The notes beneath the pieces were generated by a model, which had not been told where the DNA came from, searched no databases, and saw only the letters and a list, made by a program, of their open reading frames with translations. DNA of 64,000 bases from Eubacteriales bacterium (GTDB lineage: Bacteria; Bacillota; Clostridia; Oscillospirales; CAG-272), in NCBI GenBank assembly GCA_045661325.1, contig JAZRFK010000060.1, positions 258 through 64,257 of the forward strand, given 5' to 3'. Below are positions 1 through 64,000 of this stretch, piece after piece (positions within the stretch are counted from its first letter, which is position 1; every line of letters starts with the position of its first letter). Made by a program: the position numbers and the translations under genes.

Positions 1-1
1 A

Positions 2-163
2 ATCGCGCTCAAAGAAGCAAATGAGACAGGATATTGGTTGGAACTTTTATATAATACAAATTACATTACCGAAAGCGAATACAAAACGCTTGATTCCGCT
101 TGCACGAGTATCAGAGTAATGCTTATATCTTCCATCAGCACCGCAAAGGAGAACGCAAAATGA
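2..163 (+). CDS. four-helix-bundle protein (23S rRNA intervening-sequence protein family), C-terminal fragment; 5' end outside the window
   Basis: Frame 2 reads without stops: IALKEANETGYWLELLYNTNYITESEYKTLDSACTSIRVMLISSISTAKENAK. The TGA at 161-163 overlaps the next ATG (ATGA). The KEA.ET.YWLELL motif matches my memory of this family. It is absent from the ORF track because it is truncated. Confidence 0.5.
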   Translation: MALKEANETGYWLELLYNTNYITESEYKTLDSACTSIRVMLISSISTAKENAK

Positions 164-477
164 AAAAGCTTGATAAAAATCAAAAAATCGGCATAATTGC
201 GTTAGCAATATTTGTGGTTTTTCTAATTGGTTTTTCTGCGCTAAGCAGTCTTGTTCAAAGTGGTTCCATCCCCGATTTTGCTGCTAGCCAACGCGTACAA
301 GGATTATTAGCTTTCGTAATGTTTTGTCCCCTTTGTATTGCTATGTTTTTTCTTGGAAAGCATTTCAAATCCAAAAACAGTAAAATAGGCAGTATTTTAC
401 TCTTTGTTTCTGTAGCATTGTTTATATTCGGTATTATTCAAGCGCTATTGTCATTGTTAGGTGCATATGGATCATAA
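160..477 (+). CDS. small integral membrane protein, unknown function
   Basis: ORF 100..477. I prefer ATG 160 (MKKLDKNQKIG...) because AAGGAG lies at 146-151. Three hydrophobic helices are visible. The region is AT-rich relative to most of the window. Confidence 0.6.
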   Translation: MKKLDKNQKIGIIALAIFVVFLIGFSALSSLVQSGSIPDFAASQRVQGLLAFVMFCPLCIAMFFLGKHFKSKNSKIGSILLFVSVALFIFGIIQALLSLLGAYGS

Positions 478-544
478 AATTACGCACCTTTTTTGCGTTT
501 TCACCTACACATACGCACCGTTTGTGCGCTTCTTCGCACTAAAA

Positions 545-571
545 GAACCGAGCCTTGTGCTCGGTTTTTTT
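545..571 (+). terminator. rho-independent terminator after the membrane-protein gene
   Basis: Stem ACCGAGC / GCTCGGT (547-553 / 559-565) followed by a run of 7 T. Confidence 0.7.
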
Positions 572-731
572 AGTGGTCGGAATGGTGTGTGAGGCCACCG
601 AACGCAAGTATGCTTCTCTACTCTATCGAAGCCGCTTTGTTTCTCGATGCCCTAAATGCGTAGACACTACGACATACTTGCTACTAAAGTTATTTGCGAA
701 GCAAATTACTTTTAGGGTCACGAATCCACAG

Positions 732-764
732 AAAAAAAGCAAGTCTTTCGACTTGCTTTTTCTT
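732..764. terminator. bidirectional hairpin terminator downstream of the minus-strand isomerase gene
   Basis: Stem AAGCAAGTC / GACTTGCTT (737-745 / 750-758) flanked by an A-run on the left and a T-run on the right. Confidence 0.65.
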
Positions 765-786
765 TTTACTTTTCTTTTCCTCCCCC

Positions 787-1665
787 TCAACCTTCCTTGC
801 TTGCATGGAAGCGAGAAATGAGAGTATGGCCGATGTCGGCCATAAGGCGCGCAAGCGAGGGGGCGAGAGGTGCCGGAACTGTTTTGAAGATATAATCGGC
901 CTCATAGGTAAAGTCACCCTCGTAGCCGATTTCGGCAAGGGCAGAAAGGACTCTGTCCCAAGCGATTGCACTGCCGAAATAGGGGGGCAGATGCCTATCG
1001 TGCGCGTTATCAACGTCGTGCACGTGAAGGCAGGTGAGACGCTTTTTACCAAGGGCACGGATAAAGCCTGCGGCATCCTCGCGAACGAGCGAGGTATGCC
1101 CAATATCAAGACAACAGCCAAAAAGCTCGTGATTGATTTCATCGAAATAGCGAATCATCTCCATCGGGCGCGAGCAGGTGCTATGCACGTTTAAGATATG
1201 CATATCCCCTTGGAACATATTTTCGGTGCAAATACGAATGCCGTATTCCTCGGCGTAGGGCAAAAGGCGGCGGTAAAAATCCATATTGATTTCAAAAAGC
1301 TTCTCGGGCACGCCCTCTTCCCTATACTTCAAATGCTGACAGGGATGCACGATGATATTTTTTACGCCCAAAAGCGCGGCGTTTCTCATGGAGCAAACGA
1401 TTTCTCCAAAGCGCTGTTCGGTTTGCGCCTCGTCTGCAAAGGAGCTGGCGTGCGGCGCGTGCGCCTGGATAAAGGAAATTCCCTTATCCTCGGCCCGACG
1501 GCGAATTTCAAGGTAATACTCCTTCGGATGCTCGTTTGAGCAAAATTCAGGGCCGTTCGAGGTGGTGAAATCCAAGCCATCAAAGCCTGCATCGGCAAGA
1601 ATATCAACTGCTTTGGCAAGACCGTAATTATCGGCAAAATAGCCGGTTGGATTGGCAAGCCTCAT
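787..1665 (-). CDS. sugar phosphate isomerase/epimerase (xylose-isomerase-like TIM barrel), paralogue 2
   Basis: 292-aa ORF. About half of its positions are identical by eye to the upstream ORF (shared AGF.GLDF, FIQAHAP, ALLGVK.I.VHP, YGIR.CTENM, LD.GH). The start ATG overlaps the stop of the upstream gene (ATGA at 1662-1665). Confidence 0.8.
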   Translation of the reverse strand: MRLANPTGYFADNYGLAKAVDILADAGFDGLDFTTSNGPEFCSNEHPKEYYLEIRRRAEDKGISFIQAHAPHASSFADEAQTEQRFGEIVCSMRNAALLGVKNIIVHPCQHLKYREEGVPEKLFEINMDFYRRLLPYAEEYGIRICTENMFQGDMHILNVHSTCSRPMEMIRYFDEINHELFGCCLDIGHTSLVREDAAGFIRALGKKRLTCLHVHDVDNAHDRHLPPYFGSAIAWDRVLSALAEIGYEGDFTYEADYIFKTVPAPLAPSLARLMADIGHTLISRFHASKEG

Positions 1666-2588
1666 CTTCCCTCTCCTCCTTCCTTGGCGGCATCGTAAAT
1701 ATCAATCAGGAACCGCCCGACGTCCGCCATAAAGCGAGATGCGGCAGGTGCGTTTTCAACAGGAAGCTTTTTAAAGAATTTATCTGCCTCAAAGGTAAAG
1801 TTGCCCTCATAGCCGATTTTGGCCAGCGTTTGCATCAATCGCTCCCAGTTGACAGATCCCGCATAGCTACCCATATGGGAATCCCACTCGTAGATAGCGC
1901 CGAAATACGGGAGAGTGTGATTATCGTGCATACCGTCCACATCGTGAATATGCAGACAGGTCAATCGCTCCTTGCCCATGGCGCGCACGAACTCGGAGGC
2001 CTCCTCTCTCACCAAGGCGGTGTGCCCGATATCCAGACAACAGCCAAAGAGAGAATGATTTATTTCATCGAAATAGCGATTCATATCGTAGGGGCGAGAG
2101 CAAGCAGAGTGCTGAACGATGACGCCCTCCTGCTGATACATATTTTCCGTGCATACCCGAATGCCGTATTCCTCGGCATAGGGCAAAAGACGGCGGTAAA
2201 AGGCCATATTCAGCTCAAAGAGCTTATCGGGAATGCCCTCATCGCGATAGGTTAAGTGCTGGTAAGGATGCACGACGATGTCCTTCACGCCAAGCAAAGC
2301 GGCGTTTTTCATCGAAGTGACGATTTCCCAAAAACGCGTTTCGGTTTTCTCTTCATCGGCAAAGGAGCTATTAAAGGGCGCGTGCGCCTGGACAAATGAC
2401 ACGCCCTTCTCCTCTGCGCGAGCGCGAAGCTCCGTGTAATAGGACGCGGGGTGCACATCCGTATAATACTCCTCGGAGGAAAACGAGGAAAAGTCAAGGC
2501 CCTCAAAGCCCGCATTGGCAAGAATATCAATAGCCCTCTCCATACCGAACTCGGTAGAGAGATGGTCCGTTGTGGTGACAAGCTTCAT
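1662..2588 (-). CDS. sugar phosphate isomerase/epimerase (xylose-isomerase-like TIM barrel), paralogue 1
   Basis: ORF 1662..2786 trimmed to ATG 2588 (MKLVTTTDHL...). AAAGGAGGTG lies 6 nt upstream. The 66 extra N-terminal residues in the track are Arg/Lys-rich junk. Confidence 0.8.
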   Translation of the reverse strand: MKLVTTTDHLSTEFGMERAIDILANAGFEGLDFSSFSSEEYYTDVHPASYYTELRARAEEKGVSFVQAHAPFNSSFADEEKTETRFWEIVTSMKNAALLGVKDIVVHPYQHLTYRDEGIPDKLFELNMAFYRRLLPYAEEYGIRVCTENMYQQEGVIVQHSACSRPYDMNRYFDEINHSLFGCCLDIGHTALVREEASEFVRAMGKERLTCLHIHDVDGMHDNHTLPYFGAIYEWDSHMGSYAGSVNWERLMQTLAKIGYEGNFTFEADKFFKKLPVENAPAASRFMADVGRFLIDIYDAAKEGGEGR

Positions 2589-2910
2589 AACAAGCACCTC
2601 CTTTTGCTTTATTTTATCACGCAAAAAACCAAAAAGCAAGCCTTTCTGAAATTTCTTGCACGAAAAAAGCGCGTTTTTCCTCTTTCTGCTTTTCCTGCTT
2701 GGTGTTCTCCTTTCGCTACCCTGCAAACAGGAAAAAACTTCTTGCAATCTTCCCCTTCTTATGCTATAATTTTCTCGTAAAAACACCTGCGCCCACCCTT
2801 TCCTCTCTTATCTATACGCCTCTTGCGAACAAACGCCGCGCTCTTCTTTTGAGACGCAAGGGGCTATCAAAGAGCGAGGCAACGGGCATTTCTGAAAGGA
2901 TTGCGATGCT

Positions 2911-3198
2911 ATGTCACACAGCAAGAAAAACAAACGCGGAAAATCCTTATACATTGAGTCTTGGAACCCTTCTGCCAAAAAATTTATTAACACCTGTGCG
3001 CTTTGCGGCGCCGTAGGATACAACCCGACGATTGAAGAGGACGGCTTCATCAAGGACGGTGAGGACGGAAGAACCAATTACGAGCACGCGGCTATGCACG
3101 CGGAGCTGACGCGAACCTTAAAGCCCCTGCCATTAGACTTTCTTGGGCGCTGCCCTGACTGTGCCGCACGAATGGAAAGGCAGGCACAGAGCGAGTAA
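2911..3198 (+). CDS. small hypothetical protein with two CxxC pairs (zinc-ribbon-like)
   Basis: 95-aa ORF with C..C at CALCG and CPDC. No family recognised. Coding status is uncertain. Confidence 0.35.
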   Translation: MSHSKKNKRGKSLYIESWNPSAKKFINTCALCGAVGYNPTIEEDGFIKDGEDGRTNYEHAAMHAELTRTLKPLPLDFLGRCPDCAARMERQAQSE

Positions 3199-3277
3199 AA
3201 ACCGCTTAAAAAGCGAAAAAGCGGTACGGGAATGCCGCCTTTGATAAATACTTTTCGCATCAAAAGGAGAATTTGCT

Positions 3278-4723
3278 ATGCAGGGTATTTTTCTCAATAT
3301 CGACATCAACACCGTTGTTTTCCCCTTTTTGAAAAGAATGGCGGAGAAAAGTGATGTACGAAAAGAAGATTTTTTTGATTTTATAGACCAATATCATCAC
3401 ACCCAAGTGACCGATATTGCCCTGAACGTGTTTTGCCAGATCTCCATGACTCCTTCAACCGTGTGGAGTGACGCGCTTGCATCCTATGACAGACGAGAGG
3501 AAAACGGCAAGGCGGTGGACTATCGGGAGATTTTGGGTAATCACCACAGGCTTTACCGTGAGCTGCATTTTGACCCGTACGAGATTTGGTTTGCACGGTG
3601 CCGCGAGCTTGGCATCACTTCCTGGCTTTCTGTTCGTATGAACGACTGCCACTGTCCCGACGAGGAGGCCGTTTGGATTCGCGGAAAGGAATTTTACGAG
3701 GCCGACGAGAAGGGCTGGAAAATAGGAGAGCGTTTCGGATACCACCGCCATTGCTTCAACTATGCCAAAAAAGAGCTCCGTGACAGGATGCTGGCCTATA
3801 TAGAGGAGCAGCTTTTCCGCTACGACGTGGACGGACTGGAGCTTGATTTTTCAAGAGAATGGCTTTGCTTTGACGAGCAAAACAATCCCGTCTATACGCA
3901 AATCATGACGGAGTTTGTCGGCGCTGTGCGCCAAATCACCGACAGAGCGGCGGCAAAATGGGGACACGAGGTGTACGTTTTGATTCGCCTGATGCGCGAC
4001 CTTGCTCAGAACAAAGCCCTCGGCTTTGACGCAGAGGCCATGGTGGCGCGCCGCTTGGTCGATATTATTTCTGTTTCTCCCCGTTGGGCAAGCAACGATA
4101 GCGATATGCCGATTTCCGAATGGAAGGCGCGCTTCCCCGACACACCCATTTACGCAGGCATCACCGATTTGACGAGCCTCAAGCCCACCTCCTATGAAAC
4201 AACGGCAGGGCTTTCGGCGGCCTATCTTTCGGACGGTGCAGACAAAATATACCTCTACAATTATTTTAATGACCCCGATTCCCCCTCAACCGTATTTTTC
4301 AAGGCCCACAGAACCTGCGGCGACCTATCCACACTTGACGGCATTGCGCGGTGCTTTACCGTTCTATACCAAGACTTTGCCCCATTTGACACGCCCGCTT
4401 ATCACCCCTTGCCCGCAACAGCCAAGGACTTTTCCCTCTCCGTTCTGACAGGGCCGCTCTTCCCTTACGAAAAGGCAACGCTGATTTTAGGCTTTGACCG
4501 CGAAATCGAGAAGGAATCCGTTTCCGTTTGGGTTAACGGCACAGCACCCCTTTGGCTTGGCAAGGCCGAACGCCCTCAAAACGCAACGGAGGAAGGTCTG
4601 CATTACGCCTTTGCTCTTTCTGCCGACGCGCTTACCAACACCCGCCAGGTGATTTCCTTGCAAACGGACAACGAGGCACTTACTCTTACCTTTGCAGAAT
4701 TTTTCTTTCAACCCATCCGCTGA
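3278..4723 (+). CDS. hypothetical TIM-barrel glycoside-hydrolase-like protein
   Basis: 481-aa ORF with RBS AAAGGAGAA upstream. The segment YDVDGLELDFSREW and the overall pattern resemble uncharacterised glycosyl-hydrolase-like families. This is a weak motif-level call. Confidence 0.5.
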   Translation: MQGIFLNIDINTVVFPFLKRMAEKSDVRKEDFFDFIDQYHHTQVTDIALNVFCQISMTPSTVWSDALASYDRREENGKAVDYREILGNHHRLYRELHFDPYEIWFARCRELGITSWLSVRMNDCHCPDEEAVWIRGKEFYEADEKGWKIGERFGYHRHCFNYAKKELRDRMLAYIEEQLFRYDVDGLELDFSREWLCFDEQNNPVYTQIMTEFVGAVRQITDRAAAKWGHEVYVLIRLMRDLAQNKALGFDAEAMVARRLVDIISVSPRWASNDSDMPISEWKARFPDTPIYAGITDLTSLKPTSYETTAGLSAAYLSDGADKIYLYNYFNDPDSPSTVFFKAHRTCGDLSTLDGIARCFTVLYQDFAPFDTPAYHPLPATAKDFSLSVLTGPLFPYEKATLILGFDREIEKESVSVWVNGTAPLWLGKAERPQNATEEGLHYAFALSADALTNTRQVISLQTDNEALTLTFAEFFFQPIR

Positions 4724-4742
4724 AACAAAAAAGGAGAAGCAT

Positions 4743-5741
4743 ATGAACGGTTACACCGCAAACGATGAAAGATACAACACCATGCGATACAACCGCACGG
4801 GAAATAGCGGACTGCGTCTGCCTGCCGTTTCCCTGGGCATGTGGCACAACTTTGGCAAGCAAGACAATTTTGAGACTATGAAGGCGATGTGCTTTACCGC
4901 CTTTGATTTGGGCATTACCCATTTTGATCTTGCCAACAACTACGGCTTTCCCAACATTGGAAGCGCCGAGGAGAACGTGGGGAAGATTTTAGCCACGGAT
5001 ATGAAGGCATACCGCAACGAGCTGGTTATCAGCACCAAGGCGGGCTACCGTATGTGGCAGGGTCCCTACGGCGATTTTGGAAGCCGCAAATATCTGCTTT
5101 CCAGCCTTGACGACAGCTTGATGCGACTCGGTCTTGACTACGTGGACATTTTCTATCACCACCGCCCCGACCCTGAAACGCCCATAGAGGAAACGATGGA
5201 AGCATTGGCACAGGCGGTGCGAAGCGGAAAGGCAATGTACGTTGGTCTTTCCAACTACAACGGCAAGCAGATGCGTAGAGCAACGGAAATTCTCGCCGAC
5301 CTGCATTGCCCCTTTATCATCAACCAAAACCGCTACTCTATTTTAGACAGAACGGTAGAAAAGAACGGCGCCCTGCTTTCCTCTCGCGAGCTTGGCAAGG
5401 GAATGATAGTGTTCAGTCCTCTTTGCCAAGGCATTCTCAGCGACAGATATTTAAACGGTATTCCGTCAGACAGCCGCATTAAAACCAGCGGCATCTATTT
5501 GAAGGAAAGCAGCCTTGCCCCCGAGGTAATGGACAAGGTAAAACGGCTTTCCCTTCTGGCCAAGGACCGCGGAGAAAGCTTGGCGCAGATGGCGCTTTCC
5601 TGGCTTTTGGAGCAGGAGGGCGTTACGAGCGTTCTCATTGGCGCCTCTTCCCCGGCGCAAATAAAGGAAAACGCCGCCGCTATCCACCACGCGCCCTTCT
5701 CTGCCGAGGAGCTGGCTTTGATTGATCAAATTAGTTTATAA
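4743..5741 (+). CDS. aldo/keto reductase, YghZ (L-glyceraldehyde-3-phosphate reductase)-like
   Basis: ORF 4692..5741 trimmed to ATG 4743 (AAAAGGAGAAGC upstream). It is near-collinear with E. coli YghZ as I remember it: SGLRLPA.SLG.WHNFG, GITHFDLANNYG, YRDELIISTKAGY.MW.GPYG..GSRKYL, SMAQMALSWLL. Confidence 0.85.
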   Translation: MNGYTANDERYNTMRYNRTGNSGLRLPAVSLGMWHNFGKQDNFETMKAMCFTAFDLGITHFDLANNYGFPNIGSAEENVGKILATDMKAYRNELVISTKAGYRMWQGPYGDFGSRKYLLSSLDDSLMRLGLDYVDIFYHHRPDPETPIEETMEALAQAVRSGKAMYVGLSNYNGKQMRRATEILADLHCPFIINQNRYSILDRTVEKNGALLSSRELGKGMIVFSPLCQGILSDRYLNGIPSDSRIKTSGIYLKESSLAPEVMDKVKRLSLLAKDRGESLAQMALSWLLEQEGVTSVLIGASSPAQIKENAAAIHHAPFSAEELALIDQISL

Positions 5742-5752
5742 GGGAGACACAT

Positions 5753-6802
5753 ATGTTTTTAGCTATTCTTTTGCTTCTCTTTTCCGTTGCTATCGTTTTC
5801 TTTATGATTTTCATTCTGTCGGCCGGGTTTGACTCTTCGCAATGGTGGCTGATGCTTATATTCGCTCTTATGGCCCTTGCGTCTTTTCTCGGCGGACTTT
5901 ACAAGCTTGAGGACGAGACCGGTTGCTTTACCAATCTTTTAAACAACCGCGACAAAAAGCGAGCCGCCAAGGCCAAAGCAAAGGCAGAAAGAGAGAAAGC
6001 CGAAAAGCCCAAAAGCGCCAAGAAGCCCTGCGCTGCCGCCAAGAACGTCAAATTCAACATCATTGTCGGCGCAATCGCCTCTCTTCTTCTCGTTGGCTAC
6101 GCTTGGCTTGTGGTTTGGATTCTTTCAAACCTTCACCAAGATAGCGTTATTACGAACGTATGGCAATATTTCAGCATCGTTGGTATTTTGGTTTCCGCTT
6201 TGCTGTTCGTTTTCGCCGGCGTCCTTATCACGATGCACGATTTTAACGTTCCCGTTTTTTCGGGCTTTCACCCTGTCGGCAAGAAGGTTTCTCAAACCAA
6301 GCAATTCGTTCACCGCGCCTATATTGAGAAGGGCTATTTAAGGGCGCTTCGCCGCGTTGGCCTTATATACTTCTCTCTCTTGGTGCTTTTCTTTGGGATT
6401 CTCTCTATCTTTAACCATTACGCCCTCAATCTGCTTGTCTGTTCCCCGCTCTTCTTCCTTTCTTTGACGATGATCTACGATGAAAATGACACCTACAAGG
6501 ACTACATCAAGGAAAAATCCAAGTGCGACAAGTGGGAAAAATTCGTTTGCTCCTGCGGAACGCTGATTCCCGGCAGCAAATTCGTTGGCAGAGCCAACCA
6601 AAGAGAGACGGAGGACCTTTATCGCGAAACTACCACCACGACCACAACAACCACTATCGGCAACACGGTTTACGTGGATACGGACGTTGACACCGATTAC
6701 TATACCGTCACCAACTATTCCTACGATGACGTTTACATCTGCCCCAACTGCAAAAAGAAAAAGAACCTGCATTACACAGGCTCCACCAAAAGATATTTAT
6801 AA
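5753..6802 (+). CDS. multi-pass membrane protein with Lys/Ala-rich linker, poly-Thr run and C-terminal Cys cluster
   Basis: 349-aa ORF. The start lies 9 nt after the previous stop codon (GGGAGAC RBS). It has several hydrophobic helices, the linker KKRAAKAKAKAEREKAEKPKSAKKP, a run of ten Thr, and CSCG ... CPNC. Confidence 0.55.
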   Translation: MFLAILLLLFSVAIVFFMIFILSAGFDSSQWWLMLIFALMALASFLGGLYKLEDETGCFTNLLNNRDKKRAAKAKAKAEREKAEKPKSAKKPCAAAKNVKFNIIVGAIASLLLVGYAWLVVWILSNLHQDSVITNVWQYFSIVGILVSALLFVFAGVLITMHDFNVPVFSGFHPVGKKVSQTKQFVHRAYIEKGYLRALRRVGLIYFSLLVLFFGILSIFNHYALNLLVCSPLFFLSLTMIYDENDTYKDYIKEKSKCDKWEKFVCSCGTLIPGSKFVGRANQRETEDLYRETTTTTTTTTIGNTVYVDTDVDTDYYTVTNYSYDDVYICPNCKKKKNLHYTGSTKRYL

Positions 6803-6867
6803 GTGATAAAAAGGAACGGAAAAAGCAATGCTTTTTCCGTTCCTTTCGTTTAAAGGACTTATATCCG

Positions 6868-7857
6868 TCAGCAGTAGTATTTCTTGATAGCGGCGGCAAG
6901 ATCGGCAAGATTTTCCTTATACGTTTCAAGATATTGCATCTTCATCATCTTCCAAGGCGCCGTCATAAAGCCGATAAGCTTCTCTTCTGCCATGCCCTCC
7001 TTGAAATATCTGACCACGTCGTCTGCGTTATTCCAGGACTCAAAATAACGAGAGGCACAGGGGATATACGCGTATCCGACATCAGCGGCGGCAGGAAGGA
7101 TTTTTTCACGGAATTCAACATATACGGGATGATCCTCCGCATAGGTCATACCGAGCCTCTTGAAGTCCTCATAGGTGTCGATGAAATGCTCTGCCAGCTC
7201 TTCGATGGGCTTGTAATGCTCAGGATAAAGACCGTAATAATACCAAGGAGAAAGAAGCGCGTCCGTTCCGATTTCTGCCTTATACTTCTCCGTATCCAAA
7301 AGGAGCGGATCCATCCAAAGCCAAGGCGTTGCGCCCGTTTCCTTGACGGTATCCACCAAGAAACGCAAATCCTTGAAGAGAAGGTTCTTGCGGCGGTAAA
7401 GAACGAGGGCGTCATCTCCGTAATAATGCTCGTCTCCCTCCTCGTCCATACCGAGATGAATGTATTCGGGATGCTCGAACATCTCGTATACCTCTTTTAT
7501 CAGGTCGCGGCATACCTCGTAATATTCGGGAGTGGAAAGCATCCGCTCATAACGGCCGAGCCAGATATCGTGTCCTGCGGAAAAGTTGATTTTGGGAATG
7601 ACGGTGATGCCCATATCGCGACATCTTGCCAGCTCCTTTTTCACGCGCTCTGCCGACCAGGCGTTTTTGATGGAAATTTCAGGATGACTTTTGTATACAA
7701 CGGCGTCACCAACGTCTAAAAGAAGGGTGTCAACGCCATACTCCTTCAAAAGAGGGAGTATCGCCTCCCAAGCCTCTTCCTCAAAGCTTTCGTAAATATC
7801 GGCGTCCTTTTTCTTCCACATACCGTGGCTTAAATGGATAAGTACAGCGGTTTTCAT
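6868..7857 (-). CDS. GH20-like (hexosaminidase-type TIM barrel) hypothetical glycosidase, paralogue 2
   Basis: 329-aa ORF. GITVIPKINFSAGH and YIHLGMDEE mirror the GH20 motifs GI.VIPEID.PGH and H.GGDE. It is a tandem paralogue of 7939..8946. Confidence 0.65.
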   Translation of the reverse strand: MKTAVLIHLSHGMWKKKDADIYESFEEEAWEAILPLLKEYGVDTLLLDVGDAVVYKSHPEISIKNAWSAERVKKELARCRDMGITVIPKINFSAGHDIWLGRYERMLSTPEYYEVCRDLIKEVYEMFEHPEYIHLGMDEEGDEHYYGDDALVLYRRKNLLFKDLRFLVDTVKETGATPWLWMDPLLLDTEKYKAEIGTDALLSPWYYYGLYPEHYKPIEELAEHFIDTYEDFKRLGMTYAEDHPVYVEFREKILPAAADVGYAYIPCASRYFESWNNADDVVRYFKEGMAEEKLIGFMTAPWKMMKMQYLETYKENLADLAAAIKKYYC

Positions 7858-7938
7858 CAGAAAAATCCTTTCTTTATTCTACTCTTTACGCAAAAGAAGC
7901 CCGGCTTCTTTAAAGGAAGGCCGGGCTTTATGCGACTG

Positions 7939-8946
7939 TTATTCGCCGTAAATCGCGTCCCAAGCTTCCTTCATAAAGCGGAAGGTTTCCTCAAAATAGG
8001 GCTTGTTTTTAGGCTTCGTGGAGAACCAAGGAGCCGAAATGTAGCCGAGAATCTGAGAAGCGGGCGCTTTTTCCTTGAAATATTCCATCATATCAATGTG
8101 GTTGTAGTCACATCTGTTGAAGACGGAGGCGCAGGGGATATACAAATATCCCTCCTTCATCAAGGGCAGAACCTTCTCGCGATAGTTCACAAGGAAGGGA
8201 TCCTCCTCAACGAAGCGGATGTTCATCTTTGCGTATTCGCCCTCGTTATAGTAGGTAACGTATTCTGCACGGGATTCAATGGGGGTCCAATGATCCTCGC
8301 GGAAGGCATTGTAGTTCCAAGGCATCAGAATCATCTCATCGGGACCGATGTGCGCCTTGTACTCCTCGGGGTTTTCGAAGAGGGGGCAGGACCAGGCAAC
8401 AGGCTTGGCACCAACGGCGGTTACGCAGTCAATGTAGAAGCGAACGTCATGCCAGTACTGCTCACCGTTACGATAAATGCAAAGACCCTTAGTGGTGCAG
8501 TGCTTGGCATCCTCCTCGTCAAGACCGATATGGATATAAGCGGGCTTTTCAAAGATTTCATATACCTCACGAATAAGGTCATTCACCACGCGATAGTAGG
8601 TGGAGGTGCAAACCATTTTTCCGTACTCACCAAGCCACTCGTCATGCACGGTGGAAAAATTCAGCTTGGGAAGCAGGGTGATACCGAGCGCGCGGCATCT
8701 GGCAATCTCATCGTGCATTCTCTTGCGCGTCCAAGCGTTCTTCATAGCAAGCTCGGGATGGCTTGCGAACTCAACGGCATTTCCAACATCGATAAAAATC
8801 GTGTTGATACCCGTCTTGGCAGACTCCTCAACGATATAATCCCAAGTCTCCTCGTCAAAGCCCTGATACAAATCCGTGTATCCGCGATTCCATTGATTCA
8901 TGCTCAAATGAACGAGAATGCCTCTCATCAATTCTTTCATGGTCAA
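7939..8946 (-). CDS. GH20-like (hexosaminidase-type TIM barrel) hypothetical glycosidase, paralogue 1
   Basis: 335-aa ORF with GITLLPKLNFSTVH and YIHIGLDEE. It is collinear with 6868..7857. Confidence 0.65.
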   Translation of the reverse strand: MTMKELMRGILVHLSMNQWNRGYTDLYQGFDEETWDYIVEESAKTGINTIFIDVGNAVEFASHPELAMKNAWTRKRMHDEIARCRALGITLLPKLNFSTVHDEWLGEYGKMVCTSTYYRVVNDLIREVYEIFEKPAYIHIGLDEEDAKHCTTKGLCIYRNGEQYWHDVRFYIDCVTAVGAKPVAWSCPLFENPEEYKAHIGPDEMILMPWNYNAFREDHWTPIESRAEYVTYYNEGEYAKMNIRFVEEDPFLVNYREKVLPLMKEGYLYIPCASVFNRCDYNHIDMMEYFKEKAPASQILGYISAPWFSTKPKNKPYFEETFRFMKEAWDAIYGE

Positions 8947-9038
8947 TTCTCCTTTAGTATTTTGTTCGTTTTTCGCCCTTCGGCAGCAATTTCATTCTAA
9001 CATAGGGGTATTTAAAAGTCAAGCCTTTTCGCCGATAT

Positions 9039-9842
9039 TCAGCGATTTTTCCACACTTTTTTCTCATTTTCAAAAAGAGGGTTGACGTTGCGCGGAACAA
9101 GGGCCAAGGAAGCGACGAGTACCTCCTTGGCGCCTCCCTGACGGCGCAGAAGCTTCGCGCATTCCGAGACGGTTGCGCCCGTCGTTACGATATCGTCTAT
9201 CAATATAACGCGCTTTCCGTCAAGCTTGCATTTTGCGTCAAGACAAAAGGCGTCCTTGACGTTTTTGATGCGTTCTGCGTAGGTCTCCATACGCTTTTGC
9301 TCCTTGGCGTGCCTCCCCGCACGGACAAGACATTTCTGAAACGCGATACCGCTTTCTGCACAAAAGGCAAGCGAAAGAAGCCTTGCATGGTCATACCCGT
9401 TTTTTCTTTCCTCGCGCGGCGTTCGCGGCACATAGGTAACAAGGTACTCCTCTGCGTTATCCATGGGAATGAGGGTTGAAAAGGTATCGGCCAGCTCTCT
9501 TCCCATAAAATGAAAGAGCGTTTCCATATTTTTATGCTTCAAGGCAAAAATGATTTGACTTTCTGCCGAGCCCTCGTGCCCAGGGAAATAACGGAAAAGC
9601 TTTATCATGCGCTTGACGCCCGACTTTTCCAACAGGTCTGAAGGGCAAGTGCAGCTATCAAGCTGTCGCCCGCAACGGCCGCAATCAAAAAGCCTTGCGC
9701 GGCGATATTCGCCAAGGCAGTCAGGACATAGCGCGCCCCGCGTCTCCAAGGGCTCGCCGCAGACCGAACAAACGGGCGGATACAGCACCTCGCGCACAGA
9801 GAAAAGGGCGCGGTGCAGTTGATAGAAAAATGGCAAACGCAT
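9039..9842 (-). CDS. comFC: ComF family protein (amidophosphoribosyltransferase-like)
   Basis: N-terminal double CxxC zinc finger (CSVCGEPL...CPDC; CGRCG). C-terminal PRTase motif RVILIDDIVTTGATV. Confidence 0.8.
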   Translation of the reverse strand: MRLPFFYQLHRALFSVREVLYPPVCSVCGEPLETRGALCPDCLGEYRRARLFDCGRCGRQLDSCTCPSDLLEKSGVKRMIKLFRYFPGHEGSAESQIIFALKHKNMETLFHFMGRELADTFSTLIPMDNAEEYLVTYVPRTPREERKNGYDHARLLSLAFCAESGIAFQKCLVRAGRHAKEQKRMETYAERIKNVKDAFCLDAKCKLDGKRVILIDDIVTTGATVSECAKLLRRQGGAKEVLVASLALVPRNVNPLFENEKKVWKNR

Positions 9843-9844
9843 AC

Positions 9845-10744
9845 TTACTCCTCAAAGCTGGGAATGAAGGACTCCGAGGCGGCGCTTCCCTCCTGCACAT
9901 AGGCGTTTTCGATGCCGAGAGACTCCGCATACGAAACGAAGGAGGCATAGCTATACGGAGAAACCTTTTGGGATAAAATAGGGTGCCCGGCGGTTTTCTT
10001 CATTGGCGTATACTGGCTCATCAGGCTATAAATAACCTGCTCACCGTAAAGCGAATAGACTGTTTTTAAGCTTCGCTTGGCCTCTATCAAATGGGAGGGC
10101 AAAAGCAAAAAGCGCACGATTGTTCCCTTTGTCAAGCCGCCATCTTCGCGGTATTGAAGACTTCCCGTCTGTCGCACCATTTCCGATAAGGCTAAAAGGG
10201 CAACCTGAGGGTAATCGGGGGCAAAGGAATATTCCTCTGCCGTGGCTGATGCGCTATACCGCATATCCGTTAAATAAATATCGACAAGGCCGTCAAGAAG
10301 GCGCAGAGAGGCCACGCTTTCGTAGCCCGATGTATTGTAAACGATGGGAAGAGAAAGCCCCTCGGCCTTGGCTTGCCGCAAAGCGAGAATAACGCTTGGC
10401 AGATAGTGCGCGGCGGTGACGAGATTGATATTGGCCGCTCCCTTTTCTTCAAGCGAGAGAAAAAGCGCGGCAAGCTCCGAAACAGAATACGCCCTTCCCG
10501 TTTCACCTTGGGAAATGGCGGCGTTCTGACAATAAAGACAGCCAAGGCTACACCCGGAAAAGAAAACGGTGCCTGATCCCTTTTCGCCCACAAGGCAGGG
10601 CTCCTCCCAGGTATGCAGCATACTGTGCGCCACATAAACCGTTGAGGAAGCGTGACAACGGCCACGTTGGCCGTTTGCGCGATTGACACCGCAGGCGCGG
10701 GGACAAAGGCGGCAGGCCTCGTAATATTTACCTATATCCGTCAT
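9845..10744 (-). CDS. radical SAM protein (PflA/PflX-like activating-enzyme family)
   Basis: CSLGCLYCQN is the CxxxCxxC radical-SAM cluster motif. An N-terminal extra Cys cluster CRLCPRACGVNR is also present. 299 aa. Confidence 0.8.
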   Translation of the reverse strand: MTDIGKYYEACRLCPRACGVNRANGQRGRCHASSTVYVAHSMLHTWEEPCLVGEKGSGTVFFSGCSLGCLYCQNAAISQGETGRAYSVSELAALFLSLEEKGAANINLVTAAHYLPSVILALRQAKAEGLSLPIVYNTSGYESVASLRLLDGLVDIYLTDMRYSASATAEEYSFAPDYPQVALLALSEMVRQTGSLQYREDGGLTKGTIVRFLLLPSHLIEAKRSLKTVYSLYGEQVIYSLMSQYTPMKKTAGHPILSQKVSPYSYASFVSYAESLGIENAYVQEGSAASESFIPSFEE

Positions 10745-10785
10745 AGACGCCTCCTCTTTTTTTCTTTATTGTAGCACAAAAAAAG

Positions 10786-10833
10786 AAAAAACGCAAACGA
10801 AGCTGAAAATTTTTGGCTTCGTTTGCGTTTTTT
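10786..10833. terminator. bidirectional terminator after the YitT-family gene
   Basis: 13-bp stem ACGCAAACGAAGC / GCTTCGTTTGCGT (10791-10803 / 10816-10828) flanked by an A-run and a T-run. Confidence 0.75.
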
Positions 10834-10837
10834 AGCA

Positions 10838-11728
10838 TCATTTCTCTTCTTGACCGTTTTTTTCTTGATGGGAAGCAAAACGGCGGGAAAAGACCGTTCC
10901 GAGTATTTGCTCGGCAGAGGCGGCAATAATAAGAGCGTTCTCGTCTGCCTTTTTGACGATTTCCTTTAAATGATAAAGCTCTCTTCTTTTGACGGCGCAG
11001 AGCAAGAGCCCCTCGTTTCCCTCGCCCTTCCCCTTCAATATGAGAATACCGCGCCCCAAGCCCTCCTTGACGGCGGCGGTGACGCTCTCTTCCGACCTTG
11101 ACAGGATAAAGGCGAGCTTACCTCTTTCCACACCGCCGACCACCAAATCAAGCACAACGGCAAAGGAAATGCTGACAACGATGGAATAAAACAAAACGTC
11201 AATTTTCCCCATTATCAAGGCGGCCCCCGATATAATGGCCGTATCAATCAATAAGACCCAATTTCCCACCGTTAAAAGCGGAACGATACCGTGCAAGAGG
11301 GTTGCCGCTAACTCGCTTCCCCCTGTTGTGTATCCACGGGCAAGCAGAAGGCCGATGCCGAAGCCCGATATAACGCCGCCGATGGCGGCAGAGAAAAACG
11401 GACTGGTTTCTATCATCGGCAGAAAGGAAAAGGCGTCCAAAAATAAAGAGGTAAACAAAATACCCGGAAGGGCAAACATAACGGAGCGAAAGCCGTTTTT
11501 CAAAATGCTCCATATCAAAAGGGGGAGGTTCACCAGTATAACCCCAAGCCCCACGGGAAAGCCGAAGAGAATATGTGCAACGGTGGCAATGCCCGTCGCG
11601 CCGCCGATGATGACATCTGCCGGTGCCATAAAGAGCTGATAGCCCAAGGCATACACGGCGCTTCCCACCAACAGATACGCGATGCTTTTCAAGGTTTCTC
11701 TGCTTTTAGATTCCTGCACGAGTGACAC
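10838..11728 (-). CDS. YitT family membrane protein (DUF2179 C-terminal domain)
   Basis: 296 aa. The N-terminus is typical of the family (AYLLVGSAVYALGYQLFMAPADVIIGGATGIA), with multiple TM helices and a soluble C-terminal domain. Confidence 0.75.
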   Translation of the reverse strand: MSLVQESKSRETLKSIAYLLVGSAVYALGYQLFMAPADVIIGGATGIATVAHILFGFPVGLGVILVNLPLLIWSILKNGFRSVMFALPGILFTSLFLDAFSFLPMIETSPFFSAAIGGVISGFGIGLLLARGYTTGGSELAATLLHGIVPLLTVGNWVLLIDTAIISGAALIMGKIDVLFYSIVVSISFAVVLDLVVGGVERGKLAFILSRSEESVTAAVKEGLGRGILILKGKGEGNEGLLLCAVKRRELYHLKEIVKKADENALIIAASAEQILGTVFSRRFASHQEKNGQEEK

Positions 11729-11732
11729 GTCC

Positions 11733-12338
11733 TTATCGCTTTGTTTTTTGGTATCTTTTTTCGATTTCTACCCAATTTATTATGCGAAAAAAACCGTACA
11801 CGTATGCATCTCTTCGCTCTCTGTATCGCAAAAAATAGGCGTGCTCCCACAAATCTATGCAAAGAATGGGGTGCTCGGAAGGTGGGGGCGGCTGATGGTT
11901 TTCCAAAAAGCGCAGATGTATTCCCCGCCGCCCCTTTATTACCCAAAGAAAGCCAACCCGATTGATTTGAAGCACGGCATTCTTGATAGCAGAAAAGAAG
12001 CCCTCGACACCGCCGTAATCCCTTTGCAGAGCCAAAAGCAAGTCGCCCTTCGGCATACGAAGGCCGCTTGGGGCAGGCGGTGCGATGCCGTTAAAGTAAA
12101 AACGATGGCAATCGTATATACGGCCGTTTTCGTTTCGGGGCGCTGCAAAGGAAAAGGGCATTTCCTCCTCGGCAAGCAAAAACGGGCGCAGCCTTTCTTC
12201 TCGATACAAGCTTTTTGCCACGCCGCCGTATATTCCCAAATGATGTGTTTCAAGCGTTAGTCTGTCAATGACGGGCTCAAAGGCGCCATAGGGCGCTGTG
12301 AGCGGCTTTACACGGTAATTTTCTTCCCACGCAGACAT
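11733..12338 (-). CDS. Fe/Mn superoxide dismutase family protein, divergent
   Basis: The C-terminal signature DLWEHAYFLRY matches D.WEHAYY. The N-terminal PYGAFEPVID...ETHH matches PY.ALEP.I....HH. The second His pair and the gateway Tyr are not conserved. Confidence 0.6.
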   Translation of the reverse strand: MSAWEENYRVKPLTAPYGAFEPVIDRLTLETHHLGIYGGVAKSLYREERLRPFLLAEEEMPFSFAAPRNENGRIYDCHRFYFNGIAPPAPSGLRMPKGDLLLALQRDYGGVEGFFSAIKNAVLQINRVGFLWVIKGRRGIHLRFLENHQPPPPSEHPILCIDLWEHAYFLRYRERRDAYVYGFFRIINWVEIEKRYQKTKR

Positions 12339-12500
12339 ATCCTTCTCCGTTCTTCTTTATTTTCTCTACATTCTATGCAGAAAGGAGGAGAAAAAGGCAA
12401 GAGAGGAATATATTTTTTTAGCCGTAAGGAACCGCACATATAAGGCTTGATAAAATGTGCTTGATTCTCTTACGGCTATTGCTTTGTGTATTTTCGTATA

Positions 12501-13391
12501 TTAAAGTAAATCCTTTTCGGTAAAGGAATAGGCACGGTTACAGAACTGGCAAACGGCCTCAAGACTTCTGGCCTTACCCTCCTTTTCCTGCTCGTCGAGC
12601 ATTTCCAACAGCTCCTTTTTGCCAAGCTTTTTCATATTGGCCTTCATTCTGGCACGACTGCAGGAGCAAACGTAGTCTACGGTGATTTCATCAAATTCGT
12701 CAAAGGGTATGCCGCGCGTGGCAATTTGTGCAACCTCCTTGGGCGTCATTCCCTTATAGAAGCACTCGGAAACGCGGGTCAAATCCGCGGCGTTTCTTTC
12801 CAGAAGCTCCACGGTTCCCTCGTCTGCGAAGGGCAAAAGCTGCACCACGACACCGCCTGCCGCCAGGCATACGTTTTTGCCGTTTTCCTCACCCATCAGA
12901 ACGCCGAGGGCGCAAAGGGTGGGAATTTGCTCACTTTCCGCATAGTAGGCGGCGATATCCTCCGCGATTTCTCCCGTTTTCAGCTCAATGGTGCCAATAT
13001 GCGGCTGGGGGCTTACGCCATCGTCTCTGATGACGTAAAGCGTGCCGTTTCCGACGGCGGCGCCAACGTCCAGCTTTCCGTTCGGCTTGCGCGCAACGTC
13101 TGCCTCGGGATTTTGCACATAGCCCTTGACGTTTCCGTAATAATCGCCAACAGCCAAAAGCTTACCGAGCACACCGTCTCCGTGTATACCCACGGTTAAG
13201 GTTTCGTTCTTCTCGCCCATCATACAGCTGAAAAGCGAGGTTGCCGTCAGCAGTCGGCCCAAAGCAGCAGCGGCAGTGCGAGAGGGGGCATGATAGCCCA
13301 TCATCTGATTAACAATGGCGGTCGAATCCGTAACTAAAACGCGGGCAGATCCATCGTGCGTCATACCGCGGTAAATGGTTGATTTTTTCAT
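12501..13391 (-). CDS. hslO: Hsp33 family redox-regulated chaperone
   Basis: 296 aa. The C-terminal zinc centre CSCS...(28 aa)...CQFCN is the classic Hsp33 CxC / CxxC switch. The N-terminal domain is collinear with HslO. Confidence 0.9.
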   Translation of the reverse strand: MKKSTIYRGMTHDGSARVLVTDSTAIVNQMMGYHAPSRTAAAALGRLLTATSLFSCMMGEKNETLTVGIHGDGVLGKLLAVGDYYGNVKGYVQNPEADVARKPNGKLDVGAAVGNGTLYVIRDDGVSPQPHIGTIELKTGEIAEDIAAYYAESEQIPTLCALGVLMGEENGKNVCLAAGGVVVQLLPFADEGTVELLERNAADLTRVSECFYKGMTPKEVAQIATRGIPFDEFDEITVDYVCSCSRARMKANMKKLGKKELLEMLDEQEKEGKARSLEAVCQFCNRAYSFTEKDLL

Positions 13392-13414
13392 TTTTTCGTC
13401 TCTTTCTTTACTTT

Positions 13415-14179
13415 TTATTCCTTGATGGCTTGCGCCGTTATAACCAAGCGCAGACTGTCCTCGCGCATCGGGGCATCGCTATATCCGTCCGTGACGGACA
13501 CAAGACGGAAGCCGACCTCCCTTAACCAAGCCTCTATTTCCGCAACGGAGTAGGCACGCTCTGCGGCATAAGTATCGTATCGCAGATAGCCCTTGCCGTT
13601 TTTCTCAAAAACGGTTACGAAGAAATCGCAAAGGCCGCTTTTTTCATCGTACCTATTCTGCCAGGCACAGAAGGCGTTTTTATTCTCCAAAATATAGGCG
13701 TTTTCTCCGTAAACGGCAGAAAACTTATAGGGAGAATTGATGTCGAAAACGAAAATACCGTTCGGCTCCAAGAAAGTGTGAACGAGGCGAAAGGTGGTCA
13801 AAACCTCCCCGGCTTCAGTCAAATGATTGACGGTATCAAGAGAGGAAACGGCGCCCTTGACCGTTCCGTATAAATCAAGCTCCGTTGCATCCTGGCAAAG
13901 CCAGAGGATTTTTTCGGCATCCTTTTGGCTTCTTGCCTCCGAAAGCATTTCCTGCGAGGCATCCACCCCTATCATATCAAAGCCGAGGTGAAAAAGCGGC
14001 AGGGTTAAATTGCCGCTTCCGCAGCCCAGGTCCAAGAGGGCGTCCCCTTGGCCGATGCCATATTGCGAAAGGATTTTTTTAATATGCTCCGCCATTTCGA
14101 AATACGGCACGTCCTTATTCAAGGCGGCGTAAAAGGGAGCAATTTTGTCGTATAAATTTTCTGTCACTTTTTTCTCCAT
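13415..14179 (-). CDS. class I SAM-dependent methyltransferase (small-molecule type)
   Basis: Motif I LLDLGCGSGNLTL. 254 aa. No DPPY/NPPY or PC-type DNA-methyltransferase motifs. Confidence 0.8.
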   Translation of the reverse strand: MEKKVTENLYDKIAPFYAALNKDVPYFEMAEHIKKILSQYGIGQGDALLDLGCGSGNLTLPLFHLGFDMIGVDASQEMLSEARSQKDAEKILWLCQDATELDLYGTVKGAVSSLDTVNHLTEAGEVLTTFRLVHTFLEPNGIFVFDINSPYKFSAVYGENAYILENKNAFCAWQNRYDEKSGLCDFFVTVFEKNGKGYLRYDTYAAERAYSVAEIEAWLREVGFRLVSVTDGYSDAPMREDSLRLVITAQAIKE

Positions 14180-14197
14180 TCTGCCACTTTCGGCGCA

Positions 14198-16459
14198 TCA
14201 GCTTGGCTTTTTTGCGCTTCCCTTTTCTATATAGGGCGCGCCGCCGCACTCGGCCACAAAGGAGACGATTTCCTCTGCCGAGAGCCTATCCGCAACGAAG
14301 GATTTTTTTAAGAGGGCGGTTGGGATATAGGCGTCATATTTATCGTATATCGGACGCTCTGCATCAGAAACGAGAGAGGAAAGCTCTATTCCCTCCGCTT
14401 TGATTTTTTCGCAAAGCGTTTTTATGAGAGTATCCATTTTGCCGTAATCCACGTGAAAGGAAATATAGCAGCACCCCTGATGCTCAATATGACTGATGCC
14501 GAGGGCTGCGGCGTTTGCCGAGAGATAGCGGCGCAGGGTTTGGAAGGGTCGCGTGCCAAGCCAAGGGAAAAGGACGGCGGTGGTTTGGCTTAACGGGATA
14601 AGAACGGACTCGCCAAGCCCCATGCGGCGCGCAAGCGCGCGCGCCGTGCGAAGACGGGCAAGTGCGTTTGGCGCAAGGTAGGGATATTCCACATCCTCTA
14701 AAAGCACGCGGAGCATCCGCTGCAAAACGCGGGTATGAATTTCACCGCTTCCGCCAGGCCAGGAGACCGCCATTTTGCCCTCCACCGCCTTAACGAAGAG
14801 AAGCCGCTTGGCAACGTCTGCCTCCACAACCTCCCAAACGCGTCCTGCCAGGGCAAAGCGCTCGCCCGGTGGAACGGGATTGGCGATGGTGCCGATTTCG
14901 CCCGAGGCGGCGCGCACGGCATACTCATCGGGCTCTTGAAAGACGGCGTAAAAGCGGAAATTGCCCACGAGCCTTTCTCCCGAAAGACCAACGATGAGGC
15001 CGCCCTCGTCCATCAGCTCCAAATAGCCGCCATTTACCATGGAGATAAGCAGCTCACGGTAGGTTTCCTTATCAATAGAGGAAAGAGGAGGCAAGGACAA
15101 GACACGCTCTGCCAGCTCCTTGGGGGAAAGCTCGCCCGAGGAGGCCAAAATACTGAGGGTTTGGTGGAAAGCCAAGGAAAGCGGTAATTGCTTTGGCCTT
15201 GGCATTTCAATAAAGCGCTCCTCGCTATACAGCTGCACGAGTGCAATTCCGCGCAAAAGCTCCCAAGGCAAAAGCTCGGGAAGGGTTGCGTTAGAGGGGG
15301 GCGCATCCTCACGAAAGACCATCAGCATTTCGGGAGGCTGACTGCGCCTGCCCGAACGGCCGAGGCGCTGCAAAAATGCGGAGACGGAATGGGGAGAGTT
15401 AAGCTGCACAACGCGCGAAAGCTTGCCAATATCAATGCCAAGCTCCATACTGACCGTGGCACAGGTAACGATATTTTCCTCATCCATCTTCATCCTCTGT
15501 TCTGCATCGTTACGGATGGCCGCAGAAAGATTGCCGTGATGGATATAAAAATTGTCTCTTTCGCCGCGCATATGGGCAATTTGCCTCATAGACGCGGTGA
15601 CAAGCTCCGTTTCCTCTCGGGAATTGGAAAAGACGAGACATTTTTGCCCCTTTACCGCCTCATAAATATAGGCAAAGGCCTCATCCGTTGTCGAGGGAGC
15701 TTGGGAAAGGGGGATATGCTCTTCCTTTTCCTTCGCCGCGCTTTGCGCGTAAAAATGCGAAAAGCCAAGTCGCCAGGTGAGCTTTCCCTTTTGGATATCG
15801 GGACAAACGGTGGCGCGGCCGCTACCGCTTCCGAGCCAGGCAGTTGCCGCCAAAACATCGCCAATGGTGGCAGAAAGACCGATACGGCGCGGAAAAACTC
15901 CCGTCAAGCGCGAAAGCCGCGAAAGCAGGCAAAGCACCTGCCCGCCTCTATCGCTGCTCGGCAGGGTATGCACCTCGTCCAGCACCACGTAGCGAAGATG
16001 GGAAAAGAGCCTTATCAGCTCGTGGGAGCGATGGATAAAAAGACTTTCGAGGGATTCGGGCGTGATTTGCAAGACGCCGCTTGGGTGCGATAGGAGCTTT
16101 TGCTTTTGCGAGGCAGGCACATCCCCATGCCAACGGTAAAGCGGAATATGGGAGGGCTCAAGCAGCTCGGTTAAACGAATATACTGGTCATTGATAAGGC
16201 TTTTCAGGGGCGCGATATATAAAACCTCCACCCCTTCCTCTCTGCTTGGCCTTTCATAAAGCTCCGTAAGGATTGGAAAAAAGACCGCCTCGGTTTTTCC
16301 CGATGCCGTGGGCGAGGCAAGAAGCAGGTTCTCGTCACCGTCAAAAATGACTCTGCCGGCCTCTAACTGTACGGCGTTCAGCTCCTGCCATCCGTGCGTA
16401 TAGATAAACTCACGGATAAAGGGAGCATAACGCGAAAAAAGAGTGCTTGCATCCCACAT
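14198..16459 (-). CDS. Lhr-like DEAD/DEAH-box (SF2) helicase; third gene of the TerB/ATPase/helicase triad (Shango SngC-like, from memory)
   Basis: Motif I ASPTASGKTEA, motif II VVLDEVH, motif VI QRLGRSGRR, and a long C-terminal winged-helix/DEAD-associated-like region. 753 aa. Confidence 0.8.
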   Translation of the reverse strand: MWDASTLFSRYAPFIREFIYTHGWQELNAVQLEAGRVIFDGDENLLLASPTASGKTEAVFFPILTELYERPSREEGVEVLYIAPLKSLINDQYIRLTELLEPSHIPLYRWHGDVPASQKQKLLSHPSGVLQITPESLESLFIHRSHELIRLFSHLRYVVLDEVHTLPSSDRGGQVLCLLSRLSRLTGVFPRRIGLSATIGDVLAATAWLGSGSGRATVCPDIQKGKLTWRLGFSHFYAQSAAKEKEEHIPLSQAPSTTDEAFAYIYEAVKGQKCLVFSNSREETELVTASMRQIAHMRGERDNFYIHHGNLSAAIRNDAEQRMKMDEENIVTCATVSMELGIDIGKLSRVVQLNSPHSVSAFLQRLGRSGRRSQPPEMLMVFREDAPPSNATLPELLPWELLRGIALVQLYSEERFIEMPRPKQLPLSLAFHQTLSILASSGELSPKELAERVLSLPPLSSIDKETYRELLISMVNGGYLELMDEGGLIVGLSGERLVGNFRFYAVFQEPDEYAVRAASGEIGTIANPVPPGERFALAGRVWEVVEADVAKRLLFVKAVEGKMAVSWPGGSGEIHTRVLQRMLRVLLEDVEYPYLAPNALARLRTARALARRMGLGESVLIPLSQTTAVLFPWLGTRPFQTLRRYLSANAAALGISHIEHQGCCYISFHVDYGKMDTLIKTLCEKIKAEGIELSSLVSDAERPIYDKYDAYIPTALLKKSFVADRLSAEEIVSFVAECGGAPYIEKGSAKKPS

Positions 16460-16495
16460 AGTCTTCTCCTTTCCGTTTTTTTGAAAAATTCCGAT

Positions 16496-17836
16496 TTAGA
16501 TAACGATGTCCTGTATACGAATGGTTCCGCCCGTTTCGCTCTTGGGAGCACCCGCCGAGGAGGCGCCAACGGCGCTCTCCAAAAGACGCGCGAAGGTGGC
16601 CTCCTTATTGGCGTGTAATATCGAGAGAATAGCCAAATAGTCGCGAATCATTTCACGCGGGGTTAAAAGCTCGGCACTTCCTGCGCGCTTGAGGGCAACA
16701 GAGAGAAACTGCTTTTGCTCCTCCTCTGTGATAGGAAGGGGGGCTTCCGTTTTTTGTGCAAAAACCTTGCCCACGCGGGAAAGCAGAGCATATAGCTCGT
16801 TTTCCGATAAAGAGCGCAGGCGCAAAACAGGGGCGGCATAATTGACAAACTCGCCCATTGCAAAGCGACTGTCAGCCAAGCGACTGCGTAAAGCCTCATA
16901 GCTGTAAAGCCCTCTTTGCGTATCCTCCAAGAACTGCGGCGTTCCGCCGAAGAAGATGGCAAGGCCCTCAACTCTTCCCTGCAAGGCATCGTTAAAGATG
17001 GTCAACAGCTTTTCATAATTGGCCTCACGGGAAATACGGTTGACGATTTTATAAAGCACGATACATTCATCAATATAGAGAATGAGGCCCGCATAGCCGA
17101 TAAAACGGGAAAAGGCGGCCCAGAGCTTGATAAAATCGTACCAGTTTTCGTCCGTAATAATGGTGGTTATCGGAAAGCCAAGGGCGGCCTTGGCTTCGGT
17201 TTTGGTGGAAAACTCGCCGCGAAGCCAGCGCAGGCAAGCCGTTTTTCTCTCTTCGTTTTCCTCCACCGTGGCCAAAAAATATTCAGACAGGACACGAGAA
17301 AAATCAAAGCCGCCGACTTCATTTTCAAACTGCTCGATTTGGGAAAAGATTTTCCTTCTGACAAGGGCGGCAAAGTCCTCCGATTCGGGCAAAACACCCT
17401 GCTCGGCCAAGGAAGAGGCCACGCTGTTATAATAGCGGGAAAGAACCAGCGGCAACGCATTTCCTTCGGGAGACGCCTTGGACGCCAGGTTATGCATCAG
17501 CTCACGGTAGGTAGCCACGCCGCCGCCCTTACCGCCGCAAAGCCTTCTTTGGTCGGCAGACAGATCAACGTCGGCACACAAAAAGCCTCTTTCCAAGGCA
17601 TAGCCTCGGACAAGCTGCATCAAAAAGGTTTTACCGCTTCCGTACCGCCCAATCAGAAAGCGAACGGCCGCACCGCCCTCCTTCACGTTTTGCAGGGAGT
17701 CCAAAAGCGCGGCAATTTCCTCCGTTCTGCCAATGGCGATATAGGGAGCACCGACACGCGGCACAACACCCGCAGAAAGAGCGGAAACCAAATTATTTAA
17801 GATGCGTTTGGGGATTTTTACTTCTGCTTCACTCAT
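16496..17836 (-). CDS. DUF2791 / BrxD-like P-loop ATPase (Shango SngB-like, from memory)
   Basis: Walker A GRYGSGKTF and Walker B LILYIDEC. 446 aa. Its start overlaps the stop of the upstream TerB gene by 8 nt. Confidence 0.75.
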   Translation of the reverse strand: MSEAEVKIPKRILNNLVSALSAGVVPRVGAPYIAIGRTEEIAALLDSLQNVKEGGAAVRFLIGRYGSGKTFLMQLVRGYALERGFLCADVDLSADQRRLCGGKGGGVATYRELMHNLASKASPEGNALPLVLSRYYNSVASSLAEQGVLPESEDFAALVRRKIFSQIEQFENEVGGFDFSRVLSEYFLATVEENEERKTACLRWLRGEFSTKTEAKAALGFPITTIITDENWYDFIKLWAAFSRFIGYAGLILYIDECIVLYKIVNRISREANYEKLLTIFNDALQGRVEGLAIFFGGTPQFLEDTQRGLYSYEALRSRLADSRFAMGEFVNYAAPVLRLRSLSENELYALLSRVGKVFAQKTEAPLPITEEEQKQFLSVALKRAGSAELLTPREMIRDYLAILSILHANKEATFARLLESAVGASSAGAPKSETGGTIRIQDIVI

Positions 17837-19433
17837 CTTGCGTATAGGATAACAAAAGATCCTCTACCTCCTCTTGATAATCGAAAATGGGAACGATGCC
17901 GTCATCGCTCACCTCCAACACCACGTCTCCCATGGTGTCGCTGAAATAGTCGTTAATTTCCTCGGCCACAACGGTCATTTCTGTGGCAAGGGCAGGAATG
18001 GGCTTGCTATGAAAAAGAGCGTCCAAAAGGCGAAGCGCGCCCTTGCTCAAGGGAGCGTTATCGGCGGCAGCGATGGGAAGTGCTTCCGACGTCTGCTCCT
18101 CCAATAGCTCCTCTTCAACCAAAAGCCGCGTGTTTTGCCAAGAGTCGTTCTCAATTTTTTCGGCCTCCTCGGCAGAAAAGGAGACGCTCGGCGGGTCATA
18201 CTGGCTTTCGTACTCGGGGCGCATCGGGGCTTCCTTCGGCGCCTCGGGCAAGACGCTATCGAAATACGCATCGATAATCGACTTGACAGCTGCTTCCAAA
18301 TCCTTAACCATCAACCGACTTTTGACGTGAAAATGCATACGCAGGCGATTTTCGGCATATTTGACGGCCGCCGTTATTTGCTCCGATAAGCCAATCGAGG
18401 CAAAGAGAGGCTGATACACAAGCTCGATGCGATACCGACGCGCGCCTGCAAAGACGGCGCCGCAAAAGGCCTCTCTCGTTTTGGTGGTTATCAGATTTTT
18501 TTCAAGAGAAGCGCGCGCATTGATGTGCGAAAAGACCAGCGAAACAGCCTTTTCGATATGGAAAAGATGGGGCGCAACGTCTGTGCGAAGCGCAAAGCGG
18601 CTTTTATACGGATTATGCCGCGACAGGTGAGAAATAAGGGGGGCGCTTTCCTCTGTTTTGGCCTCTGCCAAGGCGCCCAAATAAAACTCCCGAAGGACGT
18701 TTGCCGAAAGAATTTCGGAAAAGAAGGGCGCAAGCACGCAAGAGGGGAGGGGCACGCGATACAGAAGGCAATAATCGGCCAGCCAATCCGTCATATATTT
18801 ATCCATCTGAGGAAAGGTGGCGCGATACGCCGCCCATACCCTTGCCAGAACCAAGACGTTTTCCTTTGGACTGCTATCGCGCGGCGCGTTTAAAATCTCA
18901 TAAATGAGAAGCAGAATATAATTCTTATCTGCCTTGATATAATCGCCGCGATAGACGGAATCGCGAAAATACAGATAATACGCCCGTTGCTCCGACGAGA
19001 GCTGAGAATACTGGGGAGAATAGCTGAAAAAGGGAACGAAGGGCGCAGGCTCTGCTCTTCCCAAAAGCGAGAGAGATTCTGCGGCCGCCTCACCAAAGCC
19101 GTGATAAAAATGAAAGGGTGAGGTCGCCTCATAAATTCGCACCTTTCGCAAAAAGGGGTGAGCCTCGGGGGCGTATTCAGAGATAAGCCGCACTTCTGCC
19201 TGCTCCTTGGGCAAGCTTTGCCCTTGCTCGCCCTTTGGCGCGCCCAAAGCGTCTTCGCTCTGTTGCTCAACAGGAACGGCAACCGAATAGACACCGCTCG
19301 GCGCTAACTCGGACGAAGGGGGCTCAAAAGAGGGCGTTTCGGGCATAGCGGCAGAAGAAGGCGCCTTTTGGCCTTGGCGCGTCCTTTTGGGCAAAAGAGA
19401 GGCTATATCCCAAAAATCATCAATTTCTGCCAT
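17829..19433 (-). CDS. TerB-N / TerB-C domain protein (Shango SngA-like, from memory)
   Basis: The segment FVPFFSYSPQYSQLSSEQRAYYLYFRDSVYRGDYIKADKNYILLLIYEILN is the typical TerB_N signature. The N-terminus is disordered and Pro/Ser-rich. 534 aa. Confidence 0.7.
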   Translation of the reverse strand: MAEIDDFWDIASLLPKRTRQGQKAPSSAAMPETPSFEPPSSELAPSGVYSVAVPVEQQSEDALGAPKGEQGQSLPKEQAEVRLISEYAPEAHPFLRKVRIYEATSPFHFYHGFGEAAAESLSLLGRAEPAPFVPFFSYSPQYSQLSSEQRAYYLYFRDSVYRGDYIKADKNYILLLIYEILNAPRDSSPKENVLVLARVWAAYRATFPQMDKYMTDWLADYCLLYRVPLPSCVLAPFFSEILSANVLREFYLGALAEAKTEESAPLISHLSRHNPYKSRFALRTDVAPHLFHIEKAVSLVFSHINARASLEKNLITTKTREAFCGAVFAGARRYRIELVYQPLFASIGLSEQITAAVKYAENRLRMHFHVKSRLMVKDLEAAVKSIIDAYFDSVLPEAPKEAPMRPEYESQYDPPSVSFSAEEAEKIENDSWQNTRLLVEEELLEEQTSEALPIAAADNAPLSKGALRLLDALFHSKPIPALATEMTVVAEEINDYFSDTMGDVVLEVSDDGIVPIFDYQEEVEDLLLSYTQDE

Positions 19434-19577
19434 ACTGCCTCTCCTTCCCTTTTGTTCATCATATTATTTTAGCACAAAAATTCTTATCTGTCCATCTTTT
19501 TTACGAAATTATCTCTAATTTTTAAGAAAATTCTCTCAAACGAAACGAATGTTTGCGCTCTGCGCGCGCACCAAGTA

Positions 19578-19607
19578 TTGACAAAAAACCGCTTGGCGTG
19601 ATACAAT
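19578..19607 (+). promoter_or_regulatory. sigma-A type promoter for the rhamnosidase-like gene
   Basis: TTGACA (19578-19583), an 18-nt spacer ending in an extended -10 TG, then TACAAT (19602-19607). Confidence 0.5.
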
Positions 19608-19641
19608 AAGGGAGATAAAAGCTTGAGGATGGAACGAGGCT

Positions 19642-21654
19642 ATGTTAGAAAAAGCAAAGTGGATAACAGGAGAAATGACAGAGGATGCGCCCGGCGCCTG
19701 CCTCTTTTTTCGGCGTTCCTTTTCTCTTAATGCAGGCGTGAAGGAGGCATACCTCAACTGTGCCGCTTTGCCGATGGGAGAGTTTCGCATCAACGGCAAG
19801 CTGCCCGAAAATTTCTACACGGATTTTTCCGAAAGTGATCCCTCGTACGCCATTTGCTGCCGCTCCTATGAGGTGACGGCGCTTTTAAGGGCGGGCGAGA
19901 ATCTTCTTTCCGTGACTATCCCCAAAAAGAGCCGCTTTTGCGCCGAGCTGAAGATAACGCTCAAAAACGGCGAGGCCTTTTCGCTTCATAGTGACTCATC
20001 CTTCTGCGTTTCGGACGAAACGCCGTATTTATCCGTTTCCGCCAAGAGCGAAAGCTTTGACGGAAGCAAGCTGCGCGCCGATTTTTATGACCCCGCCTTC
20101 AATGACGCAGGCTGGGACAATGCCAAAATCACCGCAGGCCCCGGCGGACTTCTTCTTCCCTTGCGCGCTTTGCCCATTCGGCAGGAGCCGCTTTCCATTC
20201 CCGCCAACGAAATACGGACGGGCATTTACGATTTCACCTATCTTTTCGTTGGGCGGATTTCCCTTCGCATCAAGGGAAATCGGGGAGACAAAATCAAGCT
20301 TTACTATGCCAAGCGGGCGCAGAAAAACGGTCAGCCTCTTTTTGAAAAAGAAACGGACTCTTATATATTCGGAAAAGACGGAATCGAGACCTATTCTCCC
20401 ACCTTTTCCAAGCATTGCTTCCGCTTTGTAAAGGTGGCTTTGGTGGAAAACGGCGAGGAAAAAGAGGCCGAGGTTTTGGGGCTTTCGGCCATTGCCGTTC
20501 ATTCTGCCCTTGAAGCGATTGGCTATTTTTCCTGCTCCAATGACAACGTAACAGCCTGGCACGAGCATATCTGCCGCAGCCTGCGCTTTTCTTTTCAGGG
20601 CGCCCCCACCTTCTTGCCCGACAAGGAGGAGTTTGGGCGTTGCGCCGTTGGCTTTGCCACAGCAGGCGCTTCCCTCTATAACTTCAATATGAAGGCCCCT
20701 TACCGCAAATGGCTTTCGGACATTTTAGACGCCCAGCGCCCAGACGGACAGTTCCCTGCGCTTTTGCCTGCAACGGACAAATATGCGGGCTGCGGTAGCG
20801 CCGCAGACGGCGCCGCGCTTTTGCTTCTGCCCTATGAATACTATCTGTATACGGGCGACAGCTCCCTTCTCTCCCTGGCCTTTGGCGGTATGAAGGCCTA
20901 TATGCGCTTTCTCTCGCAATTAGAGGAGGAGGGGATTCTGCACTTCGGTGACAGAGACCTGCATTTACGCAAGGAGGCCCCCTTCTGCCCGCCCGAGCTG
21001 CCCGGCACCGCCCTTTACTACCGCTTTGCAGAGGTTATGGCGCGCAGTGCCGCGCTTCTGGGCGAAAATCCCAAGGAATACGAGAGCCTGGCAACCAAAA
21101 TTCGCGAGGCCTACCGTCTGCGCTTTATGGAAAACGGACACCTGCTTTTCCCCTCGCAAAACGCCATCGCCTGCACCCTTTCGATGCACTTGGCAAACGA
21201 GGACGAGGAGGCGGAGCTTGCGGAGGATTTGCTTGCCGCTATCAAGGAATCCGGGGGCTTTGAGGTTGGCATGATTGGCCTTGGCTTCCTGCTTTCTGCC
21301 TTGGGCGAGGCAGGAAAAATCCAAGAGGCCTACTCCCTGATTGAAGCGGAGCTTTCGGATAAGGCAGACAGAGACGCTTCACGCTCGCGGCTTTGGAGCT
21401 ATCCTGCATTTTGCGAAATCGACAGATTCCTGTTCCGCTACGTTGCGGGCATCCGCCCCACGCCCCACAGCCTGACGATAGCCCCCTTCTTACCCGAGGG
21501 AAGCGAGTACGTGCGCGCCTCCTACGGCGGCGCCTTTGTCGAAATTACCCAGAGCCGTATTCATATCCTGAGCGAAAAGCCCTTTTATCTGATTTACGGC
21601 GGCGAGGAGCATTATCTGCCTGCGGGCGAATACAACGTTTCTGCCAAAAAATAA
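19642..21654 (+). CDS. alpha-L-rhamnosidase-like glycoside hydrolase (GH78-type N-domain plus six-hairpin domain)
   Basis: The N-terminus AKWITGE...PGACLFFRRSFSL...AYLNCAALPMGEFRINGK matches the canonical rhamnosidase N-terminal pattern. 670 aa. Confidence 0.6.
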   Translation: MLEKAKWITGEMTEDAPGACLFFRRSFSLNAGVKEAYLNCAALPMGEFRINGKLPENFYTDFSESDPSYAICCRSYEVTALLRAGENLLSVTIPKKSRFCAELKITLKNGEAFSLHSDSSFCVSDETPYLSVSAKSESFDGSKLRADFYDPAFNDAGWDNAKITAGPGGLLLPLRALPIRQEPLSIPANEIRTGIYDFTYLFVGRISLRIKGNRGDKIKLYYAKRAQKNGQPLFEKETDSYIFGKDGIETYSPTFSKHCFRFVKVALVENGEEKEAEVLGLSAIAVHSALEAIGYFSCSNDNVTAWHEHICRSLRFSFQGAPTFLPDKEEFGRCAVGFATAGASLYNFNMKAPYRKWLSDILDAQRPDGQFPALLPATDKYAGCGSAADGAALLLLPYEYYLYTGDSSLLSLAFGGMKAYMRFLSQLEEEGILHFGDRDLHLRKEAPFCPPELPGTALYYRFAEVMARSAALLGENPKEYESLATKIREAYRLRFMENGHLLFPSQNAIACTLSMHLANEDEEAELAEDLLAAIKESGGFEVGMIGLGFLLSALGEAGKIQEAYSLIEAELSDKADRDASRSRLWSYPAFCEIDRFLFRYVAGIRPTPHSLTIAPFLPEGSEYVRASYGGAFVEITQSRIHILSEKPFYLIYGGEEHYLPAGEYNVSAKK

Positions 21655-21683
21655 AATTTTCTGTATTTTCGGCACATTTATGC

Positions 21684-21711
21684 TTGACATTTTTTCATAT
21701 TTTGCTATAAT
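21684..21711 (+). promoter_or_regulatory. sigma-A promoter of the marR-ABC operon
   Basis: TTGACA (21684-21689), 16-nt spacer, TATAAT (21706-21711). Confidence 0.7.
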
Positions 21712-21742
21712 AATTAACGTGTTAACTATTAACACGTTAATT
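21712..21742. promoter_or_regulatory. perfect inverted repeat, probable MarR operator
   Basis: AATTAACGTGTTAA cta TTAACACGTTAATT. The arms are 14 bp with a 3-bp spacer. It starts immediately after the -10 hexamer and lies 24 nt upstream of the marR ATG. Confidence 0.7.
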
Positions 21743-21765
21743 GTTTTTTTAGGGAGCTTTCGTTT

Positions 21766-22209
21766 ATGGAATTACGCGAATACAACCGCCTGTTTCATCA
21801 AATAGGCAGAATGCATCATACGCTATGTGAGAACACCGTTGCGCGCCTTGGCATACACCGCTCGCAGCATATGCTTTTAATGCGTCTTTACTGCAAGGAC
21901 GGGCAAACGCAGAAGGATTTGGCGAGTGCGATGCAGGTCAGCCCTGCGGCCGTTGCCGTTTCCTTGAAGAAGCTTGAGGCGGAGGACTATATCCGCAAGG
22001 ATTCGCGCTCGGACGGACGGGTAAACCATATACACATTACCGAAAAGGGCAAGCAGATTGTTGCAAAAACGCGCCGCTTTTTCGACGCTATTGACGCAGA
22101 TATGTTCGCCTGTGTAACAGAAACGGAGCTTGAAGCCCTTTATCTGATTTTGCAAAAAATCGAAAAAAATCTCAAAAACGCCATTGAGGAGGAAAAAAGC
22201 ACCCTATGA
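21766..22209 (+). CDS. MarR family transcriptional regulator
   Basis: 147 aa with a winged-helix core (QKDLASAMQVSPAAVAVSLKKLEAEDYIRKDSRSDGRVNHIHITEKG). Its stop overlaps the ABC gene start (ATGA 22206-22209). Confidence 0.85.
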   Translation: MELREYNRLFHQIGRMHHTLCENTVARLGIHRSQHMLLMRLYCKDGQTQKDLASAMQVSPAAVAVSLKKLEAEDYIRKDSRSDGRVNHIHITEKGKQIVAKTRRFFDAIDADMFACVTETELEALYLILQKIEKNLKNAIEEEKSTL

Positions 22210-23945
22210 AACGCTGGATGAAATACATACGCCCCTATCTTCCCTATTTTATCCTCGGCCCTATTTGTATGATAGTGGAGGTTCTGGGCGAGATTGTGAT
22301 GCCCAAGCTTTTGTCGGTCATCATCAACAAGGGCAGCGCTACCCCATCGACGCTTACCCCTGCTACTGCCCTTCTGATTATGGGTATCATGATAGTCACG
22401 GCCATTTTGATGATGGGCGGCGGCGTTGGCGGCGCCTATTTCGGCGCGAAGGCATCGGTCAATTTCGCGGCCGATTTGCGCCAGGATTTATACACCAAGG
22501 TGCAATCCTTCTCCTTTACGGATATTGATAAGATTTCAACGGGCTCTCTGGTGACGCGGCTTACCAACGACGTTACCCAGCTGCAAAACTTCGTCAATAT
22601 GCTTCTGCGCCTTGCTCTGCGCGCACCCGGCATTATGATTTGCGCCTTGATAATGGCCATTTTGACTCGCCCCTCCCTTGCGGTTGTTCTGGCGGTGACG
22701 ATTCCCGCTATGCTTCTTTCCATCTTCTTTATTATCCGCACAGGCTTTTCCCGCTTTGCCCTTGTGCAAAAGAAAATTGACGGACTGAACAACACCGTGC
22801 AGGAGAACATCACCAACGTGCGCGTTGTTAAGTCCTTCGTTCGCGAGGATTTTGAAACCGAGAAATTTGACCGCGCCAACAGTGATTTGAAGGATTCGGG
22901 TATGCGCGCCTTGAAGGTGATGATTTTTATGCAGCCCGTGAACACCTTTTTTATGTACGCAACGACCATCGCGGTGCTTTGGTTTGGCGGCAAAAACGTT
23001 GTTTTCGGGGGTATGCCGATTGGCGATTTAACCTTCTTCGTCAACTGCGTGACGCAGATTCTCTCCTCCTTAATGATGATAACGATGCTTTTGATGACCT
23101 CCTCGCGCGCTTTGGCCTCTGCCAAACGCATTTGCGAGGTGCTTGACACCGAGTCTACCCTTTCCGACAAGGACGCACCGCGAAAAGACGCTACGGTGGA
23201 AAAGGGCGAGATTGAATTTCGCGGCGTTTGCTTCCGCTATTACAAGGAGAATCCCGAGCTTGTGCTTGACAATGTCAGCTTAAAGATCCCCGCAGGCGCA
23301 ACGGTGGGCATTATCGGCTCAACGGGCTGCGGAAAGACCTCGTTAATTTCCTTGATCCCCCGTCTTTACGACGTGGATGCGGGCGAGGTTTTGGTTGACG
23401 GAGTGAACGTTAAGGACTATTCGCTTGAAAATCTGCGCGATGGCATTGGCGTTGTTTTGCAAAAGAACACGCTTTTCTCCGGCTCTATTGCGGAAAATCT
23501 GCGCTGGGGAGATGAGGACGCCACAGACGAGGAGCTCGCGCTTGCCGCCGAGCAGGCGCAGGCCGACAAGTTTGTTCGCAACTTCCCCGATGGATACGAT
23601 ACCCTGCTTGATCAGGGCGGCACCAACGTTTCGGGCGGCCAGAAGCAGCGCCTTTGCATTGCGAGAACGCTTTTGAAAAAGCCGAAGATTATCATTCTGG
23701 ACGATTCAACCTCGGCCGTTGACACAGCAACGGAGGCACAGATCCGCCGCGTGTTCCGCGAGGAGCTTAAGGGCTCAACCAAGCTGATTATCGCCCAGCG
23801 CATCGGCTCGGTGAAGGATGCAGACGTCATTATCGTCATGAACGGCGGCAAAATAACGGGCGTTGGCGACCACGAGACCCTTTTGGCCTCCAACGAGGAA
23901 TATCGAGAGATTTACGAATCCCAGACCGACAAAAAGAACGGGTAA
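22206..23945 (+). CDS. ABC exporter, fused permease/ATPase subunit (heterodimeric multidrug-type)
   Basis: Six-TM domain, then Walker A GSTGCGKTS, signature VSGGQKQRL and Walker B IIILDDSTSAVD. Confidence 0.9.
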   Translation: MKRWMKYIRPYLPYFILGPICMIVEVLGEIVMPKLLSVIINKGSATPSTLTPATALLIMGIMIVTAILMMGGGVGGAYFGAKASVNFAADLRQDLYTKVQSFSFTDIDKISTGSLVTRLTNDVTQLQNFVNMLLRLALRAPGIMICALIMAILTRPSLAVVLAVTIPAMLLSIFFIIRTGFSRFALVQKKIDGLNNTVQENITNVRVVKSFVREDFETEKFDRANSDLKDSGMRALKVMIFMQPVNTFFMYATTIAVLWFGGKNVVFGGMPIGDLTFFVNCVTQILSSLMMITMLLMTSSRALASAKRICEVLDTESTLSDKDAPRKDATVEKGEIEFRGVCFRYYKENPELVLDNVSLKIPAGATVGIIGSTGCGKTSLISLIPRLYDVDAGEVLVDGVNVKDYSLENLRDGIGVVLQKNTLFSGSIAENLRWGDEDATDEELALAAEQAQADKFVRNFPDGYDTLLDQGGTNVSGGQKQRLCIARTLLKKPKIIILDDSTSAVDTATEAQIRRVFREELKGSTKLIIAQRIGSVKDADVIIVMNGGKITGVGDHETLLASNEEYREIYESQTDKKNG

Positions 23946-23977
23946 GGCCGCTTGACAGGATAGAAAGGATAGAAAAT

Positions 23978-25933
23978 ATGATTCGCTCCTTAGAAAAGCT
24001 ACAAAAGCAATATAGCCGCGCGGTCAAGGACCAACGGCGCGGCCCGGGTCCTCGCGGCCCGCACGGACCTCGCGCGCACGGAAAGCCCAAAAACACCAAA
24101 ATCACCATTCGGCGCCTTTGGGCCTACGTTGCCAAATACAAGCTTCGCTTGTTCTTCGTTTTAATTTGTATGCTGGCATCTACCGTTGCTTCCCTTTTGG
24201 GCTCTTATATGTTAGCCCCCATTGTCAACAAGCTGACCTCGGTGGTGGCACCGAATCTGGTGCAAACACCCAGCCCTATTGAACGGCTGGCAGAGGGCGC
24301 CATATCACGCTTCACAGGCGTTGTCACGGGAATTTTGGGCGACAATGCACCGGCGGAGGTTTTCTCCTTTATTCTGGCGGCGCTTATTATTCTCGGCTGT
24401 ATATACCTTGTCGGCATCATTTGCACCTATTTGCAAAGCCGCTTGATGCTTTCGGTTTCCCTTGGCGCTGTCAAGCAGATTAGAAACGATCTTTTCGGCA
24501 AGCTGCAAAAGCTTCCCGTTCGCTATTTTGACTCCAACCCCACGGGCGAGCTGATGAGCCGCTTTACCAACGATATTGACAACATTGAGGTTATGCTGAA
24601 CAACTCCTTAACCTCCTTGATTTCGGGCACCGTTACCCTTGTCGGCACCTTTGTCTTTATGGTAACAACCAACTGGATTTTAACCTTGATCACCATCGTT
24701 TTTATTCCCATCTTCGCCAAGGGGGGCGCCCTCATTGGCAAGCGCTCCTCCTCTCACTACGGCAAGCAGCAGGCAGCACTTGGCGCTGTGAACGGCTATA
24801 TGGAAGAGACTATCACAGGGCAGAAGATTATCAAGGTTTTCAACCACGAAGCCATCTGCGTTGAGGAATTCAAGCTTCTCAACAACGATATGCGCGAAAA
24901 GCAAATCAACGCGCAATTCTGGGGCGGCGTTATGGGCCCTATTATGGGCAACGTTTCCCAGATTTCCTACGCCGCAACGGTGGGTATCGGCGGCGTGATG
25001 GTTTGCACCACGGGCTTCAGCATTGGCGCTTTGACCGTTTTTGCAGGCTACTCCCGACAGTTTTCGATGCCCATCAATATGATTTCGGCGCAAATGGCCA
25101 CGGTTTTTGCCGCCTTGGCAGGCGCGGAGCGCGTATTCACCGTGATGGACGAGGCACCTGAGGCGCCCGACAAGGAGAACGCCGCTTCCGCTATTGGCAT
25201 TAAGGGAGAGGTGATTTTTGAGGATGTGACCTTTGGCTATCGCCCCGACAAAATCGTTTTGCAGGACCTGAATTTGTACGCCCACGCAGGTCAGAAAATT
25301 GCCTTTGTTGGCTCAACGGGCGCGGGAAAAACCACCATCACCAACTTGCTGACGCGCTTTTACGATATTGAAAAGGGCAAGATTACCATTGACGGCAAGG
25401 ATGTAAAGGACTATCGACGCGAGGAGCTGCGAAGCCAGATTGCGATGGTTTTACAGGACACGCACCTCTTCTCCGACACAGTAATGGAAAACATCCGCTA
25501 CGGGCGCCCCGATGCCACCGATGAAGAGGTTATCGCCGCCGCCAAGACAGCCTCTGCCCACAGCTTCATTATGCGTCTGCCGAGCGGCTATCAAACGCGC
25601 ATAGAGGGAGACGGAACGAATCTTTCCCAAGGACAGAGACAGCTATTGAACATTGCCCGTGCCGCCGTTTCCAAGGCGCCTATCCTTGTGCTTGACGAGG
25701 CAACAAGCTCGGTTGACACGCGCACCGAGCGCCATATTGAGCGCGGTATGGATTCCTTGATGGAAAACCGCACCACCTTCGTGATTGCTCACCGCCTCTC
25801 CACTGTTCGCAACGCCAACGCCATTATGGTTTTGGAGGCAGGAAAAATTATCGAAAGAGGCACCCACGAGCAGCTTCTTGCCTTAAAGGGCCGTTATTAC
25901 GAGCTTTATACGGGAAAGAAGGAATTGGATTAA
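23978..25933 (+). CDS. ABC exporter, fused permease/ATPase subunit (partner of 22206..23945)
   Basis: Walker A GSTGAGKTT, signature LSQGQRQLL and Walker B ILVLDEATSSVD. Basic Gly/Pro-rich N-terminus. Confidence 0.9.
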   Translation: MIRSLEKLQKQYSRAVKDQRRGPGPRGPHGPRAHGKPKNTKITIRRLWAYVAKYKLRLFFVLICMLASTVASLLGSYMLAPIVNKLTSVVAPNLVQTPSPIERLAEGAISRFTGVVTGILGDNAPAEVFSFILAALIILGCIYLVGIICTYLQSRLMLSVSLGAVKQIRNDLFGKLQKLPVRYFDSNPTGELMSRFTNDIDNIEVMLNNSLTSLISGTVTLVGTFVFMVTTNWILTLITIVFIPIFAKGGALIGKRSSSHYGKQQAALGAVNGYMEETITGQKIIKVFNHEAICVEEFKLLNNDMREKQINAQFWGGVMGPIMGNVSQISYAATVGIGGVMVCTTGFSIGALTVFAGYSRQFSMPINMISAQMATVFAALAGAERVFTVMDEAPEAPDKENAASAIGIKGEVIFEDVTFGYRPDKIVLQDLNLYAHAGQKIAFVGSTGAGKTTITNLLTRFYDIEKGKITIDGKDVKDYRREELRSQIAMVLQDTHLFSDTVMENIRYGRPDATDEEVIAAAKTASAHSFIMRLPSGYQTRIEGDGTNLSQGQRQLLNIARAAVSKAPILVLDEATSSVDTRTERHIERGMDSLMENRTTFVIAHRLSTVRNANAIMVLEAGKIIERGTHEQLLALKGRYYELYTGKKELD

Positions 25934-25989
25934 GAATGCCGTGTCCAAAGGACACAGGCAATAAAATGCAACACTTCGCTCTTGCACAA

Positions 25990-26022
25990 AAAAAGAACGC
26001 ACCTCGGTGCGTTCTTTTTTTA
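25990..26022. terminator. bidirectional terminator between the ABC operon and the DUF1294 gene
   Basis: Stem AGAACGCAC / GTGCGTTCT (25994-26002 / 26007-26015), A-run before and T-run after. Confidence 0.8.
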
Positions 26023-26035
26023 TAGGGTGGCTTTT

Positions 26036-26311
26036 TTACAGGGCGGCGAAGATAGGAATGGAAAGCTGCCATACGATCCCAAGGATATTGACTGCCCAGA
26101 AATACCAATGCCGCGTTTTGTGATGAAACAAATTCATTCCGATAAGGGCGCCAACGGCACCGCCAAGGAAGCCGAACAGCAAAAGGACGGACTCCTTAAT
26201 GCGCCAAAGGTTCCTTTTGGCCTTGAATTTATCCACGCCGTACAAAATGAAGGTGATGAAGCTGACAAAGCCAATCACTATCAAATAGCCGATATAAAAT
26301 TCTTGACTCAT
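26036..26311 (-). CDS. DUF1294 domain membrane protein
   Basis: 91 aa. YGVDKFKAKRNLWRIKESVLLLFGFLGGAVGALIGMNLFHHKTRH is the family signature as I remember it. Confidence 0.8.
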   Translation of the reverse strand: MSQEFYIGYLIVIGFVSFITFILYGVDKFKAKRNLWRIKESVLLLFGFLGGAVGALIGMNLFHHKTRHWYFWAVNILGIVWQLSIPIFAAL

Positions 26312-26332
26312 ATTTTTTCCTGCCTTTAAGGG

Positions 26333-27820
26333 TTAATCCCGATGGAAAAGCTTTTTGGTTTGGTACTGGGGCTCCGAGGTAAGATTGATGCCCAGCTTTT
26401 TCAAAATATTTTCGTCCACAGGGGCCAAAATGACGGAGGAATGCGCTTCGCAACCGCGCAATTTGTCAAGCTGATCCAAGGCAAGCTTGGCATTGGGGTT
26501 GGTAACGGCAGAAACAGAAAGCGCCACCAGAATTTCATCGGTATGCAAACGGGGGTTGTGGTTACCCAAATGCTTTACCTTCAATTCCTGAACGGGCTCA
26601 ATGATTTCAGGGAAAATCAAATGGATTTCATCGGGAATGCCTGCCAAAAGCTTCAAGGCGTTCAGAAGCATTGCCGAGGTTGCGCCCAACAAGGAGGAGG
26701 TTTTTCCTGTGACAATGGTGCCGTCAGCCAATTCCAAGGCGGCGGCAGGAGATCCTTCCCTTTCGGCCTTCTGACAGGCCGCGCTGATAACGGGGCGCTC
26801 CTCCGTTTCGATGCCGAGAAGGTTCATCAAAAGCTTAATTTTTTCAACATCCGTTCCCTCGGAGAGACCTTTTCTCTGGTTACAGAGGGCAGAATAATAG
26901 CGACGGATGATTTCGATACGGGAGGCCTTACGGCAGGCCTCGTCATCAATAATGCAGTTGCCTGCCATATTGACACCCATATCCGTGGGAGATTTATAGG
27001 GGCATTCTCCGCTGATTTTTGCCATCATGGCAGAAAGAACGGGGAAAATTTCCACATCACGATTGTAGTTAACCGTTGTCACGCCGTAGGCATCCAAATG
27101 CCAGGGGTCTATCATATTGACATCGTTCAGGTCTGCCGTTGCGGCCTCGTAGGCCACGTTTACAGGGTGGCGAAGGGGGAGATTCCAAATGGGGAAGGTT
27201 TCAAACTTGGCGTAACCCGATTTCACACCGCGCTTTTGGTCGTGATACAGCTGAGAAAGGCAGGTTGCCATTTTTCCGCTTCCGGGGCCGGGCGCGGTAA
27301 CGACAACCAAGGAACGAGAGGTTTCGATAAAATCGTTTTTGCCGTAGCCCTCATCGCTGACAATGGTGGCCACGTCCGAGGGATAGCCTGCGATTGGGTA
27401 ATGACGGTACACCTTGACACCCAAGGACTCCAAGCGGCGCTGGAAGACATCGGCAGACTGCTGATCCTTATACTGCGTCAAAACCACGCTTCCCACATAG
27501 AAGCCAAAGCCACGGAAGGCGTCAATCAGGCGGAAAACGTCCTGGTCGTAGGTAATGCCAAGGTCACCTCTGACCTTGTTTTTCTCAATGTCTGCCGCGT
27601 TGATAACGATAACGATTTCCGCCTCGTCCTTCAGCTGCACGAGCATTTTGATTTTGCTATCGGGCGCAAATCCGGGAAGCACTCTTGACGCGTGAAAATC
27701 GTCAAACAGCTTGCCGCCGAATTCCAAGTAAAGCTTACCGCCAAACTTGTCAATTCTCTCTCTGATTTGCTCAGACTGCATTCTTATGTATTTTTCATTG
27801 TCAAAGCCTATTTTGCCCAT
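26333..27820 (-). CDS. DUF1846 (UPF0371) family protein
   Basis: ORF 26333..27859 trimmed to ATG 27820 (MGKIGFDNEKYIRMQSEQI...) with GAGGGAAAAACA upstream. The N-terminus is typical of UPF0371. Confidence 0.8.
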   Translation of the reverse strand: MGKIGFDNEKYIRMQSEQIRERIDKFGGKLYLEFGGKLFDDFHASRVLPGFAPDSKIKMLVQLKDEAEIVIVINAADIEKNKVRGDLGITYDQDVFRLIDAFRGFGFYVGSVVLTQYKDQQSADVFQRRLESLGVKVYRHYPIAGYPSDVATIVSDEGYGKNDFIETSRSLVVVTAPGPGSGKMATCLSQLYHDQKRGVKSGYAKFETFPIWNLPLRHPVNVAYEAATADLNDVNMIDPWHLDAYGVTTVNYNRDVEIFPVLSAMMAKISGECPYKSPTDMGVNMAGNCIIDDEACRKASRIEIIRRYYSALCNQRKGLSEGTDVEKIKLLMNLLGIETEERPVISAACQKAEREGSPAAALELADGTIVTGKTSSLLGATSAMLLNALKLLAGIPDEIHLIFPEIIEPVQELKVKHLGNHNPRLHTDEILVALSVSAVTNPNAKLALDQLDKLRGCEAHSSVILAPVDENILKKLGINLTSEPQYQTKKLFHRD

Positions 27821-27975
27821 TGTTTTTCCCTCGCAACCTCGGAAGCTTTCTCGCGCCACAAGGACGCATCATAATAAAGTTATTGTACCACACATTTTCC
27901 AATTTTTCAACACAATTCCGAAGATTTTTAAAAGAAACGCATTTTTTTCTCTTTTTTCTTTTTCGGGCATAGGAC

Positions 27976-28004
27976 TTGCAATTTTTTTGCCTTTGTGCTA
28001 CAAT
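27976..28004 (+). promoter_or_regulatory. sigma-A promoter
   Basis: TTGCAA (27976-27981), 17-nt spacer ending in TGc, then TACAAT (27999-28004). Confidence 0.6.
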
Positions 28005-28060
28005 ATAATATATTTTTATGGCCTATTCCCCGCCGTTTTTTCGGCAGAACGGAGATTTTT

Positions 28061-28501
28061 ATGAAAAACACCTCTCTTATGGCGGCCGTTTCGCGTTTTT
28101 TGATGCGCGCAACCGCCCTTTGCGTCACCCTGACCTTCAGCTTTTTCGTTGCTTTTGCCATTATCAACGGCGGATTTGCCTTGGCTGCAATGCCCTTCTC
28201 TCGCTTTTTGTTTATCTTCCTCTTTTCACTTGCCGTTATAGCCGCCCTGCCGCTTTTGAAGCTTCCGCTTCCCTACGGCACGCGCGCCTTGCTCCATTAC
28301 CTCGCCACCATTCTTTCCCTCTTTTTGCTCTTTACGGGCGTTGGCGCTCTTTCCTTTAAGAGAACGAGCGGCATTATCGCCTTCTTTATCTTCTTCTCGC
28401 TTCTGTACGCCATCGTCTTCGGTCTTGTTGCCCTCCTTACCCGCCGCAAGAAAAAGGCCAAGAAGGAAAAGGAAGAGCCCAAATACGAGAAGATGTTTTA
28501 A
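28061..28501 (+). CDS. hypothetical multi-pass membrane protein
   Basis: ORF 27995..28501 trimmed to ATG 28061 (GGAG at 28051-28054). Four hydrophobic helices and a Lys-rich tail. Confidence 0.6.
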   Translation: MKNTSLMAAVSRFLMRATALCVTLTFSFFVAFAIINGGFALAAMPFSRFLFIFLFSLAVIAALPLLKLPLPYGTRALLHYLATILSLFLLFTGVGALSFKRTSGIIAFFIFFSLLYAIVFGLVALLTRRKKKAKKEKEEPKYEKMF

Positions 28502-28568
28502 GTCCACAGCGGAAAAATCTATCAAGAAGGAAACTTTCTCTACGGGAAAGCCACGGTTATAAAAAAAG

Positions 28569-29669
28569 ATGAAAAAAGGATTGTTCATCCTTGCAGCTCT
28601 GCTTTTGGTATGTCTTGCGCTTTGCTTTACGGCTTGCGGCCCAGCTGACAACGGGCAAGAAGAACATACCCACACCTTTAACCTGCAAAATACAAGGAAT
28701 ATGTATATAAAGCACGTAGCCACCTGCACGAGCGCGGCTGAATATTTTTATTCCTGCGAATGCGGTGAGGCAGGTATTGACACCTTCAAAAGCGGTGCGC
28801 CTATTCCCCATACCTATGACCGACAAAACACAGATGGAAAATATTTGAAGACTGTAGCGTCCTGCACAAGTGCGGCTGAATACTATTATTCCTGTGCGTG
28901 TGGCGAGGCAAGCACCGACACCTTCCAAAGCGGTGAGCCTTCCCACACCTTTGACCTGCAAAACGCGGAGGACAAGTATATAAAGACTGCCGCTTCCTGC
29001 ACGAGCGCGGCTGAATATTTTTATTCTTGCAAGTGTGGTCTGGCAGGTACGGACACCTTCAAAAGCGGTGAGCCTCTTCCGCATACCTATGACCAAAAAA
29101 ATACGGATGACAAGTATCTGAAAACAGCAGCTTCCTGTACAAGCGCGGCTAAGTATTATTATTCCTGTGCGTGCGGCGAGGCGGGTACCACTACCTTTAT
29201 ACTTTATGGCACATCGTTAGGCCACGATATTGAATGGTCGGCAGACGAAAATTATGTATACGGCAACTGTCGAAATCAAGGATGCACAGAAGCGTACCAA
29301 GAAGTATCTACTTTGACCTTTTCCGCCAACGGTGACGGCACCTACGCGCTGGTTGACTGTGGTGGTGGGTACTGGAACTCTGGCTTCCCCTATGTTATCA
29401 TTCCTTCTACCTTTAAGGGCTGCGCCGTTACAACTATTGAAAGCGGCGCGCTTGTCGGACTGTATACCATGACGATTCCTGAGTCTGTTACGCTGATAAA
29501 ATCGGGAGCCATAAGAGATCCCGATCCTGAGCTTCAGGAAATCTATTACGGGGGAACAATTGACGACTGGAACAACATCACAAAGGAAAGCGGTTGGATG
29601 CCTACTTCTCCTTTTGACCTAGCGCCCGACTTTACGATTTGGTGCAGTGACGGAAACATTACGCCTTAA
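28569..29669 (+). CDS. lipoprotein with four Cys-containing tandem repeats, a short BspA-type LRR region and the same C-terminal cap motif as the 56.5-63.7 kb cluster
   Basis: Signal peptide plus lipobox (LALCFTAC). It has four repeats of H-T-(F/Y)-D..N....Y(I/L)KT.A.CTSAAEY(F/Y)YSC.CGEAG.DTF.SG.P, then IPSTFKGCAVTTIESGAL...IPESVTLIKSGAI, and ends IYYGGTIDDWNNITKESGW...IWCSDGNITP. Confidence 0.75.
   Translation: MKKGLFILAALLLVCLALCFTACGPADNGQEEHTHTFNLQNTRNMYIKHVATCTSAAEYFYSCECGEAGIDTFKSGAPIPHTYDRQNTDGKYLKTVASCTSAAEYYYSCACGEASTDTFQSGEPSHTFDLQNAEDKYIKTAASCTSAAEYFYSCKCGLAGTDTFKSGEPLPHTYDQKNTDDKYLKTAASCTSAAKYYYSCACGEAGTTTFILYGTSLGHDIEWSADENYVYGNCRNQGCTEAYQEVSTLTFSANGDGTYALVDCGGGYWNSGFPYVIIPSTFKGCAVTTIESGALVGLYTMTIPESVTLIKSGAIRDPDPELQEIYYGGTIDDWNNITKESGWMPTSPFDLAPDFTIWCSDGNITP
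28671..29222 (+). repeat. four in-frame tandem repeats of about 135-141 bp (45-47 aa Cys-x10-Cys-x-Cys module)
   Basis: Repeat units start at 28671, 28809, 28944 and 29082 (each at an HT(F/Y) codon pair). They are clearly related at both protein and DNA level. Confidence 0.85.
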
Positions 29670-29723
29670 AGGCATATAGTATTGCACCGATGGGAATTTG
29701 ACGAAATAAAGAAGAAATATGGT

Positions 29724-29754
29724 AGAAGCCGACGCGGTGCGTCGGCTTCTTTTT
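29724..29754 (+). terminator. rho-independent terminator of the lipoprotein gene (hairpin 1 of the array region)
   Basis: 12-bp stem AGAAGCCGACGC / GCGTCGGCTTCT with loop GGT, followed by TTTT. Confidence 0.8.
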
Positions 29755-29943
29755 GTGAAGTTTCCGAGAACGGGCGGCGCGCGTTCTCGGAAGTGAAGTT
29801 CATGCAAAACTACGGTGTAGGTTTGCATGAGTGAAGTTTGGAAGAAAGGGCTTTGCGCTTTCTTCCAAGTGAAGTTAAAACCGCCCAAGGCGAGTGGCAT
29901 CGCTTTGGGCGGTTTTAGTTGCGTTTGCCCTTTGGGCAAACGC
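29755..29943. repeat. periodic array: GTGAAGTT octamer x4 at an exact 38-bp period, separated by unrelated 30-nt palindromes, then two further hairpins
   Basis: GTGAAGTT occurs at 29755, 29793, 29831 and 29869. The variable 30-mers 29763-29792, 29801-29830 and 29839-29868 each fold into 9-11 bp stems with no similarity to each other. A 40-nt hairpin follows at 29877-29916, then AGTT, then a 23-nt hairpin at 29921-29943. Confidence 0.85.
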
Positions 29944-29944
29944 A

Positions 29945-31273
29945 TCAAATATCGAGGCGCAGGAGGTCCGAGAGGGATTCTCTTTTGACGACTAAACGCG
30001 TGTCCTTTTCCGTGAGGAAAACGACGGGGGGGCGAGGGATGCGGTTATAGTTCATTGCCATGGAGTAGTTATAGGCGCCTGTGGTTAAGCAGGCGAGGAT
30101 ATTGCCACGGCTAATGGTGTCAGGCAGGGGGACGTTCTCTTGGAGAATATCGCCGCTTTCACAGCATCTGCCGACCACCGAGGCGGTCATATCTCTTGCG
30201 GCGTTCATATTGTCGGCGGGCAGGAGGGTGTAGGCGGAGCGATAGAGAGCGTAACGGGGGTTATCGGTCATACCGCCGTCCACAGACACGTAATTCTTAT
30301 AGCCCGTGATTCTCTTGACGGTGCCGACGGTATAGAGGGTCATACCCGCGTCTGCTACCATACTGCGACCGGGCTCCAAGAGGATTTTCGGCAGGCTAAT
30401 GCCGAGGGCCTTGGCAGTTTCCTTGGCACGCTTCCCTACCGCCTTGATATTCTCGGCGATGGAAAGGGCGGGATCGCTTTCGGTATAACGGACACCGTAG
30501 CCGCCGCCAAGGTCAAGCTCCTCAATTTTATACGCGCATACCCTTTGGATATGGGCAACGAAGGAAAGCATAATGTCCACCGTCTGCAAAAAGACGTCCG
30601 GCTCGAAGACCTGAGAGCCTACGTGGCAATGGAAGCCGGCCAAATGAATATGAGAGAAGGCAGAGGAGAGCGCAAGACGCACCATTTCCTCAGCTTGTCC
30701 CGTTTCGATGGCGGATCCGAATTTGGAATCCACCTTGCCCGTGGCAACGGCGGCATAGGTATGGGGGTCAATACCGGGGGTGATGCGAAGCAGAACCTTT
30801 TGCGTAACGCTTTGCTCTGCCGCTTCCCTTTCGATAGCGTACAGCTCCTCGGCGTTATCCACCACGAAGGCGCCGATGCCGTTTTCTATGGCGAAGCGGA
30901 TATCCTCATCCGTTTTGTTATTGGAATGGAAATAGGCGCGCTCCAAGGGGAAGCCTGCGGCAAGGGCGGTGGCTATCTCACCGGAGGACACCACGTCAAT
31001 GCCCATGTTTTCTTCCTTCATAATTTCCAAGAGCGCCTTAAAGCAGGCGGCCTTGGATGCGTAAAGAACGCGGGCGTTCTCTCCGAAGGCTGCTTTTACC
31101 GCATTTTGATAGAGTGCGGCACGGGCGCGGATAAGCCCCTCGTCATAGAGGTAAAGAGGGGTGCCGTACTGCTTTGCTAAATCCACGGTATCCCAGCCTG
31201 CCAAGCACAGATGGCCCTTTTCATTGACAGAGAGATTGTCACAAATCAGCTCTTTCTTGCGTAATTCTACCAT
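29945..31273 (-). CDS. lysA: diaminopimelate decarboxylase
   Basis: 442 aa with a PLP fold-III decarboxylase layout (YGTPLYLYDE, GGG.GV.Y, CESGD). Confidence 0.9.
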   Translation of the reverse strand: MVELRKKELICDNLSVNEKGHLCLAGWDTVDLAKQYGTPLYLYDEGLIRARAALYQNAVKAAFGENARVLYASKAACFKALLEIMKEENMGIDVVSSGEIATALAAGFPLERAYFHSNNKTDEDIRFAIENGIGAFVVDNAEELYAIEREAAEQSVTQKVLLRITPGIDPHTYAAVATGKVDSKFGSAIETGQAEEMVRLALSSAFSHIHLAGFHCHVGSQVFEPDVFLQTVDIMLSFVAHIQRVCAYKIEELDLGGGYGVRYTESDPALSIAENIKAVGKRAKETAKALGISLPKILLEPGRSMVADAGMTLYTVGTVKRITGYKNYVSVDGGMTDNPRYALYRSAYTLLPADNMNAARDMTASVVGRCCESGDILQENVPLPDTISRGNILACLTTGAYNYSMAMNYNRIPRPPVVFLTEKDTRLVVKRESLSDLLRLDI

Positions 31274-31297
31274 AGTAAAATTCCTTTATTTGACGGT

Positions 31298-32278
31298 TTA
31301 AAGATAATGCGCCCGAAGCTCCTCGGCAGAAAGGGTTGACAAATCAGCGGGAGCGATGTCAAAGACGGTTTTACAGCCATAGCTTCCTCTTTGGCTCATT
31401 TTAAAGATGGCACGGGCATACGCCAAAAGCACGGAGGCTGTAAATTCGGGATTGGAATCGAGCGCGAGACTATATTCGATGGTATGAGCATTTTCGCCGT
31501 TAACACCCGTTCTACCCGTGCGAATCACGCTTCCGCCGTGCGGCATACCGCTATGGTTCTGCTTTAATTCCTCGGCGGTGATAAAGGTAACGGTGGTATT
31601 ATAATCGGCAAAATAGTTGGGCATTTCCTTGATTTCTTTTTCAATTCTTGCCAAATCCGCGCCTTCCTCTGCCACAACAAAGCATTCACGCGTATGCTTT
31701 TCTCGGGTGGAAAGCGAGGGCATCTTTCCTTCGCGCACCGCGGCAAGCGCCTCGGGCACGGGAACGGTATACTGTCTTGCATCAAGCACGCCGTCGATAC
31801 GGCGAATGGCGTCAGAATGGCCCTGGCTGATGCCGCGACCCCAGAAGGTGTAATCTTGGCCTTGGGGAAGGACGGCAGAGGCATAGACACGCGCCAAGGA
31901 GAAGAGACCGGGATCCCAGCCTGCCGAGATCAAGGCGGTATGCCCCGTTGCCGCAGCGGCGGCATTGACAGCATCAAAGTGCGTGGGAATTTTAGCGTGC
32001 GTATCGAAGCTATCTACCACGTTGAAATCCTTTGCAAGCAGAGGCGTTAGAACGGGAAGGTCCGTAGCACTTCCGCCACAGAGCAAAATCACGTCAATTT
32101 GGCCCTTAAAGGAAGAGAGTGCATCGGCAGAATAAACGGCGACACCCTCGGGCGCCTTCACGCTTTCGGGGGGGCGGCGGGTGAAGATACCCACTAACTC
32201 CACGTCCTCTGCCGCTTTGGCGGCGGCGTACACACCGCGACCCAGATTTCCATATCCGTAAATTGCAATCTTCATCAT
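31298..32278 (-). CDS. ddh: meso-diaminopimelate D-dehydrogenase
   Basis: Collinear with Corynebacterium Ddh as remembered: IAIYGYGNLGRGV, GWDPG.FS..RVY, FWG.G.SQGHSDA.RRI.GV, MPHGG.VI, NPEFTAS. Confidence 0.9.
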   Translation of the reverse strand: MMKIAIYGYGNLGRGVYAAAKAAEDVELVGIFTRRPPESVKAPEGVAVYSADALSSFKGQIDVILLCGGSATDLPVLTPLLAKDFNVVDSFDTHAKIPTHFDAVNAAAAATGHTALISAGWDPGLFSLARVYASAVLPQGQDYTFWGRGISQGHSDAIRRIDGVLDARQYTVPVPEALAAVREGKMPSLSTREKHTRECFVVAEEGADLARIEKEIKEMPNYFADYNTTVTFITAEELKQNHSGMPHGGSVIRTGRTGVNGENAHTIEYSLALDSNPEFTASVLLAYARAIFKMSQRGSYGCKTVFDIAPADLSTLSAEELRAHYL

Positions 32279-32292
32279 TTTCTTATTATGGC

Positions 32293-33042
32293 TTACACCA
32301 TATCCTTCATAGAATAAAGACCTGCCTCTTTTCCAACGAGAAAAGCGGCGGCGGCCAAGGCACCCTCGGCAAAGAGGGCGCGGCTATGCGCCTCGTGCTT
32401 CAAGGTGATGGTTTGGTTTTGGGTAGCCACGATAACCTCGTGCTCCCCAACAACGTTGCCCATACGCAAGGAATGAATACCGATTTCCTCTTTGGTTCTG
32501 GGGGCGTGACCGCTTCTGCCCATAACGGTAAAGGCCTCGGGGCGCACCTCGATGATGCCGTTTGCCAGCATCAATGCCGTGCCGCTGGGCGCGTCTATTT
32601 TTCTATCGTGGTGCTTTTCAATAATTTCAATTTCCGCTTCGGGAAGAGCGGCGGCCGTTTTCTTGGCAAGCTCCAAGAGGAGCGCAACGCCATAGGACAT
32701 ATTGGCAGAGAAAAAGACGGGGATTTCCTTGGCCGCCTCGACAATAGCAGCAAGCTCTGCCTCGTTCTGCCCCGTGGTTGCCACCACAACGGGCGTTTTG
32801 GTTTCCTTGGCGTAGGCAAGCAGGGGGAATATCGCCGAATGGTGCGAGAAATCAACGATAACCTCGGCCTTTTCGCGAATATCCGCAAAATCGGTATAAC
32901 AGGGGACGCTGCCCTCCTTGACGGAGATATCAACGCCTGCCACGAGCGAAGCGCCACGGTAGCCCGCTTCACAAAGGGCGGCTACCTCTTTTCCCATATG
33001 GCCGTTAATGCCACAGAGCAACACGTTCATAGTCATTTTCAA
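32293..33042 (-). CDS. dapB: 4-hydroxy-tetrahydrodipicolinate reductase
   Basis: Motif EIIEKHHDRKIDAPSGTAL. 249 aa. Located between dapA and ddh. Confidence 0.9.
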   Translation of the reverse strand: MKMTMNVLLCGINGHMGKEVAALCEAGYRGASLVAGVDISVKEGSVPCYTDFADIREKAEVIVDFSHHSAIFPLLAYAKETKTPVVVATTGQNEAELAAIVEAAKEIPVFFSANMSYGVALLLELAKKTAAALPEAEIEIIEKHHDRKIDAPSGTALMLANGIIEVRPEAFTVMGRSGHAPRTKEEIGIHSLRMGNVVGEHEVIVATQNQTITLKHEAHSRALFAEGALAAAAFLVGKEAGLYSMKDMV

Positions 33043-33069
33043 CCCAAAGGGGTTGCCTTTCTTTTAAAA

Positions 33070-33957
33070 TCAGACGGAAAGACCTGCTTTTCTCATCAGG
33101 GAGAGGAGATTTTCTCTGTTTTTCGGCTCCATCGGAGTCAAGGGCAGGCGCAAATAATCGTCACAGAAGCCCATAGCGGCCATTGCGGCCTTGACGGGAA
33201 TGGGGTTGACCTCCGAGAAGAGCGCGTCAATCAAGTCGATATAGTCAAGCTGCATTTTGGCGGCCTCCTTGGTCTTACCCTCTAAATAGAGATGACACAT
33301 CTCGGAGGTTTCGCGAGGCAGAAGGTTGGAAAGCACGGAGATAACGCCCTGTCCACCAAGCGAGAGAACAGGGATAATCTGGTCATCATTTCCCGAATAG
33401 ATGGCTATCTCGTCACCAACAAGAGAGGCAAGCTTGGCAATCTGGGAAATGTTACCCGAAGCCTCCTTAACGCCGACGATATAAGGATTTTTGGCAAGAC
33501 GCGCCACCGTTTCGGGCATAAGGTTGCAGCCCGTACGGGAGGGAACGTTGTAAAGAATACAAGGAATCTTTATCTCGTTTGCCACAGCCTCAAAGGAGAT
33601 TTCCATACCCTTTTGGGTTGCTTTATTATAGTAGGGGGTAACGAGCAAGAGCGCGTCAGATCCAACCTCGGCGGCGTAACGCGAAAGCTCTACGGCATAG
33701 GCGGTATCATTGGATCCCGTGCCTGCGATAACGGGAACGCGGCCCTTTACCTGCTCAACGCAAAAGCGAATGGCCTCCTTATGCTCCTCGTCCGTAAGCG
33801 TGGATCCCTCGCCCGTAGTTCCGACGGCAACGATAGCGTCAATCTTCTCGGAGATTTGCCATTCAAGCAAATCCGAAAACTTATCGTAATCAATTCCCTT
33901 TTCGGAGAGAGGGGTGACGATAGCGGTTGCAGCGCCCTTAAAAATCATATCTTTCAT
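33070..33957 (-). CDS. dapA: 4-hydroxy-tetrahydrodipicolinate synthase
   Basis: ORF 33070..33981 trimmed to ATG 33957 (GGAGAAAACCA upstream). Motifs GTTGEGSTLT and the active-site region GVKEASG. 295 aa. Confidence 0.9.
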   Translation of the reverse strand: MKDMIFKGAATAIVTPLSEKGIDYDKFSDLLEWQISEKIDAIVAVGTTGEGSTLTDEEHKEAIRFCVEQVKGRVPVIAGTGSNDTAYAVELSRYAAEVGSDALLLVTPYYNKATQKGMEISFEAVANEIKIPCILYNVPSRTGCNLMPETVARLAKNPYIVGVKEASGNISQIAKLASLVGDEIAIYSGNDDQIIPVLSLGGQGVISVLSNLLPRETSEMCHLYLEGKTKEAAKMQLDYIDLIDALFSEVNPIPVKAAMAAMGFCDDYLRLPLTPMEPKNRENLLSLMRKAGLSV

Positions 33958-34008
33958 TGGTTTTCTCCATTCCGTTGCCAAGTGGGCAACTCATTTTTTC
34001 CTTAAAAC

Positions 34009-34216
34009 AAAAAAGACAGCCATATGGCTATCCCACAATACTCCCAAGAATATCAAGGATAGCTCTCCGCATTTCTGCGACAACAGTGCAAATCTTATTT
34101 GAACTGCCAGCAAGACGCTTGCCACAACGCTCACTTCGGCACCCGACCCCTTTCCCACGCGGCTTTGGCAGCCGTTCTTTCGCGGTACTCTTTGTAAGGT
34201 GCGCCTCTATCTCCAC
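34009..34216 (-). promoter_or_regulatory. lysine riboswitch (L-box) with terminator, leader of dapA-dapB-ddh-lysA
   Basis: The minus strand reads GGAGATAGAGGCGC...GAGTA...GGGAAAGGGGTCGGGTGCCGAAG...GCTGGCAG...CACTGTTGTCGCAG...GGAGAGCTATCC. The hairpin GATAGCCATATGGCTGTC plus TTTTTT follows. The conserved L-box blocks (AGAGGnGC, GAGTA, GAAAGGGG, GCCGAAG) are in the right order. Confidence 0.8.
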
Positions 34217-34239
34217 TGTTTTACCAGTTTGATGGACTT

Positions 34240-34268
34240 ATTTTATCATATCGTGTTGCGTTTGTCAA
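34240..34268 (-). promoter_or_regulatory. sigma-A promoter of the lysine-riboswitch operon
   Basis: Minus strand: TTGACA (34268-34263), 17-nt spacer, TAAAAT (34245-34240). Confidence 0.6.
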
Positions 34269-34349
34269 TAGCCTTTCTTTACATATTTCCATATTATTGA
34301 GGAATAAAAGACGCCCCCGTTCTCTTTTAAGGAACGGGGGCAGAGATTT

Positions 34350-35465
34350 TTAGTTGCTGCGTCTATGCTCTTGGAGGAGCTTATGGATTCTCTTGGAATG
34401 GTCAAGCAGACCGCTGATGCTCTGATCGTGATTCAAGGTATCGATGAGGTAAGCCACGTACTTGCACATATTGACCTCGCAGTACCATTCTCTTTGCAGA
34501 AGCTCGGGGGTACGGTAAATGAGGTTGGTGGTGAACACCTTGGTCAAGAGACCGTCAGCATATGCCTTGTCCATATTGTCAAGCGTGTTGCAGAAGAGAC
34601 CGAAGGTGGCAAATACGAAGACGCGGTTAGCGCCTCTTTCCTTGAGCTGCTGCGCAACGTCAATAATAGAGTCACCCGAGGAAATCATATCGTCAACAAC
34701 GATAACGTCCATTCCCGTCAGGTCGCGGCCGAGGTACTCGTGCGCCTCAATGGGATTCTTGCCGTTAACAACGATGGAATAGTTGCGGCGCTTATAGAAC
34801 ATACCCAAGTCAATGCCGAGCATAGAGGAATAGTACATACATCTTCCCATTGCGCCTTCATCGGGAGAGACAATCATGATCTTCTCCTTGTCGAAGGTGA
34901 TGTCGGGATAGGTATGAACCATTGCCTTAATCATCTGATAGCAGGAGCGCACGTTATCAAATCCGCTGAGGGGAATGGCGTTTTGTACGCGAGGATCGTG
35001 CGCGTCAAAGGTGATGAAGTTGGTTACACCCATATTGATAAGCTCCTGCAAAGCAACGGCACAGTCCAAGGACTCGCGGCCCGAGCGCTTGTGCTGTCTG
35101 CCCTCATAGAGCATAGGCATTACAACGGAAATTCTTCTTGCCTTACCGCCAATAGCAGCGATAATGCGCTTCAAGTCGGCAAAATGCTCATCGGGGCTCA
35201 TAGGAACCTCTTTGCCGTACATCTGATAGGTTACGCCATGGTTAAAGCAATCGCAGATAATATACACGTCATTTCCGCGCATAGAATGGGCAACCATACC
35301 CTTTGCCTCACCGCTACCAAAGCGAGGGCAAGTGGCCTCAACCAAGAAGGTCTCCTCATTGTCGTGACGGCGCCATTCCTTCAAATAGGCATCCACCTGG
35401 GCGACAAAGGACTCACATCCCTTCATACCGATGACGTTTAATTCTCCATAAAGCGATTCTTTCAT
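34350..35465 (-). CDS. ribose-phosphate pyrophosphokinase family protein (long form)
   Basis: ORF trimmed to ATG 35465 (GAGGGGGAAATGCT upstream). PRPP-binding loop VIVVDDMISSGDS and Prs-like core (FDAHDPRVQN). Confidence 0.7.
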   Translation of the reverse strand: MKESLYGELNVIGMKGCESFVAQVDAYLKEWRRHDNEETFLVEATCPRFGSGEAKGMVAHSMRGNDVYIICDCFNHGVTYQMYGKEVPMSPDEHFADLKRIIAAIGGKARRISVVMPMLYEGRQHKRSGRESLDCAVALQELINMGVTNFITFDAHDPRVQNAIPLSGFDNVRSCYQMIKAMVHTYPDITFDKEKIMIVSPDEGAMGRCMYYSSMLGIDLGMFYKRRNYSIVVNGKNPIEAHEYLGRDLTGMDVIVVDDMISSGDSIIDVAQQLKERGANRVFVFATFGLFCNTLDNMDKAYADGLLTKVFTTNLIYRTPELLQREWYCEVNMCKYVAYLIDTLNHDQSISGLLDHSKRIHKLLQEHRRSN

Positions 35466-35696
35466 AGCATTTCCCCCTCTGATTTGTCCTTGAAAAGACA
35501 TACTTTTCTGTTTTTATTATAAGGGGAGAAGAAAAAAATGTCAAGTGGCAATCCGTACAAAAGGAGAAAAGTTTTCGGTTTTTTTTATTCGTTTATGACA
35601 AATCACGGTTTCGGCGCCCCCTTTCGACGCATTTTCGTGCCGACGGCATAGTATAATGATAGACGGCAAAATTGAAAAACGAAAGGAGAAGCCACG

Positions 35697-36098
35697 TTGG
35701 ACACACAAAGCAACGGGTATTTGACCGTTTTCGTCACGACCGCGCGCGAGGCCATTCCCATTGAAAATGCGATGGTACGCATTTCGGGCGAGGGGATTGA
35801 GGACATCGTTCGTTTTACGGATAAAAGCGGAAAGACGGAGAGAGTGCCCCTTCCTGCACCCGCGATTTCAAGCTCGGAGGCGCCGAACATAAAAACGCCC
35901 TTTTACACCTATCAGGTTTCCGTTTACAAGGAGGGATTTTACACGCAAAGAACAGAAAACGTTCCCGTGTTCCCCACCGTTTCGGCCACGCAGTCAGTCA
36001 ACCTTATCGGTCTTTCGGAATACAATTCCGACACCCTGTTTCCGATGCAAAGCACCGTCACCGTAAAAGACAATCCCCAAGTGCTTGACCGAAGTTAG
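35697..36098 (+). CDS. SleC N-terminal pre-region-like protein (carboxypeptidase-regulatory-like beta-sandwich)
   Basis: TTG start with AAAGGAGAAG upstream. NGYLTVFVTTAREAIPIENAMVRI resembles the N-terminus of clostridial SleC (DGFLTVSIIDATNNRPIQNAVVNI, from memory). Confidence 0.55.
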   Translation: MDTQSNGYLTVFVTTAREAIPIENAMVRISGEGIEDIVRFTDKSGKTERVPLPAPAISSSEAPNIKTPFYTYQVSVYKEGFYTQRTENVPVFPTVSATQSVNLIGLSEYNSDTLFPMQSTVTVKDNPQVLDRS

Positions 36099-36109
36099 AA
36101 AGGAGACCT

Positions 36110-37507
36110 ATGCCAAACGTACCTATTATTCCCGAAAGCATTACTGTGCATCTCGGACGGCCAATGGAGGCGGCACAAAACGTGACCGTTTCCTTTCCCG
36201 ATTACATCAAAAACGTGGCCTCAAGCGAAATTTATCCCACCTGGCCCGAAAGCGCCATAAGGGCCAACATATACGCGCAGATTTCCTATGCCTTAAACAG
36301 AGTTTATACCGAATTTTATCCTTCGCAGGGCTATGACTTTGACATTACCAGCTCCACAGCCTACGACCAATCCTTTGTGTACGGGCGAGAGATTTTTGAC
36401 AACGTTTCAAGGATAGTTGACGATATTTTTAACAGCTACGTGCGCCGTCAAGGCAGCGTTGCGCCCTTATTTACGGCCTATTGCGATGGCGTTGAGGTGA
36501 ACTGCGGCGGTCTTTCCCAATGGGGCTCCGTTTCCTTGGCGCGCGCGGGGCTTACGCCATTTGAGATTTTACAAAGCTATTACGGCGACGATATTGAGCT
36601 TGTGGAGGGGGCGCCTGTCGGCTCTTTGGATGACAGCGCGCCTGACGTTCCCTTACGGGTAGGGCAGGTGAATCCCAACGTTGAGCTTGTGCAAACGCGG
36701 CTCAATCGCATTTCGCGCAACTATCCCGCCATTCCCAAAATCGCCCCTGTAAACGCCGCCTTTGGCGTTTCAACCGAGGATGCGGTCAAGGCCTTTCAGC
36801 GCATTTTCGGCTTGACGGATGACGGTATTGTCGGGCCTGCGACCTGGTACCGTATTCTTTATGTATATAACGGTGTCAAGCGGCTATCCGAGTTGAATGC
36901 AGAGGGGCTTTCTCTTGACGAGGTTTCCTCCCAATATCCTTCCCAGCTTTCACTTGGCGACACGGGAAGCGGCGTTTTTTATTTGCAGTATTACTTATCC
37001 TACATCGCAGACTTCGTTCCCACCGTTTCCTCTGTTTCGGTCGATGGCACCTTCGGCGAAGAGACGGAGGCGGCCGTTCGCGCCTTTCAAACAACCTACG
37101 GCTTACAGCCCGATGGAGTTGTGGGTGAGCTGACCTGGAACGCCATTTACAACGTATATTCGGGTCTTGTTTCCTCCATACCTCTTTCCTATACCGAGGG
37201 CTTGACGATTCCCTTCCCGGGAACGCTGCTGACGCTTGGCGCACAGGGGGAGGACGTTCGTCTTTTGCAAGAATATCTGCGCTTTATATCCGAGGCCTAT
37301 CCGCAAATTCCCGCGCTGACGCCCGACGGCTTTTACGGAGAAGAAACGGAACGGGCGGTTACCGCCTTTCAGGATTTGTTCGGCATTGATTTGATAAGAG
37401 GCTCGGTCGGCGGCTTGACTTGGGAGGCTATTACCTCGGTGTACGATGACGTATATAACGGGCGCTTGGCGAGCGAGGGGCAATATCCCGGCGCTCCCAT
37501 TTCTTAA
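36110..37507 (+). CDS. spore cortex-lytic enzyme SleC-like catalytic region with three or four PG_binding_1 repeats
   Basis: IPESITVHLG...FPDYIKNVASSEIYPTWPESAIRANIYAQISYALNRVYTEFY..GYDFDITSSTAYDQSF parallels C. difficile SleC (from memory). Repeated ..DG.FG..T..AV..FQ...GL..DG.VG..TW motifs are peptidoglycan-binding domains. Confidence 0.7.
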   Translation: MPNVPIIPESITVHLGRPMEAAQNVTVSFPDYIKNVASSEIYPTWPESAIRANIYAQISYALNRVYTEFYPSQGYDFDITSSTAYDQSFVYGREIFDNVSRIVDDIFNSYVRRQGSVAPLFTAYCDGVEVNCGGLSQWGSVSLARAGLTPFEILQSYYGDDIELVEGAPVGSLDDSAPDVPLRVGQVNPNVELVQTRLNRISRNYPAIPKIAPVNAAFGVSTEDAVKAFQRIFGLTDDGIVGPATWYRILYVYNGVKRLSELNAEGLSLDEVSSQYPSQLSLGDTGSGVFYLQYYLSYIADFVPTVSSVSVDGTFGEETEAAVRAFQTTYGLQPDGVVGELTWNAIYNVYSGLVSSIPLSYTEGLTIPFPGTLLTLGAQGEDVRLLQEYLRFISEAYPQIPALTPDGFYGEETERAVTAFQDLFGIDLIRGSVGGLTWEAITSVYDDVYNGRLASEGQYPGAPIS

Positions 37508-37531
37508 AAAACTGGAAAGGGTGTGAAAAGT

Positions 37532-38038
37532 ATGTACGATATACGCGACAAAAAGGAGGCCGTTCGGCAAATTCAGCGCTTTTTGATTTCTTTTGCGGCG
37601 GCAGAGAGGAGTTTACCTTTATTGACTGTTGACGGCATCTATGGCGAAGAAACAAGAGAGGCCGTCAGGCACTTTCAAAGAGCCCAAGGCTTAACGGAAA
37701 CGGGCGTGACCGATTTGGAAACCTGGCAGCTGCTTTTTGCTGCTTACGAGCAAAACGAGGCGAATAGCGAGAGCGATCTTGTTCCTGAGGCGGCATTTCC
37801 CTTGCGAATGGGAGACTCGGGCAGCACCGTTTCGATTTTACAAACGGTGCTTGAAGAGCTTTTGAGCACGGGGCTTGCGGCAGATGGCTTTTTCGGCAGG
37901 CGAACGGAGGACGCCGTTCGCGCGCTTGAAAGACAGTACGGCGATGCGCCGACGGGCGTTGTGAGCAAATGGCTTTGGCGGCGCTTGGCGATAGCCTACA
38001 AGGAAAAGGCCTCGCGCCGTTTTAATCCTCTTCCTTGA
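37532..38038 (+). CDS. peptidoglycan-binding (PG_binding_1 x2) domain protein
   Basis: ORF 37523..38038. I prefer ATG 37532. Two copies of the VDG.(Y/F)G..T..AV..FQ motif. Confidence 0.65.
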   Translation: MYDIRDKKEAVRQIQRFLISFAAAERSLPLLTVDGIYGEETREAVRHFQRAQGLTETGVTDLETWQLLFAAYEQNEANSESDLVPEAAFPLRMGDSGSTVSILQTVLEELLSTGLAADGFFGRRTEDAVRALERQYGDAPTGVVSKWLWRRLAIAYKEKASRRFNPLP

Positions 38039-38123
38039 ATTTTTAAGACTTCCTTGTAAATATATCCGAAAAAGCGGCAATAATGAGGTCGGTGCCACTT
38101 GGGCGCCGAAAGGAGAGGTTTTT

Positions 38124-40589
38124 TTGGAACACCGTTTCACAAAGCGCGCCGAGGGCGCGCTGAACAACAGCTTGCAGTTAGCCTGCAATCTTGGACATAC
38201 TTACATCGGAAGCGAGCATTTGCTTTTGGCACTGATGAAGGAAAAGGAGAGCCTTGCCTCCTTCTTTTTGGAGGGACACGGGCTTTCGGAAAGAAAAATC
38301 AAAAGCGCCATTGCCGATTTTGCAGGCACGGGAACGCCGACAAAAATCACCGTCAAGGATATGACGCCGCGCACGCGCCGCATTATTGAGCTTTCGGGAA
38401 AATGCGCGCAGCGCTTCTCTTCCGCAACCATTGGAACAGAGCATATTCTGTTGGCGCTTTTGGGAGAGCGGGAATCGGTTGCCGTCAGGCTTTTGGTTTC
38501 TCTCGGAGTTGCCATTTCCGATTTGGAGGGAGAGCTTACCGCCTTTTTGGAGACGGCCGAGGGAACGGGAAAAAACGGTCGGAATACGAAAAAATACCTT
38601 TCTCCTTTATCGGCCGGCTCTGTTCTGTTAACCTACGGCAAGGATTTGACGCAGGCCGCCCTTGAGGGAAAGAATGATCCGCTTATCAACCGAGAAGGAG
38701 AGCTTGCGCGCGTTATTCAGATTTTATCGCGGCGCACCAAAAACAATCCCTGCCTCATCGGAGAGCCGGGCGTTGGAAAAAGCGCGATTGCAGAGGGCCT
38801 TGCGCTGAAAATAGCGCTTGATGAGGTTCCCGACAGCTTAAAGGGAAAGGCGCTTTTACAGCTTGACGTTTCCGCAATGATTGCAGGCGCCAAATACCGA
38901 GGCGAATTTGAGGACAGACTCAAAAGCGTTATCAAGGAGGCCTCGGAAAACAAAAAAATCATTTTGTTTATTGACGAAATTCATATGATAGTGGGCGCCG
39001 GCGCGGCAGAGGGGGCGGTGGACGCCGCCAACATTTTAAAGCCCGCTCTGGCGCGCGGAGAGTTACAGGTTCTTGGCGCCACCACCGTCAAGGAATACCG
39101 CCAGAAAATTGAAAAGGATTCGGCGCTTGAACGCCGCTTTCAGCCCGTTTCGGTTGCAGAGCCGACGGAGGCGGAATCCGTTTCTATTTTGAAGGGATTA
39201 AAGGAAAAATACGAGGCCCACCACCGCTTACACATTACGGACGAGGCCATTGAGGCGGCGGTGCGGCTTTCCTCCCGGTATATTTCCGACAGATTCTTAC
39301 CCGACAAGGCCATTGACCTGCTCGATGAGGCGGCCTCAAGCCTTCGGGTTTCCCAAAGCGCCCCCTCCGCTACTCTTTTGGCGCTTGAAAAGCAGCTCGC
39401 TGCCATTTCACAGCGCAAGCTTTTGGCTGTTAAGAGCCAAAATTTTGAAGAGGCAGCACAACTACGGGGAAAGGAGGGGGAGCTCAAAGCGCTATACGAG
39501 GAAGAGCGAAAGCAGGCGTCTGAGGCCTTGGCGAAGTCGGAGGGAACCGTGCTTCCCTCTCACATTGCCGAGGTGGTAACGCGGCACACGGGAATCCCGC
39601 TTTCTGCCCTTGAAAAAAGCGAAAGTGAAAGGCTTTATCTGCTTGAAGATGCCTTAAAGGCACGCGTTATCGGGCAGGACGAGGCTATCCATTTGGTTGC
39701 ACAGGCTATTCGCCGCACACGCTTGGGGCTTAAAAATCCAAGGCGGCCTATCGGCTCCTTTTTGTTTCTCGGCCCGACGGGTGTGGGCAAAACGGAGCTT
39801 TCCTTGACGCTTGCTTCTCTTTTGTTTGACAGAGAGGACGCACTGATTCGCCTTGATATGTCGGAATATATGGAGCGCCACAGCGTTTCGCGGCTTATCG
39901 GCTCGCCGCCCGGATACGTGGGCTACGAGGAGGGGGGACAGCTGACCGAGCTTGTCAGGCGGCGTCCCTATTCCGTTGTTTTGTTTGACGAAATCGAAAA
40001 GGCGCACCCCGACGTCTTTAACCTTCTTTTGCAGATAACGGAGGACGGCGCCTTGACGGACGCCCAGGGGCGCCGCGTTGATTTTGCCAATACGGTGATT
40101 ATTCTGACCTCAAACGTTGGCGCAGGAGCGTTTGCCGAGGGGCACGCGGTCGGCTTTGTTTCAGAGCCCACGCAAAAACGGGAGGAAGCGATGAAGGAGG
40201 CCTTAAAGGCAACCTTCCGACCCGAATTTCTCAACCGCTTAGACGAAATCGTGTATTTCTCGCCATTGAGCAAGGATGATCTTGAAAAAATAGCCGCCTT
40301 ACTTTTGGATGACCTGAAGGAACGCGCCAAGGAGGGCGGGATTTCTCTTTCCTTTGACCCATCAACTGCCGCACTTTTGGTGAAGGAGTCCAAGGATATT
40401 GCGTTATACGGTGCAAGACCTTTGCGGCGCACCCTGCGGCGTCTTGTTGAGGACGCCCTCTCTCTTGCGCTGCTTTCGGAAGAAATTACTGCTTCTCTGC
40501 CCATTTTTTGCGCCGTTGAGGGAGACTCCGTTCGATTTTTGCAGGGCGAGGACACCGACGCCTTTCTCTTGGAGCAAAAAGAGCAATAA
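38124..40589 (+). CDS. clpC: ATP-dependent Clp protease ATP-binding subunit ClpC
   Basis: Clp_N repeats ([10 protein letters not shown] / [10 protein letters not shown]). Two AAA+ modules ([18 protein letters not shown]). UVR-like linker ([12 protein letters not shown]). 821 aa with a TTG start. Confidence 0.9.
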
Positions 40590-40628
40590 ACGTCAAAAGG
40601 CGCAAAAGGGCAAACTTTCAGCAGACAC

Positions 40629-40657
40629 TTGACAAAAACCCATTTTTCGCGTATAAT
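40629..40657 (+). promoter_or_regulatory. consensus sigma-A promoter
   Basis: TTGACA (40629-40634), 17-nt spacer, TATAAT (40652-40657). Confidence 0.75.
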
Positions 40658-40690
40658 ATAAAAAAAGGAAAAAATGAGGAGGTTTTTATT

Positions 40691-40930
40691 ATGACGATTG
40701 GCGAAGGAATTTGCAAGGTACTGTATGCCGGTGTTGGCGTGATTGCCATTGGCGTTGAAACGGTTGCCGGTGCCTTTGACGGTTGGGCCGAAAAGGGCAA
40801 GACCGTTGTGGAAGAGGGCAAGGCAATGGTTAAGAATGCCATTGAGAAGTGCAAGGTTTCCGATGCGGATGCGCCTGCCGTAACCGTTGAAGAGGATAAC
40901 GGCGAAAACGCTCCCGTGGAAAACGCATAA
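40691..40930 (+). CDS. small hypothetical protein (79 aa)
   Basis: A consensus promoter and GAGGAGG RBS lie directly upstream. Hydrophobic/Gly-rich N-terminal half and acidic tail. No family recognised. Confidence 0.6.
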   Translation: MTIGEGICKVLYAGVGVIAIGVETVAGAFDGWAEKGKTVVEEGKAMVKNAIEKCKVSDADAPAVTVEEDNGENAPVENA

Positions 40931-40993
40931 ATCACTTGCATAGAAATGAAAAAAGGAAGCTTGTCGAACGACAGGCTTCCTTTTTTTCAGTTT

Positions 40994-41839
40994 TTAGCTC
41001 TTACAGTTCGTCTTTCCCCGATGGATAGGTGCTGCGGGGGGATTGAATTCGTTGACGGGAAAGGCCATACGCCGAAACATACGGCAGGGGTCCTCCTCGG
41101 TATGAGCGGGAGGACATTCCTTATCGGGAACGGCATACTCCGTTGCAGAAATCAAGAACTGTCCCGGGCGCTCCAAGCGCACCACCGAGAACATTCCAAC
41201 CGAAACCAGAAGGCGATTGCCAACTGTGGAAATCACGGTGGGTACACAGCCGCAAAACGCATCCGTGATGCAGGCGGGGAGCGTTTCCTCGTCAAGCTCC
41301 GTTTGTGCCATGCAGTCACAAGGCACCTCGGGGCAAGCAACGCGAACGTTTAAGATAATGGGGGCGACCGTTTCAACAACGGCAACGGGTGTCTTCTCTT
41401 CTCCGCTGCAAAGCACGGGAACGGGGCAAAAGGCATCCTCGCCCGAAGAACGAAATACGGTTGCGCTTCCTTCACCGCCGTACAGGATAACGCTCTTTTC
41501 CAAAACGATTAAGCCGAAAAATTCCTGCGTACGTCCTGCGGCAACGCAAGCCTCCAAGCGCAATCGAATATAGAAGCGAATGTTGATTTGGTAAAAGCCG
41601 TTATTAAAGGGGACAGCACCCACACTGATGGATGTACCCAAAATAGTGGCATCGGTCGCACGTACGATGGGAGAACGGTCAATCAGCTCCTGGCCTTCCG
41701 ACGTTAAATAAACGCCGACGTCCTCATAACAATCTCTATCACGGCAAGAGTCGAGAACTCGCATTGTATCAATGCAGACAGTTTCCCGATTGCCCGAGGC
41801 GCCATTCCCCTGGCCGCAGGAGCATCTGCTATCTGCCAT
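40994..41839 (-). CDS. Cys-rich conserved hypothetical protein
   Basis: 281 aa containing the motif CIDTMRVLDSCRDRDCYED, which I remember recurring in spore-forming Clostridia. Function unknown. Confidence 0.6.
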   Translation of the reverse strand: MADSRCSCGQGNGASGNRETVCIDTMRVLDSCRDRDCYEDVGVYLTSEGQELIDRSPIVRATDATILGTSISVGAVPFNNGFYQINIRFYIRLRLEACVAAGRTQEFFGLIVLEKSVILYGGEGSATVFRSSGEDAFCPVPVLCSGEEKTPVAVVETVAPIILNVRVACPEVPCDCMAQTELDEETLPACITDAFCGCVPTVISTVGNRLLVSVGMFSVVRLERPGQFLISATEYAVPDKECPPAHTEEDPCRMFRRMAFPVNEFNPPAAPIHRGKTNCKS

Positions 41840-41964
41840 GGTTCATTCCTTCCTTTCGCAAAAATTTGAGGGTTGAAGCAAAACCTCAAAAAAAATATTA
41901 TCGAGGCGTTACCACCTCGATAATATCTTATGCAAACAAAGGAATTATGTTATTGTCTTATCGT

Positions 41965-42369
41965 TTACATATAACCGCGCAGGCCTGCACAATCCTCAGG
42001 GTTAGCAGAAACCGTCATAATGCAGTTATAACCTGCAGAGGCAACCAGCCTATCCAGCTCCTTCACGAAAAGCTCAAAGGCAGCCAAATCGTCTCCACAA
42101 ATTTTAAGAGCGGAATCCACAAACAAATCGGTTATATCATGGTCACTTGCCGTGATACCTGCAATAAAGCCGTACAGAGCCTGACCGTCTTCGATCTTAT
42201 AGCTGCCGCAGTCAACCAAACGAGCCTTATGCGTTACGTCATAATTCAACTTGGAGCCACGCTCAATACAGATAACGGAGCCCTTGCTTTCGGCCGCTGC
42301 CTTGTTGACCATTTCAATCAAGGTTTTGGTTTTTCCGGTTCCTTTTACGCCGACAATTAATTTTAACAT
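41965..42369 (-). CDS. small P-loop NTPase, unknown function
   Basis: ORF trimmed to ATG 42369 (GAGGAGGATACACT upstream). Walker A GVKGTGKTKT is at the extreme N-terminus. 134 aa. Confidence 0.65.
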   Translation of the reverse strand: MLKLIVGVKGTGKTKTLIEMVNKAAAESKGSVICIERGSKLNYDVTHKARLVDCGSYKIEDGQALYGFIAGITASDHDITDLFVDSALKICGDDLAAFELFVKELDRLVASAGYNCIMTVSANPEDCAGLRGYM

Positions 42370-42453
42370 AGTGTATCCTCCTCGTGAATTTTGATTTCCA
42401 CCTATATGATACACTATTTTTTTGGAAATTTCAAGTACTTTTGCACAAAAAAA

Positions 42454-43800
42454 TCAATTTTTTTTCAATCTTTTTGTTAATTTTTCTTTTTCTTCCTCAT
42501 ATCCGGGCTTTCCAAGCAGGGCAAACATATTCTTTTTGTAGGATTCAACACCCGGCTGATTAAAGGGATTGACACCCAAAAGATAGCCCGATACGGCGCA
42601 GGCAAGCTCAAAGAAATAGATGAGGTAGCCAAGAGAGGTCTCGTTTCTCGCTTCAAGCTCCAAAAGAAGATTGGGCACGCCGCCGTCCTGATGGGCCAAA
42701 AGGGTTCCCTTCATAGCCTGCTCGTTTACGTAATCAAGCTCAAGACCCGTTAAGAAATTCAAGCCGTCCACGTTTTCAGCATCGTTGGGGATTTTAAAGC
42801 TGACACCGGACTGACCAACGGAAAGAACGGTCTCGAACAAAACGGGGGTTCCGTCCTGCACAAACTGACCGAGAGAATGCAAATCGGTGGAGAAAATAAC
42901 GGATCCGGGCAAAAGACCCTTCTTATCCTTTCCTTCGCTTTCACCGTACAGCTGCTTCCACCATTCGTTCATCATCTGCATATAAGGCTCGTAGCTAACC
43001 AGCATTTCAACGGCCTTACCGCTACGGTAAAAGAGATTGCGGTACGCCACATAACGCAATGCGGCGTTCTGCGCGAAGTCCTTATTCAAAAGCTCTGCTC
43101 TTGCCGAGGCGGCGCCTGCCATCAGGGCAGAAATGTCCACACCCGCAACGGCGATGGGCAAAAGGCCAACGGCGGTCAAAACGGAAAATCTGCCGCCAAC
43201 GTCATCCGGCACAACGAAGGTTTCGTAGCCGCGCTCGGTGGAAAACTGCTTCAAGGTTCCCTTGGCTTTGTCGGTGGTAACGAAGATGCGCTCTCTGGCG
43301 CCCTCTTTTCCGTATTTCTCCTCCAAGAAGCTGCGGAAGGCGCGGAAGGCCACAGCAGGCTCCGTGGTGGTACCCGACTTGCTGATAACGTTTACACAAA
43401 CGTCCTTACCCTCGCAAAGCGCAAAGACCTCCGCAAGAGAGGCGGCGCTGATGGTATTGCCTGCAAAATAGATGTCAGGCGTATCCTTTTTCAGATTGTT
43501 ATATAAGGGAGAGCGCAAAAACTCGATAACGGCACGGGCGCCAAGATAGGAGCCACCGATACCGATAACCACCAGAACGTCACAGCTTTTCTTAATTTTT
43601 TCTGCTGCGGTAAGGATGCGCGCAAACTCCTCCTTATCGTATGCAACGGGCAAATCCACCCAACCCAAGAAGTCGCTTCCCGCGCCCTCTCGGCTTGCCA
43701 AGACGTCATACGCAGACAACACCTCGGACTCTATTTTTTGCAACGCCTCGTCCGTCACAAAGGGCTTTGCAAAAGACTCATTTAACTTTAAAGTTCCCAT
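42454..43800 (-). CDS. pgi: glucose-6-phosphate isomerase
   Basis: ORF trimmed to ATG 43800 (GGAGGAAAG upstream). 448 aa. Motifs GIGGSYLG, SKSGTT.EP and GGR.SV are typical of Firmicute Pgi. Confidence 0.9.
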   Translation of the reverse strand: MGTLKLNESFAKPFVTDEALQKIESEVLSAYDVLASREGAGSDFLGWVDLPVAYDKEEFARILTAAEKIKKSCDVLVVIGIGGSYLGARAVIEFLRSPLYNNLKKDTPDIYFAGNTISAASLAEVFALCEGKDVCVNVISKSGTTTEPAVAFRAFRSFLEEKYGKEGARERIFVTTDKAKGTLKQFSTERGYETFVVPDDVGGRFSVLTAVGLLPIAVAGVDISALMAGAASARAELLNKDFAQNAALRYVAYRNLFYRSGKAVEMLVSYEPYMQMMNEWWKQLYGESEGKDKKGLLPGSVIFSTDLHSLGQFVQDGTPVLFETVLSVGQSGVSFKIPNDAENVDGLNFLTGLELDYVNEQAMKGTLLAHQDGGVPNLLLELEARNETSLGYLIYFFELACAVSGYLLGVNPFNQPGVESYKKNMFALLGKPGYEEEKEKLTKRLKKN

Positions 43801-43902
43801 ATTTTTTCTTTCCTCCGTAGTACAAAATACAAAGATATTATACCGATAATTCTCCAAAAAAGCAAGAGGTTTTAGGAAAAAATATGAAATATTATTAAAT
43901 TT

Positions 43903-45075
43903 TTAAATATGGCCGATAAAGCCCGAGAGCAACCGCATAAACACGTGGAAAAACGAGATTTTTTCGACGCTCTCCATGGCTAAAATTTTGCTTTCGCCAA
44001 CGATCTCGCCATCTGCGTAATAGGTGATTTGTCCGACGGTCTCACCCTTGGCAATGGGCGCCTTTAAGCTTTCGGGCAAGGTTATTTCACTCTTGACAGC
44101 GGAAAGCTTTTCCTTGGGCAAAGCAACGGCAATGCCCTCTGCGTGCAAGGGAAGATGGCTCTCTCTTCCGCCAACAACGGTAATGGGAGAAAGATTTTGC
44201 GCTTCTCTCTTGAAAAGGCCGTAATTCGCAAAGCCGTAATCCAAAAGCTTTTTGGCCTCCTCGTTGCGAATATCTCTGCTTTCCGCACCCATAATGACCG
44301 CAATCAGCGTCACCCCGTCTCTTTCTGCGGTGGCGCTGATGCAAAACTTGGCCTTGGCGGTAGATCCTGTTTTCAAGCCCGTTGCCCCCTTATAAAAGCG
44401 CACGAGGCGATTGGTGTTCGTTAAGGTAAATTCGCCGTTTCTTATCGTGTCCATCCACGTTGCGCTATATGTCAATATCTCCGGATAAGCAATCAAGGCG
44501 CGCGACATAAGGGCAATATCCTTGGCGCTGAGGAGATGATTTTCCGTAGTATCGTCCAAGCCGTTCGTGTTTTCAAAATGCGCCGTTTCCATACCAAGCT
44601 CCTTGGCTCTTTGGTTCATTTTGGCAACGAAGGCCTCCTCACTTCCCGAAATGTATTCAGCCAAGGCCAAGGCCGCGTCATTTGCCGAGGCGATGACAAC
44701 GCTTTTGACAAGATCCTCTACCGTCATTTGCTCGCCTGCCTCCAAATATATCTGCGATCCGCCCATAGAGGCGGCAAGCTCACTGACGGTGACAACGCTA
44801 TCCCACGCGATTTTGCCCTCCTTGATGGCTTCCATTACCAAAAGCAAGGTCATAACCTTCGTGACCGAGGCAGGTGGGAGCGCTTCGGTCTCGTTCTGGG
44901 CGAACAAAACCGTTCCCGTTTCTGCCTCCATCAAGATGGCCGAGGCGGCCGCAATTTCAAAGGCATTTGGCTTTTCCCCTTCATTTTCCGCTTCTAAGGC
45001 GAAGGAGGGTGAAACCAGGGAGCCAAGAAGCAAAAGGAGCGCTAAGCACAGAGATAAGAGCCGTTTTTTCATCAT
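43903..45075 (-). CDS. D-alanyl-D-alanine carboxypeptidase (PBP5/DacB-like, serine type)
   Basis: Signal peptide, SxxK (SVTKVM), SxN (SANDAA) and KTG (KTGST) motifs. Confidence 0.85.
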   Translation of the reverse strand: MMKKRLLSLCLALLLLLGSLVSPSFALEAENEGEKPNAFEIAAASAILMEAETGTVLFAQNETEALPPASVTKVMTLLLVMEAIKEGKIAWDSVVTVSELAASMGGSQIYLEAGEQMTVEDLVKSVVIASANDAALALAEYISGSEEAFVAKMNQRAKELGMETAHFENTNGLDDTTENHLLSAKDIALMSRALIAYPEILTYSATWMDTIRNGEFTLTNTNRLVRFYKGATGLKTGSTAKAKFCISATAERDGVTLIAVIMGAESRDIRNEEAKKLLDYGFANYGLFKREAQNLSPITVVGGRESHLPLHAEGIAVALPKEKLSAVKSEITLPESLKAPIAKGETVGQITYYADGEIVGESKILAMESVEKISFFHVFMRLLSGFIGHI

Positions 45076-45237
45076 AATCGTCTTCCTTCCTCATTCTCTT
45101 CCCTTTTCTTCGGCGCAAGGCGAAAACGAAGGGAAAGCTTTTTTACAATATATGGCTTTCTTCTTCACAATATGTATTCGTATCTTTATACAAAAAGAAA
45201 AGGAAGAGGCCCTCGGTTACCTCTTCCTCTTTTGCTT

Positions 45238-45272
45238 ATAAAAAAGAGCGAGAGCCGATTTTGGCTCTCGCA
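45238..45272 (-). terminator. rho-independent terminator after recR
   Basis: Minus strand: GCGAGAGCC aaaatc GGCTCTCGC followed by TCTTTTTT. Confidence 0.8.
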
Positions 45273-45279
45273 CATAATA

Positions 45280-45882
45280 TCAATTCATGGGGCGGCGACC
45301 TTCGATGGCACGATGCAACGTTACCTCGTCGGTATACTCCAAATCGCTTCCTACGGGCAAGCCGTACGCCAAGCGCGAAAGCTTCACCCCAAAGGGCTTG
45401 AGAAGGCGCGCCAGATAAGAGGCGGTTGCCTCTCCCTCAACGGTAGGGTTGGTGGCGATTAAGATTTCCTTTACCGTATCGTCCTCCAAGCGAGCAAACA
45501 GCTCCTTGATATGTAACTGCTCGGGCGAAATACCGTTCATAGGAGACAGAACACCGCCAAGCACGTGATACACGCCGCGATACTCGCGCACGCGCTCAAA
45601 GGCCATCACGTCCTTGGGGGTTTCCACAACGCAAATCATACTCTCATCCCTATCCACGTCGGCGCAAATCGGACAAAGTCCGTCAAGCGTCAGATTACAA
45701 CAGACAGGACAGGTATGTATATTGCTTTTGGACTCCAAAATGGCCTCGGCAAACGCGGCGGCATCCTCCTCGCTCATATTCAAGACAGCGAAGGCCAAGC
45801 GCGCGGCCGTTTTGCCTCCGATGCCCGGAAGCTTACGGAAGGACTCGATAAGCCGACTCAGCGGCAAGACGTACTCGGCCAT
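45280..45882 (-). CDS. recR: recombination protein RecR
   Basis: HhH motif LPGIGGKTAARLAF, a C4 zinc finger (CPVCCN...CPIC) and a Toprim domain. Confidence 0.95.
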   Translation of the reverse strand: MAEYVLPLSRLIESFRKLPGIGGKTAARLAFAVLNMSEEDAAAFAEAILESKSNIHTCPVCCNLTLDGLCPICADVDRDESMICVVETPKDVMAFERVREYRGVYHVLGGVLSPMNGISPEQLHIKELFARLEDDTVKEILIATNPTVEGEATASYLARLLKPFGVKLSRLAYGLPVGSDLEYTDEVTLHRAIEGRRPMN

Positions 45883-45884
45883 AA

Positions 45885-46238
45885 TCAGAACATCCCGGGC
45901 AGGTTAAACTGCCCCATTTGGCTCGAAAACTTGGACATTTCCTCCTCGGCCGTGGTATCAACCTTGCGAATAGCCTCATTGACAGCCGCAAGCACGATGT
46001 CGGAAAGGGTTTCTACATCATCGGGATCAACAATGTCGGGATCAATTTGCAGGGAAAGAATCTCTCTCTTTCCGTTAATTTTCACAGTAACAACACCGCC
46101 GCCTGCGGAGACCTCGTACTCTCTCGTTTCAAGCTCTGCCTGTGCGGCCGCCATATCCTCTTGCAGCTTTTGTGCCTGACGGATCATTCCCGCCATTCCT
46201 GCGGCACCGCCACCTTGGTTGGGGATTCTTACCTTCAT
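45885..46238 (-). CDS. ybaB: YbaB/EbfC family nucleoid-associated protein
   Basis: 117 aa, located between dnaX and recR. Typical MIRQAQKLQEDM...E..E helix. Confidence 0.9.
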   Translation of the reverse strand: MKVRIPNQGGGAAGMAGMIRQAQKLQEDMAAAQAELETREYEVSAGGGVVTVKINGKREILSLQIDPDIVDPDDVETLSDIVLAAVNEAIRKVDTTAEEEMSKFSSQMGQFNLPGMF

Positions 46239-46261
46239 AAAACAAACCTTCCTTTATTCCT

Positions 46262-47896
46262 TTATTCCTCATCGTCCACGATTTGCCAGTCCTCCAAAAG
46301 CCGCCCTCCCGCTCCCTTTGGAAGCGTTACAACGGAAAACGGCTCGGAAAGAATACTGCGCCCTATTTTCTCGGAAATAGCGGCCTTAATGGCCAAAAGC
46401 GTGTCCTCTTGGGTCAATATATTTTTAACGAAATCATCTACGACCTGCATCAAGAAGCCCTTTTGCTCGCAATACAGCATCTTAACCTTGGACAAAAAGC
46501 CCGCCAAGGATCGCTTTTGCATCGAAAGGGTTTCAATAACCTCGCGCCAGCAGGGCAAGGGGCGGTAAGCGGCGCTATCCGCTTCCTTGTTCTCGGTTTT
46601 TTCTTCCTTTTTGGCCTCTACCCTTGCTTTCGGGGCTTCGGGCTCTTCTTCTTTTCGGTGGGAAGGAGCGACCGGCTCGCTTTGCGAGGCAACCTTCGCC
46701 TTGGGAGCGCCAACCGCGCCCTCTGTGACAATGGGCGCGCCAAGCTTCAAGCGCGATACCTCCTCCTCAAGTCTTCCTATGCGCGCAAGAAGCGCCGCAG
46801 AATCAAGAGACAGGCGAGAATCACACATACGCGTTAAGGCAAGCTCTGCCGTGCTACGCTTGGCAACACTTCCCTTTTGCATTGCAAAAAGAGCCTCCTC
46901 CAAAAGCTTGCTCTGGTAAGCAAGGCCTTCCAAGGTAAAGAGGGCGGCGACCTCCTTCAAGGCGGCCTCCTCCGCATCCGTCAAGTCTAAATACGCAGCG
47001 GCGTCCTTGGCGGTTTTGACCACCATCATATCACGGTAGGCCTCTATCAGCTCGGAAAAGAAAACGCTCAAATCCTTGGATTTGTTTACAACGTCTGCCA
47101 CCGTAGCATAGATGGCCTCATAATTTCTCTCGGCAATGGCACGGATAACCGAAAGCGTGTCCTCTCTTTTGCCTGCACCAAGCATTTCGCTTACGGTAGA
47201 GACGGTGACAGCCTCGGCACTTCCCGCACAAAGCTCAAAAAGGCTGATAGCATCACGCATACCGCCCTGCGCCAAGCGCGAGATAACCAATGCGGCATCC
47301 TCCTCCAAGGCGATGCCCTCTGCCTTGGCGATGGTTTGCAGTCTGCCCGACAGCTCCGCCGTTGCGATGCGACGAAAATCGTACCGCTGGCAACGGGAAA
47401 TAATGGTTGCGGGCAGCTTTTGCATTTCGGTGGTTGCCAAAATGAAGATAACGTGCGCGGGCGGCTCCTCCAAGGTCTTTAACAAGGCGTTAAAGGCAGA
47501 GGCAGAGAGCATATGCACCTCGTCAATAATGTAAACACGGTAACGCAGGGAGGCAGGCGCAAACAATACCTCTTCCCTGATGTCACGGACGTTTTCAACG
47601 CCATTGTTACTGGCCGCGTCCATCTCCGTGACGTCCGTAGCTCTGCCCTCTGCAATAGAAAGGCAGGCGGCGCACTTATGGCAGGGGTTGCCGTTGACGG
47701 TGTTTTCACAGTTGACGGCCTTGGCAAGAATTTTGGCACAGGAGGTTTTGCCCGTTCCGCGCGAACCGCAGAACAAATACGCATGAGAAAAACGGTTGTT
47801 CGCCACCTGGTACTTCAAAACGTCCGTTATATGCCGCTGGCCAACGACAGAATCAAAATCCTGCGGTCTCCATTTTCGGTATAACGCCTTATGCAT
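46262..47896 (-). CDS. dnaX: DNA polymerase III subunits gamma/tau
   Basis: ORF trimmed to ATG 47896 (AGGAGGTGACGGCG upstream). Motifs YRKWRPQ.F..VVGQ, GSRGTGKTS, a Zn module (C..C..C), and IIDEVHMLS. Confidence 0.95.
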   Translation of the reverse strand: MHKALYRKWRPQDFDSVVGQRHITDVLKYQVANNRFSHAYLFCGSRGTGKTSCAKILAKAVNCENTVNGNPCHKCAACLSIAEGRATDVTEMDAASNNGVENVRDIREEVLFAPASLRYRVYIIDEVHMLSASAFNALLKTLEEPPAHVIFILATTEMQKLPATIISRCQRYDFRRIATAELSGRLQTIAKAEGIALEEDAALVISRLAQGGMRDAISLFELCAGSAEAVTVSTVSEMLGAGKREDTLSVIRAIAERNYEAIYATVADVVNKSKDLSVFFSELIEAYRDMMVVKTAKDAAAYLDLTDAEEAALKEVAALFTLEGLAYQSKLLEEALFAMQKGSVAKRSTAELALTRMCDSRLSLDSAALLARIGRLEEEVSRLKLGAPIVTEGAVGAPKAKVASQSEPVAPSHRKEEEPEAPKARVEAKKEEKTENKEADSAAYRPLPCWREVIETLSMQKRSLAGFLSKVKMLYCEQKGFLMQVVDDFVKNILTQEDTLLAIKAAISEKIGRSILSEPFSVVTLPKGAGGRLLEDWQIVDDEE

Positions 47897-47951
47897 CGCC
47901 GTCACCTCCTGTTTAAACAGTCTAAAAATACAAAGTTCCATCAAAGGAAAA

Positions 47952-48228
47952 GATCATACACCCCAAATTCGACACAGACCTACACGCGTTAACCGCACAC
48001 TCTGCTCCGAACAGGCGCCCCTGTGGCACATGGAAAGCTCCGCTTAATGCTGCTTAGTTCCCTACCTGACATGGTTCACGGTTCCCCATTGCACAAGACC
48101 CATTCTTCAACACAGAGGAATGCGGCGCAGACCGCACAAGCATGCGCCTCCTGAGGAGAATTCGGCCCCGCTACAGCGGATTTCGGGTACAAGGCTCCGC
48201 TACTGCCCCGCTTAGTATGACCTTTTCC
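47952..48228 (-). ncRNA. ffs: signal recognition particle RNA, large (Bacillus-type, with Alu domain)
   Basis: The minus strand reads ...CTAAGCGGGGCAGTAGCGGAGCCTTGTACC...CCATGTCAGGTAGGGAACTAAGCAGCATTAAGCGGAG... This is collinear with B. subtilis scRNA as remembered (GTCAGGTCCGGAAGGAAGCAGC domain IV). The 5' GGTCATAC pairs with the 3' GTATGATC. It lies immediately upstream of dnaX, as usual in Firmicutes. The ends are approximate. Confidence 0.8.
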
Positions 48229-48317
48229 ATTGATGGAAGCGGCATTTTTCTGCCTTTATTATTGTAACAGATATTTCACCTTTTTGCAAGTGGTTTATAA
48301 AATTTTTTCAAGGCGAC

Positions 48318-49052
48318 TCAGATAACGAGGCCACCGTTGACGCCAAGCACCTGCCCTGTGATAAAGGAAGCCGCATCACTTGCCAAAAACAAGACGGCAG
48401 AGGCCACGTCAGCAGTGCTTCCGAGACGCCCAAGCGGCGTTTCCTCCACGAGCGCATCCTTATCCGCCTTGGACAGATGACCGTTCATTTCCGTATCAAT
48501 CACACCGGGAGAGACGGCGTTCACGGTGATGCCCGAGGGGCCAACCTCCTTGGCCAAGGCCTTGGTGAAGCCGATAAGCCCTGCCTTCGTAACGGAATAA
48601 TGCACCTCCATGGAGGCACCGACCTCGCCCCACATAGACGAAACGTTTATTATTCTACCGCTTTTGCGACGAATCATACCGGGAAGCACCTCGCTCGCGT
48701 AAAAAAGGGCGCTATCAAGGTTGACCGCGCAAAGCGCGCGCCACTCCTGCTCGGACACCTCATCAAAAAGCTTCACAAGAGAAAGTGCGGCGTTATTGAC
48801 CAAAACAGAGACGAAGCCATAGGCCTCCTCGGCCACTCTGACGGCCGCAGCGATTTCCTGCTTGGAGGCCGAATCCGCGAGAATGGAGAGCGCCCCCGTT
48901 TCCTCTGCCAGAAGCGAAGCCTCCCTTTGCGATTTTTTATAAGTGAAGGCTACCTCAAAGCCGGCTTTGCGAAATGCGCGCACTATCTCACTTCCAATAC
49001 CGCGCGATCCGCCGTTTACCAAAACGCAGCCGCGTTTTCCGTTTTCCGTCAT
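48318..49052 (-). CDS. SDR family oxidoreductase (FabG-like)
   Basis: Cofactor motif VNGGSRGIG, the NNAA motif, and the catalytic S...Y..TK (YSVTKAG). Confidence 0.8.
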   Translation of the reverse strand: MTENGKRGCVLVNGGSRGIGSEIVRAFRKAGFEVAFTYKKSQREASLLAEETGALSILADSASKQEIAAAVRVAEEAYGFVSVLVNNAALSLVKLFDEVSEQEWRALCAVNLDSALFYASEVLPGMIRRKSGRIINVSSMWGEVGASMEVHYSVTKAGLIGFTKALAKEVGPSGITVNAVSPGVIDTEMNGHLSKADKDALVEETPLGRLGSTADVASAVLFLASDAASFITGQVLGVNGGLVI

Positions 49053-49213
49053 AAAATTTCTCCCATCTGCCGCAAAAGCGACCCTTTCCTTTTAATATTA
49101 TAAGATTTTCGGAATAAAAAGTCAATCGTCTATGACAAACATCTTGCATTTTTTGCTTTCTTGCGTTACAATCTATATGACATTTAAGAAAAATCTCTTA
49201 TGAAGCGCGAACG

Positions 49214-49897
49214 ATGACGCTTCAAAGCTCATTTTTGAAAGGTTGCGCTATGCTACTCGCCATCAGTCCCTCCCCCAAGGCCTTAAAGACCTTAAAAAAG
49301 GCTTTATTTTCTCATCATTATTTTGCTCTTTACGCATTTCCCGACAAGCTTTTTGAGACCGCCGCCCTCTTTCCGCCAAAAGCGCTTCTTTTGCTTTACT
49401 GTCAATATGACGGCGAAATGCAAAAAATGCTTTCGACCTTTAAAAAGCAATATCCCAAGACTCACGTGATTTGGATAGGCAAGGCGCCCTTGAAGAAAAA
49501 GCCCGCAACCCTTGACACTGTGATGATATACCCTATGCGTCTTTCCTACAAGGCTCTTCTTACCAAGCTCTTTTCCTTCAATCACGAAAGGCCTGACGGC
49601 TCTCTTTTAACCAAGGGGCTTTATCTCTCCCCTTTGGACAAGACGGCCGCCATTTACGGTCACCAGGTTCTCTTTTCACTTTCACATATTTCCGTTTTGC
49701 GTCTGCTTTCCGAGGCGGCACCGCGCCATCTCTCTGCCGAGGAAATCGCGCTTCTTTGCTCCTTCCCGAGTGAGCCCTTAACGCCATCCACCATCGTTTC
49801 CCGCATATCAAGGTTAAACGACTGTGTTAAGCGCTCCTATGCGCTAACGCGCCGTTTAGTCCAAAAGGACGAGACAGGCTACTACATCGCGCCTTGA
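49214..49897 (+). CDS. OmpR-type winged-helix protein with degenerate receiver-like N-terminal half
   Basis: The C-terminal 90 aa look like an OmpR/PhoB DNA-binding domain (...LSAEEIALL...STIVSRISRLNDCVK...VQKDETGYYI). The N-terminal half lacks an obvious phospho-acceptor Asp. The start is uncertain (49214 or 49250). Confidence 0.45.
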   Translation: MTLQSSFLKGCAMLLAISPSPKALKTLKKALFSHHYFALYAFPDKLFETAALFPPKALLLLYCQYDGEMQKMLSTFKKQYPKTHVIWIGKAPLKKKPATLDTVMIYPMRLSYKALLTKLFSFNHERPDGSLLTKGLYLSPLDKTAAIYGHQVLFSLSHISVLRLLSEAAPRHLSAEEIALLCSFPSEPLTPSTIVSRISRLNDCVKRSYALTRRLVQKDETGYYIAP

Positions 49898-49989
49898 AAA
49901 CGGCCGAAGGATTCCCTCGAATAGAAACAAGCTGCCCTTGCATATGGTATGTAAGGGCGGCTTTTTTTCGCCTTGAAAGGAGCTTTCGT

Positions 49990-50697
49990 ATGTTTTGGCA
50001 ATTACTTGCGGCTATTTTTTCTCATTTTTCCTGTATCATTTTAGGAATAGAAAACGGGCAGTGCTTTCCGCCGCCTCTGAACGCCGCCGAGGAAAGAGCG
50101 CTTTTCGCGCAAAAGAAGCTGGGTGACGCCGCGGCAAGAAACAAGCTGATTGAGCATAATTTGCGCTTGGTTGCCCATATGGTAAAGAAATATTACGCCT
50201 CCTATCCCATGCAGGACGATTTGGTTTCCATCGGCTCTTTGGGGCTTATCAAGGCAGTTGACACCTTCAACCCTGACAACGGCGCGCGCTTTGCCACCTA
50301 TGCGGCGAAATGTATTCAAAACGAGATATTGATGTTTTTCCGCTCGCAAAAAAAGCTTTCCTGCGAGGTTTCCATCAATGAGACCATTGACCTTGACAAC
50401 GATGGCAATCCGCTTACCTACGGCGACATCGTTTATACGGAGGACAACGCGCTGGAGGAGCTCGACCTTCGCATACATACCGAGAAAGCGCTTTTGGCTG
50501 TCAAGGACCTTCTTGACGATAGGGAGCGCCAGATTATCGTTTTGCGTTACGGACTTGGCTCCTTGCCACCGAAAACGCAACGCGAGGTGGCTTCTATGCT
50601 GCATATTTCACGCTCCTACGTCAGCCGCATTGAAAAAAAGGCGCTTTTGCGGCTTCGCCGCAGCTTTAAGGACTCCGTTCCCGATTTTGAAAATTAA
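49990..50697 (+). CDS. sigK: RNA polymerase sporulation sigma factor SigK (pro-sigma-K), uninterrupted
   Basis: ORF 49894..50697 trimmed to ATG 49990 (AAAGGAG upstream). Hydrophobic pro-sequence followed by FPPPLN. LIEHNLRLVAHMVKKY and ISRSYVSRIEKKAL match SigK rather than SigE. Confidence 0.85.
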   Translation: MFWQLLAAIFSHFSCIILGIENGQCFPPPLNAAEERALFAQKKLGDAAARNKLIEHNLRLVAHMVKKYYASYPMQDDLVSIGSLGLIKAVDTFNPDNGARFATYAAKCIQNEILMFFRSQKKLSCEVSINETIDLDNDGNPLTYGDIVYTEDNALEELDLRIHTEKALLAVKDLLDDRERQIIVLRYGLGSLPPKTQREVASMLHISRSYVSRIEKKALLRLRRSFKDSVPDFEN

Positions 50698-50780
50698 TTT
50701 TTGAACATAAAAAGCAAAATCAAGGGTACACTAAACACAAACGGAGCTTTCCGTACTTTCGAAAGGAGAAAAAGGCCTTG

Positions 50781-50996
50781 ATGATATTGGATAGGATTGC
50801 GCTGGCTTTAACCATTATCGGCGCATTGAACTGGGGCTCTATTGGGCTATTCGCCTTTGATATCGTGGCTTGGATTGGCGGTGGACAGCTTGCACTGTTC
50901 AGCCGTATCGTATACACGCTGGTTGCCTTGGCAGGCATTTGGTGTATTTCGATTCTGTTCCGCCCCTCCGACGAGCCCTTAGTCCACAGAGACTAA
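50781..50996 (+). CDS. DUF378 domain membrane protein
   Basis: IGALNWGSIGLFAFDIVAWI is the family signature. ATG 50781 is preferred to the TTG at 50778. Confidence 0.8.
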   Translation: MILDRIALALTIIGALNWGSIGLFAFDIVAWIGGGQLALFSRIVYTLVALAGIWCISILFRPSDEPLVHRD

Positions 50997-51289
50997 TCGC
51001 CGCTATTCATAAGCCGTCATCCCCGTGAAGCCGCGGCGCTATCCCATTTGGATAGCGCCGTTTTTGTTTTTCCTCATATAAAAAATTCCATACAGCATAC
51101 CTTCAAATCCGCCCCTTTGAAATGCGTTGAGCCAAGGTAGCGCGCGACAGAAAGCCTCATATACTGAAAACGGGTGATTTCCCGACGGTTTCCATAATTT
51201 GTATGATTAAAAACCGAGAAAACGAGGCAAGAATAATCATGAAAACAGACAAAGAAAGGAAATATTCTCAAAAAAAAGGAGTCGCGCCG

Positions 51290-51685
51290 ATGAACATAAA
51301 AAGAGGAGATATTTATTACGCCGATTTAAGTCCCGTTGTGGGAAGCGAGCAGGGGGGAATCCGCCCTGTTTTGATAGTCCAGAATGACGTTGGCAACCGA
51401 TACAGCCCCACCGTTATTGCAGCCGCCATTACGAGCCGCATGGGAAAAACCAAGCTTCCCACGCACATTGATATATACGCAGACGAGGTGGGGCTTGCCA
51501 AGGACTCGGTTGTTTTGCTTGAACAAATCCGCACCCTTGACAAGCGCCGCCTGCGAGAAAAGATGGGACACCTTGACAGTGCCGCCATGGAAAGAGTGAA
51601 CGGTGCTATATCCGTCAGCTTCGGTCTTGTTTCCGAGGACGAACGAAACACCCGCGTGTATACAGGTCACGGAAGCCTTGGCTAA
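51290..51685 (+). CDS. mazF: PemK/MazF family endoribonuclease toxin
   Basis: ORF 51203..51685 trimmed to ATG 51290 (AAAGGAG upstream). [42 protein letters not shown] is near-identical in pattern to EndoA/MazF. Confidence 0.85.
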
Positions 51686-51777
51686 TTTACAGAGTCGTAA
51701 CAAAATCGCCAACCTTTTTTCCCTTTCTTATGCTATACTAAAATAGAACAACAATCGGAAAGGCTTGGGTATAGACG

Positions 51778-52503
51778 ATGAAATGGACGGAAGCTTACGT
51801 TACTGACTCGCATGACCTTGATTTTAACAGTGTTTTGCGAACCTCCGCTTTAATGCATTACGTGCAGGAGAGCGCCAACGCGCAGCACAGAAACGTGGGC
51901 CCGACCCTTGAGGAAATCCGCGAAAAAGGCTTTGCCTTTTTGGTCAGCCGCTTTTCGCTTTCGCTTTTGCGGCCTATCCTTCCCTACGAAAGACTTTCCG
52001 TTGAAACCTTCACCACCGAAAGCCGCGGCTATTCCTTTAATCGCATCGCACGCGTTACGATTGACGGTGCGCTCGTTGCCGAGGCGCATTCCGTTTGGGC
52101 GATGGTGGATATACAAACGCGGCGCCCTGTTCGCGTTTCTGATTCCGGCTGCTTCTTCGCGCCCGAGGAATATCCTCTGCCGCCGAGCGAACGGCTCATT
52201 TTCCCGCAGGACGCTGCCTTTGACGAGCCCGTTTTTCACCGCGTCAGCTACGGAGACTGCGATTTAAATATGCATATGAACAATACAAAATATGTCGATA
52301 TGCTTTGCGATCTGCTTCCAATGAAGGATAAATTCGTTTCCTCCTTCCGTATTCATTTTCTGAACGAGGCCAAGCACGGTGACACGCTTTCGCTGCTGCA
52401 TATGAGACAGGGAGAGAAGGATACCTTCCGCACTCTTTGCTCTGACGGCAAGGTAAACGTTGAGGCAGCGCTTACCCTTTCCCCTATTTCCTCTCTTTCT
52501 TAA
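51778..52503 (+). CDS. acyl-ACP thioesterase
   Basis: 241 aa with a double hot-dog layout. The N-terminal pattern (D.D.N......S.L..Y.QE.A..H) and the C-terminal D.NMH.NN.KY are typical of the family. Confidence 0.7.
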   Translation: MKWTEAYVTDSHDLDFNSVLRTSALMHYVQESANAQHRNVGPTLEEIREKGFAFLVSRFSLSLLRPILPYERLSVETFTTESRGYSFNRIARVTIDGALVAEAHSVWAMVDIQTRRPVRVSDSGCFFAPEEYPLPPSERLIFPQDAAFDEPVFHRVSYGDCDLNMHMNNTKYVDMLCDLLPMKDKFVSSFRIHFLNEAKHGDTLSLLHMRQGEKDTFRTLCSDGKVNVEAALTLSPISSLS

Positions 52504-52632
52504 AATAACTTTTATAGAGGGCGGCGCATTTTATGCGCCGCCCTCTTTTCCCTTTTTTCTTCTATTCTCTTTTTGGACGCCTCCTCATATACTGTATTAT
52601 CACGATGACATAAGAGAGAAAGGAACGAAAAA

Positions 52633-53571
52633 ATGAATACCTATATGCCTGAGGGTATGTTTGGCGATTATAGCAAAAGCGAAGCGGCAAGCTTTCTGCC
52701 GCGCGATCTGGAAAGGGCCATAGAAAAGAAGAAAATCCTACAAGCTCCCGTTACCCTTTGCGATGGAGAGATGAATTTGCACGTGGCGCTGGGGAACGGC
52801 TTGGAGGGCATTATTCCCTACGGAGAAACGGTTTACACCAGAAAGGGAGAGTCCATCAAGGATATTGCCGTTTTGACGCGCGTGGGAAAGACAGTGGCCT
52901 TTCGTGTTATTGACGTCAAGAAGCAGCCAAACGGACGCCCTTGCTATATTCTGTCAAGACGGGAGGCACAAAGAGAGTGCTACGAAAACAAAATTTCTCT
53001 TTTGCGCCCGGGAGACGTGATTCCTGCGAAAATCACGCACATGGAGGGCTTCGGCGCCTTTGCAGACATTGGGTGCGGCATCATTTCGCTCCTCTCCGTT
53101 GACTTGATTTCCGTTTCTCGCATCGCGCACCCGCGCTTTCGCTTTTCTCTCGGCCAAGAAATTCAGGTGGTGGTAAAGGCCAAGGACGAGGCAGGGCGTA
53201 TTTTTATCAGCCACAAGGAGCTGCTTGGCACCTGGGAAGAAAACGCCGCCTTGTTTCAGGTTGGGCAGACGGTAACCGGCATTGCGCGAAGTCGGGAGCC
53301 TTACGGTGTTTTCGTTGAGCTTACCCCCAATCTGACAGGACTTGCCGAGCCACGCGAGGACATTGCGGAAAACTCCGCCGTTGCCGTTTACATCAAGAAC
53401 ATTTTAAGAGAAAAAATGAAAATCAAGCTGGTGATTATTGATACCTATCCTGCCAAGCCGCCGCGCTTATCCCTTCCCCCTTTTCCCTCCGCTGACAAAA
53501 TCACCCATATAGACCGCTGGATTTACTCGCCAAGGGATGCCGAAAAGCGCGTTGAGAGCGTTTTCTCCTGA
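52633..53571 (+). CDS. S1 RNA-binding domain protein (three S1 repeats)
   Basis: Repeated G.(V/I).G.(V/I)........(G/A).F(V/A)(D/E)(I/L) motifs (GDVIPAKITHMEGFGAFADIG; GQTVTGIARSREPYGVFVELT). Confidence 0.7.
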   Translation: MNTYMPEGMFGDYSKSEAASFLPRDLERAIEKKKILQAPVTLCDGEMNLHVALGNGLEGIIPYGETVYTRKGESIKDIAVLTRVGKTVAFRVIDVKKQPNGRPCYILSRREAQRECYENKISLLRPGDVIPAKITHMEGFGAFADIGCGIISLLSVDLISVSRIAHPRFRFSLGQEIQVVVKAKDEAGRIFISHKELLGTWEENAALFQVGQTVTGIARSREPYGVFVELTPNLTGLAEPREDIAENSAVAVYIKNILREKMKIKLVIIDTYPAKPPRLSLPPFPSADKITHIDRWIYSPRDAEKRVESVFS

Positions 53572-53640
53572 AGCTTTTGCCTTTTTTTCGCATAATCAAG
53601 AAAATTTCTTTGTTTTTTTTCAAAAAAAAGAAAATTACTA

Positions 53641-53669
53641 TTGATTTTTTTGAAAACTCGTGCTATAAT
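53641..53669 (+). promoter_or_regulatory. sigma-A promoter of rpmB
   Basis: TTGATT (53641-53646), 17-nt spacer ending in TGc, TATAAT (53664-53669). Confidence 0.6.
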
Positions 53670-53744
53670 ACGATATGTTGAATTTAAAGATATACTGACA
53701 TGTAAATGTTTGTATCGGTATTATGCGAATAGGAGGTGTCACGC

Positions 53745-53933
53745 ATGGCAAAGTGTTCTATGTGCGGTAAGGGAGTTGTGTTCGGTCACACCGTTTCTCA
53801 CTCTAACCGTAAGTGTAACAGAACTTGGAAGCCGAACATCCGCAGAGTGAAGGCTGTTGTTGACGGAACGAACAAAACGATTTACGTTTGCTCTCGTTGC
53901 CTTCGCACCCAGAAAAAGGCTGCCAAAGCTTAA
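53745..53933 (+). CDS. rpmB: 50S ribosomal protein L28
   Basis: MAKCSMCGKGVVFGHTVSHSNRKCNRTWKPNIRRVK. ATG 53745 has AGGAGGTG upstream. 62 aa. Confidence 0.9.
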   Translation: MAKCSMCGKGVVFGHTVSHSNRKCNRTWKPNIRRVKAVVDGTNKTIYVCSRCLRTQKKAAKA

Positions 53934-53984
53934 AAGCTTACAAGAAAAAGGATTGCGTGACGCAATCCTTTCTTGTTTTTTACG

Positions 53985-54018
53985 AAAAAAACGCTTCGGT
54001 TTTACCGAAGCGTTTTTC
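53985..54018. terminator. bidirectional terminator between rpmB and the Gfo/Idh/MocA gene
   Basis: Stem ACGCTTCGG / CCGAAGCGT (53991-53999 / 54005-54013), A-run before and T-run after. A second hairpin lies at 53950-53968. Confidence 0.75.
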
Positions 54019-54025
54019 TTTGCTT

Positions 54026-55162
54026 TTAGAAATCGATTTTCCAATCCTCGTCCCAAGGATAGCGCATATACAAAACCTCGCCGCCGCGCTTGGCAGACTC
54101 CTCAGCGTAAATGCCGGGCAGGGTCATGCAAAGGCCTTCCTTCAAGGAGATGGGCGCAGGCTTGCCGTTGGCAATGGCGTCATAGAAATGGTCAAGCAAG
54201 GCATAGTCCATTCCGCCGTGTCCAAAGGAGGCCGCCTTTGCATTGCCTGCGTAAGCGGGAGGCATAAATTCGCCGCCAATCTCCTTTAACTCCATATCCA
54301 GCTCCTTCATGGAGTTATAACGGATAACGGGCTTATCGTTGCGCTCGATTCTCTCCATATAGCCCTCCGTGCCAAAGACACGGTAATTATGATGGCCAAT
54401 CTTGGCGCGGCAACGGCCGTTACGCATCAGACGAACGACAACACCCGATTCGGTGCGGAACTGGGCGCACTGCATATCGTCCTTTTTGAAATTCGCATTA
54501 TAATCGTCCGCGTGCATACCCGTGCCAAAGCAGGAAACGTAACGCAGCTCCTCCTTTACCACCGTAAGCAATGGGCCAAGGGAGTGGGTGCAGTAGCGAA
54601 TGGGAATCAAAAGGCGGCGCCAGTCGCCGTTCTCGTTGAGGTGAACGCTGGTCTGGCTACCCGGCATAGACCAATGGATGTACTCTGCCTCCATACAGTA
54701 GGGGTTACCGAGAAGGCCCTTGTCATAAAATTCCTTCAAAAGAACGGTGAACTTCTGCTCGTTGGGATTGGCACCAACGGAAATGGTTGCCGTGGATTCC
54801 TCGGCGGCCTTCCAGAGCATTTCTGCCTCGGCAAGACTGGCAACAACGGGAATATCGGTCAACACGTTGATATTCTTGTAGAGAGCCTTGGCGCAAAATT
54901 CCGCGTGAATATCCGCGCCCGTTTCTACGACAACTACGTCAAGATTTGCCTTGTCCAGCATTTCGTCATAATTTTCATAGAAGGTGGCGTTGGGATACAT
55001 CTCTGCCAAAGGGGCGGGAGAGAGCCATTGCTTTTCATACCAGTTGCGGGGCAAAATGTCGCAAGCGGCGGCAATTTCAACGACGTCGAAGGCATCCGAC
55101 ATCGTCAGCATATGTCTGCCGCGATGACCAAGACCAACCACGCCAACACGAAGCTTTTTCAT
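54026..55162 (-). CDS. Gfo/Idh/MocA family oxidoreductase
   Basis: N-terminal Rossmann motif LRVGVVGLGHRG. 378 aa with the family's typical two-domain layout. Confidence 0.8.
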   Translation of the reverse strand: MKKLRVGVVGLGHRGRHMLTMSDAFDVVEIAAACDILPRNWYEKQWLSPAPLAEMYPNATFYENYDEMLDKANLDVVVVETGADIHAEFCAKALYKNINVLTDIPVVASLAEAEMLWKAAEESTATISVGANPNEQKFTVLLKEFYDKGLLGNPYCMEAEYIHWSMPGSQTSVHLNENGDWRRLLIPIRYCTHSLGPLLTVVKEELRYVSCFGTGMHADDYNANFKKDDMQCAQFRTESGVVVRLMRNGRCRAKIGHHNYRVFGTEGYMERIERNDKPVIRYNSMKELDMELKEIGGEFMPPAYAGNAKAASFGHGGMDYALLDHFYDAIANGKPAPISLKEGLCMTLPGIYAEESAKRGGEVLYMRYPWDEDWKIDF

Positions 55163-55330
55163 TTTATATTCTCCTTTTACAGCAAAATGGGCTTGCTACC
55201 ACAAGTATAACACAGAAAAACGGAAAGTAAATAGAAAAATCCCATTTTTTACAGTAAAAAAACCATATAATATTGATTTTTTACAAAAGAGGTGTATAAT
55301 GAAATCAATCAACGCGCAAGGAGAAGATCA

Positions 55331-56131
55331 ATGCGGGATATATGCAACTTTATTCCCGCCACCGAAAGCGGCGGAAACATCACCTACTATCATTTTGTGT
55401 ACGAAACGGGAATCAAAACCTTGAAGCAGCCCTTTTTGCACCGTTTCTACCATTTGATTCTGGTTGCCAAGGGCAAGGGCATCTTCAAGCGGCGTGGCCG
55501 TGAGATACCCGTTGAGACAGGCACCCTTTTCGTTGTCTTTCCGCATCAGCCCTACGAGATTATAGCGGAGGAGGGTTTTACCTTTCTTTATATTGATTTC
55601 GACGGAAGCCGTGTAGAAAAGCTCTTTGAGCAAACCGGCATCACGGAAAGCAAGTGCGTTTTTCAGAATTTCGGGCATTTATACGATTTCTGGGTTTCCT
55701 CCATCAAGCGCGTCACCCGCGAGAATGCCACCACCCTGACCGAAAGCGTTTTACTCTATTCTCTTTCCTTTATCGGCAAAAACGGGCAAAGCACCGAGTT
55801 AAAGGATGCGGAGCGCTTCGAGGCGGCGTTGGAATATGTTGACAGCAACTATACCGACCCTTCCCTGTCCATCAAAAAAATCGCGGGGCTTTACTTTTAC
55901 AACGAAAAGTATTTTTCTGCCTTATTCCGCAAGAAAACGGGCGAAAAGTTTACCGACTATCTGAACCGCCTGCGCGTGGAGCATTCGGTCCGTCTTTTGC
56001 AGACGGGTGAGGGCAGCATCAGCGTGCTTGCGGAGTCCTCGGGCTTTAACGACCCCTTCTATTTCTCCAAGGTCTTTAAGCGCTTTGTGGGCAAAACGCC
56101 GACGGAATATAAGAAGGCGCTCTTAAAATAA
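55331..56131 (+). CDS. AraC family transcriptional regulator
   Basis: ORF trimmed to ATG 55331 (AAGGAGAAGATCA upstream). N-terminal cupin-like sensor and C-terminal double HTH (FSALFRKKTGEKFTDYLNRLRVEHSVRLL...FYFSKVFKRFVGKTPTEY). Confidence 0.85.
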   Translation: MRDICNFIPATESGGNITYYHFVYETGIKTLKQPFLHRFYHLILVAKGKGIFKRRGREIPVETGTLFVVFPHQPYEIIAEEGFTFLYIDFDGSRVEKLFEQTGITESKCVFQNFGHLYDFWVSSIKRVTRENATTLTESVLLYSLSFIGKNGQSTELKDAERFEAALEYVDSNYTDPSLSIKKIAGLYFYNEKYFSALFRKKTGEKFTDYLNRLRVEHSVRLLQTGEGSISVLAESSGFNDPFYFSKVFKRFVGKTPTEYKKALLK

Positions 56132-56144
56132 GGGCAATGATACA

Positions 56145-56175
56145 AAAGGAACAGGCGCCAGCCTGTTCCTTTTTG
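56145..56175 (+). terminator. rho-independent terminator after araC-family gene
   Basis: Stem AGGAACAGGC / GCCTGTTCCT (56147-56156 / 56161-56170) followed by TTTT. Confidence 0.8.
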
Positions 56176-56252
56176 ATTGGAACGAAAATAATCGTAATTG
56201 CCTGCTCGCAACGAAAACAAAAATTTCACCGACAAAAAGCGACTTTTCACTA

Positions 56253-56281
56253 TTGCAAATTCACCCAAAACGTGTTATACT
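56253..56281 (+). promoter_or_regulatory. sigma-A promoter of the TIR-LRR cluster leader
   Basis: TTGCAA (56253-56258), 17-nt spacer ending in TGt (extended -10), TATACT (56276-56281). Confidence 0.55.
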
Positions 56282-56465
56282 GTACTCGTACACAAATTGC
56301 ACAATCGGTTTTTTGAAGGTTTTCCTTTTTCAAAGGGGTAATATTTTCTGCGTTCCCAATTTCTTTGAGCCTTGGCAAAAATGCAGGTTCCTCGAAATTG
56401 GGTACATATAGGCAAAAACCTTTTCTGATTCGTTTGTGTGACAGCAATCGGAGCTTACGTTTTTC

Positions 56466-56498
56466 GGTGTGCATAACTTCGGTTGTGCACACCTTTTT
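56466..56498 (+). terminator. strong intrinsic terminator/attenuator 20 nt upstream of the first TIR-LRR start codon
   Basis: GGTGTGCATAAC uucg GTTGTGCACACC forms a 12-bp stem (one G-U pair) with a UUCG tetraloop, followed by TTTTT. No ORF lies between the promoter and this hairpin. Confidence 0.75.
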
Positions 56499-56518
56499 GT
56501 TTATGAAGGAGAAGAATT

Positions 56519-58486
56519 ATGAGATTTCCTGTTGCATATGAAGGGGAAGAACCGTATATTTTTGTTAGTTATAGACACCTTGATACGGAAACGGTTTACA
56601 AAATTCTCAGCCAGATGCAAAAAGATGGCTATCGATTCTGGTATGACAAAGCCATCCACGCTGGCGAAGAATGGCGTGAAGAAATTGCTACGCATATAGA
56701 ATCGTGTAAAGTTTTTATAGCTTTTGTTTCTAAAAGTTACCTTTTGTCTAAAGAGTGCAAAAAAGAACTTGAATATGCTAACGATCAAGAAAAAACAATC
56801 TTGTTGATTTATCTACAGGAAGTAAAACAATCTGGTAGTATGGGAATGCTAATGAATCGCATTCAAGCGATTTATAGAAACAAGTATAATGATGAAACGA
56901 ACTTTTATGAAGCGCTATATGCGGCAAAAGGAATAACGACTTGTCGCTCTTCTCTTCCTCCGGCACCTAAAGAAAAAGAAGAGGTTGCAAGCAAATATTT
57001 AAAGTTTGCGTTAGACAAAAAAAGAGGAGAATATGCTGTTATTGGAATCAAAAAAAAGGAAGCATATACTCCTACTGTTATCCCCAAACACATTATGAGC
57101 GAAAAAGTCGTTATTCCTAAAAATTACAAAGGTAAGCCTGTTACAAGCATTTGCGACAAGGCATTCTTTCTTTGTACAGGTTTAACAGACATTGTCATTC
57201 CTGATAGTGTAGTGAGTATAGGCAATTACGCTTTTTATGGTTGTACAAGCTTAACGTCTATTTTGATCCCCGAAAATGTCACTAATATCGGTTTGTGCGC
57301 TTTTCATTACTGCACAGCACTTACGACAATTAAATTTAATCATAACAGCCGATTAAACAGCATAGGTGTGGCGGCATTTTCTGAGTGTCTTTCACTTGCT
57401 TCCATTACCATACCCGATAGTGTCACAAAGATTGGGGATCGCGCTTTTAGGAAATGTCAAAGTTTATCTTCCTTTACCATTCCAGAAAATGTAAAATCCA
57501 TTGGCCTTGACGCTTTTGAAGGATGCGCTAATTTAGAAACTATTTATTTTAAAGGTCGAAAAAGCCAATGGGAAACAATAAACAAGGGTGAAGAATGGGG
57601 CAAGCAAAAAATTATTTTCTGGACATCCGTAATGACAGAAAAAAATATCGTTCCTTGCTTGAACTTTAAGTTTGACCGTAAAGCAAATGGCTATACTTTA
57701 ATCGGAATCACGGACACATCTGTCACGAAAATTACGATTCCCGCTACACATCAAGGTGTACCTGTAATCAGCATTGACGCTTCAGCTTTCTATAATTGTA
57801 CAAATTTAAAATCCATTACACTCCCTAATAGTGTGGTGAACATTGGCGAAAATGCTTTTTACAACACCGCCTATTATAATGATGCTGCGAACTGGAAGAA
57901 CTCCTTGCTTTATATTGGAAAGCATTTAATTAGAGCCAAAAAGTCCATATTGAACATAACAACCATCAAAGAGGGCACGTTAAGCATTGCATCCCAAGCG
58001 TTTCGTGACTGCACAAATTTAAATGCAGTCGTTCTCCCCGATGGTATAGTTAACATAGGTTCCTCTGCGTTTTCCGGCTGCACACAGCTGAAAAGCATAG
58101 ATATTCCTTATACTTTAACAAGTATTGGATATATGGCTTTTTATTGCTGTATGAATTTGTCACAAATAACTTTTCCTGACAATCTCAAAAACATAGGCTT
58201 TGCCGCATTCGCGGAATGTGCGAATCTAACCTCTTTATCCCTTCCTTTTGGGATAAAGAGCATTGCACCGCGAACGTTTGATAATTGCAAAAATTTAACA
58301 TCGATCACGATTCCTCAAAGTGTCACCGGAATTGGTTCAAAAGCCTTTAACAATTGCGTAAAATTAACTAATATTTATTACAAAGGAACAACAGCAGAAT
58401 GGGCAACAATTTTCAAAATGGATGATTGGAACGAAAACACTTGCAAATATACTATCTTTTGTTCCGATGGTACATTAGAAAAATAA
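56519..58486 (+). CDS. TIR domain / BspA-type leucine-rich-repeat (LRR_5) fusion protein, paralogue 1 (two LRR modules)
   Basis: RBS GAAGGAG lies 7 nt upstream. Residues 1-135 show TIR hallmarks (PYIFVSYRHLD, YRFWYD, VFIAFVS, ECKKELEYA with Glu83). The rest is ~23-aa repeats L.SI.IP.SV..IG..AF..C. No signal peptide or TM segment. Confidence 0.85.
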   Translation: MRFPVAYEGEEPYIFVSYRHLDTETVYKILSQMQKDGYRFWYDKAIHAGEEWREEIATHIESCKVFIAFVSKSYLLSKECKKELEYANDQEKTILLIYLQEVKQSGSMGMLMNRIQAIYRNKYNDETNFYEALYAAKGITTCRSSLPPAPKEKEEVASKYLKFALDKKRGEYAVIGIKKKEAYTPTVIPKHIMSEKVVIPKNYKGKPVTSICDKAFFLCTGLTDIVIPDSVVSIGNYAFYGCTSLTSILIPENVTNIGLCAFHYCTALTTIKFNHNSRLNSIGVAAFSECLSLASITIPDSVTKIGDRAFRKCQSLSSFTIPENVKSIGLDAFEGCANLETIYFKGRKSQWETINKGEEWGKQKIIFWTSVMTEKNIVPCLNFKFDRKANGYTLIGITDTSVTKITIPATHQGVPVISIDASAFYNCTNLKSITLPNSVVNIGENAFYNTAYYNDAANWKNSLLYIGKHLIRAKKSILNITTIKEGTLSIASQAFRDCTNLNAVVLPDGIVNIGSSAFSGCTQLKSIDIPYTLTSIGYMAFYCCMNLSQITFPDNLKNIGFAAFAECANLTSLSLPFGIKSIAPRTFDNCKNLTSITIPQSVTGIGSKAFNNCVKLTNIYYKGTTAEWATIFKMDDWNENTCKYTIFCSDGTLEK

Positions 58487-58576
58487 TTTTGTCTTTCTTG
58501 TTCTATGGCCAAACGGGAATAAGAATTGCTTTATTTATCTATAAAAAAGAAAAAGTAATAGGAGCAAAGAAGTTAT

Positions 58577-60406
58577 ATGAAAAATCATCCCATCTATGAA
58601 GAAATAGCGCCTTTCGCATATGTCAGTTACTCGCATCTTGATAAAGAGCTTATTTGTCCAATTCTCCGTCAGATACAAATTGATAGTTACCGTTTTTGGT
58701 GTGATGAAGGTATCTATGTCGACAAGAAATGGGATGAAACAATTGCAGAAAAAATAGATACTAGTGAAATTTTTCTTGCTCTCATTACAGATAATTATCT
58801 AGAATCTGGCAATTGCAAAGACGAACTAAATTACGCAAGAGACTTGAACAAAGAGATTCTTTTGATTTTTTTACAAGATATTACTCCATCTGGCAATCAG
58901 GCTATTCGAATGGGGCAAATTCCAGCGATTTTCAAAAGCAAGTATCAATGTGAAAAAGATTTTTACACAGAACTCTATTCGCTAAAAGCACTCAACCGCT
59001 GTCATTCTTCCAAAGACTCTACAAACAATTACTTAATTTTTTCACTAAATAAAGAAACAGAAGAATATGAAGTTGAAGGCGTAAAAGACAGAGATATTGA
59101 AGAAATTATCATTCCCTCCTCTTATCAAGAAAAGCCCGTCACGAGCATTGCCAACCACGCCTTCTGCAATTGTGAAGATTTAACCTCTGTTATACTTCCT
59201 GACACTATTAAAACCATCGGTGCCAACGCCTTTGCTTATTGTAAAGTCCTAACATCCATTATCATTCCTGATAGTGTGGTTAGTATTGACCGGGGAGCTT
59301 TTGGGGGCACAGAATTGATTTCCATTACTACGCCTTGCTTCAACGAAGCAAGGACAGCAGATGATCATTTGGGGTATATTTTCGGTGCGTACTCTTTTTC
59401 TGATAACGGCGAATGCGTGCCCCCCTCTCTTAAAACTGTCATCCTTACAAAGGGAACACAAATCGCCCCTTATGCATTTAATGGCTGCAAAAATTTGACC
59501 TCCATCACAATTCCTGACAGTATTATCAGCATTGGTAAAAGCGCCTTCAGTGATTGCGATAGCTTGACCTCCATCACCCTGCCGGATAGCATCGCCAGCA
59601 TCGGCGAGTATGCCTTTAATAATTGCAAGAGCCTAACATCTGTTACCATCCCTAACAATGTTACCAGTATTGGCAAAGCCGTTTTCGGTAATTGTGATAG
59701 CTTGACCTCTATCACTATTCCAGATAGCGTTACCAGCATCTGTGCGTGCGCCTTCGAAGCTTGCACAAGCTTGACTTCTGTCACCATTGGAAATGCCGTT
59801 ACTGCTATCGATGACTATGCTTTTAATGGCTGCACCAACCTGACATCTTTGACTGTAAAGCAAGGAAATCCCAAACATCATAGCGCAGGCAACTGTTTAA
59901 TTGAAACTGCTGCTAAAACCTTGGCGGCAGGTTGTAAAAGCAGTGTTATTCCCACGGATGGTAGCGTTATCACAATCAAAGATCGTGCCTTCCGAGGTTG
60001 CGAAGGCTTGACTGCTATTACTATTCCAGACGGCGTTACCAGTATCGGTAGTAACGCCTTTGCCGTTTGCACGGGTTTAACCTCTATAACTATTCCCGAC
60101 AGCGTTGCCAGTATCGGTTATGGCGCCTTCTCTGCTTGCACAAGCTTGACCACTATCACCATCCCGAACAGCGTTACCAACATCAGCAAGTGGCTCTTTG
60201 CCGGTTGCGCAGGACTGACCTCTATCATCATTTCTAACAGCGTTACCAACATCGGCGAGTATGCATTTGAACGTTGCGAAAATTTGACCACCATCCACTA
60301 CAATGGCACTATGGAAGAATGGAACGCTATTTCCAAAGGAAATGATTGGAATTATAACACTGGCAAGTATACCGTCTATTGCACGGACGGAAATTTAATG
60401 AAATAA
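58577..60406 (+). CDS. TIR domain / BspA-type LRR fusion protein, paralogue 2
   Basis: The same architecture (FAYVSYSHLD, YRFWCD, IFLALIT, NCKDELNYA with Glu83) followed by about 15 LRR_5-type repeats. It ends with the cap motif HYNGTMEEWNAISKGNDWNYNTGKYTVYCTDGNL. Confidence 0.85.
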   Translation: MKNHPIYEEIAPFAYVSYSHLDKELICPILRQIQIDSYRFWCDEGIYVDKKWDETIAEKIDTSEIFLALITDNYLESGNCKDELNYARDLNKEILLIFLQDITPSGNQAIRMGQIPAIFKSKYQCEKDFYTELYSLKALNRCHSSKDSTNNYLIFSLNKETEEYEVEGVKDRDIEEIIIPSSYQEKPVTSIANHAFCNCEDLTSVILPDTIKTIGANAFAYCKVLTSIIIPDSVVSIDRGAFGGTELISITTPCFNEARTADDHLGYIFGAYSFSDNGECVPPSLKTVILTKGTQIAPYAFNGCKNLTSITIPDSIISIGKSAFSDCDSLTSITLPDSIASIGEYAFNNCKSLTSVTIPNNVTSIGKAVFGNCDSLTSITIPDSVTSICACAFEACTSLTSVTIGNAVTAIDDYAFNGCTNLTSLTVKQGNPKHHSAGNCLIETAAKTLAAGCKSSVIPTDGSVITIKDRAFRGCEGLTAITIPDGVTSIGSNAFAVCTGLTSITIPDSVASIGYGAFSACTSLTTITIPNSVTNISKWLFAGCAGLTSIIISNSVTNIGEYAFERCENLTTIHYNGTMEEWNAISKGNDWNYNTGKYTVYCTDGNLMK

Positions 60407-60481
60407 GCTTCAAGGATTGACATTTTTCATAGCTGAACTGTTATAAAAACAAATTAATGCCGCACTAAGAAGGAGAAGACA

Positions 60482-62524
60482 ATGAAAGAACCTCTTGCAT
60501 ATGAGGGCAAAGAGCCTTACATATTTATCAGTTATGCCCATCTTGACAAAGAAATAGTTTATCCTATTCTCAACCGATTAAAGGATGATAATTATCGTTT
60601 TTGGTACGATCAGGCGCTTTATGCCAGTGAAGAATGGGATGAAGCTATTGCGGCTAAAGCAGAAGCAAGTGAGATTTTTCTTGCTTTCATTACCAAAAAT
60701 TATCTTGATTCCGATAATTGCAAGGATGAACTAAAATATGCAAGAGATTTGAACAAGACAATCTTCATAATTTATCTGCAAAACACTGCCCTTTCCGGCG
60801 GCATGGCGATGCGAATGAATCGCATCCAAGCAATTTATAAAACTGCATATCAGAATGAAGAAGATTTTTATACGGCTCTGTATGCACACGCGCCCAAAGG
60901 GATAGAGTCCTGTCATTCCGCCACCCCGGAAGAGCACGAGAATACGATTCTGAATTTACAACTGGATGAAAAGACAGGAGAATATGTCGTTGCAGGCGTT
61001 ATTGACAAAACCATTGAAAGAGTCGTGATTCCTTCCACATATCGAGGCAAGCCTGTTACAAAAATTAATGCAGCTGCTTTTGAAAATTGCGAAAAACTTT
61101 CTTCCGTTTTCATCCCAGATAGTATTAGCGTTATTGGCGGTGGTGCTTTTTGGCAATGTACAAGCCTCCCCGTTGTCACCATTCCTGAGAGTGTTCTTGT
61201 TATTGAAAAATATGCTTTTGCTTATTGTACAAGCCTAACCTCTATCACTATTCCTGCTAACGTAATGAGTATCGGCCAAGGAGTTGTTGCGGGTTGTATA
61301 AGTCTTGCTACCATTATTGTAGACGAAAAAAATCCAATTCACAAGGGCGCAAACAATTGTTTGATAAATTCAAATACCAAAACCCTGATTTCTGGTTGCA
61401 AAAATAGTGTCATTCCCACAGACGGCAGCGTTGTACTTATAGGAGAGGGCGCTTTTCGAGATTGCAGCGGATTGATTTCTGTATCTATCCCCGATAGCGT
61501 AGTAGCAATTGATTCACTAGCTTTTTGTCGTTGCACGAGATTAAAGTCGGTTTCCTTTGGCTCTAACAGTCGACTAACAAAAATCGGCGTGTCTTCTTTC
61601 GCTCACTGTGCAGATTTAACCGCCTTCAACTTTCCAAGTAGTGTAACAAATATAGAGAACGACGCATTCGATTCCTGCAAAAGTTTAACCACCATTAATG
61701 TTCCTAGTAAAGTAACAAACATTAATTCGAGTGTCTTCAGATGGTGCACAAATTTATCTTCTGTTCTCCTTCCCGATGGTTTAACGAGTATTGGAGAGTC
61801 CGCCTTTGTGCATTGCGGAAGCTTGACTTCTATTGCTATTCCTAGCAACGTTTCTACCATTTGTAATGGAGCTTTTTGGGATTGCTCAGCGCTGACTTCT
61901 GTTACCTTTGGTGCCGACAGTCAATTAACCACTATTGAAGAAAACGCTTTCGCGCATTGCAGCAACTTGAATTACATCCTTATTCCTAACAGTGTTACTT
62001 TTATTGGTTCAAATGCCTTCGAAGAAAGTGGGAAAGCGGACTTGCTTGTATTTCGCTTTTACGGCACAGAAAAGCAGTGGGCAAATATAAAGAAGGGCAA
62101 AGAGTGGGATCTGAAAAAGGTGTTTTTTTGTCTGCCTTCGGAAATCAGTATCTCTTCAAGTTGTTGTTTTAGATTTTCGCTGGATAAGAAAAAAAATGAA
62201 TATACATTTGCTGGTGTCATAAATTGGGCTGGCGCAGAAATTGTGATTCCTCCCACCTATCAAGCAAAACTCGTCACCAGCATCGGCAAAAAGGCTTTTT
62301 ATAAATGTTGTGGTTTTAGTAGCATCACAATTCCTAATACCATTACCCATATTGGCACCAAAGCTTTAATGGGGTGTAAAGGCTTGTCCGTGATTTATTT
62401 TCAAGGCACAGTTGAGCAATGGAAATCTATAAAAAAAGCCCCTAAGTGGGATGAGCAAACTCATCGCTACGATGTTTTCTGTATTGACGGAAATATTGCA
62501 ATGTTTAAAGGAGAGTCAACATGA
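60482..62524 (+). CDS. TIR domain / BspA-type LRR fusion protein, paralogue 3 (two LRR modules)
   Basis: PYIFISYAHLD, YRFWYD, IFLAFIT, NCKDELKYA with Glu83. The LRR repeats are interrupted by an internal cap (FYGTEKQWANIKKGKEWD), followed by a second short LRR module and cap. Confidence 0.85.
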   Translation: MKEPLAYEGKEPYIFISYAHLDKEIVYPILNRLKDDNYRFWYDQALYASEEWDEAIAAKAEASEIFLAFITKNYLDSDNCKDELKYARDLNKTIFIIYLQNTALSGGMAMRMNRIQAIYKTAYQNEEDFYTALYAHAPKGIESCHSATPEEHENTILNLQLDEKTGEYVVAGVIDKTIERVVIPSTYRGKPVTKINAAAFENCEKLSSVFIPDSISVIGGGAFWQCTSLPVVTIPESVLVIEKYAFAYCTSLTSITIPANVMSIGQGVVAGCISLATIIVDEKNPIHKGANNCLINSNTKTLISGCKNSVIPTDGSVVLIGEGAFRDCSGLISVSIPDSVVAIDSLAFCRCTRLKSVSFGSNSRLTKIGVSSFAHCADLTAFNFPSSVTNIENDAFDSCKSLTTINVPSKVTNINSSVFRWCTNLSSVLLPDGLTSIGESAFVHCGSLTSIAIPSNVSTICNGAFWDCSALTSVTFGADSQLTTIEENAFAHCSNLNYILIPNSVTFIGSNAFEESGKADLLVFRFYGTEKQWANIKKGKEWDLKKVFFCLPSEISISSSCCFRFSLDKKKNEYTFAGVINWAGAEIVIPPTYQAKLVTSIGKKAFYKCCGFSSITIPNTITHIGTKALMGCKGLSVIYFQGTVEQWKSIKKAPKWDEQTHRYDVFCIDGNIAMFKGEST

Positions 62525-63738
62525 AAAAAGCCTTTTGGGCCTTCGTGCTAATTTTGATATTCGTTTTCACTTTTTCTTCATGCGATACTGGAACCAACGG
62601 CGGTGACAATCAGCCTCACATCCACACTTACGGAGAATGGAGCACTGTAAAAGACGCTACCTGCACCGATGATGGTCTTAAAGAGCGCATTTGCGATTGT
62701 GGTGAAAAGGAAACTGAAGTCATTCCCACAATAGTTTGTGAAGGTTTGGCGTACGAGATAAACGATGATGGGGTATCTTGTACCATTACCGGAATCGGCA
62801 AGTACACCAATACGGAACTTGTTGTCCCTGCTATTATTGATGGATATATCGTAATGAACATCGGTGAGGCCGCCTTTTTTAATTGTTCCCACCTTACAAG
62901 CGTCACTATTCCCGATAGCGTGAAGAGCATAGGCAAGAGCGCCTTCTCTAGTTGCACCAGCCTTACGAGTGTCACTTTTAACGAAAACAGCCAACTGATG
63001 AGTATCGGCGAGAGAGCCTTCTCTAGTTGCACTAGCCTAATGAGTATCACCTTCCCTGATAATGTAACGAGCATCAACAAGTATGCCTTCCAGAATTGTG
63101 CCAACCTTATTAACATCACCTTTAGCGAAAGCAGCCAGTTGACGAGTATCGACCAAGGGGCATTTGGTATTTGCACCAGCCTGGCAAGCATTACCATTCC
63201 AAAAAATGTGAGCAATATCGGTGCTAATCCCTTCTCTGGTTGCTTAAACCTTATGAGCATTACAGTAGCGAGTGACAACACCACATATCATAGCATGGAA
63301 AACTGCCTGATTGAAACCGAGACAAAAACCTTGATAATAGGATGTAAAAACAGCATTATCCCCACGGATGGCACCGTGACGAGTATTGGTGAATGGGCAT
63401 TCTATGATTGCTCCACCCTGATGAGCATCGCTATTCCCGACAGTGTGACCACCATTAACGAGGGCGCTTTCTCTGGTTGCTCAGGTCTTAGAAGTATCAC
63501 CATCCCGGATAGCGTGACGACTATCAACAGTTGGCTCTTCAACGACTGCACTCGCCTTGATCGTATCACGATTTCAGGTAAAATCACTAGCATCGGTAAC
63601 AGAGCCTTCTGTAAAAATAGGGCAGCTATCATCTTTTCCGGTACAATGGCACAGTGGCATAATATAAGTAAGGAAGAGGGCTGGAACATGAACGCTGTCC
63701 TCAATGTCTTTTGCGCCAACGGAACTGTAACAGAATAA
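62521..63738 (+). CDS. LRR (BspA-type) lipoprotein, translationally coupled to the third TIR-LRR gene
   Basis: Its ATG overlaps the upstream TGA (ATGA 62521-62524), with AAAGGAGAG upstream. Signal peptide with lipobox-like FTFSSC. One H..Y..W....DATCT..G....CDCGE Cys module, about 12 LRR repeats, and the cap FSGTMAQWHNISKEEGWNMN..NVFCANGTV. Confidence 0.85.
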   Translation: MKKAFWAFVLILIFVFTFSSCDTGTNGGDNQPHIHTYGEWSTVKDATCTDDGLKERICDCGEKETEVIPTIVCEGLAYEINDDGVSCTITGIGKYTNTELVVPAIIDGYIVMNIGEAAFFNCSHLTSVTIPDSVKSIGKSAFSSCTSLTSVTFNENSQLMSIGERAFSSCTSLMSITFPDNVTSINKYAFQNCANLINITFSESSQLTSIDQGAFGICTSLASITIPKNVSNIGANPFSGCLNLMSITVASDNTTYHSMENCLIETETKTLIIGCKNSIIPTDGTVTSIGEWAFYDCSTLMSIAIPDSVTTINEGAFSGCSGLRSITIPDSVTTINSWLFNDCTRLDRITISGKITSIGNRAFCKNRAAIIFSGTMAQWHNISKEEGWNMNAVLNVFCANGTVTE

Positions 63739-63757
63739 TACAGCGGATCCAACCAAA

Positions 63758-63785
63758 CCCCGGAGAAATCTCCGGGGCTTTTTTC
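63758..63785 (+). terminator. rho-independent terminator ending the TIR-LRR operon
   Basis: Stem CCCCGGAG / CTCCGGGG (63758-63765 / 63770-63777) followed by CTTTTTT. Confidence 0.85.
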
Positions 63786-63904
63786 ATGCAAGCACAAGGC
63801 AGGATATGGAAAGAAGAAAAAGGGACCTGCTCACTATTCGTGAGGAAGTTTCCTTTTCACTTGTGCGACGCAGTTGCTTTTTTCTTTTTCAAAGCAATTT
63901 TTCT

Positions 63905-64000
63905 TTAGCAAATTTTTGCTTTGTCGGTTAATAGCGTTTTTTCGTCGAGTGTCACGATTTTTTCAGCGTGTACCGTGATGTCGCTATTGCCGCCGAATAC
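63905..64000 (-). CDS. 3' end of an unidentified minus-strand gene continuing beyond the window
   Basis: The minus frame reads VFGGNSDITVHAEKIVTLDEKTLLTDKAKIC then TAA (63907-63905). Only 31 codons are visible, so this is weak. Confidence 0.25.
   Translation of the reverse strand, partial: VFGGNSDITVHAEKIVTLDEKTLLTDKAKIC

What the first reader, a model, noticed from the sequence alone, without database searches (positions are those of the whole stretch)
29724..29943. Strictly 38-bp-periodic array of the octamer GTGAAGTT separating unrelated 30-nt palindromes in a convergent intergenic region
Between the stop of the LRR lipoprotein gene (29669, + strand) and the stop of lysA (29945, - strand) lie six consecutive hairpins.

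Layout:
- Hairpin 1 is a canonical terminator (29724-29754).
- GTGAAGTT then occurs at 29755, 29793, 29831 and 29869, an exact 38-bp period. Three of the four copies extend to AGTGAAGTT.
- Each interval holds a 30-nt segment that is itself an inverted repeat: TCCGAGAACG...CGTTCTCGGA, CATGCAAA...TTTGCATG and TGGAAGAAAG...CTTTCTTCCA.
- The three palindromes share no sequence with one another.
- After the fourth octamer comes a longer 40-nt hairpin (29877-29916), a truncated AGTT, and a final 23-nt hairpin.

Why it is unusual:
- An 8-mer is expected about once per 65 kb per strand, so four copies in exact register cannot be chance.
- A 38-bp period is not a multiple of three, so this is not a protein repeat.
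- Hairpins 2-4 lack U-tracts on either strand, so they are not ordinary terminators.
- The architecture (constant short repeat, constant-length variable inserts, degenerate last repeat) is CRISPR-like in logic. It is far too small to be a CRISPR array, and the spacers are palindromes.

Possible explanations:
- a structured RNA presenting a repeated single-stranded (A)GUGAAGUU motif between helices, acting as a protein sponge
- ssDNA hairpins used by an HUH/Y1-type or integrase-type enzyme, with repeat duplication at each insertion
- a stack of transcription or RNA-decay barriers protecting convergent genes

I know of no described element with this organisation.
Basis: seen in the sequence. Interest (0 to 1): 0.78.

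Follow-up and report, generated by a model that had tools for sequence, protein, structure and literature searches.

The report
Gut-1-like hairpin-array repeat element
Just after the lysine-synthesis gene lysA lies a row of stable hairpins joined by an identical 8-letter linker; it is a locally remodelled copy of a barely studied repeat family (known only as the "Gut-1 RNA motif") that is scattered through gut Clostridia and some of their phages, and its function is still unknown.

Summary
GTGAAGTT occurs four times in the window, all at an exact 38-bp period, separating three 29-nt hairpins and flanked by three more hairpins.

It is not an orphan. The same linker punctuates hairpin arrays in at least 118 loci of gut Clostridia genomes assembled from metagenomes (MAGs). 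The usual form is a 230-300 nt element: three GTGAAGTT-linked hairpins, then four AACTTCAC-linked hairpins, then a terminator-like hairpin. Rfam's Gut-1 model (RF01706) hits the first half of such elements but not the window.

The family sits at unrelated loci, has several copies per genome, and also occurs in a real phage. Sister families use related linkers with an RTGAW core.

The window holds a single four-linker arm with enlarged hairpins, between the lysA stop codon and lysA's ancestral terminator. Among close relatives, one lacks exactly one 38-bp unit, one carries an ATGAATT-linked array at the same site, and others have no array. Hairpins evolve by compensatory or wobble changes, and units 1 and 3 are diverged duplicates.

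Best reading: a REP/BIME-like dispersed hairpin-array element, here probably a cis barrier between convergent genes. Function and mobilising agent remain unknown. The CRISPR-like and protein-sponge readings are poorly supported.

The parts
28569..29669 (+). Upstream convergent gene. It encodes a lipoprotein with four 46-aa Cys-rich repeats and a BspA/LRR_5-like C-terminus.
   Evidence: Translation shows a signal peptide and lipobox. There is no Pfam hit for the protein itself. Homologues carry PF13306 LRR_5.
29724..29750 (.). Hairpin 1 (12-bp stem), followed by T5 on the + strand. It acts as the terminator for the lipoprotein gene, and by homology it is lysA's ancestral terminator.
   Evidence: It is terminator-like on the + strand. 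An identical stem, AGAAGCCGACGC/GCGTCGGCTTC, follows the lysA stop in the array-less relatives L218, L219 and L220.
29755..29876 (.). The array proper: four GTGAAGTT linkers (29755, 29793, 29831, 29869) and three hairpin units, U1 29762-29792, U2 29800-29830 and U3 29838-29868. It corresponds to the four-linker arm of the family element.
   Evidence: Supported. U1 and U3 are diverged duplicates. Relative L061 lacks exactly U1 plus one linker, 38 nt in all. Between the window and L061, U2 and U3 differ only by compensatory, wobble, loop or mismatch-site changes.
29877..29916 (.). A 40-nt hairpin (AAAACCGCCC...GGGCGGTTTT), terminator-like in both directions. It is found only in this lineage.
   Evidence: Terminator-like on both strands. 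Conserved in L061. Absent from canonical elements.
29917..29943 (.). Half-linker AGTT plus the hairpin GCGTTTGCCC ttt GGGCAAACGC. This matches the family's 'AAGTT + h1 (TTGCCC..GGGCAA)' module and starts 1 nt after the lysA stop codon.
   Evidence: Sequence read. The same module is seen in canonical elements. The same position in L061 and L223 also holds a TTTGCC../..GGCAAA hairpin right after the stop.
29945..31273 (-). lysA (diaminopimelate decarboxylase), the last gene of a dap/lys operon that lies behind a lysine riboswitch.
   Evidence: Pfam hits PF02784 and PF00278. The riboswitch is at 34052-34217 on the - strand.

Best explanation
**What it is**
The array is a resident, remodelled copy of a dispersed intergenic repeat family of gut Clostridia and some of their phages. 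The family is built from small GC-rich hairpins joined by an identical 7-8-nt A/T-rich linker with an RTGAW core. Its only described piece is Rfam's Gut-1 RNA motif.

The common element runs: optional 5' hairpin, then AACTAAGTT, then hairpin h1, then three GTGAAGTT-linked hairpins, then GGGCAAACTT, then four AACTTCAC-linked hairpins, then a terminator-like hairpin.

The window keeps only a four-linker arm, with its three hairpins enlarged to 29 nt, plus the AAGTT+h1 module and an extra 40-nt hairpin. All of this is wedged between the lysA stop codon and lysA's original terminator.

**Shown here**
- Relationship to the family by linker, arm layout and the h1 module.
- Dispersal of the family to unrelated loci.
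- Presence/absence and unit-number differences between close relatives.
- Structure-preserving evolution of the hairpins.

**Inferred**
- Units are gained, lost and shuffled by slippage or recombination between the identical linkers.
- The hairpins are maintained because the element must fold as a single strand.
- At this locus the fold most likely acts in cis as a stack of very stable hairpins between two terminators. It would stop read-through and 3'-exonucleolytic decay between the convergent genes, as REP/BIME elements do.
- The family probably spreads by an unidentified process that depends on hairpins.
For: **The family exists**
Nearly all are Clostridia MAGs.
- The dominant patterns are +++---- (33), +++--- (20) and ++++--- (16).
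- RF01706 Gut-1 scores 57.4 and 52.9 bits on L051 and L055.
- The Gut-1 seed alignment shows the same two-arm layout with other octamers.

**The family is dispersed**
- Thirty loci share the same 3' terminator-like hairpin but have unrelated flanking genes.
- Two copies in one contig share about 235 nt while their flanks are unrelated.
- No neighbouring protein family is enriched.
- A phage contig with terminase and portal genes carries at least five arrays.

**Location**
- Of the 65 clusters with a gene called on both sides, 35 lie between convergent genes, 27 between tandem genes and only 3 between divergent genes.
- The left end abuts or even supplies a stop codon.

**This locus**
- L218, L219 and L220 have lysA 88% identical at protein level, no array, and a terminator stem identical to hairpin 1.
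- L061 lacks exactly one 38-nt unit.
- L223 has an ATGAATT-linked array after the same post-stop hairpin.

**Selection on the fold**
- The array is 88% identical between the window and L061, against 66% at lysA third codon positions.
- None of 9 substitutions in the two shared hairpins breaks a pair (P about 0.0005 under random substitution).
- U1 and U3 differ by four compensatory pairs.
- In 36 canonical elements the hairpin pairs show 10-18 double-sided changes.
Against: - No transcription data are available. In the window the array lies between two terminator-like hairpins, so it would be transcribed only by read-through. That weakens an RNA-level role.
- The strand that folds is unresolved.
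  - Family-wide, C(GNA)G triloops number 41 versus 3.
  - Family-wide, wobble pairs number 29 versus 9 and 27 versus 16.
  - Both measures favour the AACTTCAC strand.
  - The three wobble changes between the window and L061 favour the GTGAAGTT strand instead.
- Wobble pairs are rare overall, at 2-4%. This fits DNA hairpins, or a constraint on both strands, at least as well as it fits an RNA.
- The Rfam Gut-1 model does not hit the window at E<=10.
- The linkers are far more conserved than a passive spacer needs to be, and they share an RTGAW core across sister families. This points to recognition by some factor that the barrier model does not explain.
Confidence: 0.45

Rival explanations
1. 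It is a selfish mobile DNA element. The hairpins fold in single-stranded DNA, and each 7-8-nt RTGAW linker next to a hairpin foot is the site read and cut or joined by an enzyme encoded elsewhere, of the HUH/Y1 type like RAYT or IS200/IS605 TnpA, or of another type. Arrays grow, shrink and shuffle at the linkers. Any effect on host transcription is incidental.
For: - The family is dispersed to unrelated loci with high sequence identity and has several copies per genome.
- It is present in a real phage.
- Close relatives differ in presence, absence or replacement of the array at the lysA site.
- No promoter is conserved.
- The inverted two-arm layout resembles REPINs.
- Stems are near-perfect Watson-Crick with few wobbles.
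- C(GNA)G triloops are strongly enriched on one strand, 41 versus 3. From my own knowledge, this is the loop type of extra-stable DNA mini-hairpins such as d(GCGAAGC).
- Tiny 3-4-bp hairpins such as TGCGTAGCA would be marginal as RNA.
- Related linker cores occur across sister families.
Against: - No transposase or HUH gene is enriched within about 8 kb of 118 loci.
- No target-site duplication is visible.
- The static orthologous copies in the window and L061 are more conserved than synonymous sites, with only structure-preserving changes. That implies selection in place rather than selection for mobility.
- Units U1 and U3 arose by local duplication.
- The REP-defining GT[AG]G foot and conserved stems are absent (PMC6006769).
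Confidence: 0.27
2. It is a trans-acting structured RNA that displays repeated single-stranded (A)GUGAAGUU between helices and titrates an RNA-binding protein or a complementary RNA.
For: - The linkers are invariant while the hairpins drift.
- Weinberg 2010 rated Gut-1 as certainly an RNA.
- The predicted fold leaves the linkers unpaired in single-arm arrays.
Against: - Arrays with other linkers (GCAATTA, GATAAGTG, CATATCA, TCGATAT, CATCAT, ATGAATT) lie in the same contigs, and one lies at the same lysA site in a relative.
- In the common element the forward linkers are complementary to the reverse ones, and the consensus fold pairs them.
- There is no conserved promoter, and the elements abut stop codons.
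- The window array sits between terminators.
- Loop and wobble asymmetry favour the opposite strand.
Confidence: 0.07
3. It is a CRISPR-like or integrase-like record. Unrelated hairpin units are inserted one at a time, and each insertion duplicates the linker.
For: - Linkers are uniform within an array but differ between arrays.
- Unit number differs between relatives.
- U2 is unrelated to U1 and U3.
- Linker-like GGTGAGGG lies at the empty site next to the lipoprotein terminator in L288.
Against: - U1 and U3 are duplicates with compensatory divergence.
- Hairpins are position-specifically conserved across dozens of species and loci.
- The same linker is used at many unrelated loci, so it is not a locus-specific target duplication.
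- There are no linked genes.
- The hairpin arms match nothing else in the window.
Confidence: 0.04
4. It is an array of double-stranded DNA binding sites, like iterons or a centromere, for a sequence-specific protein. The palindromic spacers would be incidental.
For: - There are three forward and four reverse copies of an 8-bp site at about 16-24-bp spacing.
- The site is invariant across species.
Against: - Spacing varies from 15 to 28 bp, and is 38 bp in the window, so there is no helical phasing.
- The spacers keep their base pairing through compensatory change.
- The loops show strand asymmetry.
- The location is at gene 3' ends rather than at promoters or origins.
Confidence: 0.04

Closest known systems
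Gut-1 RNA motif (Rfam RF01706; Weinberg et al. 2010, PMC2864571)
   Same: - It consists of three variable hairpins separated by a constant GUGAAAU-type linker.
- It comes from gut Clostridia-type sequences.
- The model hits elements that carry exactly the window's octamer.
- The seed alignment shows the same forward-plus-reverse arm layout.
   Different: - The window is not hit, even at E<=10.
- Its hairpins are 29 nt rather than 10-17 nt.
- It corresponds to the four-linker arm, which lies outside the Gut-1 model.
- The published description is one sentence ('only in human gut metagenomes'). It mentions no reverse arm, no dispersal, no phage copies and no function.
REP / BIME / REPIN elements of Proteobacteria
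   Same: - They are extragenic hairpin repeats at gene 3' ends, often between convergent genes, in inverted pairs and clusters with linker motifs.
- They are multi-copy and undergo gain and loss.
- Their known roles are mRNA 3' protection, termination and effects on translation when close to a stop codon (background in PMC6006769; the translation effect is from my own knowledge of Liang, Rudd and Deutscher 2015).
   Different: - In REPs the stem sequence is conserved and a GT[AG]G tetranucleotide sits at the hairpin foot. Here the stems vary and the linker is conserved.
- No RAYT gene is seen nearby.
- REP families are species-specific, whereas this linker is shared by 60 or more species-level MAGs.
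Neisseria intergenic mosaic elements (NIMEs: dRS3 repeats flanking variable RS units); comparison from my own knowledge
   Same: A constant short repeat punctuates variable intergenic modules, giving mosaic arrays that differ between strains.
   Different: - The dRS3 repeat is 20 bp and is itself an inverted repeat.
- The variable units are 50-150 bp and are not hairpins.
- The taxon is different.
- Not tested here.
Pneumococcal BOX elements (boxA-boxB(n)-boxC); comparison from my own knowledge
   Same: It is a modular intergenic repeat with a variable number of a middle unit, and it folds into stable structures.
   Different: The boxB copies are alike in sequence, and there is no constant short linker between unrelated hairpins.

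Membership tests
Gut-1 RNA motif (RF01706) | Score at or above the Rfam gathering threshold (50 bits) with the covariance model | tested here: not met
   The window region 29600-30050 gives no Gut-1 hit at E<=10. Same-octamer elements L051 and L055 score 57.4 and 52.9 bits. The forward-arm-only element in L082 scores 35.5 bits.
Gut-1 RNA motif (RF01706) | Three short hairpins (about 12-17 nt) joined by a GUGAAAU-like linker and preceded by a half-linker plus first hairpin | tested here: inconclusive
   The window has the linker (GUGAAGUU), three hairpins and the AGTT+TTTGCCC/GGGCAAA module. However, its hairpins are 29 nt, and the module lies on the side expected for the four-linker (non-Gut-1) arm.
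Wider GTGAAGTT hairpin-array family (defined here) | Identical 8-nt linkers, each closed by a T...A pair onto a GC-rich hairpin, with three or four linkers per arm and an adjacent AAGTT+TTGCCC..GGGCAA module, at a gene 3' end in Clostridia | tested here: met
   Supported. Single-arm arrays occur elsewhere, for example in L040, L042, L054, L089, L121 and L143.
REP/BIME (REPIN) | The same palindrome sequence repeated across the genome | tested here: not met
   Stems differ within and between arrays, and only the linker is constant.
REP/BIME (REPIN) | A GT[AG]G guide tetranucleotide at the 5' foot of the hairpin (PMC6006769) | tested here: not met
   The foot sequence is AGTT on one strand and CACT on the other. 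GTGA lies 4 nt from the foot.
REP/BIME (REPIN) | A cognate RAYT (tnpA-REP) gene flanked by the repeats | not testable with these tools
   No enriched neighbour family was found in about 8 kb around 118 loci. Whole genomes could not be scanned.
REP/BIME (REPIN) | Extragenic, multi-copy, in inverted pairs, biased towards gene 3' ends | tested here: met
   Supported.
CRISPR array | Repeats of 23-50 nt, non-palindromic spacers of foreign origin, and a leader with cas genes | tested here: not met
   The repeat is 8-9 nt and the spacers are hairpins. Two of the spacers are duplicates of each other. The flanking genes are lysA and a lipoprotein gene. No CRISPR family reached the Rfam gathering threshold.
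Intrinsic (Rho-independent) terminator | A GC-rich hairpin followed directly by a T/U tract | tested here: not met
   The feature is met for hairpin 1 on the + strand and for the 40-nt hairpin on both strands. It is not met for the three array hairpins or for the last hairpin.
Integron attC cassette array | Complementary R''/R' core sites (RYYYAAC...GTTRRRY) bracketing each imperfect palindrome, with an integrase nearby | tested here: not met
   The bases either side of each hairpin are direct copies of the same linker and are not complementary core sites. There is no integrase among the neighbours.
Type III toxin-antitoxin RNA repeats (ToxI-like) | Near-identical tandem repeats directly upstream of a toxN-type gene | tested here: not met
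   The units differ in sequence, and the neighbours are lysA and a lipoprotein gene.

The most novel reading that the evidence does not exclude
The arrays could be the footprint of an unrecognised modular system based on single-stranded hairpins, in Clostridia and their phages.

- Each RTGAW linker next to a hairpin foot would be a nick-and-join site for an enzyme encoded elsewhere.
- Hairpin modules would then be copied, swapped and stacked at the linkers.
- This would create mosaic elements whose two arms can zip into a ladder of four-way junctions.
- It would be a new class of mobile or recombining DNA, distinct from REP/RAYT, integrons and CRISPR.
Probability: 0.15. Interest if true: 0.85.

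Novelty: new variant of a known kind. Interest (0 to 1): 0.62.

Why it matters
Gut-1 has sat in Rfam since 2010 with a one-line description and no known host. This window links it to several new facts:
- named Clostridia MAGs and a real phage;
- a larger two-arm element that is dispersed at unrelated loci;
- sister families with related linkers;
- a locus where close relatives differ by whole units or whole arrays.

Together these make the family experimentally approachable. One can ask which strand folds, what reads the linker, and whether the element protects or insulates 3' ends. They also supply an apparent Firmicute counterpart of REP/BIME elements with the opposite logic: a conserved linker and free stems.

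If the linkers turn out to be enzyme sites, this would be a new kind of modular mobile DNA. If not, it is a widespread 3'-end structural module that annotation pipelines currently miss.

Tried and rejected
1. **Viral scan for GTGAAGTT-N30-GTGAAGTT.** It gave 30 hits, which is the chance level, and none had a single 30-nt palindrome. A later three-octamer scan gave 66 hits, but only four viral contigs hold true hairpin arrays. The rest are coding or simple repeats.
2. **Exact look-up of the window's lysA protein.** It is not on record.
3. **Metagenome scan with lysA.** The best hit was 69% identical and no arrays were found. This was superseded by closer homologues found through the protein search.
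4. **Fuzzy-regex parsing of elements to look for compensating changes between forward and reverse octamers.** It mis-registered and was uninformative. Pairing between the arms therefore rests only on invariant complementarity and on the RNAalifold consensus.
5. **'Many loci share an ABC-transporter neighbour, so they are orthologous.'** This is wrong. The transporters are paralogous families at 27-35% identity.
6. **UUCG tetraloops as evidence for RNA.** On checking the register, the loops are c(UUC)g triloops, the complement of c(GAA)g.
7. **Orientation rule relative to flanking genes.** Convergent contexts are uninformative by symmetry. Tandem contexts give 8 versus 3 for two-arm elements and about 4 versus 4 for single arms, so there is no rule.
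8. **Source of the hairpin arms elsewhere in the window.** Only chance 10-mers were found.
9. **Literature searches for the octamer or for 'Gut-1 RNA'.** Nothing turned up beyond Weinberg 2010.
10. **Resemblance of GUGAAGU to the 16S rRNA decoding-site strand, and of TGATATT-type linkers to the phiX174/pC194 nick sites.** Both are recalled from memory. They are noted as leads only and were not tested.
Full report
**1. The observation**

The region 29724-29943 reads: hairpin 1 (AGAAGCCGACGC ggt GCGTCGGCTTCT) + TTTTT, then GTGAAGTT-U1-A-GTGAAGTT-U2-A-GTGAAGTT-U3-A-GTGAAGTT, then a 40-nt hairpin, then AGTT, then GCGTTTGCCC ttt GGGCAAACGC. The last hairpin ends 1 nt before the lysA stop codon on the - strand.

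- GTGAAGTT occurs four times in 64 kb on both strands taken together. All four copies are here, at an exact 38-bp spacing.
- A relaxed search with one mismatch finds no second hairpin array.
- All six hairpins are predicted on either strand, as RNA (z -11.6 and -14.5) and as DNA (z -15.1).
- Each unit is really T + 29 nt + A: 13 pairs, one internal mismatch and a 3-nt loop.
- A simple terminator scan accepts hairpin 1 on the + strand and the 40-nt hairpin on both strands. It does not accept the array hairpins.
- lysA, a DAP dehydrogenase gene and dapB form the - strand operon behind a lysine riboswitch.
- The + strand gene encodes a lipoprotein whose homologues carry LRR_5.

**2. The palindromes are not all unrelated**

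U1 and U3 share 18 of 29 bases and 9 of 13 arm positions (chance about 0.003). They share the same mismatch position and the same GC..GC pairs beside the loop. All four stem pairs that differ have changed on both sides and remain Watson-Crick. These two units are therefore diverged tandem duplicates. U2 is at background similarity to both.

**3. The motif exists elsewhere, in quantity**

Apart from a few chance hits (a Bacteroidota MAG among them), the loci come from Clostridia MAGs from ruminant, chicken and human guts. They include Oscillospiraceae, Acutalibacteraceae, Christensenellales, Ca. Scatosoma, Faecousia and Ruminococcus.

- In most loci, the 38-nt distance between first and third octamer of a three-octamer run spans two short hairpins and the middle octamer.
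- The dominant layout is three forward octamers followed by three or four reverse ones.
- The reverse order is essentially never seen.
- Spacers are 7-20 nt hairpins. Only the window and L061 have single 29-nt hairpins.

**4. The closest described thing is Gut-1**

Rfam RF01706 hits the forward arm of L051 (57.4 bits) and L055 (52.9 bits; gathering score 50). It hits the reverse arm weakly on the other strand. Its consensus is three hairpins joined by GUGAAAU.

The window itself gets no Gut-1 hit at E<=10.

The source paper says only that Gut-1 is found in human-gut metagenomes, and rates it as an RNA that is not cis-regulatory. Its seed alignment already contains the two-arm layout with other octamers: GUGAUAUU forward and AAUAUCAC reverse. 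No later literature was found.

**5. Anatomy of the common element**

Forty-nine elements have the exact +++---- pattern. They read: optional 5' hairpin, AACTAAGTT, h1 (TTGCCC..GGGCAA), (GTGAAGTT + hairpin) x3, GGGCAAACTT, (AACTTCAC + hairpin) x4.

- Hairpins are position-specific, but they vary by double-sided changes (10-18 sequences per pair in 36 aligned elements).
- The octamers are invariant.
- The RNAalifold consensus pairs forward with reverse octamers, giving a ladder of helices with side hairpins. Because those helices never vary, covariation cannot test them.

**6. It is a dispersed repeat, not a set of orthologues**

- Thirty loci carry the same terminator-like hairpin, AAAGAGA(TA/GG)ACATTTCGG.., right after the last octamer. 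Their flanking genes nevertheless fall in different clusters.
- Two copies 2.4 kb apart in L080 share about 235 nt with unrelated flanks, no target duplication and no shared promoter.
- Several MAGs contribute two or three loci each.
- No neighbouring protein family is enriched. An apparent shared ABC transporter proved to be paralogous.
- The left end abuts the stop codon of a co-oriented gene. In L133 the stop lies in the loop of the 5' hairpin. In L068, L097 and L101 the stop is the TAA of AACTAAGTT.
- Contexts are mostly convergent (35) or tandem (27), and rarely divergent (3).
- True arrays are rare in viral contigs. One carrier, L275, is a genuine phage with terminase and portal genes. 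It has at least five arrays with four or five linker types between its genes.

**7. Sister families**

The same or related contigs hold hairpin arrays with other linkers: TCGATAT/ATATCGA, CATATCA, CATCAT, GCAATTA, GATAAGTG and ATGAATT/AATTCAT. Some of these have forward and reverse arms. Most share an RTGAW core, which reads WTCAY on the other strand.

**8. Which strand folds?**

- Stems are almost purely Watson-Crick (1032 of 1160 positions), with few wobbles.
- Split by arm, wobbles favour the strand that reads AACTTCAC: 20 versus 6 in the reverse arm and 9 versus 3 in the forward arm.
- Loops are strongly asymmetric. On the AACTTCAC strand, 41 of the 85 triloops (148 clean hairpins in all) are G-N-A, mostly closed by C-G. 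On the GTGAAGTT strand only 3 are.
- From my own knowledge, C(GNA)G is the loop of unusually stable DNA mini-hairpins. Several conserved hairpins, such as TGCGTAGCA, have only 3-4 pairs.
- This leans towards DNA hairpins, or towards RNA read in the AACUUCAC sense. It sits awkwardly with the published Gut-1 strand.
- Orientation relative to neighbouring genes gives no rule.

**9. The lysA locus in close relatives**

| Locus | lysA protein identity to window | What follows the lysA stop |
|---|---|---|
| L061 | 89% (about 79-84% nt identity across the locus) | Same arrangement as the window, but lacking exactly U1 plus one linker (38 nt). |
| L218, L219, L220 | 88% | No array: 24 nt, then a terminator whose stem is identical to window hairpin 1. 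|
| L221, L222, L224 | 90% (L224: 76%) | No array; a different terminator. |
| L223 | 90% | The same kind of hairpin 1 nt after the stop (GGGTTTGCC..GGCAAACCC), then four ATGAATT linkers with 12-22-nt hairpins before the contig ends. |

Two further points follow from these comparisons.

- L061's first octamer, GTGAAGcT, looks like a junction with the native sequence next to the lipoprotein terminator. In L288, where that gene has no array after it, the same position reads ...TTTTTTGGTGAGGG.
- About 218 nt of the window (last hairpin, 40-nt hairpin and array) therefore sit between the lysA stop and its ancestral terminator.

So one site shows absence, two unit numbers and two linker families within about 10% protein divergence.

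**10. Selection in place**

Between the window and L061 the shared array segment is 88% identical. lysA as a whole is 84% identical, and lysA third codon positions are 66% identical.

The nine differences in U2 and U3 break down as one compensatory pair, three loop bases, two at mismatch sites and two giving G.T. None breaks a pair, which has P about 0.0005 under random substitution. The wobbles lie on the GTGAAGTT strand, the opposite of the family-wide trend, but there are only three of them.

**11. Interpretation**

Shown:
- The array is real.
- It belongs by linker, arm layout and h1 module to a large dispersed family related to Gut-1.
- The family turns over at this site.
- The hairpins are kept by structure-preserving evolution.

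Inferred:
- Identical linkers act as sites of slippage or recombination. This is supported by the 38-nt indel, the U1/U3 duplication, repeated hairpins in L089 and L143 and the hybrid junction in L061.
- At this locus I favour a cis role as a stack of stable hairpins between two terminators. It would limit read-through, antisense RNA and 3' decay between convergent genes, as REP/BIME elements do. The copy is conserved in place and lies exactly at two 3' ends.
- The main rival is a selfish element that depends on ssDNA hairpins, with the linker read by an unknown enzyme. The two readings are compatible, since a mobile origin can be followed by local use.
- A GUGAAGUU sponge, CRISPR-like acquisition and a duplex binding-site array are each contradicted by several results (see the rival explanations).

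**12. Limits**

- There are no expression data.
- Whole genomes could not be scanned, so copy number per genome and any co-occurring gene are unknown.
- The sample of loci is biased by the search pattern, which requires a 38-nt distance between octamers.
- The strand that folds, and whether the fold is in RNA or DNA, remain open.

Noticed in passing
L223:1525-1637: In a relative with 90% identical lysA, the same post-stop position carries a hairpin array with a different linker (ATGAATT x4, hairpins of 12-22 nt). The contig ends inside it.
   Followed up: partly
L275:1188-9750: A genuine phage contig (terminase large subunit, portal, barstar-like gene) has at least five intergenic hairpin arrays with different linkers: CATCAT, ATATCG, GTGAAGTT and ATGAAT/ATTCAT.
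   Followed up: partly
L123:2292-2400 and 7120-7300; L082:534-600; L002:5142-5320: These loci hold sister arrays with the linkers GATAAGTG, GCAATTA, CATATCA and TCGATAT/ATATCGA. In L123 a GCAATTA arm directly follows a GTGAAGTT arm, so the two arms are not always complementary. The L082 array follows a tRNA gene and its terminator.
   Followed up: partly
L069, L104, L138 (52-54-nt spacers); L074, L134, L120: Some family hairpins contain nested insertions. One is a conserved structured insert of about 50 nt (..GAACCCCCAAAA..TTTCGGGGAACC..). Others are small AAGTT-GCAAAGC-AACTT hairpins inside loops.
   Followed up: no
window:28669-29197: A 138-bp tandem repeat (3.5-3.9 copies) inside the lipoprotein gene encodes 46-aa Cys-rich repeats (..CTSAAEYFYSCxCGEAGxDTF..). 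Similar repeats occur in surface proteins next to arrays in other loci, for example L084.
   Followed up: partly
window:60015-60295: Tandem repeats of 69 bp (23 aa) typical of BspA-type leucine-rich repeat proteins.
   Followed up: no
window:34052-34217 (-) and 47954-48220 (-): There is a lysine riboswitch upstream of the dap/lys operon, and a large (Alu-domain) bacterial SRP RNA. The SRP RNA fits a Firmicutes/Clostridia origin.
   Followed up: no
window:56222-56275: Three TTTCAC/TTCAC-containing repeats at a spacing of about 20-35 nt lie in an intergenic region. The spacers are not hairpins, so this may be an operator or promoter feature.
   Followed up: no
window hairpin 1 versus L061 and L288: The window's hairpin 1 has the stem of the lysA terminator seen in L218. 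L061's hairpin at the same place has the stem of the lipoprotein-gene terminator seen in L288. The convergent junction has therefore been rebuilt differently in two sister lineages.
   Followed up: partly
Canonical elements, 5' hairpin loops and AACTAAGTT: The optional 5' hairpins come in several unrelated stem types, but their loops regularly contain TAA. The element also starts with AACTAAGTT, and most linkers contain TGA, so stop codons are offered in several frames at the element's left end.
   Followed up: no

Follow-up and report, generated by a model that had tools for sequence, protein, structure and literature searches.

We found that a 64,000-nt stretch of DNA from an uncultured gut or rumen-type member of the Clostridia (hereafter "the window") carries a horizontally acquired operon of four genes. 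Three of them encode diverged, predicted cytoplasmic proteins that each join an N-terminal TIR domain to BspA-type leucine-rich repeats (LRRs), and the fourth encodes an exported LRR lipoprotein. We propose that the three TIR-LRR proteins are sensor-effectors in which the LRRs would act as sensors and a bound ligand would activate NAD+ cleavage by the TIR domains, an explanation that we hold with about as much belief as doubt.

The inserted operon

Four open reading frames (ORFs) on the plus strand, at 56519-58486, 58577-60406, 60482-62524 and 62521-63738 (655, 609, 680 and 405 aa), lie exactly where a preliminary description of this DNA had placed them. The ATGA overlap that it had claimed between the stop codon of gene 3 and the start codon of gene 4 is present at 62521-62524, and translation of gene 4 is coupled to that of gene 3. 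An AGGAG-type ribosome-binding site precedes each of the four genes. The terminator 3' of gene 4 was scored as strong in a terminator scan, and the next gene is convergent. The features of the locus are as follows.

56150..63900, plus strand: inserted islet of about 7.7 kb comprising the leader and four genes; boundaries approximate; absent from related genomes
56253..56281, plus strand: predicted promoter-like site from a consensus scan (TTGCAA, 17-nt spacer, TATACT, with TG extension), at the start of the leader
56285..56518, plus strand: structured 5' leader (terminator scan, fold z-score)
56519..58486, plus strand: paralogue 1, 655 aa; TIR (residues 1-145) followed by two LRR_5 modules (Pfam, AlphaFold)
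56765..56767, plus strand: Glu83 codon of paralogue 1, predicted catalytic Glu (alignment to Cat1 E74, plant and SARM1/TIR-1 sequences)
58577..60406, plus strand: paralogue 2, 609 aa; TIR and LRR_5 (Pfam)
60417..60447, plus strand: weak candidate internal promoter, TTGACA ... TGtTATAAA, ahead of paralogue 3 (from sequence only)
60482..62524, plus strand: paralogue 3, 680 aa; TIR and LRR_5 (Pfam)
62521..63738, plus strand: gene 4, LRR_5 lipoprotein, 405 aa (Pfam, signal peptide and lipobox)
62521-62583, plus strand: signal peptide and lipobox of gene 4, to Cys21
63758..63777, plus strand: intrinsic terminator with an 8-bp GC-rich stem and T-run, ending the operon (terminator scan)
63905..64000, minus strand: 3' end of a GH28 orthologue, truncated by the window end; right-hand boundary of the insertion, with a C-terminal peptide matching the GH28 of contig L166

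The letters of the internal promoter proposed in the preliminary description are indeed present at 60417-60422 and 60439-60447, but the spacing between the -35 and -10 elements is 19 nt rather than the usual 16-18 nt and the consensus scan did not list the site; it is only a possible promoter for paralogue 3. The leader has a fold z-score of -4.4 and ends in a 12-bp hairpin (56466-56493) followed by a T-run, directly 5' of the ribosome-binding site of gene 1. This hairpin is possibly an attenuator. An Rfam search of the leader matched no family. We observed a 75-nt homologue of the leader, with a compensatory change in the stem, ahead of a gene for a secreted protease in another genome (L031).

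Comparison with related contigs revealed that the operon is a foreign insertion between an AraC gene and a GH28 gene. In three contigs whose GFO oxidoreductase is at least 90% identical to that of the window (L166, L167 and L168), the AraC gene is followed directly by the convergent GH28 gene with no operon between them, and DNA homology between the window and these relatives stops just past the AraC stop codon. GC3 was 0.33-0.52 in the islet versus 0.53-0.64 in the flanking genes, and all four proteins were singletons at 90% identity among approximately 15 billion proteins. Because the low-GC3 insertion is absent from relatives and its four products are singletons, we regard the operon as accessory and horizontally acquired.

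TIR domains, repeats and predicted localisation

The N-termini of proteins 1-3 are genuine TIR domains, as had been claimed. Pfam TIR_2 (PF13676) matched all three above the cut-off of 28 (73.5, 49.8 and 64.6 bits, respectively), starting at residue 14-15, and the motifs described at residues 14-22 and 38-43 read as reported. A structure model of the TIR domain (pLDDT 88.8) showed five alternating strand/helix elements, and its top Foldseek matches were all TIR domains, led by the NADase TIRs of SPARTA (the best fold match), TIR-1/SARM1, AbTir and plant receptors. TIR identity was 57% between paralogues 1 and 3, 54% between paralogues 2 and 3 (estimated earlier by eye as about half) and 43% between paralogues 1 and 2.

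Profile searches pointed to a conserved NADase-type active site. Glu83, which the preliminary description had singled out as the counterpart of the catalytic Glu, is present in all three proteins (codons 56765-56767, 58823-58825 and 60728-60730) and aligned in profile comparisons with E74 of Cat1, the Glu of the plant CLDEL motif and the SARM1/TIR-1 Glu. Cat1 was the best sequence match in the PDB (E=2.6e-9), and S17, H20, D43, S77 and E83 aligned with Cat1 S7, N10, D33, S68 and E74, which line its NADase site and of which N10, D33, S68 and E74 have been tested by alanine substitution (PMC12162218). These five residues were invariant or nearly so across sets of 24 and 99 family members, with Glu83 invariant in 24 out of 24 and 99 out of 99 aligned members. 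Judging from these alignments, the TIR domains of the three proteins probably cleave NAD+, although conservation of the catalytic Glu is not always matched by reported NADase activity (PMC7075850). A motif search for this TIR subfamily among 160 assayed TIR domains (PMC9092222) found none.

The remainder of each protein consists of the BspA-type LRRs that had been noted, with a 23-residue unit of consensus LTSITIPDSVTxIGxxAFxxCxx. All four proteins scored far over the Pfam LRR_5 (PF13306) cut-off of 27.7 bits, with 344, 320 and 285 for proteins 1-3 and 242 for protein 4, and we counted 33 strict repeat copies (9, 11, 9 and 4 in proteins 1-4, respectively). The variable positions of the repeat are the exposed ones. 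A linker of approximately 15-60 residues separates TIR and LRR. The AlphaFold model of paralogue 1 (pLDDT 74) contained three separate domains, namely the TIR domain and LRR_5 modules at approximately 160-345 and 380-655 that are separately capped; the full-length pTM was 0.39, so the arrangement of the domains relative to one another is unreliable. The LRR part of paralogue 1 matched known structures of BspA-type LRR proteins (PDB entries 4FS7, 4GT6, 4H09, 6MLX and 4CP6), the first two at E=1e-52 to 1e-48. The LRR parts of the three paralogues are 31-36% identical to one another, and the LRR of gene 4 is closest to that of paralogue 2 (48% identity over 319 aa).

Proteins 1-3 are predicted to be cytoplasmic, and the earlier claim that they have neither a signal peptide nor a transmembrane (TM) helix was borne out by hydropathy and ORF starts. 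Their maximum 19-residue Kyte-Doolittle means were 1.57, 1.48 and 1.86, with no hydrophobic segment outside the LRR strands. In each ORF the start codon is the first one past a stop, and the beta-A strand of the TIR domain begins at residue 13-14, so an N-terminal signal peptide is impossible. By contrast, the N-terminus of protein 4, MKKAFWAFVLILIFVFTFSSC, fits a lipoprotein signal with a lipobox at Cys21, in agreement with its description as a lipoprotein with the same repeat type. An export signal or surface anchor of the kind found in BspA-like surface adhesins was found in gene 4 only and not in proteins 1-3. Likewise, searches of Pfam, NCBIfam and PADLOC matched no NTPase or P-loop family in proteins 1-3, consistent with the reported absence of an NB-ARC, NACHT or STAND ATPase.

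A large Clostridial TIR family and its relation to known systems

A profile built from the three window TIRs retrieved 1,027 representative clusters at E<=1e-30, which places them, by sequence, in a very large, unnamed and uncharacterised Clostridia-specific TIR family from gut and rumen. It has almost no members on viral contigs. Its hallmark is YIFISYAH...NCKDEL, and its conserved residues S17, Y18, H20, D22, W41, D43, S77 and E83 are all present in the window TIRs, which form a divergent branch, reading YRFW instead of YRVW and lacking the GIDPGTEWDE motif. The C-terminal module is exchanged among LRR_5, LRR_4/LRR_8, Sel1, MORN, WD40, FHA, TM2 and FtsK-gamma, and many members carry clearly intracellular partner domains (such as FtsK-gamma, DnaA ATPase and FHA). 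Since this module is freely exchanged, the combination of TIR and LRR is one of the pairings that a modular repertoire yields rather than an invention in its own right. At least 10 family representatives among the nearest 99 share the TIR-LRR_5 architecture, and TIR fusions to canonical LRR_4/LRR_8 also exist, in tandem pairs. Tandem paralogue arrays are frequent, and both copy number and C-terminal length differ between species at syntenic positions. A TM helix follows the TIR domain in 100 of the 187 family ORFs at the sampled loci and in approximately 40% of family representatives; examples are TIR-TM-LRR_5 proteins (L050 and L052) and TIR-TM-LRR_4/8 pairs (L117 and L145). In these membrane-bound relatives the TM helix is preceded by basic residues, which puts the TIR domain on the cytoplasmic side. 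The novelty claimed for the TIR-LRR fusion held in part: our literature search turned up no account of a bacterial TIR-LRR system without an NTPase, and public annotation calls the relatives "TIR domain-containing protein", but the architecture recurs across the family and is not unique to the window.

Among known systems, Thoeris shares with the operon a bacterial TIR domain with a catalytic Glu and several diverged TIR genes side by side, since Thoeris loci can carry multiple ThsB genes. Matches to ThsB were weak (PADLOC at most 29 bits, far under family level; Pfam ThsB_TIR 19.9 against a cut-off of 21.2), and the window TIRs differ in being fused to approximately 500 residues of LRR in an operon without a ThsA effector. 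Neither the operon nor the window contains a ThsA-like (SIR2, Macro or SLOG) or other NAD-signal effector, and the 52 other ORFs of the window gave no ThsA match. Cat1 (CARF-TIR), TIR-SAVED, TIR-STING and SPARTA TIR-APAZ likewise combine sensor and TIR in a single chain, and the active-site residues of Cat1 are conserved in the window TIRs. These NADases need oligomerisation. Their sensors, however, are nucleotide-binding or Argonaute-associated domains, whereas that of the window proteins is a protein-binding-type LRR solenoid, and the operon has no upstream signal-generating partner.

Plant TIR-NB-LRR proteins and bacterial TIR-STAND or NLR-like proteins (Avs, bNACHT) resemble the window proteins in their N-terminal TIR, C-terminal LRR, cytoplasmic location and multiple paralogues, but the window proteins have no NB-ARC, NACHT or STAND ATPase between TIR and LRR, and their LRR is of the 23-residue BspA type. 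Animal Toll-like receptors also combine LRR and TIR without an NTPase. The single-pass relatives L050, L052, L117 and L145, with extracellular LRR and cytoplasmic TIR, match this layout in inverted domain order; the window proteins are TIR-first and lack a TM helix, and their conserved catalytic residues make the TIR look like an enzyme rather than a scaffold. We found no evidence for common descent of the whole architecture with Toll-like receptors. The BspA-type LRR_5 surface proteins (T. forsythia BspA, pneumococcal PcpA, T. pallidum TpLRR and F. prausnitzii 4GT6) have the same repeat family and fold; gene 4 encodes a typical exported member, unlike proteins 1-3 with their N-terminal TIR and no export signal. 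Finally, Tcp-type proteins (BtpA/TcpB, TcpC, AbTir and TirS) share a bacterial TIR_2 with NADase-type residues, but their TIR subfamily is distinct, and Tcp proteins, as the AbTir and BtpA sequences show, place a coiled coil at the N-terminus and the TIR at the C-terminus rather than an N-terminal TIR followed by LRRs.

Proposed mechanism and alternative explanations

We infer the enzymatic activity, ligand-induced oligomerisation, ligand nature and biological role of the TIR-LRR proteins as follows. The TIR domain of each protein would be an NAD+-cleaving enzyme that is inactive as a monomer. The two C-terminal BspA-type LRR solenoids would bind a ligand, most simply a multivalent or polymeric one, which would gather TIR domains into a composite two-TIR active site of the kind known from Cat1, SARM1, AbTir and plant TIRs. 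The assembled TIRs would then deplete NAD+ or make an ADP-ribose-derived signal. The divergence of the LRR parts suggests that the three paralogues may have three ligand specificities, and the wider family may pair a constant catalytic TIR with interchangeable sensor modules, either soluble or membrane-anchored and extracellular. The most likely setting would be biotic conflict (sensing of phage or another invader) or cell-cell or environment sensing. That the ligand is cytoplasmic is an assumption, because BspA-type LRRs are otherwise known from surface proteins.

The proposed mechanism gives no role to the co-translated exported LRR lipoprotein, which counts against it.

On a broader and more tentative reading, which we consider possible but rather doubtful, gut and rumen Clostridia would possess a large and diversifying set of TIR receptors that lack an NTPase. 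In these, a competent N-terminal TIR would be wired to a cytoplasmic or extracellular (TIR-TM-LRR) ligand module and TIR clustering would be the whole of transduction, with the window operon as a three-specificity cytosolic cassette plus a matching extracellular LRR. The TIR-TM-LRR relatives may then be, by analogy, a prokaryotic counterpart of Toll-like-receptor logic. Animal Toll-like receptors couple LRR to TIR directly, with no STAND ATPase, and we know of no characterised bacterial counterpart. If the proteins are ligand-gated NADases, a minimal "repeat sensor plus TIR" design operates in bacteria, and they offer simple single-chain models for ligand-driven assembly of a TIR active site; if they are inactive or are ordinary relatives of surface proteins, the locus is a mere accessory islet. 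Given its great abundance in gut and rumen Clostridia and its many outward-facing members, the family could form a major sensing system of the microbiome, as yet unexplored, and could supply NAD-derived metabolites in the gut (compare PMC9092222).

A narrower form of the proposed mechanism would make the operon a dedicated anti-phage abortive infection system, in which LRRs recognise phage structural or replication proteins and the TIR NADase kills or arrests the infected cell. This role is plausible, if on balance doubtful. TIR NADases serve as effectors in Thoeris, SPARTA, Cat1, CBASS and Pycsar, and the window TIR resembles them in sequence and fold; the operon is an accessory insertion, its diverged paralogues recall the multiple ThsB genes, and one TIR-LRR_5 relative (P0024) adjoins a type I restriction HsdR-like gene. 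The genomic context, however, lends no support to the phage-defence hypothesis of the preliminary description: most neighbours at 16 family loci have housekeeping functions and PADLOC gave no more than generic matches there, housekeeping genes also flank the window operon, and family genes occupy conserved syntenic positions across species rather than mobile defence islands. PADLOC, which has no model for the TIR-LRR architecture, called no system at the operon and gave only weak TIR-domain matches, and the Shango system of the window lies 37 kb away.

It is unlikely, in our view, that the soluble proteins and the lipoprotein are a split or derived form of what is basically a family of TM receptors for the envelope or environment (cytoplasmic TIR with an extracellular LRR or other domain), acting in the same pathway, for example through TIR-TIR association with membrane-bound paralogues. 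The frequency of TM helices in the family, the TIR-TM-LRR relatives, the likeness of the gene 4 LRR to that of paralogue 2, the coupling of gene 4 to gene 3 and the leader hairpin homologue before a secreted protease gene all fit such an origin, but proteins 1-3 have no membrane anchor, the window contains no membrane-bound TIR paralogue and nothing physically links the lipoprotein to the cytoplasmic proteins. Very improbable is the host-interaction module raised in the preliminary description, in which released TIR proteins would mimic host TIR adaptors, as do TcpB/BtpA, TcpC and TirS, and the LRR_5 repeats would be BspA-like adhesins. BspA-type LRRs typically occur in surface proteins of bacteria from the gut and mouth, the organism is of gut or rumen type, and the product of gene 4 is clearly surface-exposed. 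Host mimicry is nevertheless disfavoured: neither a signal peptide nor any other export signal could be recognised in proteins 1-3, the catalytic residues do not vary within the family, as expected of an enzyme rather than a pure mimic, the TIR domain of membrane-bound relatives is cytoplasmic, and many relatives carry clearly intracellular partner domains.

The operon, its leader and its insertion site

The preliminary description had presented a TIR-LRR operon as a candidate undescribed sensor/effector system. Its four open reading frames were borne out. Reading the sequence also confirmed the motifs it quoted, the codons of Glu83 and the ATGA shared by the last two genes. The operon and its leader are laid out as follows.

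Leader and operon in the window
56285-56518, plus strand: leader, with a strong hairpin and T-run at its 3' end, directly before the ribosome-binding site of gene 1
56519-58486, plus strand: gene 1, TIR and LRR_5
58577-60406, plus strand: gene 2, TIR and LRR_5
60482-62524, plus strand: gene 3, TIR and LRR_5
62521-63738, plus strand: gene 4, LRR_5 lipoprotein

Pfam identified TIR_2 in proteins 1, 2 and 3 at 73.5, 49.8 and 64.6 bits, respectively (cut-off 28), starting at residue 14-15, and LRR_5 at 242-344 bits across all four proteins. The repeat unit was 23 residues long (consensus LTSITIPDSVTxIGxxAFxxCxx; 33 strict copies), with high entropy at the x positions. Proteins 1-3 had been described as free of signal peptides and transmembrane (TM) helices; indeed, their LRR strands were the only hydrophobic segments, the beta-A strand of the TIR domain started at residue 13-14, and upstream extension of the reading frames was impossible. 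Protein 4 did carry the lipoprotein signal ascribed to it, a signal peptide with a lipobox up to Cys21. Between its lipobox and LRR lay a Cys/His-rich stretch, HIHTYGEWSTVKDATCTDDGLKERICDCGEKETEVIP (residues ~22-70; window 62584-62740), which had no Pfam match and could be a small module that binds metal.

An AGGAG-type ribosome-binding site preceded every operon gene (4/4), and strong terminators occurred only at 56466-56493, just 5' of gene 1, and at 63758-63777, just 3' of gene 4. The letters of a candidate internal promoter reported ahead of paralogue 3 were present, but its spacer was 19 nt. The leader had a fold z-score of -4.4 and matched no Rfam family. A 75-nt homologue with 77% identity was found at 5321-5393 of L031, a contig from another Eubacteriales MAG, where it lies 5' of a gene for a large secreted subtilisin-like protease and keeps the same CTTCGG loop with a compensatory stem change. 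The leader may be a new attenuator or cis-regulatory element; just two copies were found in all.

No contig was retrieved when proteins 1, 3 and 4 of the window were looked up exactly, and the downstream context was taken from members of the 90%-identity cluster to which the adjoining GFO oxidoreductase belongs. The GFO oxidoreductase of the window shares at least 90% identity with those encoded on three contigs from related Clostridia, L166, L167 and L168. The window gene order (recR, ybaB, dnaX, sigma factor, DUF378, mazF, acyl-ACP thioesterase, S1-domain protein, GFO, AraC) was mostly kept in L166 and L168, with PBP5 in this order in L166 only. Because the gene immediately after AraC was a convergent GH28 gene in all three contigs, DNA homology between the window and its relatives ended just 3' of the AraC stop codon, and the truncated minus-strand gene at the window end was the GH28 orthologue, the leader and all four genes are an insertion of ~7.7 kb (approximately 56150-63900). 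A search for target-site duplications or terminal repeats at its borders turned up no more than two 9-mers, which stood in the wrong order, and no integrase or transposase was found at the insertion.

GC3 was 0.33, 0.42 and 0.35 in the TIR-LRR genes and 0.52 in the lipoprotein gene, compared with 0.53-0.64 in ten flanking genes. Among ~15 billion proteins, the four operon proteins were singletons at 90% identity, bar one 57-residue fragment; the closest TIRs within GTDB species representatives and JGI metagenomes were ~50% identical. The host is an uncultured member of the Clostridia, and its PGI shared 93-96% identity with proteins that carry the annotation 'MAG: Clostridia bacterium'. With only two distant TIR matches among 2.9 million viral contigs, we rejected an origin from phage.

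The predicted TIR active site and the LRR solenoids

A profile of the three window TIRs matched Cat1, a CRISPR-associated TIR NADase, in the PDB (E=2.6e-9), as well as plant TIRs, SARM1/TIR-1, MyD88 and TLRs. The Cat1 alignment paired S17 with S7, H20 with N10, D43 with D33, S77 with S68 and E83 with E74. These Cat1 residues line the NADase site, and alanine at N10, D33, S68 or E74, among others, abolishes Cat1 toxicity (PMC12162218). The Glu in the 'CLDEL' motif of plant TIRs and the one in SARM1/TIR-1 likewise aligned with E83. An AlphaFold model of the TIR built from 24 family sequences (pLDDT 88.8) had its best structural matches in SPARTA TIR-APAZ, TIR-1/SARM1, AbTir and plant TIRs. All five residues were invariant in the 24-sequence TIR alignment, and in an alignment of 99 full-length sequences no columns other than S77 and E83 were invariant. 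The proposed equivalence of Glu83 with the catalytic Glu thus holds, and we infer that the window TIRs cleave NAD+. A motif search recovered no member of this subfamily from a set of 160 gut TIR domains tested as NADases (PMC9092222). Membership in ThsB was not adopted (PADLOC at most 29 bits; Pfam ThsB_TIR 19.9 versus a cut-off of 21.2).

The last 495 residues of protein 1 matched solved BspA-type LRR structures, namely B. ovatus 4FS7 (E=2e-52), the F. prausnitzii cell-surface protein 4GT6, E. ventriosum 4H09, T. pallidum TpLRR and pneumococcal PcpA, and a structure search with the full-length model returned the same BspA-type matches. This AlphaFold model (pLDDT 74, pTM 0.39; no reliable inter-domain geometry) comprised the TIR and two separate LRR_5 solenoids with disordered linkers, and nothing else folded as a domain. 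Pfam, NCBIfam and PADLOC detected no NTPase in the operon proteins.

The LRR parts of paralogues 1-3 were 31-36% identical pairwise. The LRR of protein 4 most resembled the one in paralogue 2 (48% identity over 319 aa), and these two segments alone had elevated GC3 (0.52 and 0.46, respectively; 0.30-0.35 in the rest of the islet). This likeness, together with the shared rise in GC3, suggests that exported LRR modules and those fused to a TIR have recombined or been exchanged.

A large Clostridial TIR family

A word-indexed homologue search with one TIR gave 1 match; the family became visible only by exhaustive profile search with all three TIRs, which returned 29,035 representative clusters at E<=1e-3, 6,754 at E<=1e-10 and 1,027 at E<=1e-30. 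TIR_2 was present in 99 of the 99 nearest representatives, in which the partner domains included LRR_5 (10), Sel1 (5), MORN (5), TM2 (5), FtsK-gamma (3), WD40 (2) and DUF6273 (2). A second family search added FHA fusions and many stand-alone TIRs of ~145 residues; where its matches had a name, this was 'TIR domain-containing protein' only. The stand-alone TIRs were very numerous (for example, proteins P0184-P0266 and L162 1090-1527) and may be adaptor or amplifier partners.

We retrieved 151 proteins, comprising the 150 nearest representatives and P0001 from the word-indexed search. Fifty of them had 2-7 TIR domains per polypeptide, with lengths up to 2,023 residues (multi-TIR examples are P0022, P0027, P0132, P0002, P0008 and P0009). 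Hydrophobic segments followed the TIR in 63 of the 151 proteins (~40%) and in 100 of 187 family ORFs from 165 fetched loci. All 80 species-representative loci came from gut, rumen or faecal Clostridia (Oscillospiraceae, Lachnospiraceae, Acutalibacteraceae, Saccharofermentans and Acetatifactor).

Tandem family arrays were frequent, with four genes in L030, three in L027 and two in many loci. Several were syntenic between species while differing in copy number and protein length. L012, L014 and L030 share a chromosomal position in different species with 2, 2 and 4 copies, respectively; likewise, L043, L050 and L052 share a position and differ in protein length and domain content. The same position with differing copy number, length and domains indicates that these TIR genes diversify in place rather than by mobility.

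The TIR-LRR fusion proved to recur in the family. Soluble TIR-LRR_5 proteins with window-type N- and C-terminal LRR caps included P0021, P0024, P0110, P0143, P0056 and P0032, and L162 carries a tandem of an LRR gene, a 145-residue TIR and a 981-residue TIR-LRR_5. Other relatives span the membrane.

Membrane-spanning TIR-LRR relatives
L050 11104-12552: TIR-TM-LRR_5
L052 11196-12458: TIR-TM-LRR_5
L117 9995-14307: tandem pair, TIR-TM with canonical LRR_4/LRR_8
L145 1861-6313: tandem pair, TIR-TM with canonical LRR_4/LRR_8

These proteins have an N-terminal TIR and a single TM helix with Lys/Arg runs directly before it, which makes the TIR cytoplasmic and the LRR extracellular, the inverted layout of Toll-like receptors, in bacteria. 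The TIR has thus been combined with LRRs of two classes, LRR_5 and LRR_4/8, that are unrelated to each other, in some cases across a membrane span and in others without one. Within the sampled loci, three soluble paralogues with a coupled lipoprotein were not seen elsewhere. A gene for a 69-residue TM2 protein (L081 2456-2665) lies 3' of the TIR-LRR_5 gene P0021; this neighbour and the TM2 fusions in 5 of 99 relatives hint that TIR and TM2 membrane proteins are functionally linked. This very large family, sequenced yet unstudied, counts the window locus among its rare members.

Defence context and proposed mechanism

As the preliminary description had expected, PADLOC called no known system in the operon, giving only weak TIR-domain matches for proteins 1-3 and none for protein 4. 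Its working hypothesis of phage recognition drew no support from gene neighbourhood. PADLOC and Pfam were run on 110 neighbours from 16 family loci, a small sample without a formal background, and gave mostly housekeeping neighbours (for example, ATP synthase, PHP polymerase, MatE and ABC transporters) and generic ATPase/kinase matches; an HsdR-like gene adjoins one TIR-LRR_5 relative. A complete Shango system is present in the window, 37 kb from the TIR operon.

Shango system in the window (14198-19433, minus strand)
14198-16459, minus strand: SngC (E=9e-229)
16496-17836, minus strand: SngB (E=3.5e-154)
17829-19433, minus strand: SngA (E=1.5e-40)

Because the neighbours were mostly housekeeping genes, the PADLOC matches generic, the family nearly absent from viral contigs and Shango distant, gene neighbourhood is neutral on defence, neither for nor against. 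The insertion, diversified paralogues and modular sensors are broadly in keeping with a role in conflict or recognition.

In SARM1, AbTir and plant TIRs, the active site needs TIR-TIR association. In Cat1, it likewise lies between associated TIR domains (PMC12162218). By analogy, the active site of the window proteins would form only between associated TIRs: ligand binding by the LRR solenoids would cluster the TIRs and so switch on NAD+ cleavage or signal synthesis. Since their LRR parts are so divergent, the three paralogues would respond to different ligands. We found no described NTPase-less bacterial TIR-LRR system in the literature; a general TIR-domain survey reports bacterial TIR groups to be architecturally diverse, as with TIR plus TPR in actinobacteria. 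The locus is best filed as an uncharacterised variant within the known class of sensor-fused TIR effectors.

Elsewhere, the window contains the following features.

Other window features
34052-34217, minus strand: lysine riboswitch (79 bits)
47954-48220, minus strand: large bacterial SRP RNA (175 bits), adjoining dnaX
51290-51685, plus strand: MazF/PemK-type toxin gene, its position conserved in L166 and L168
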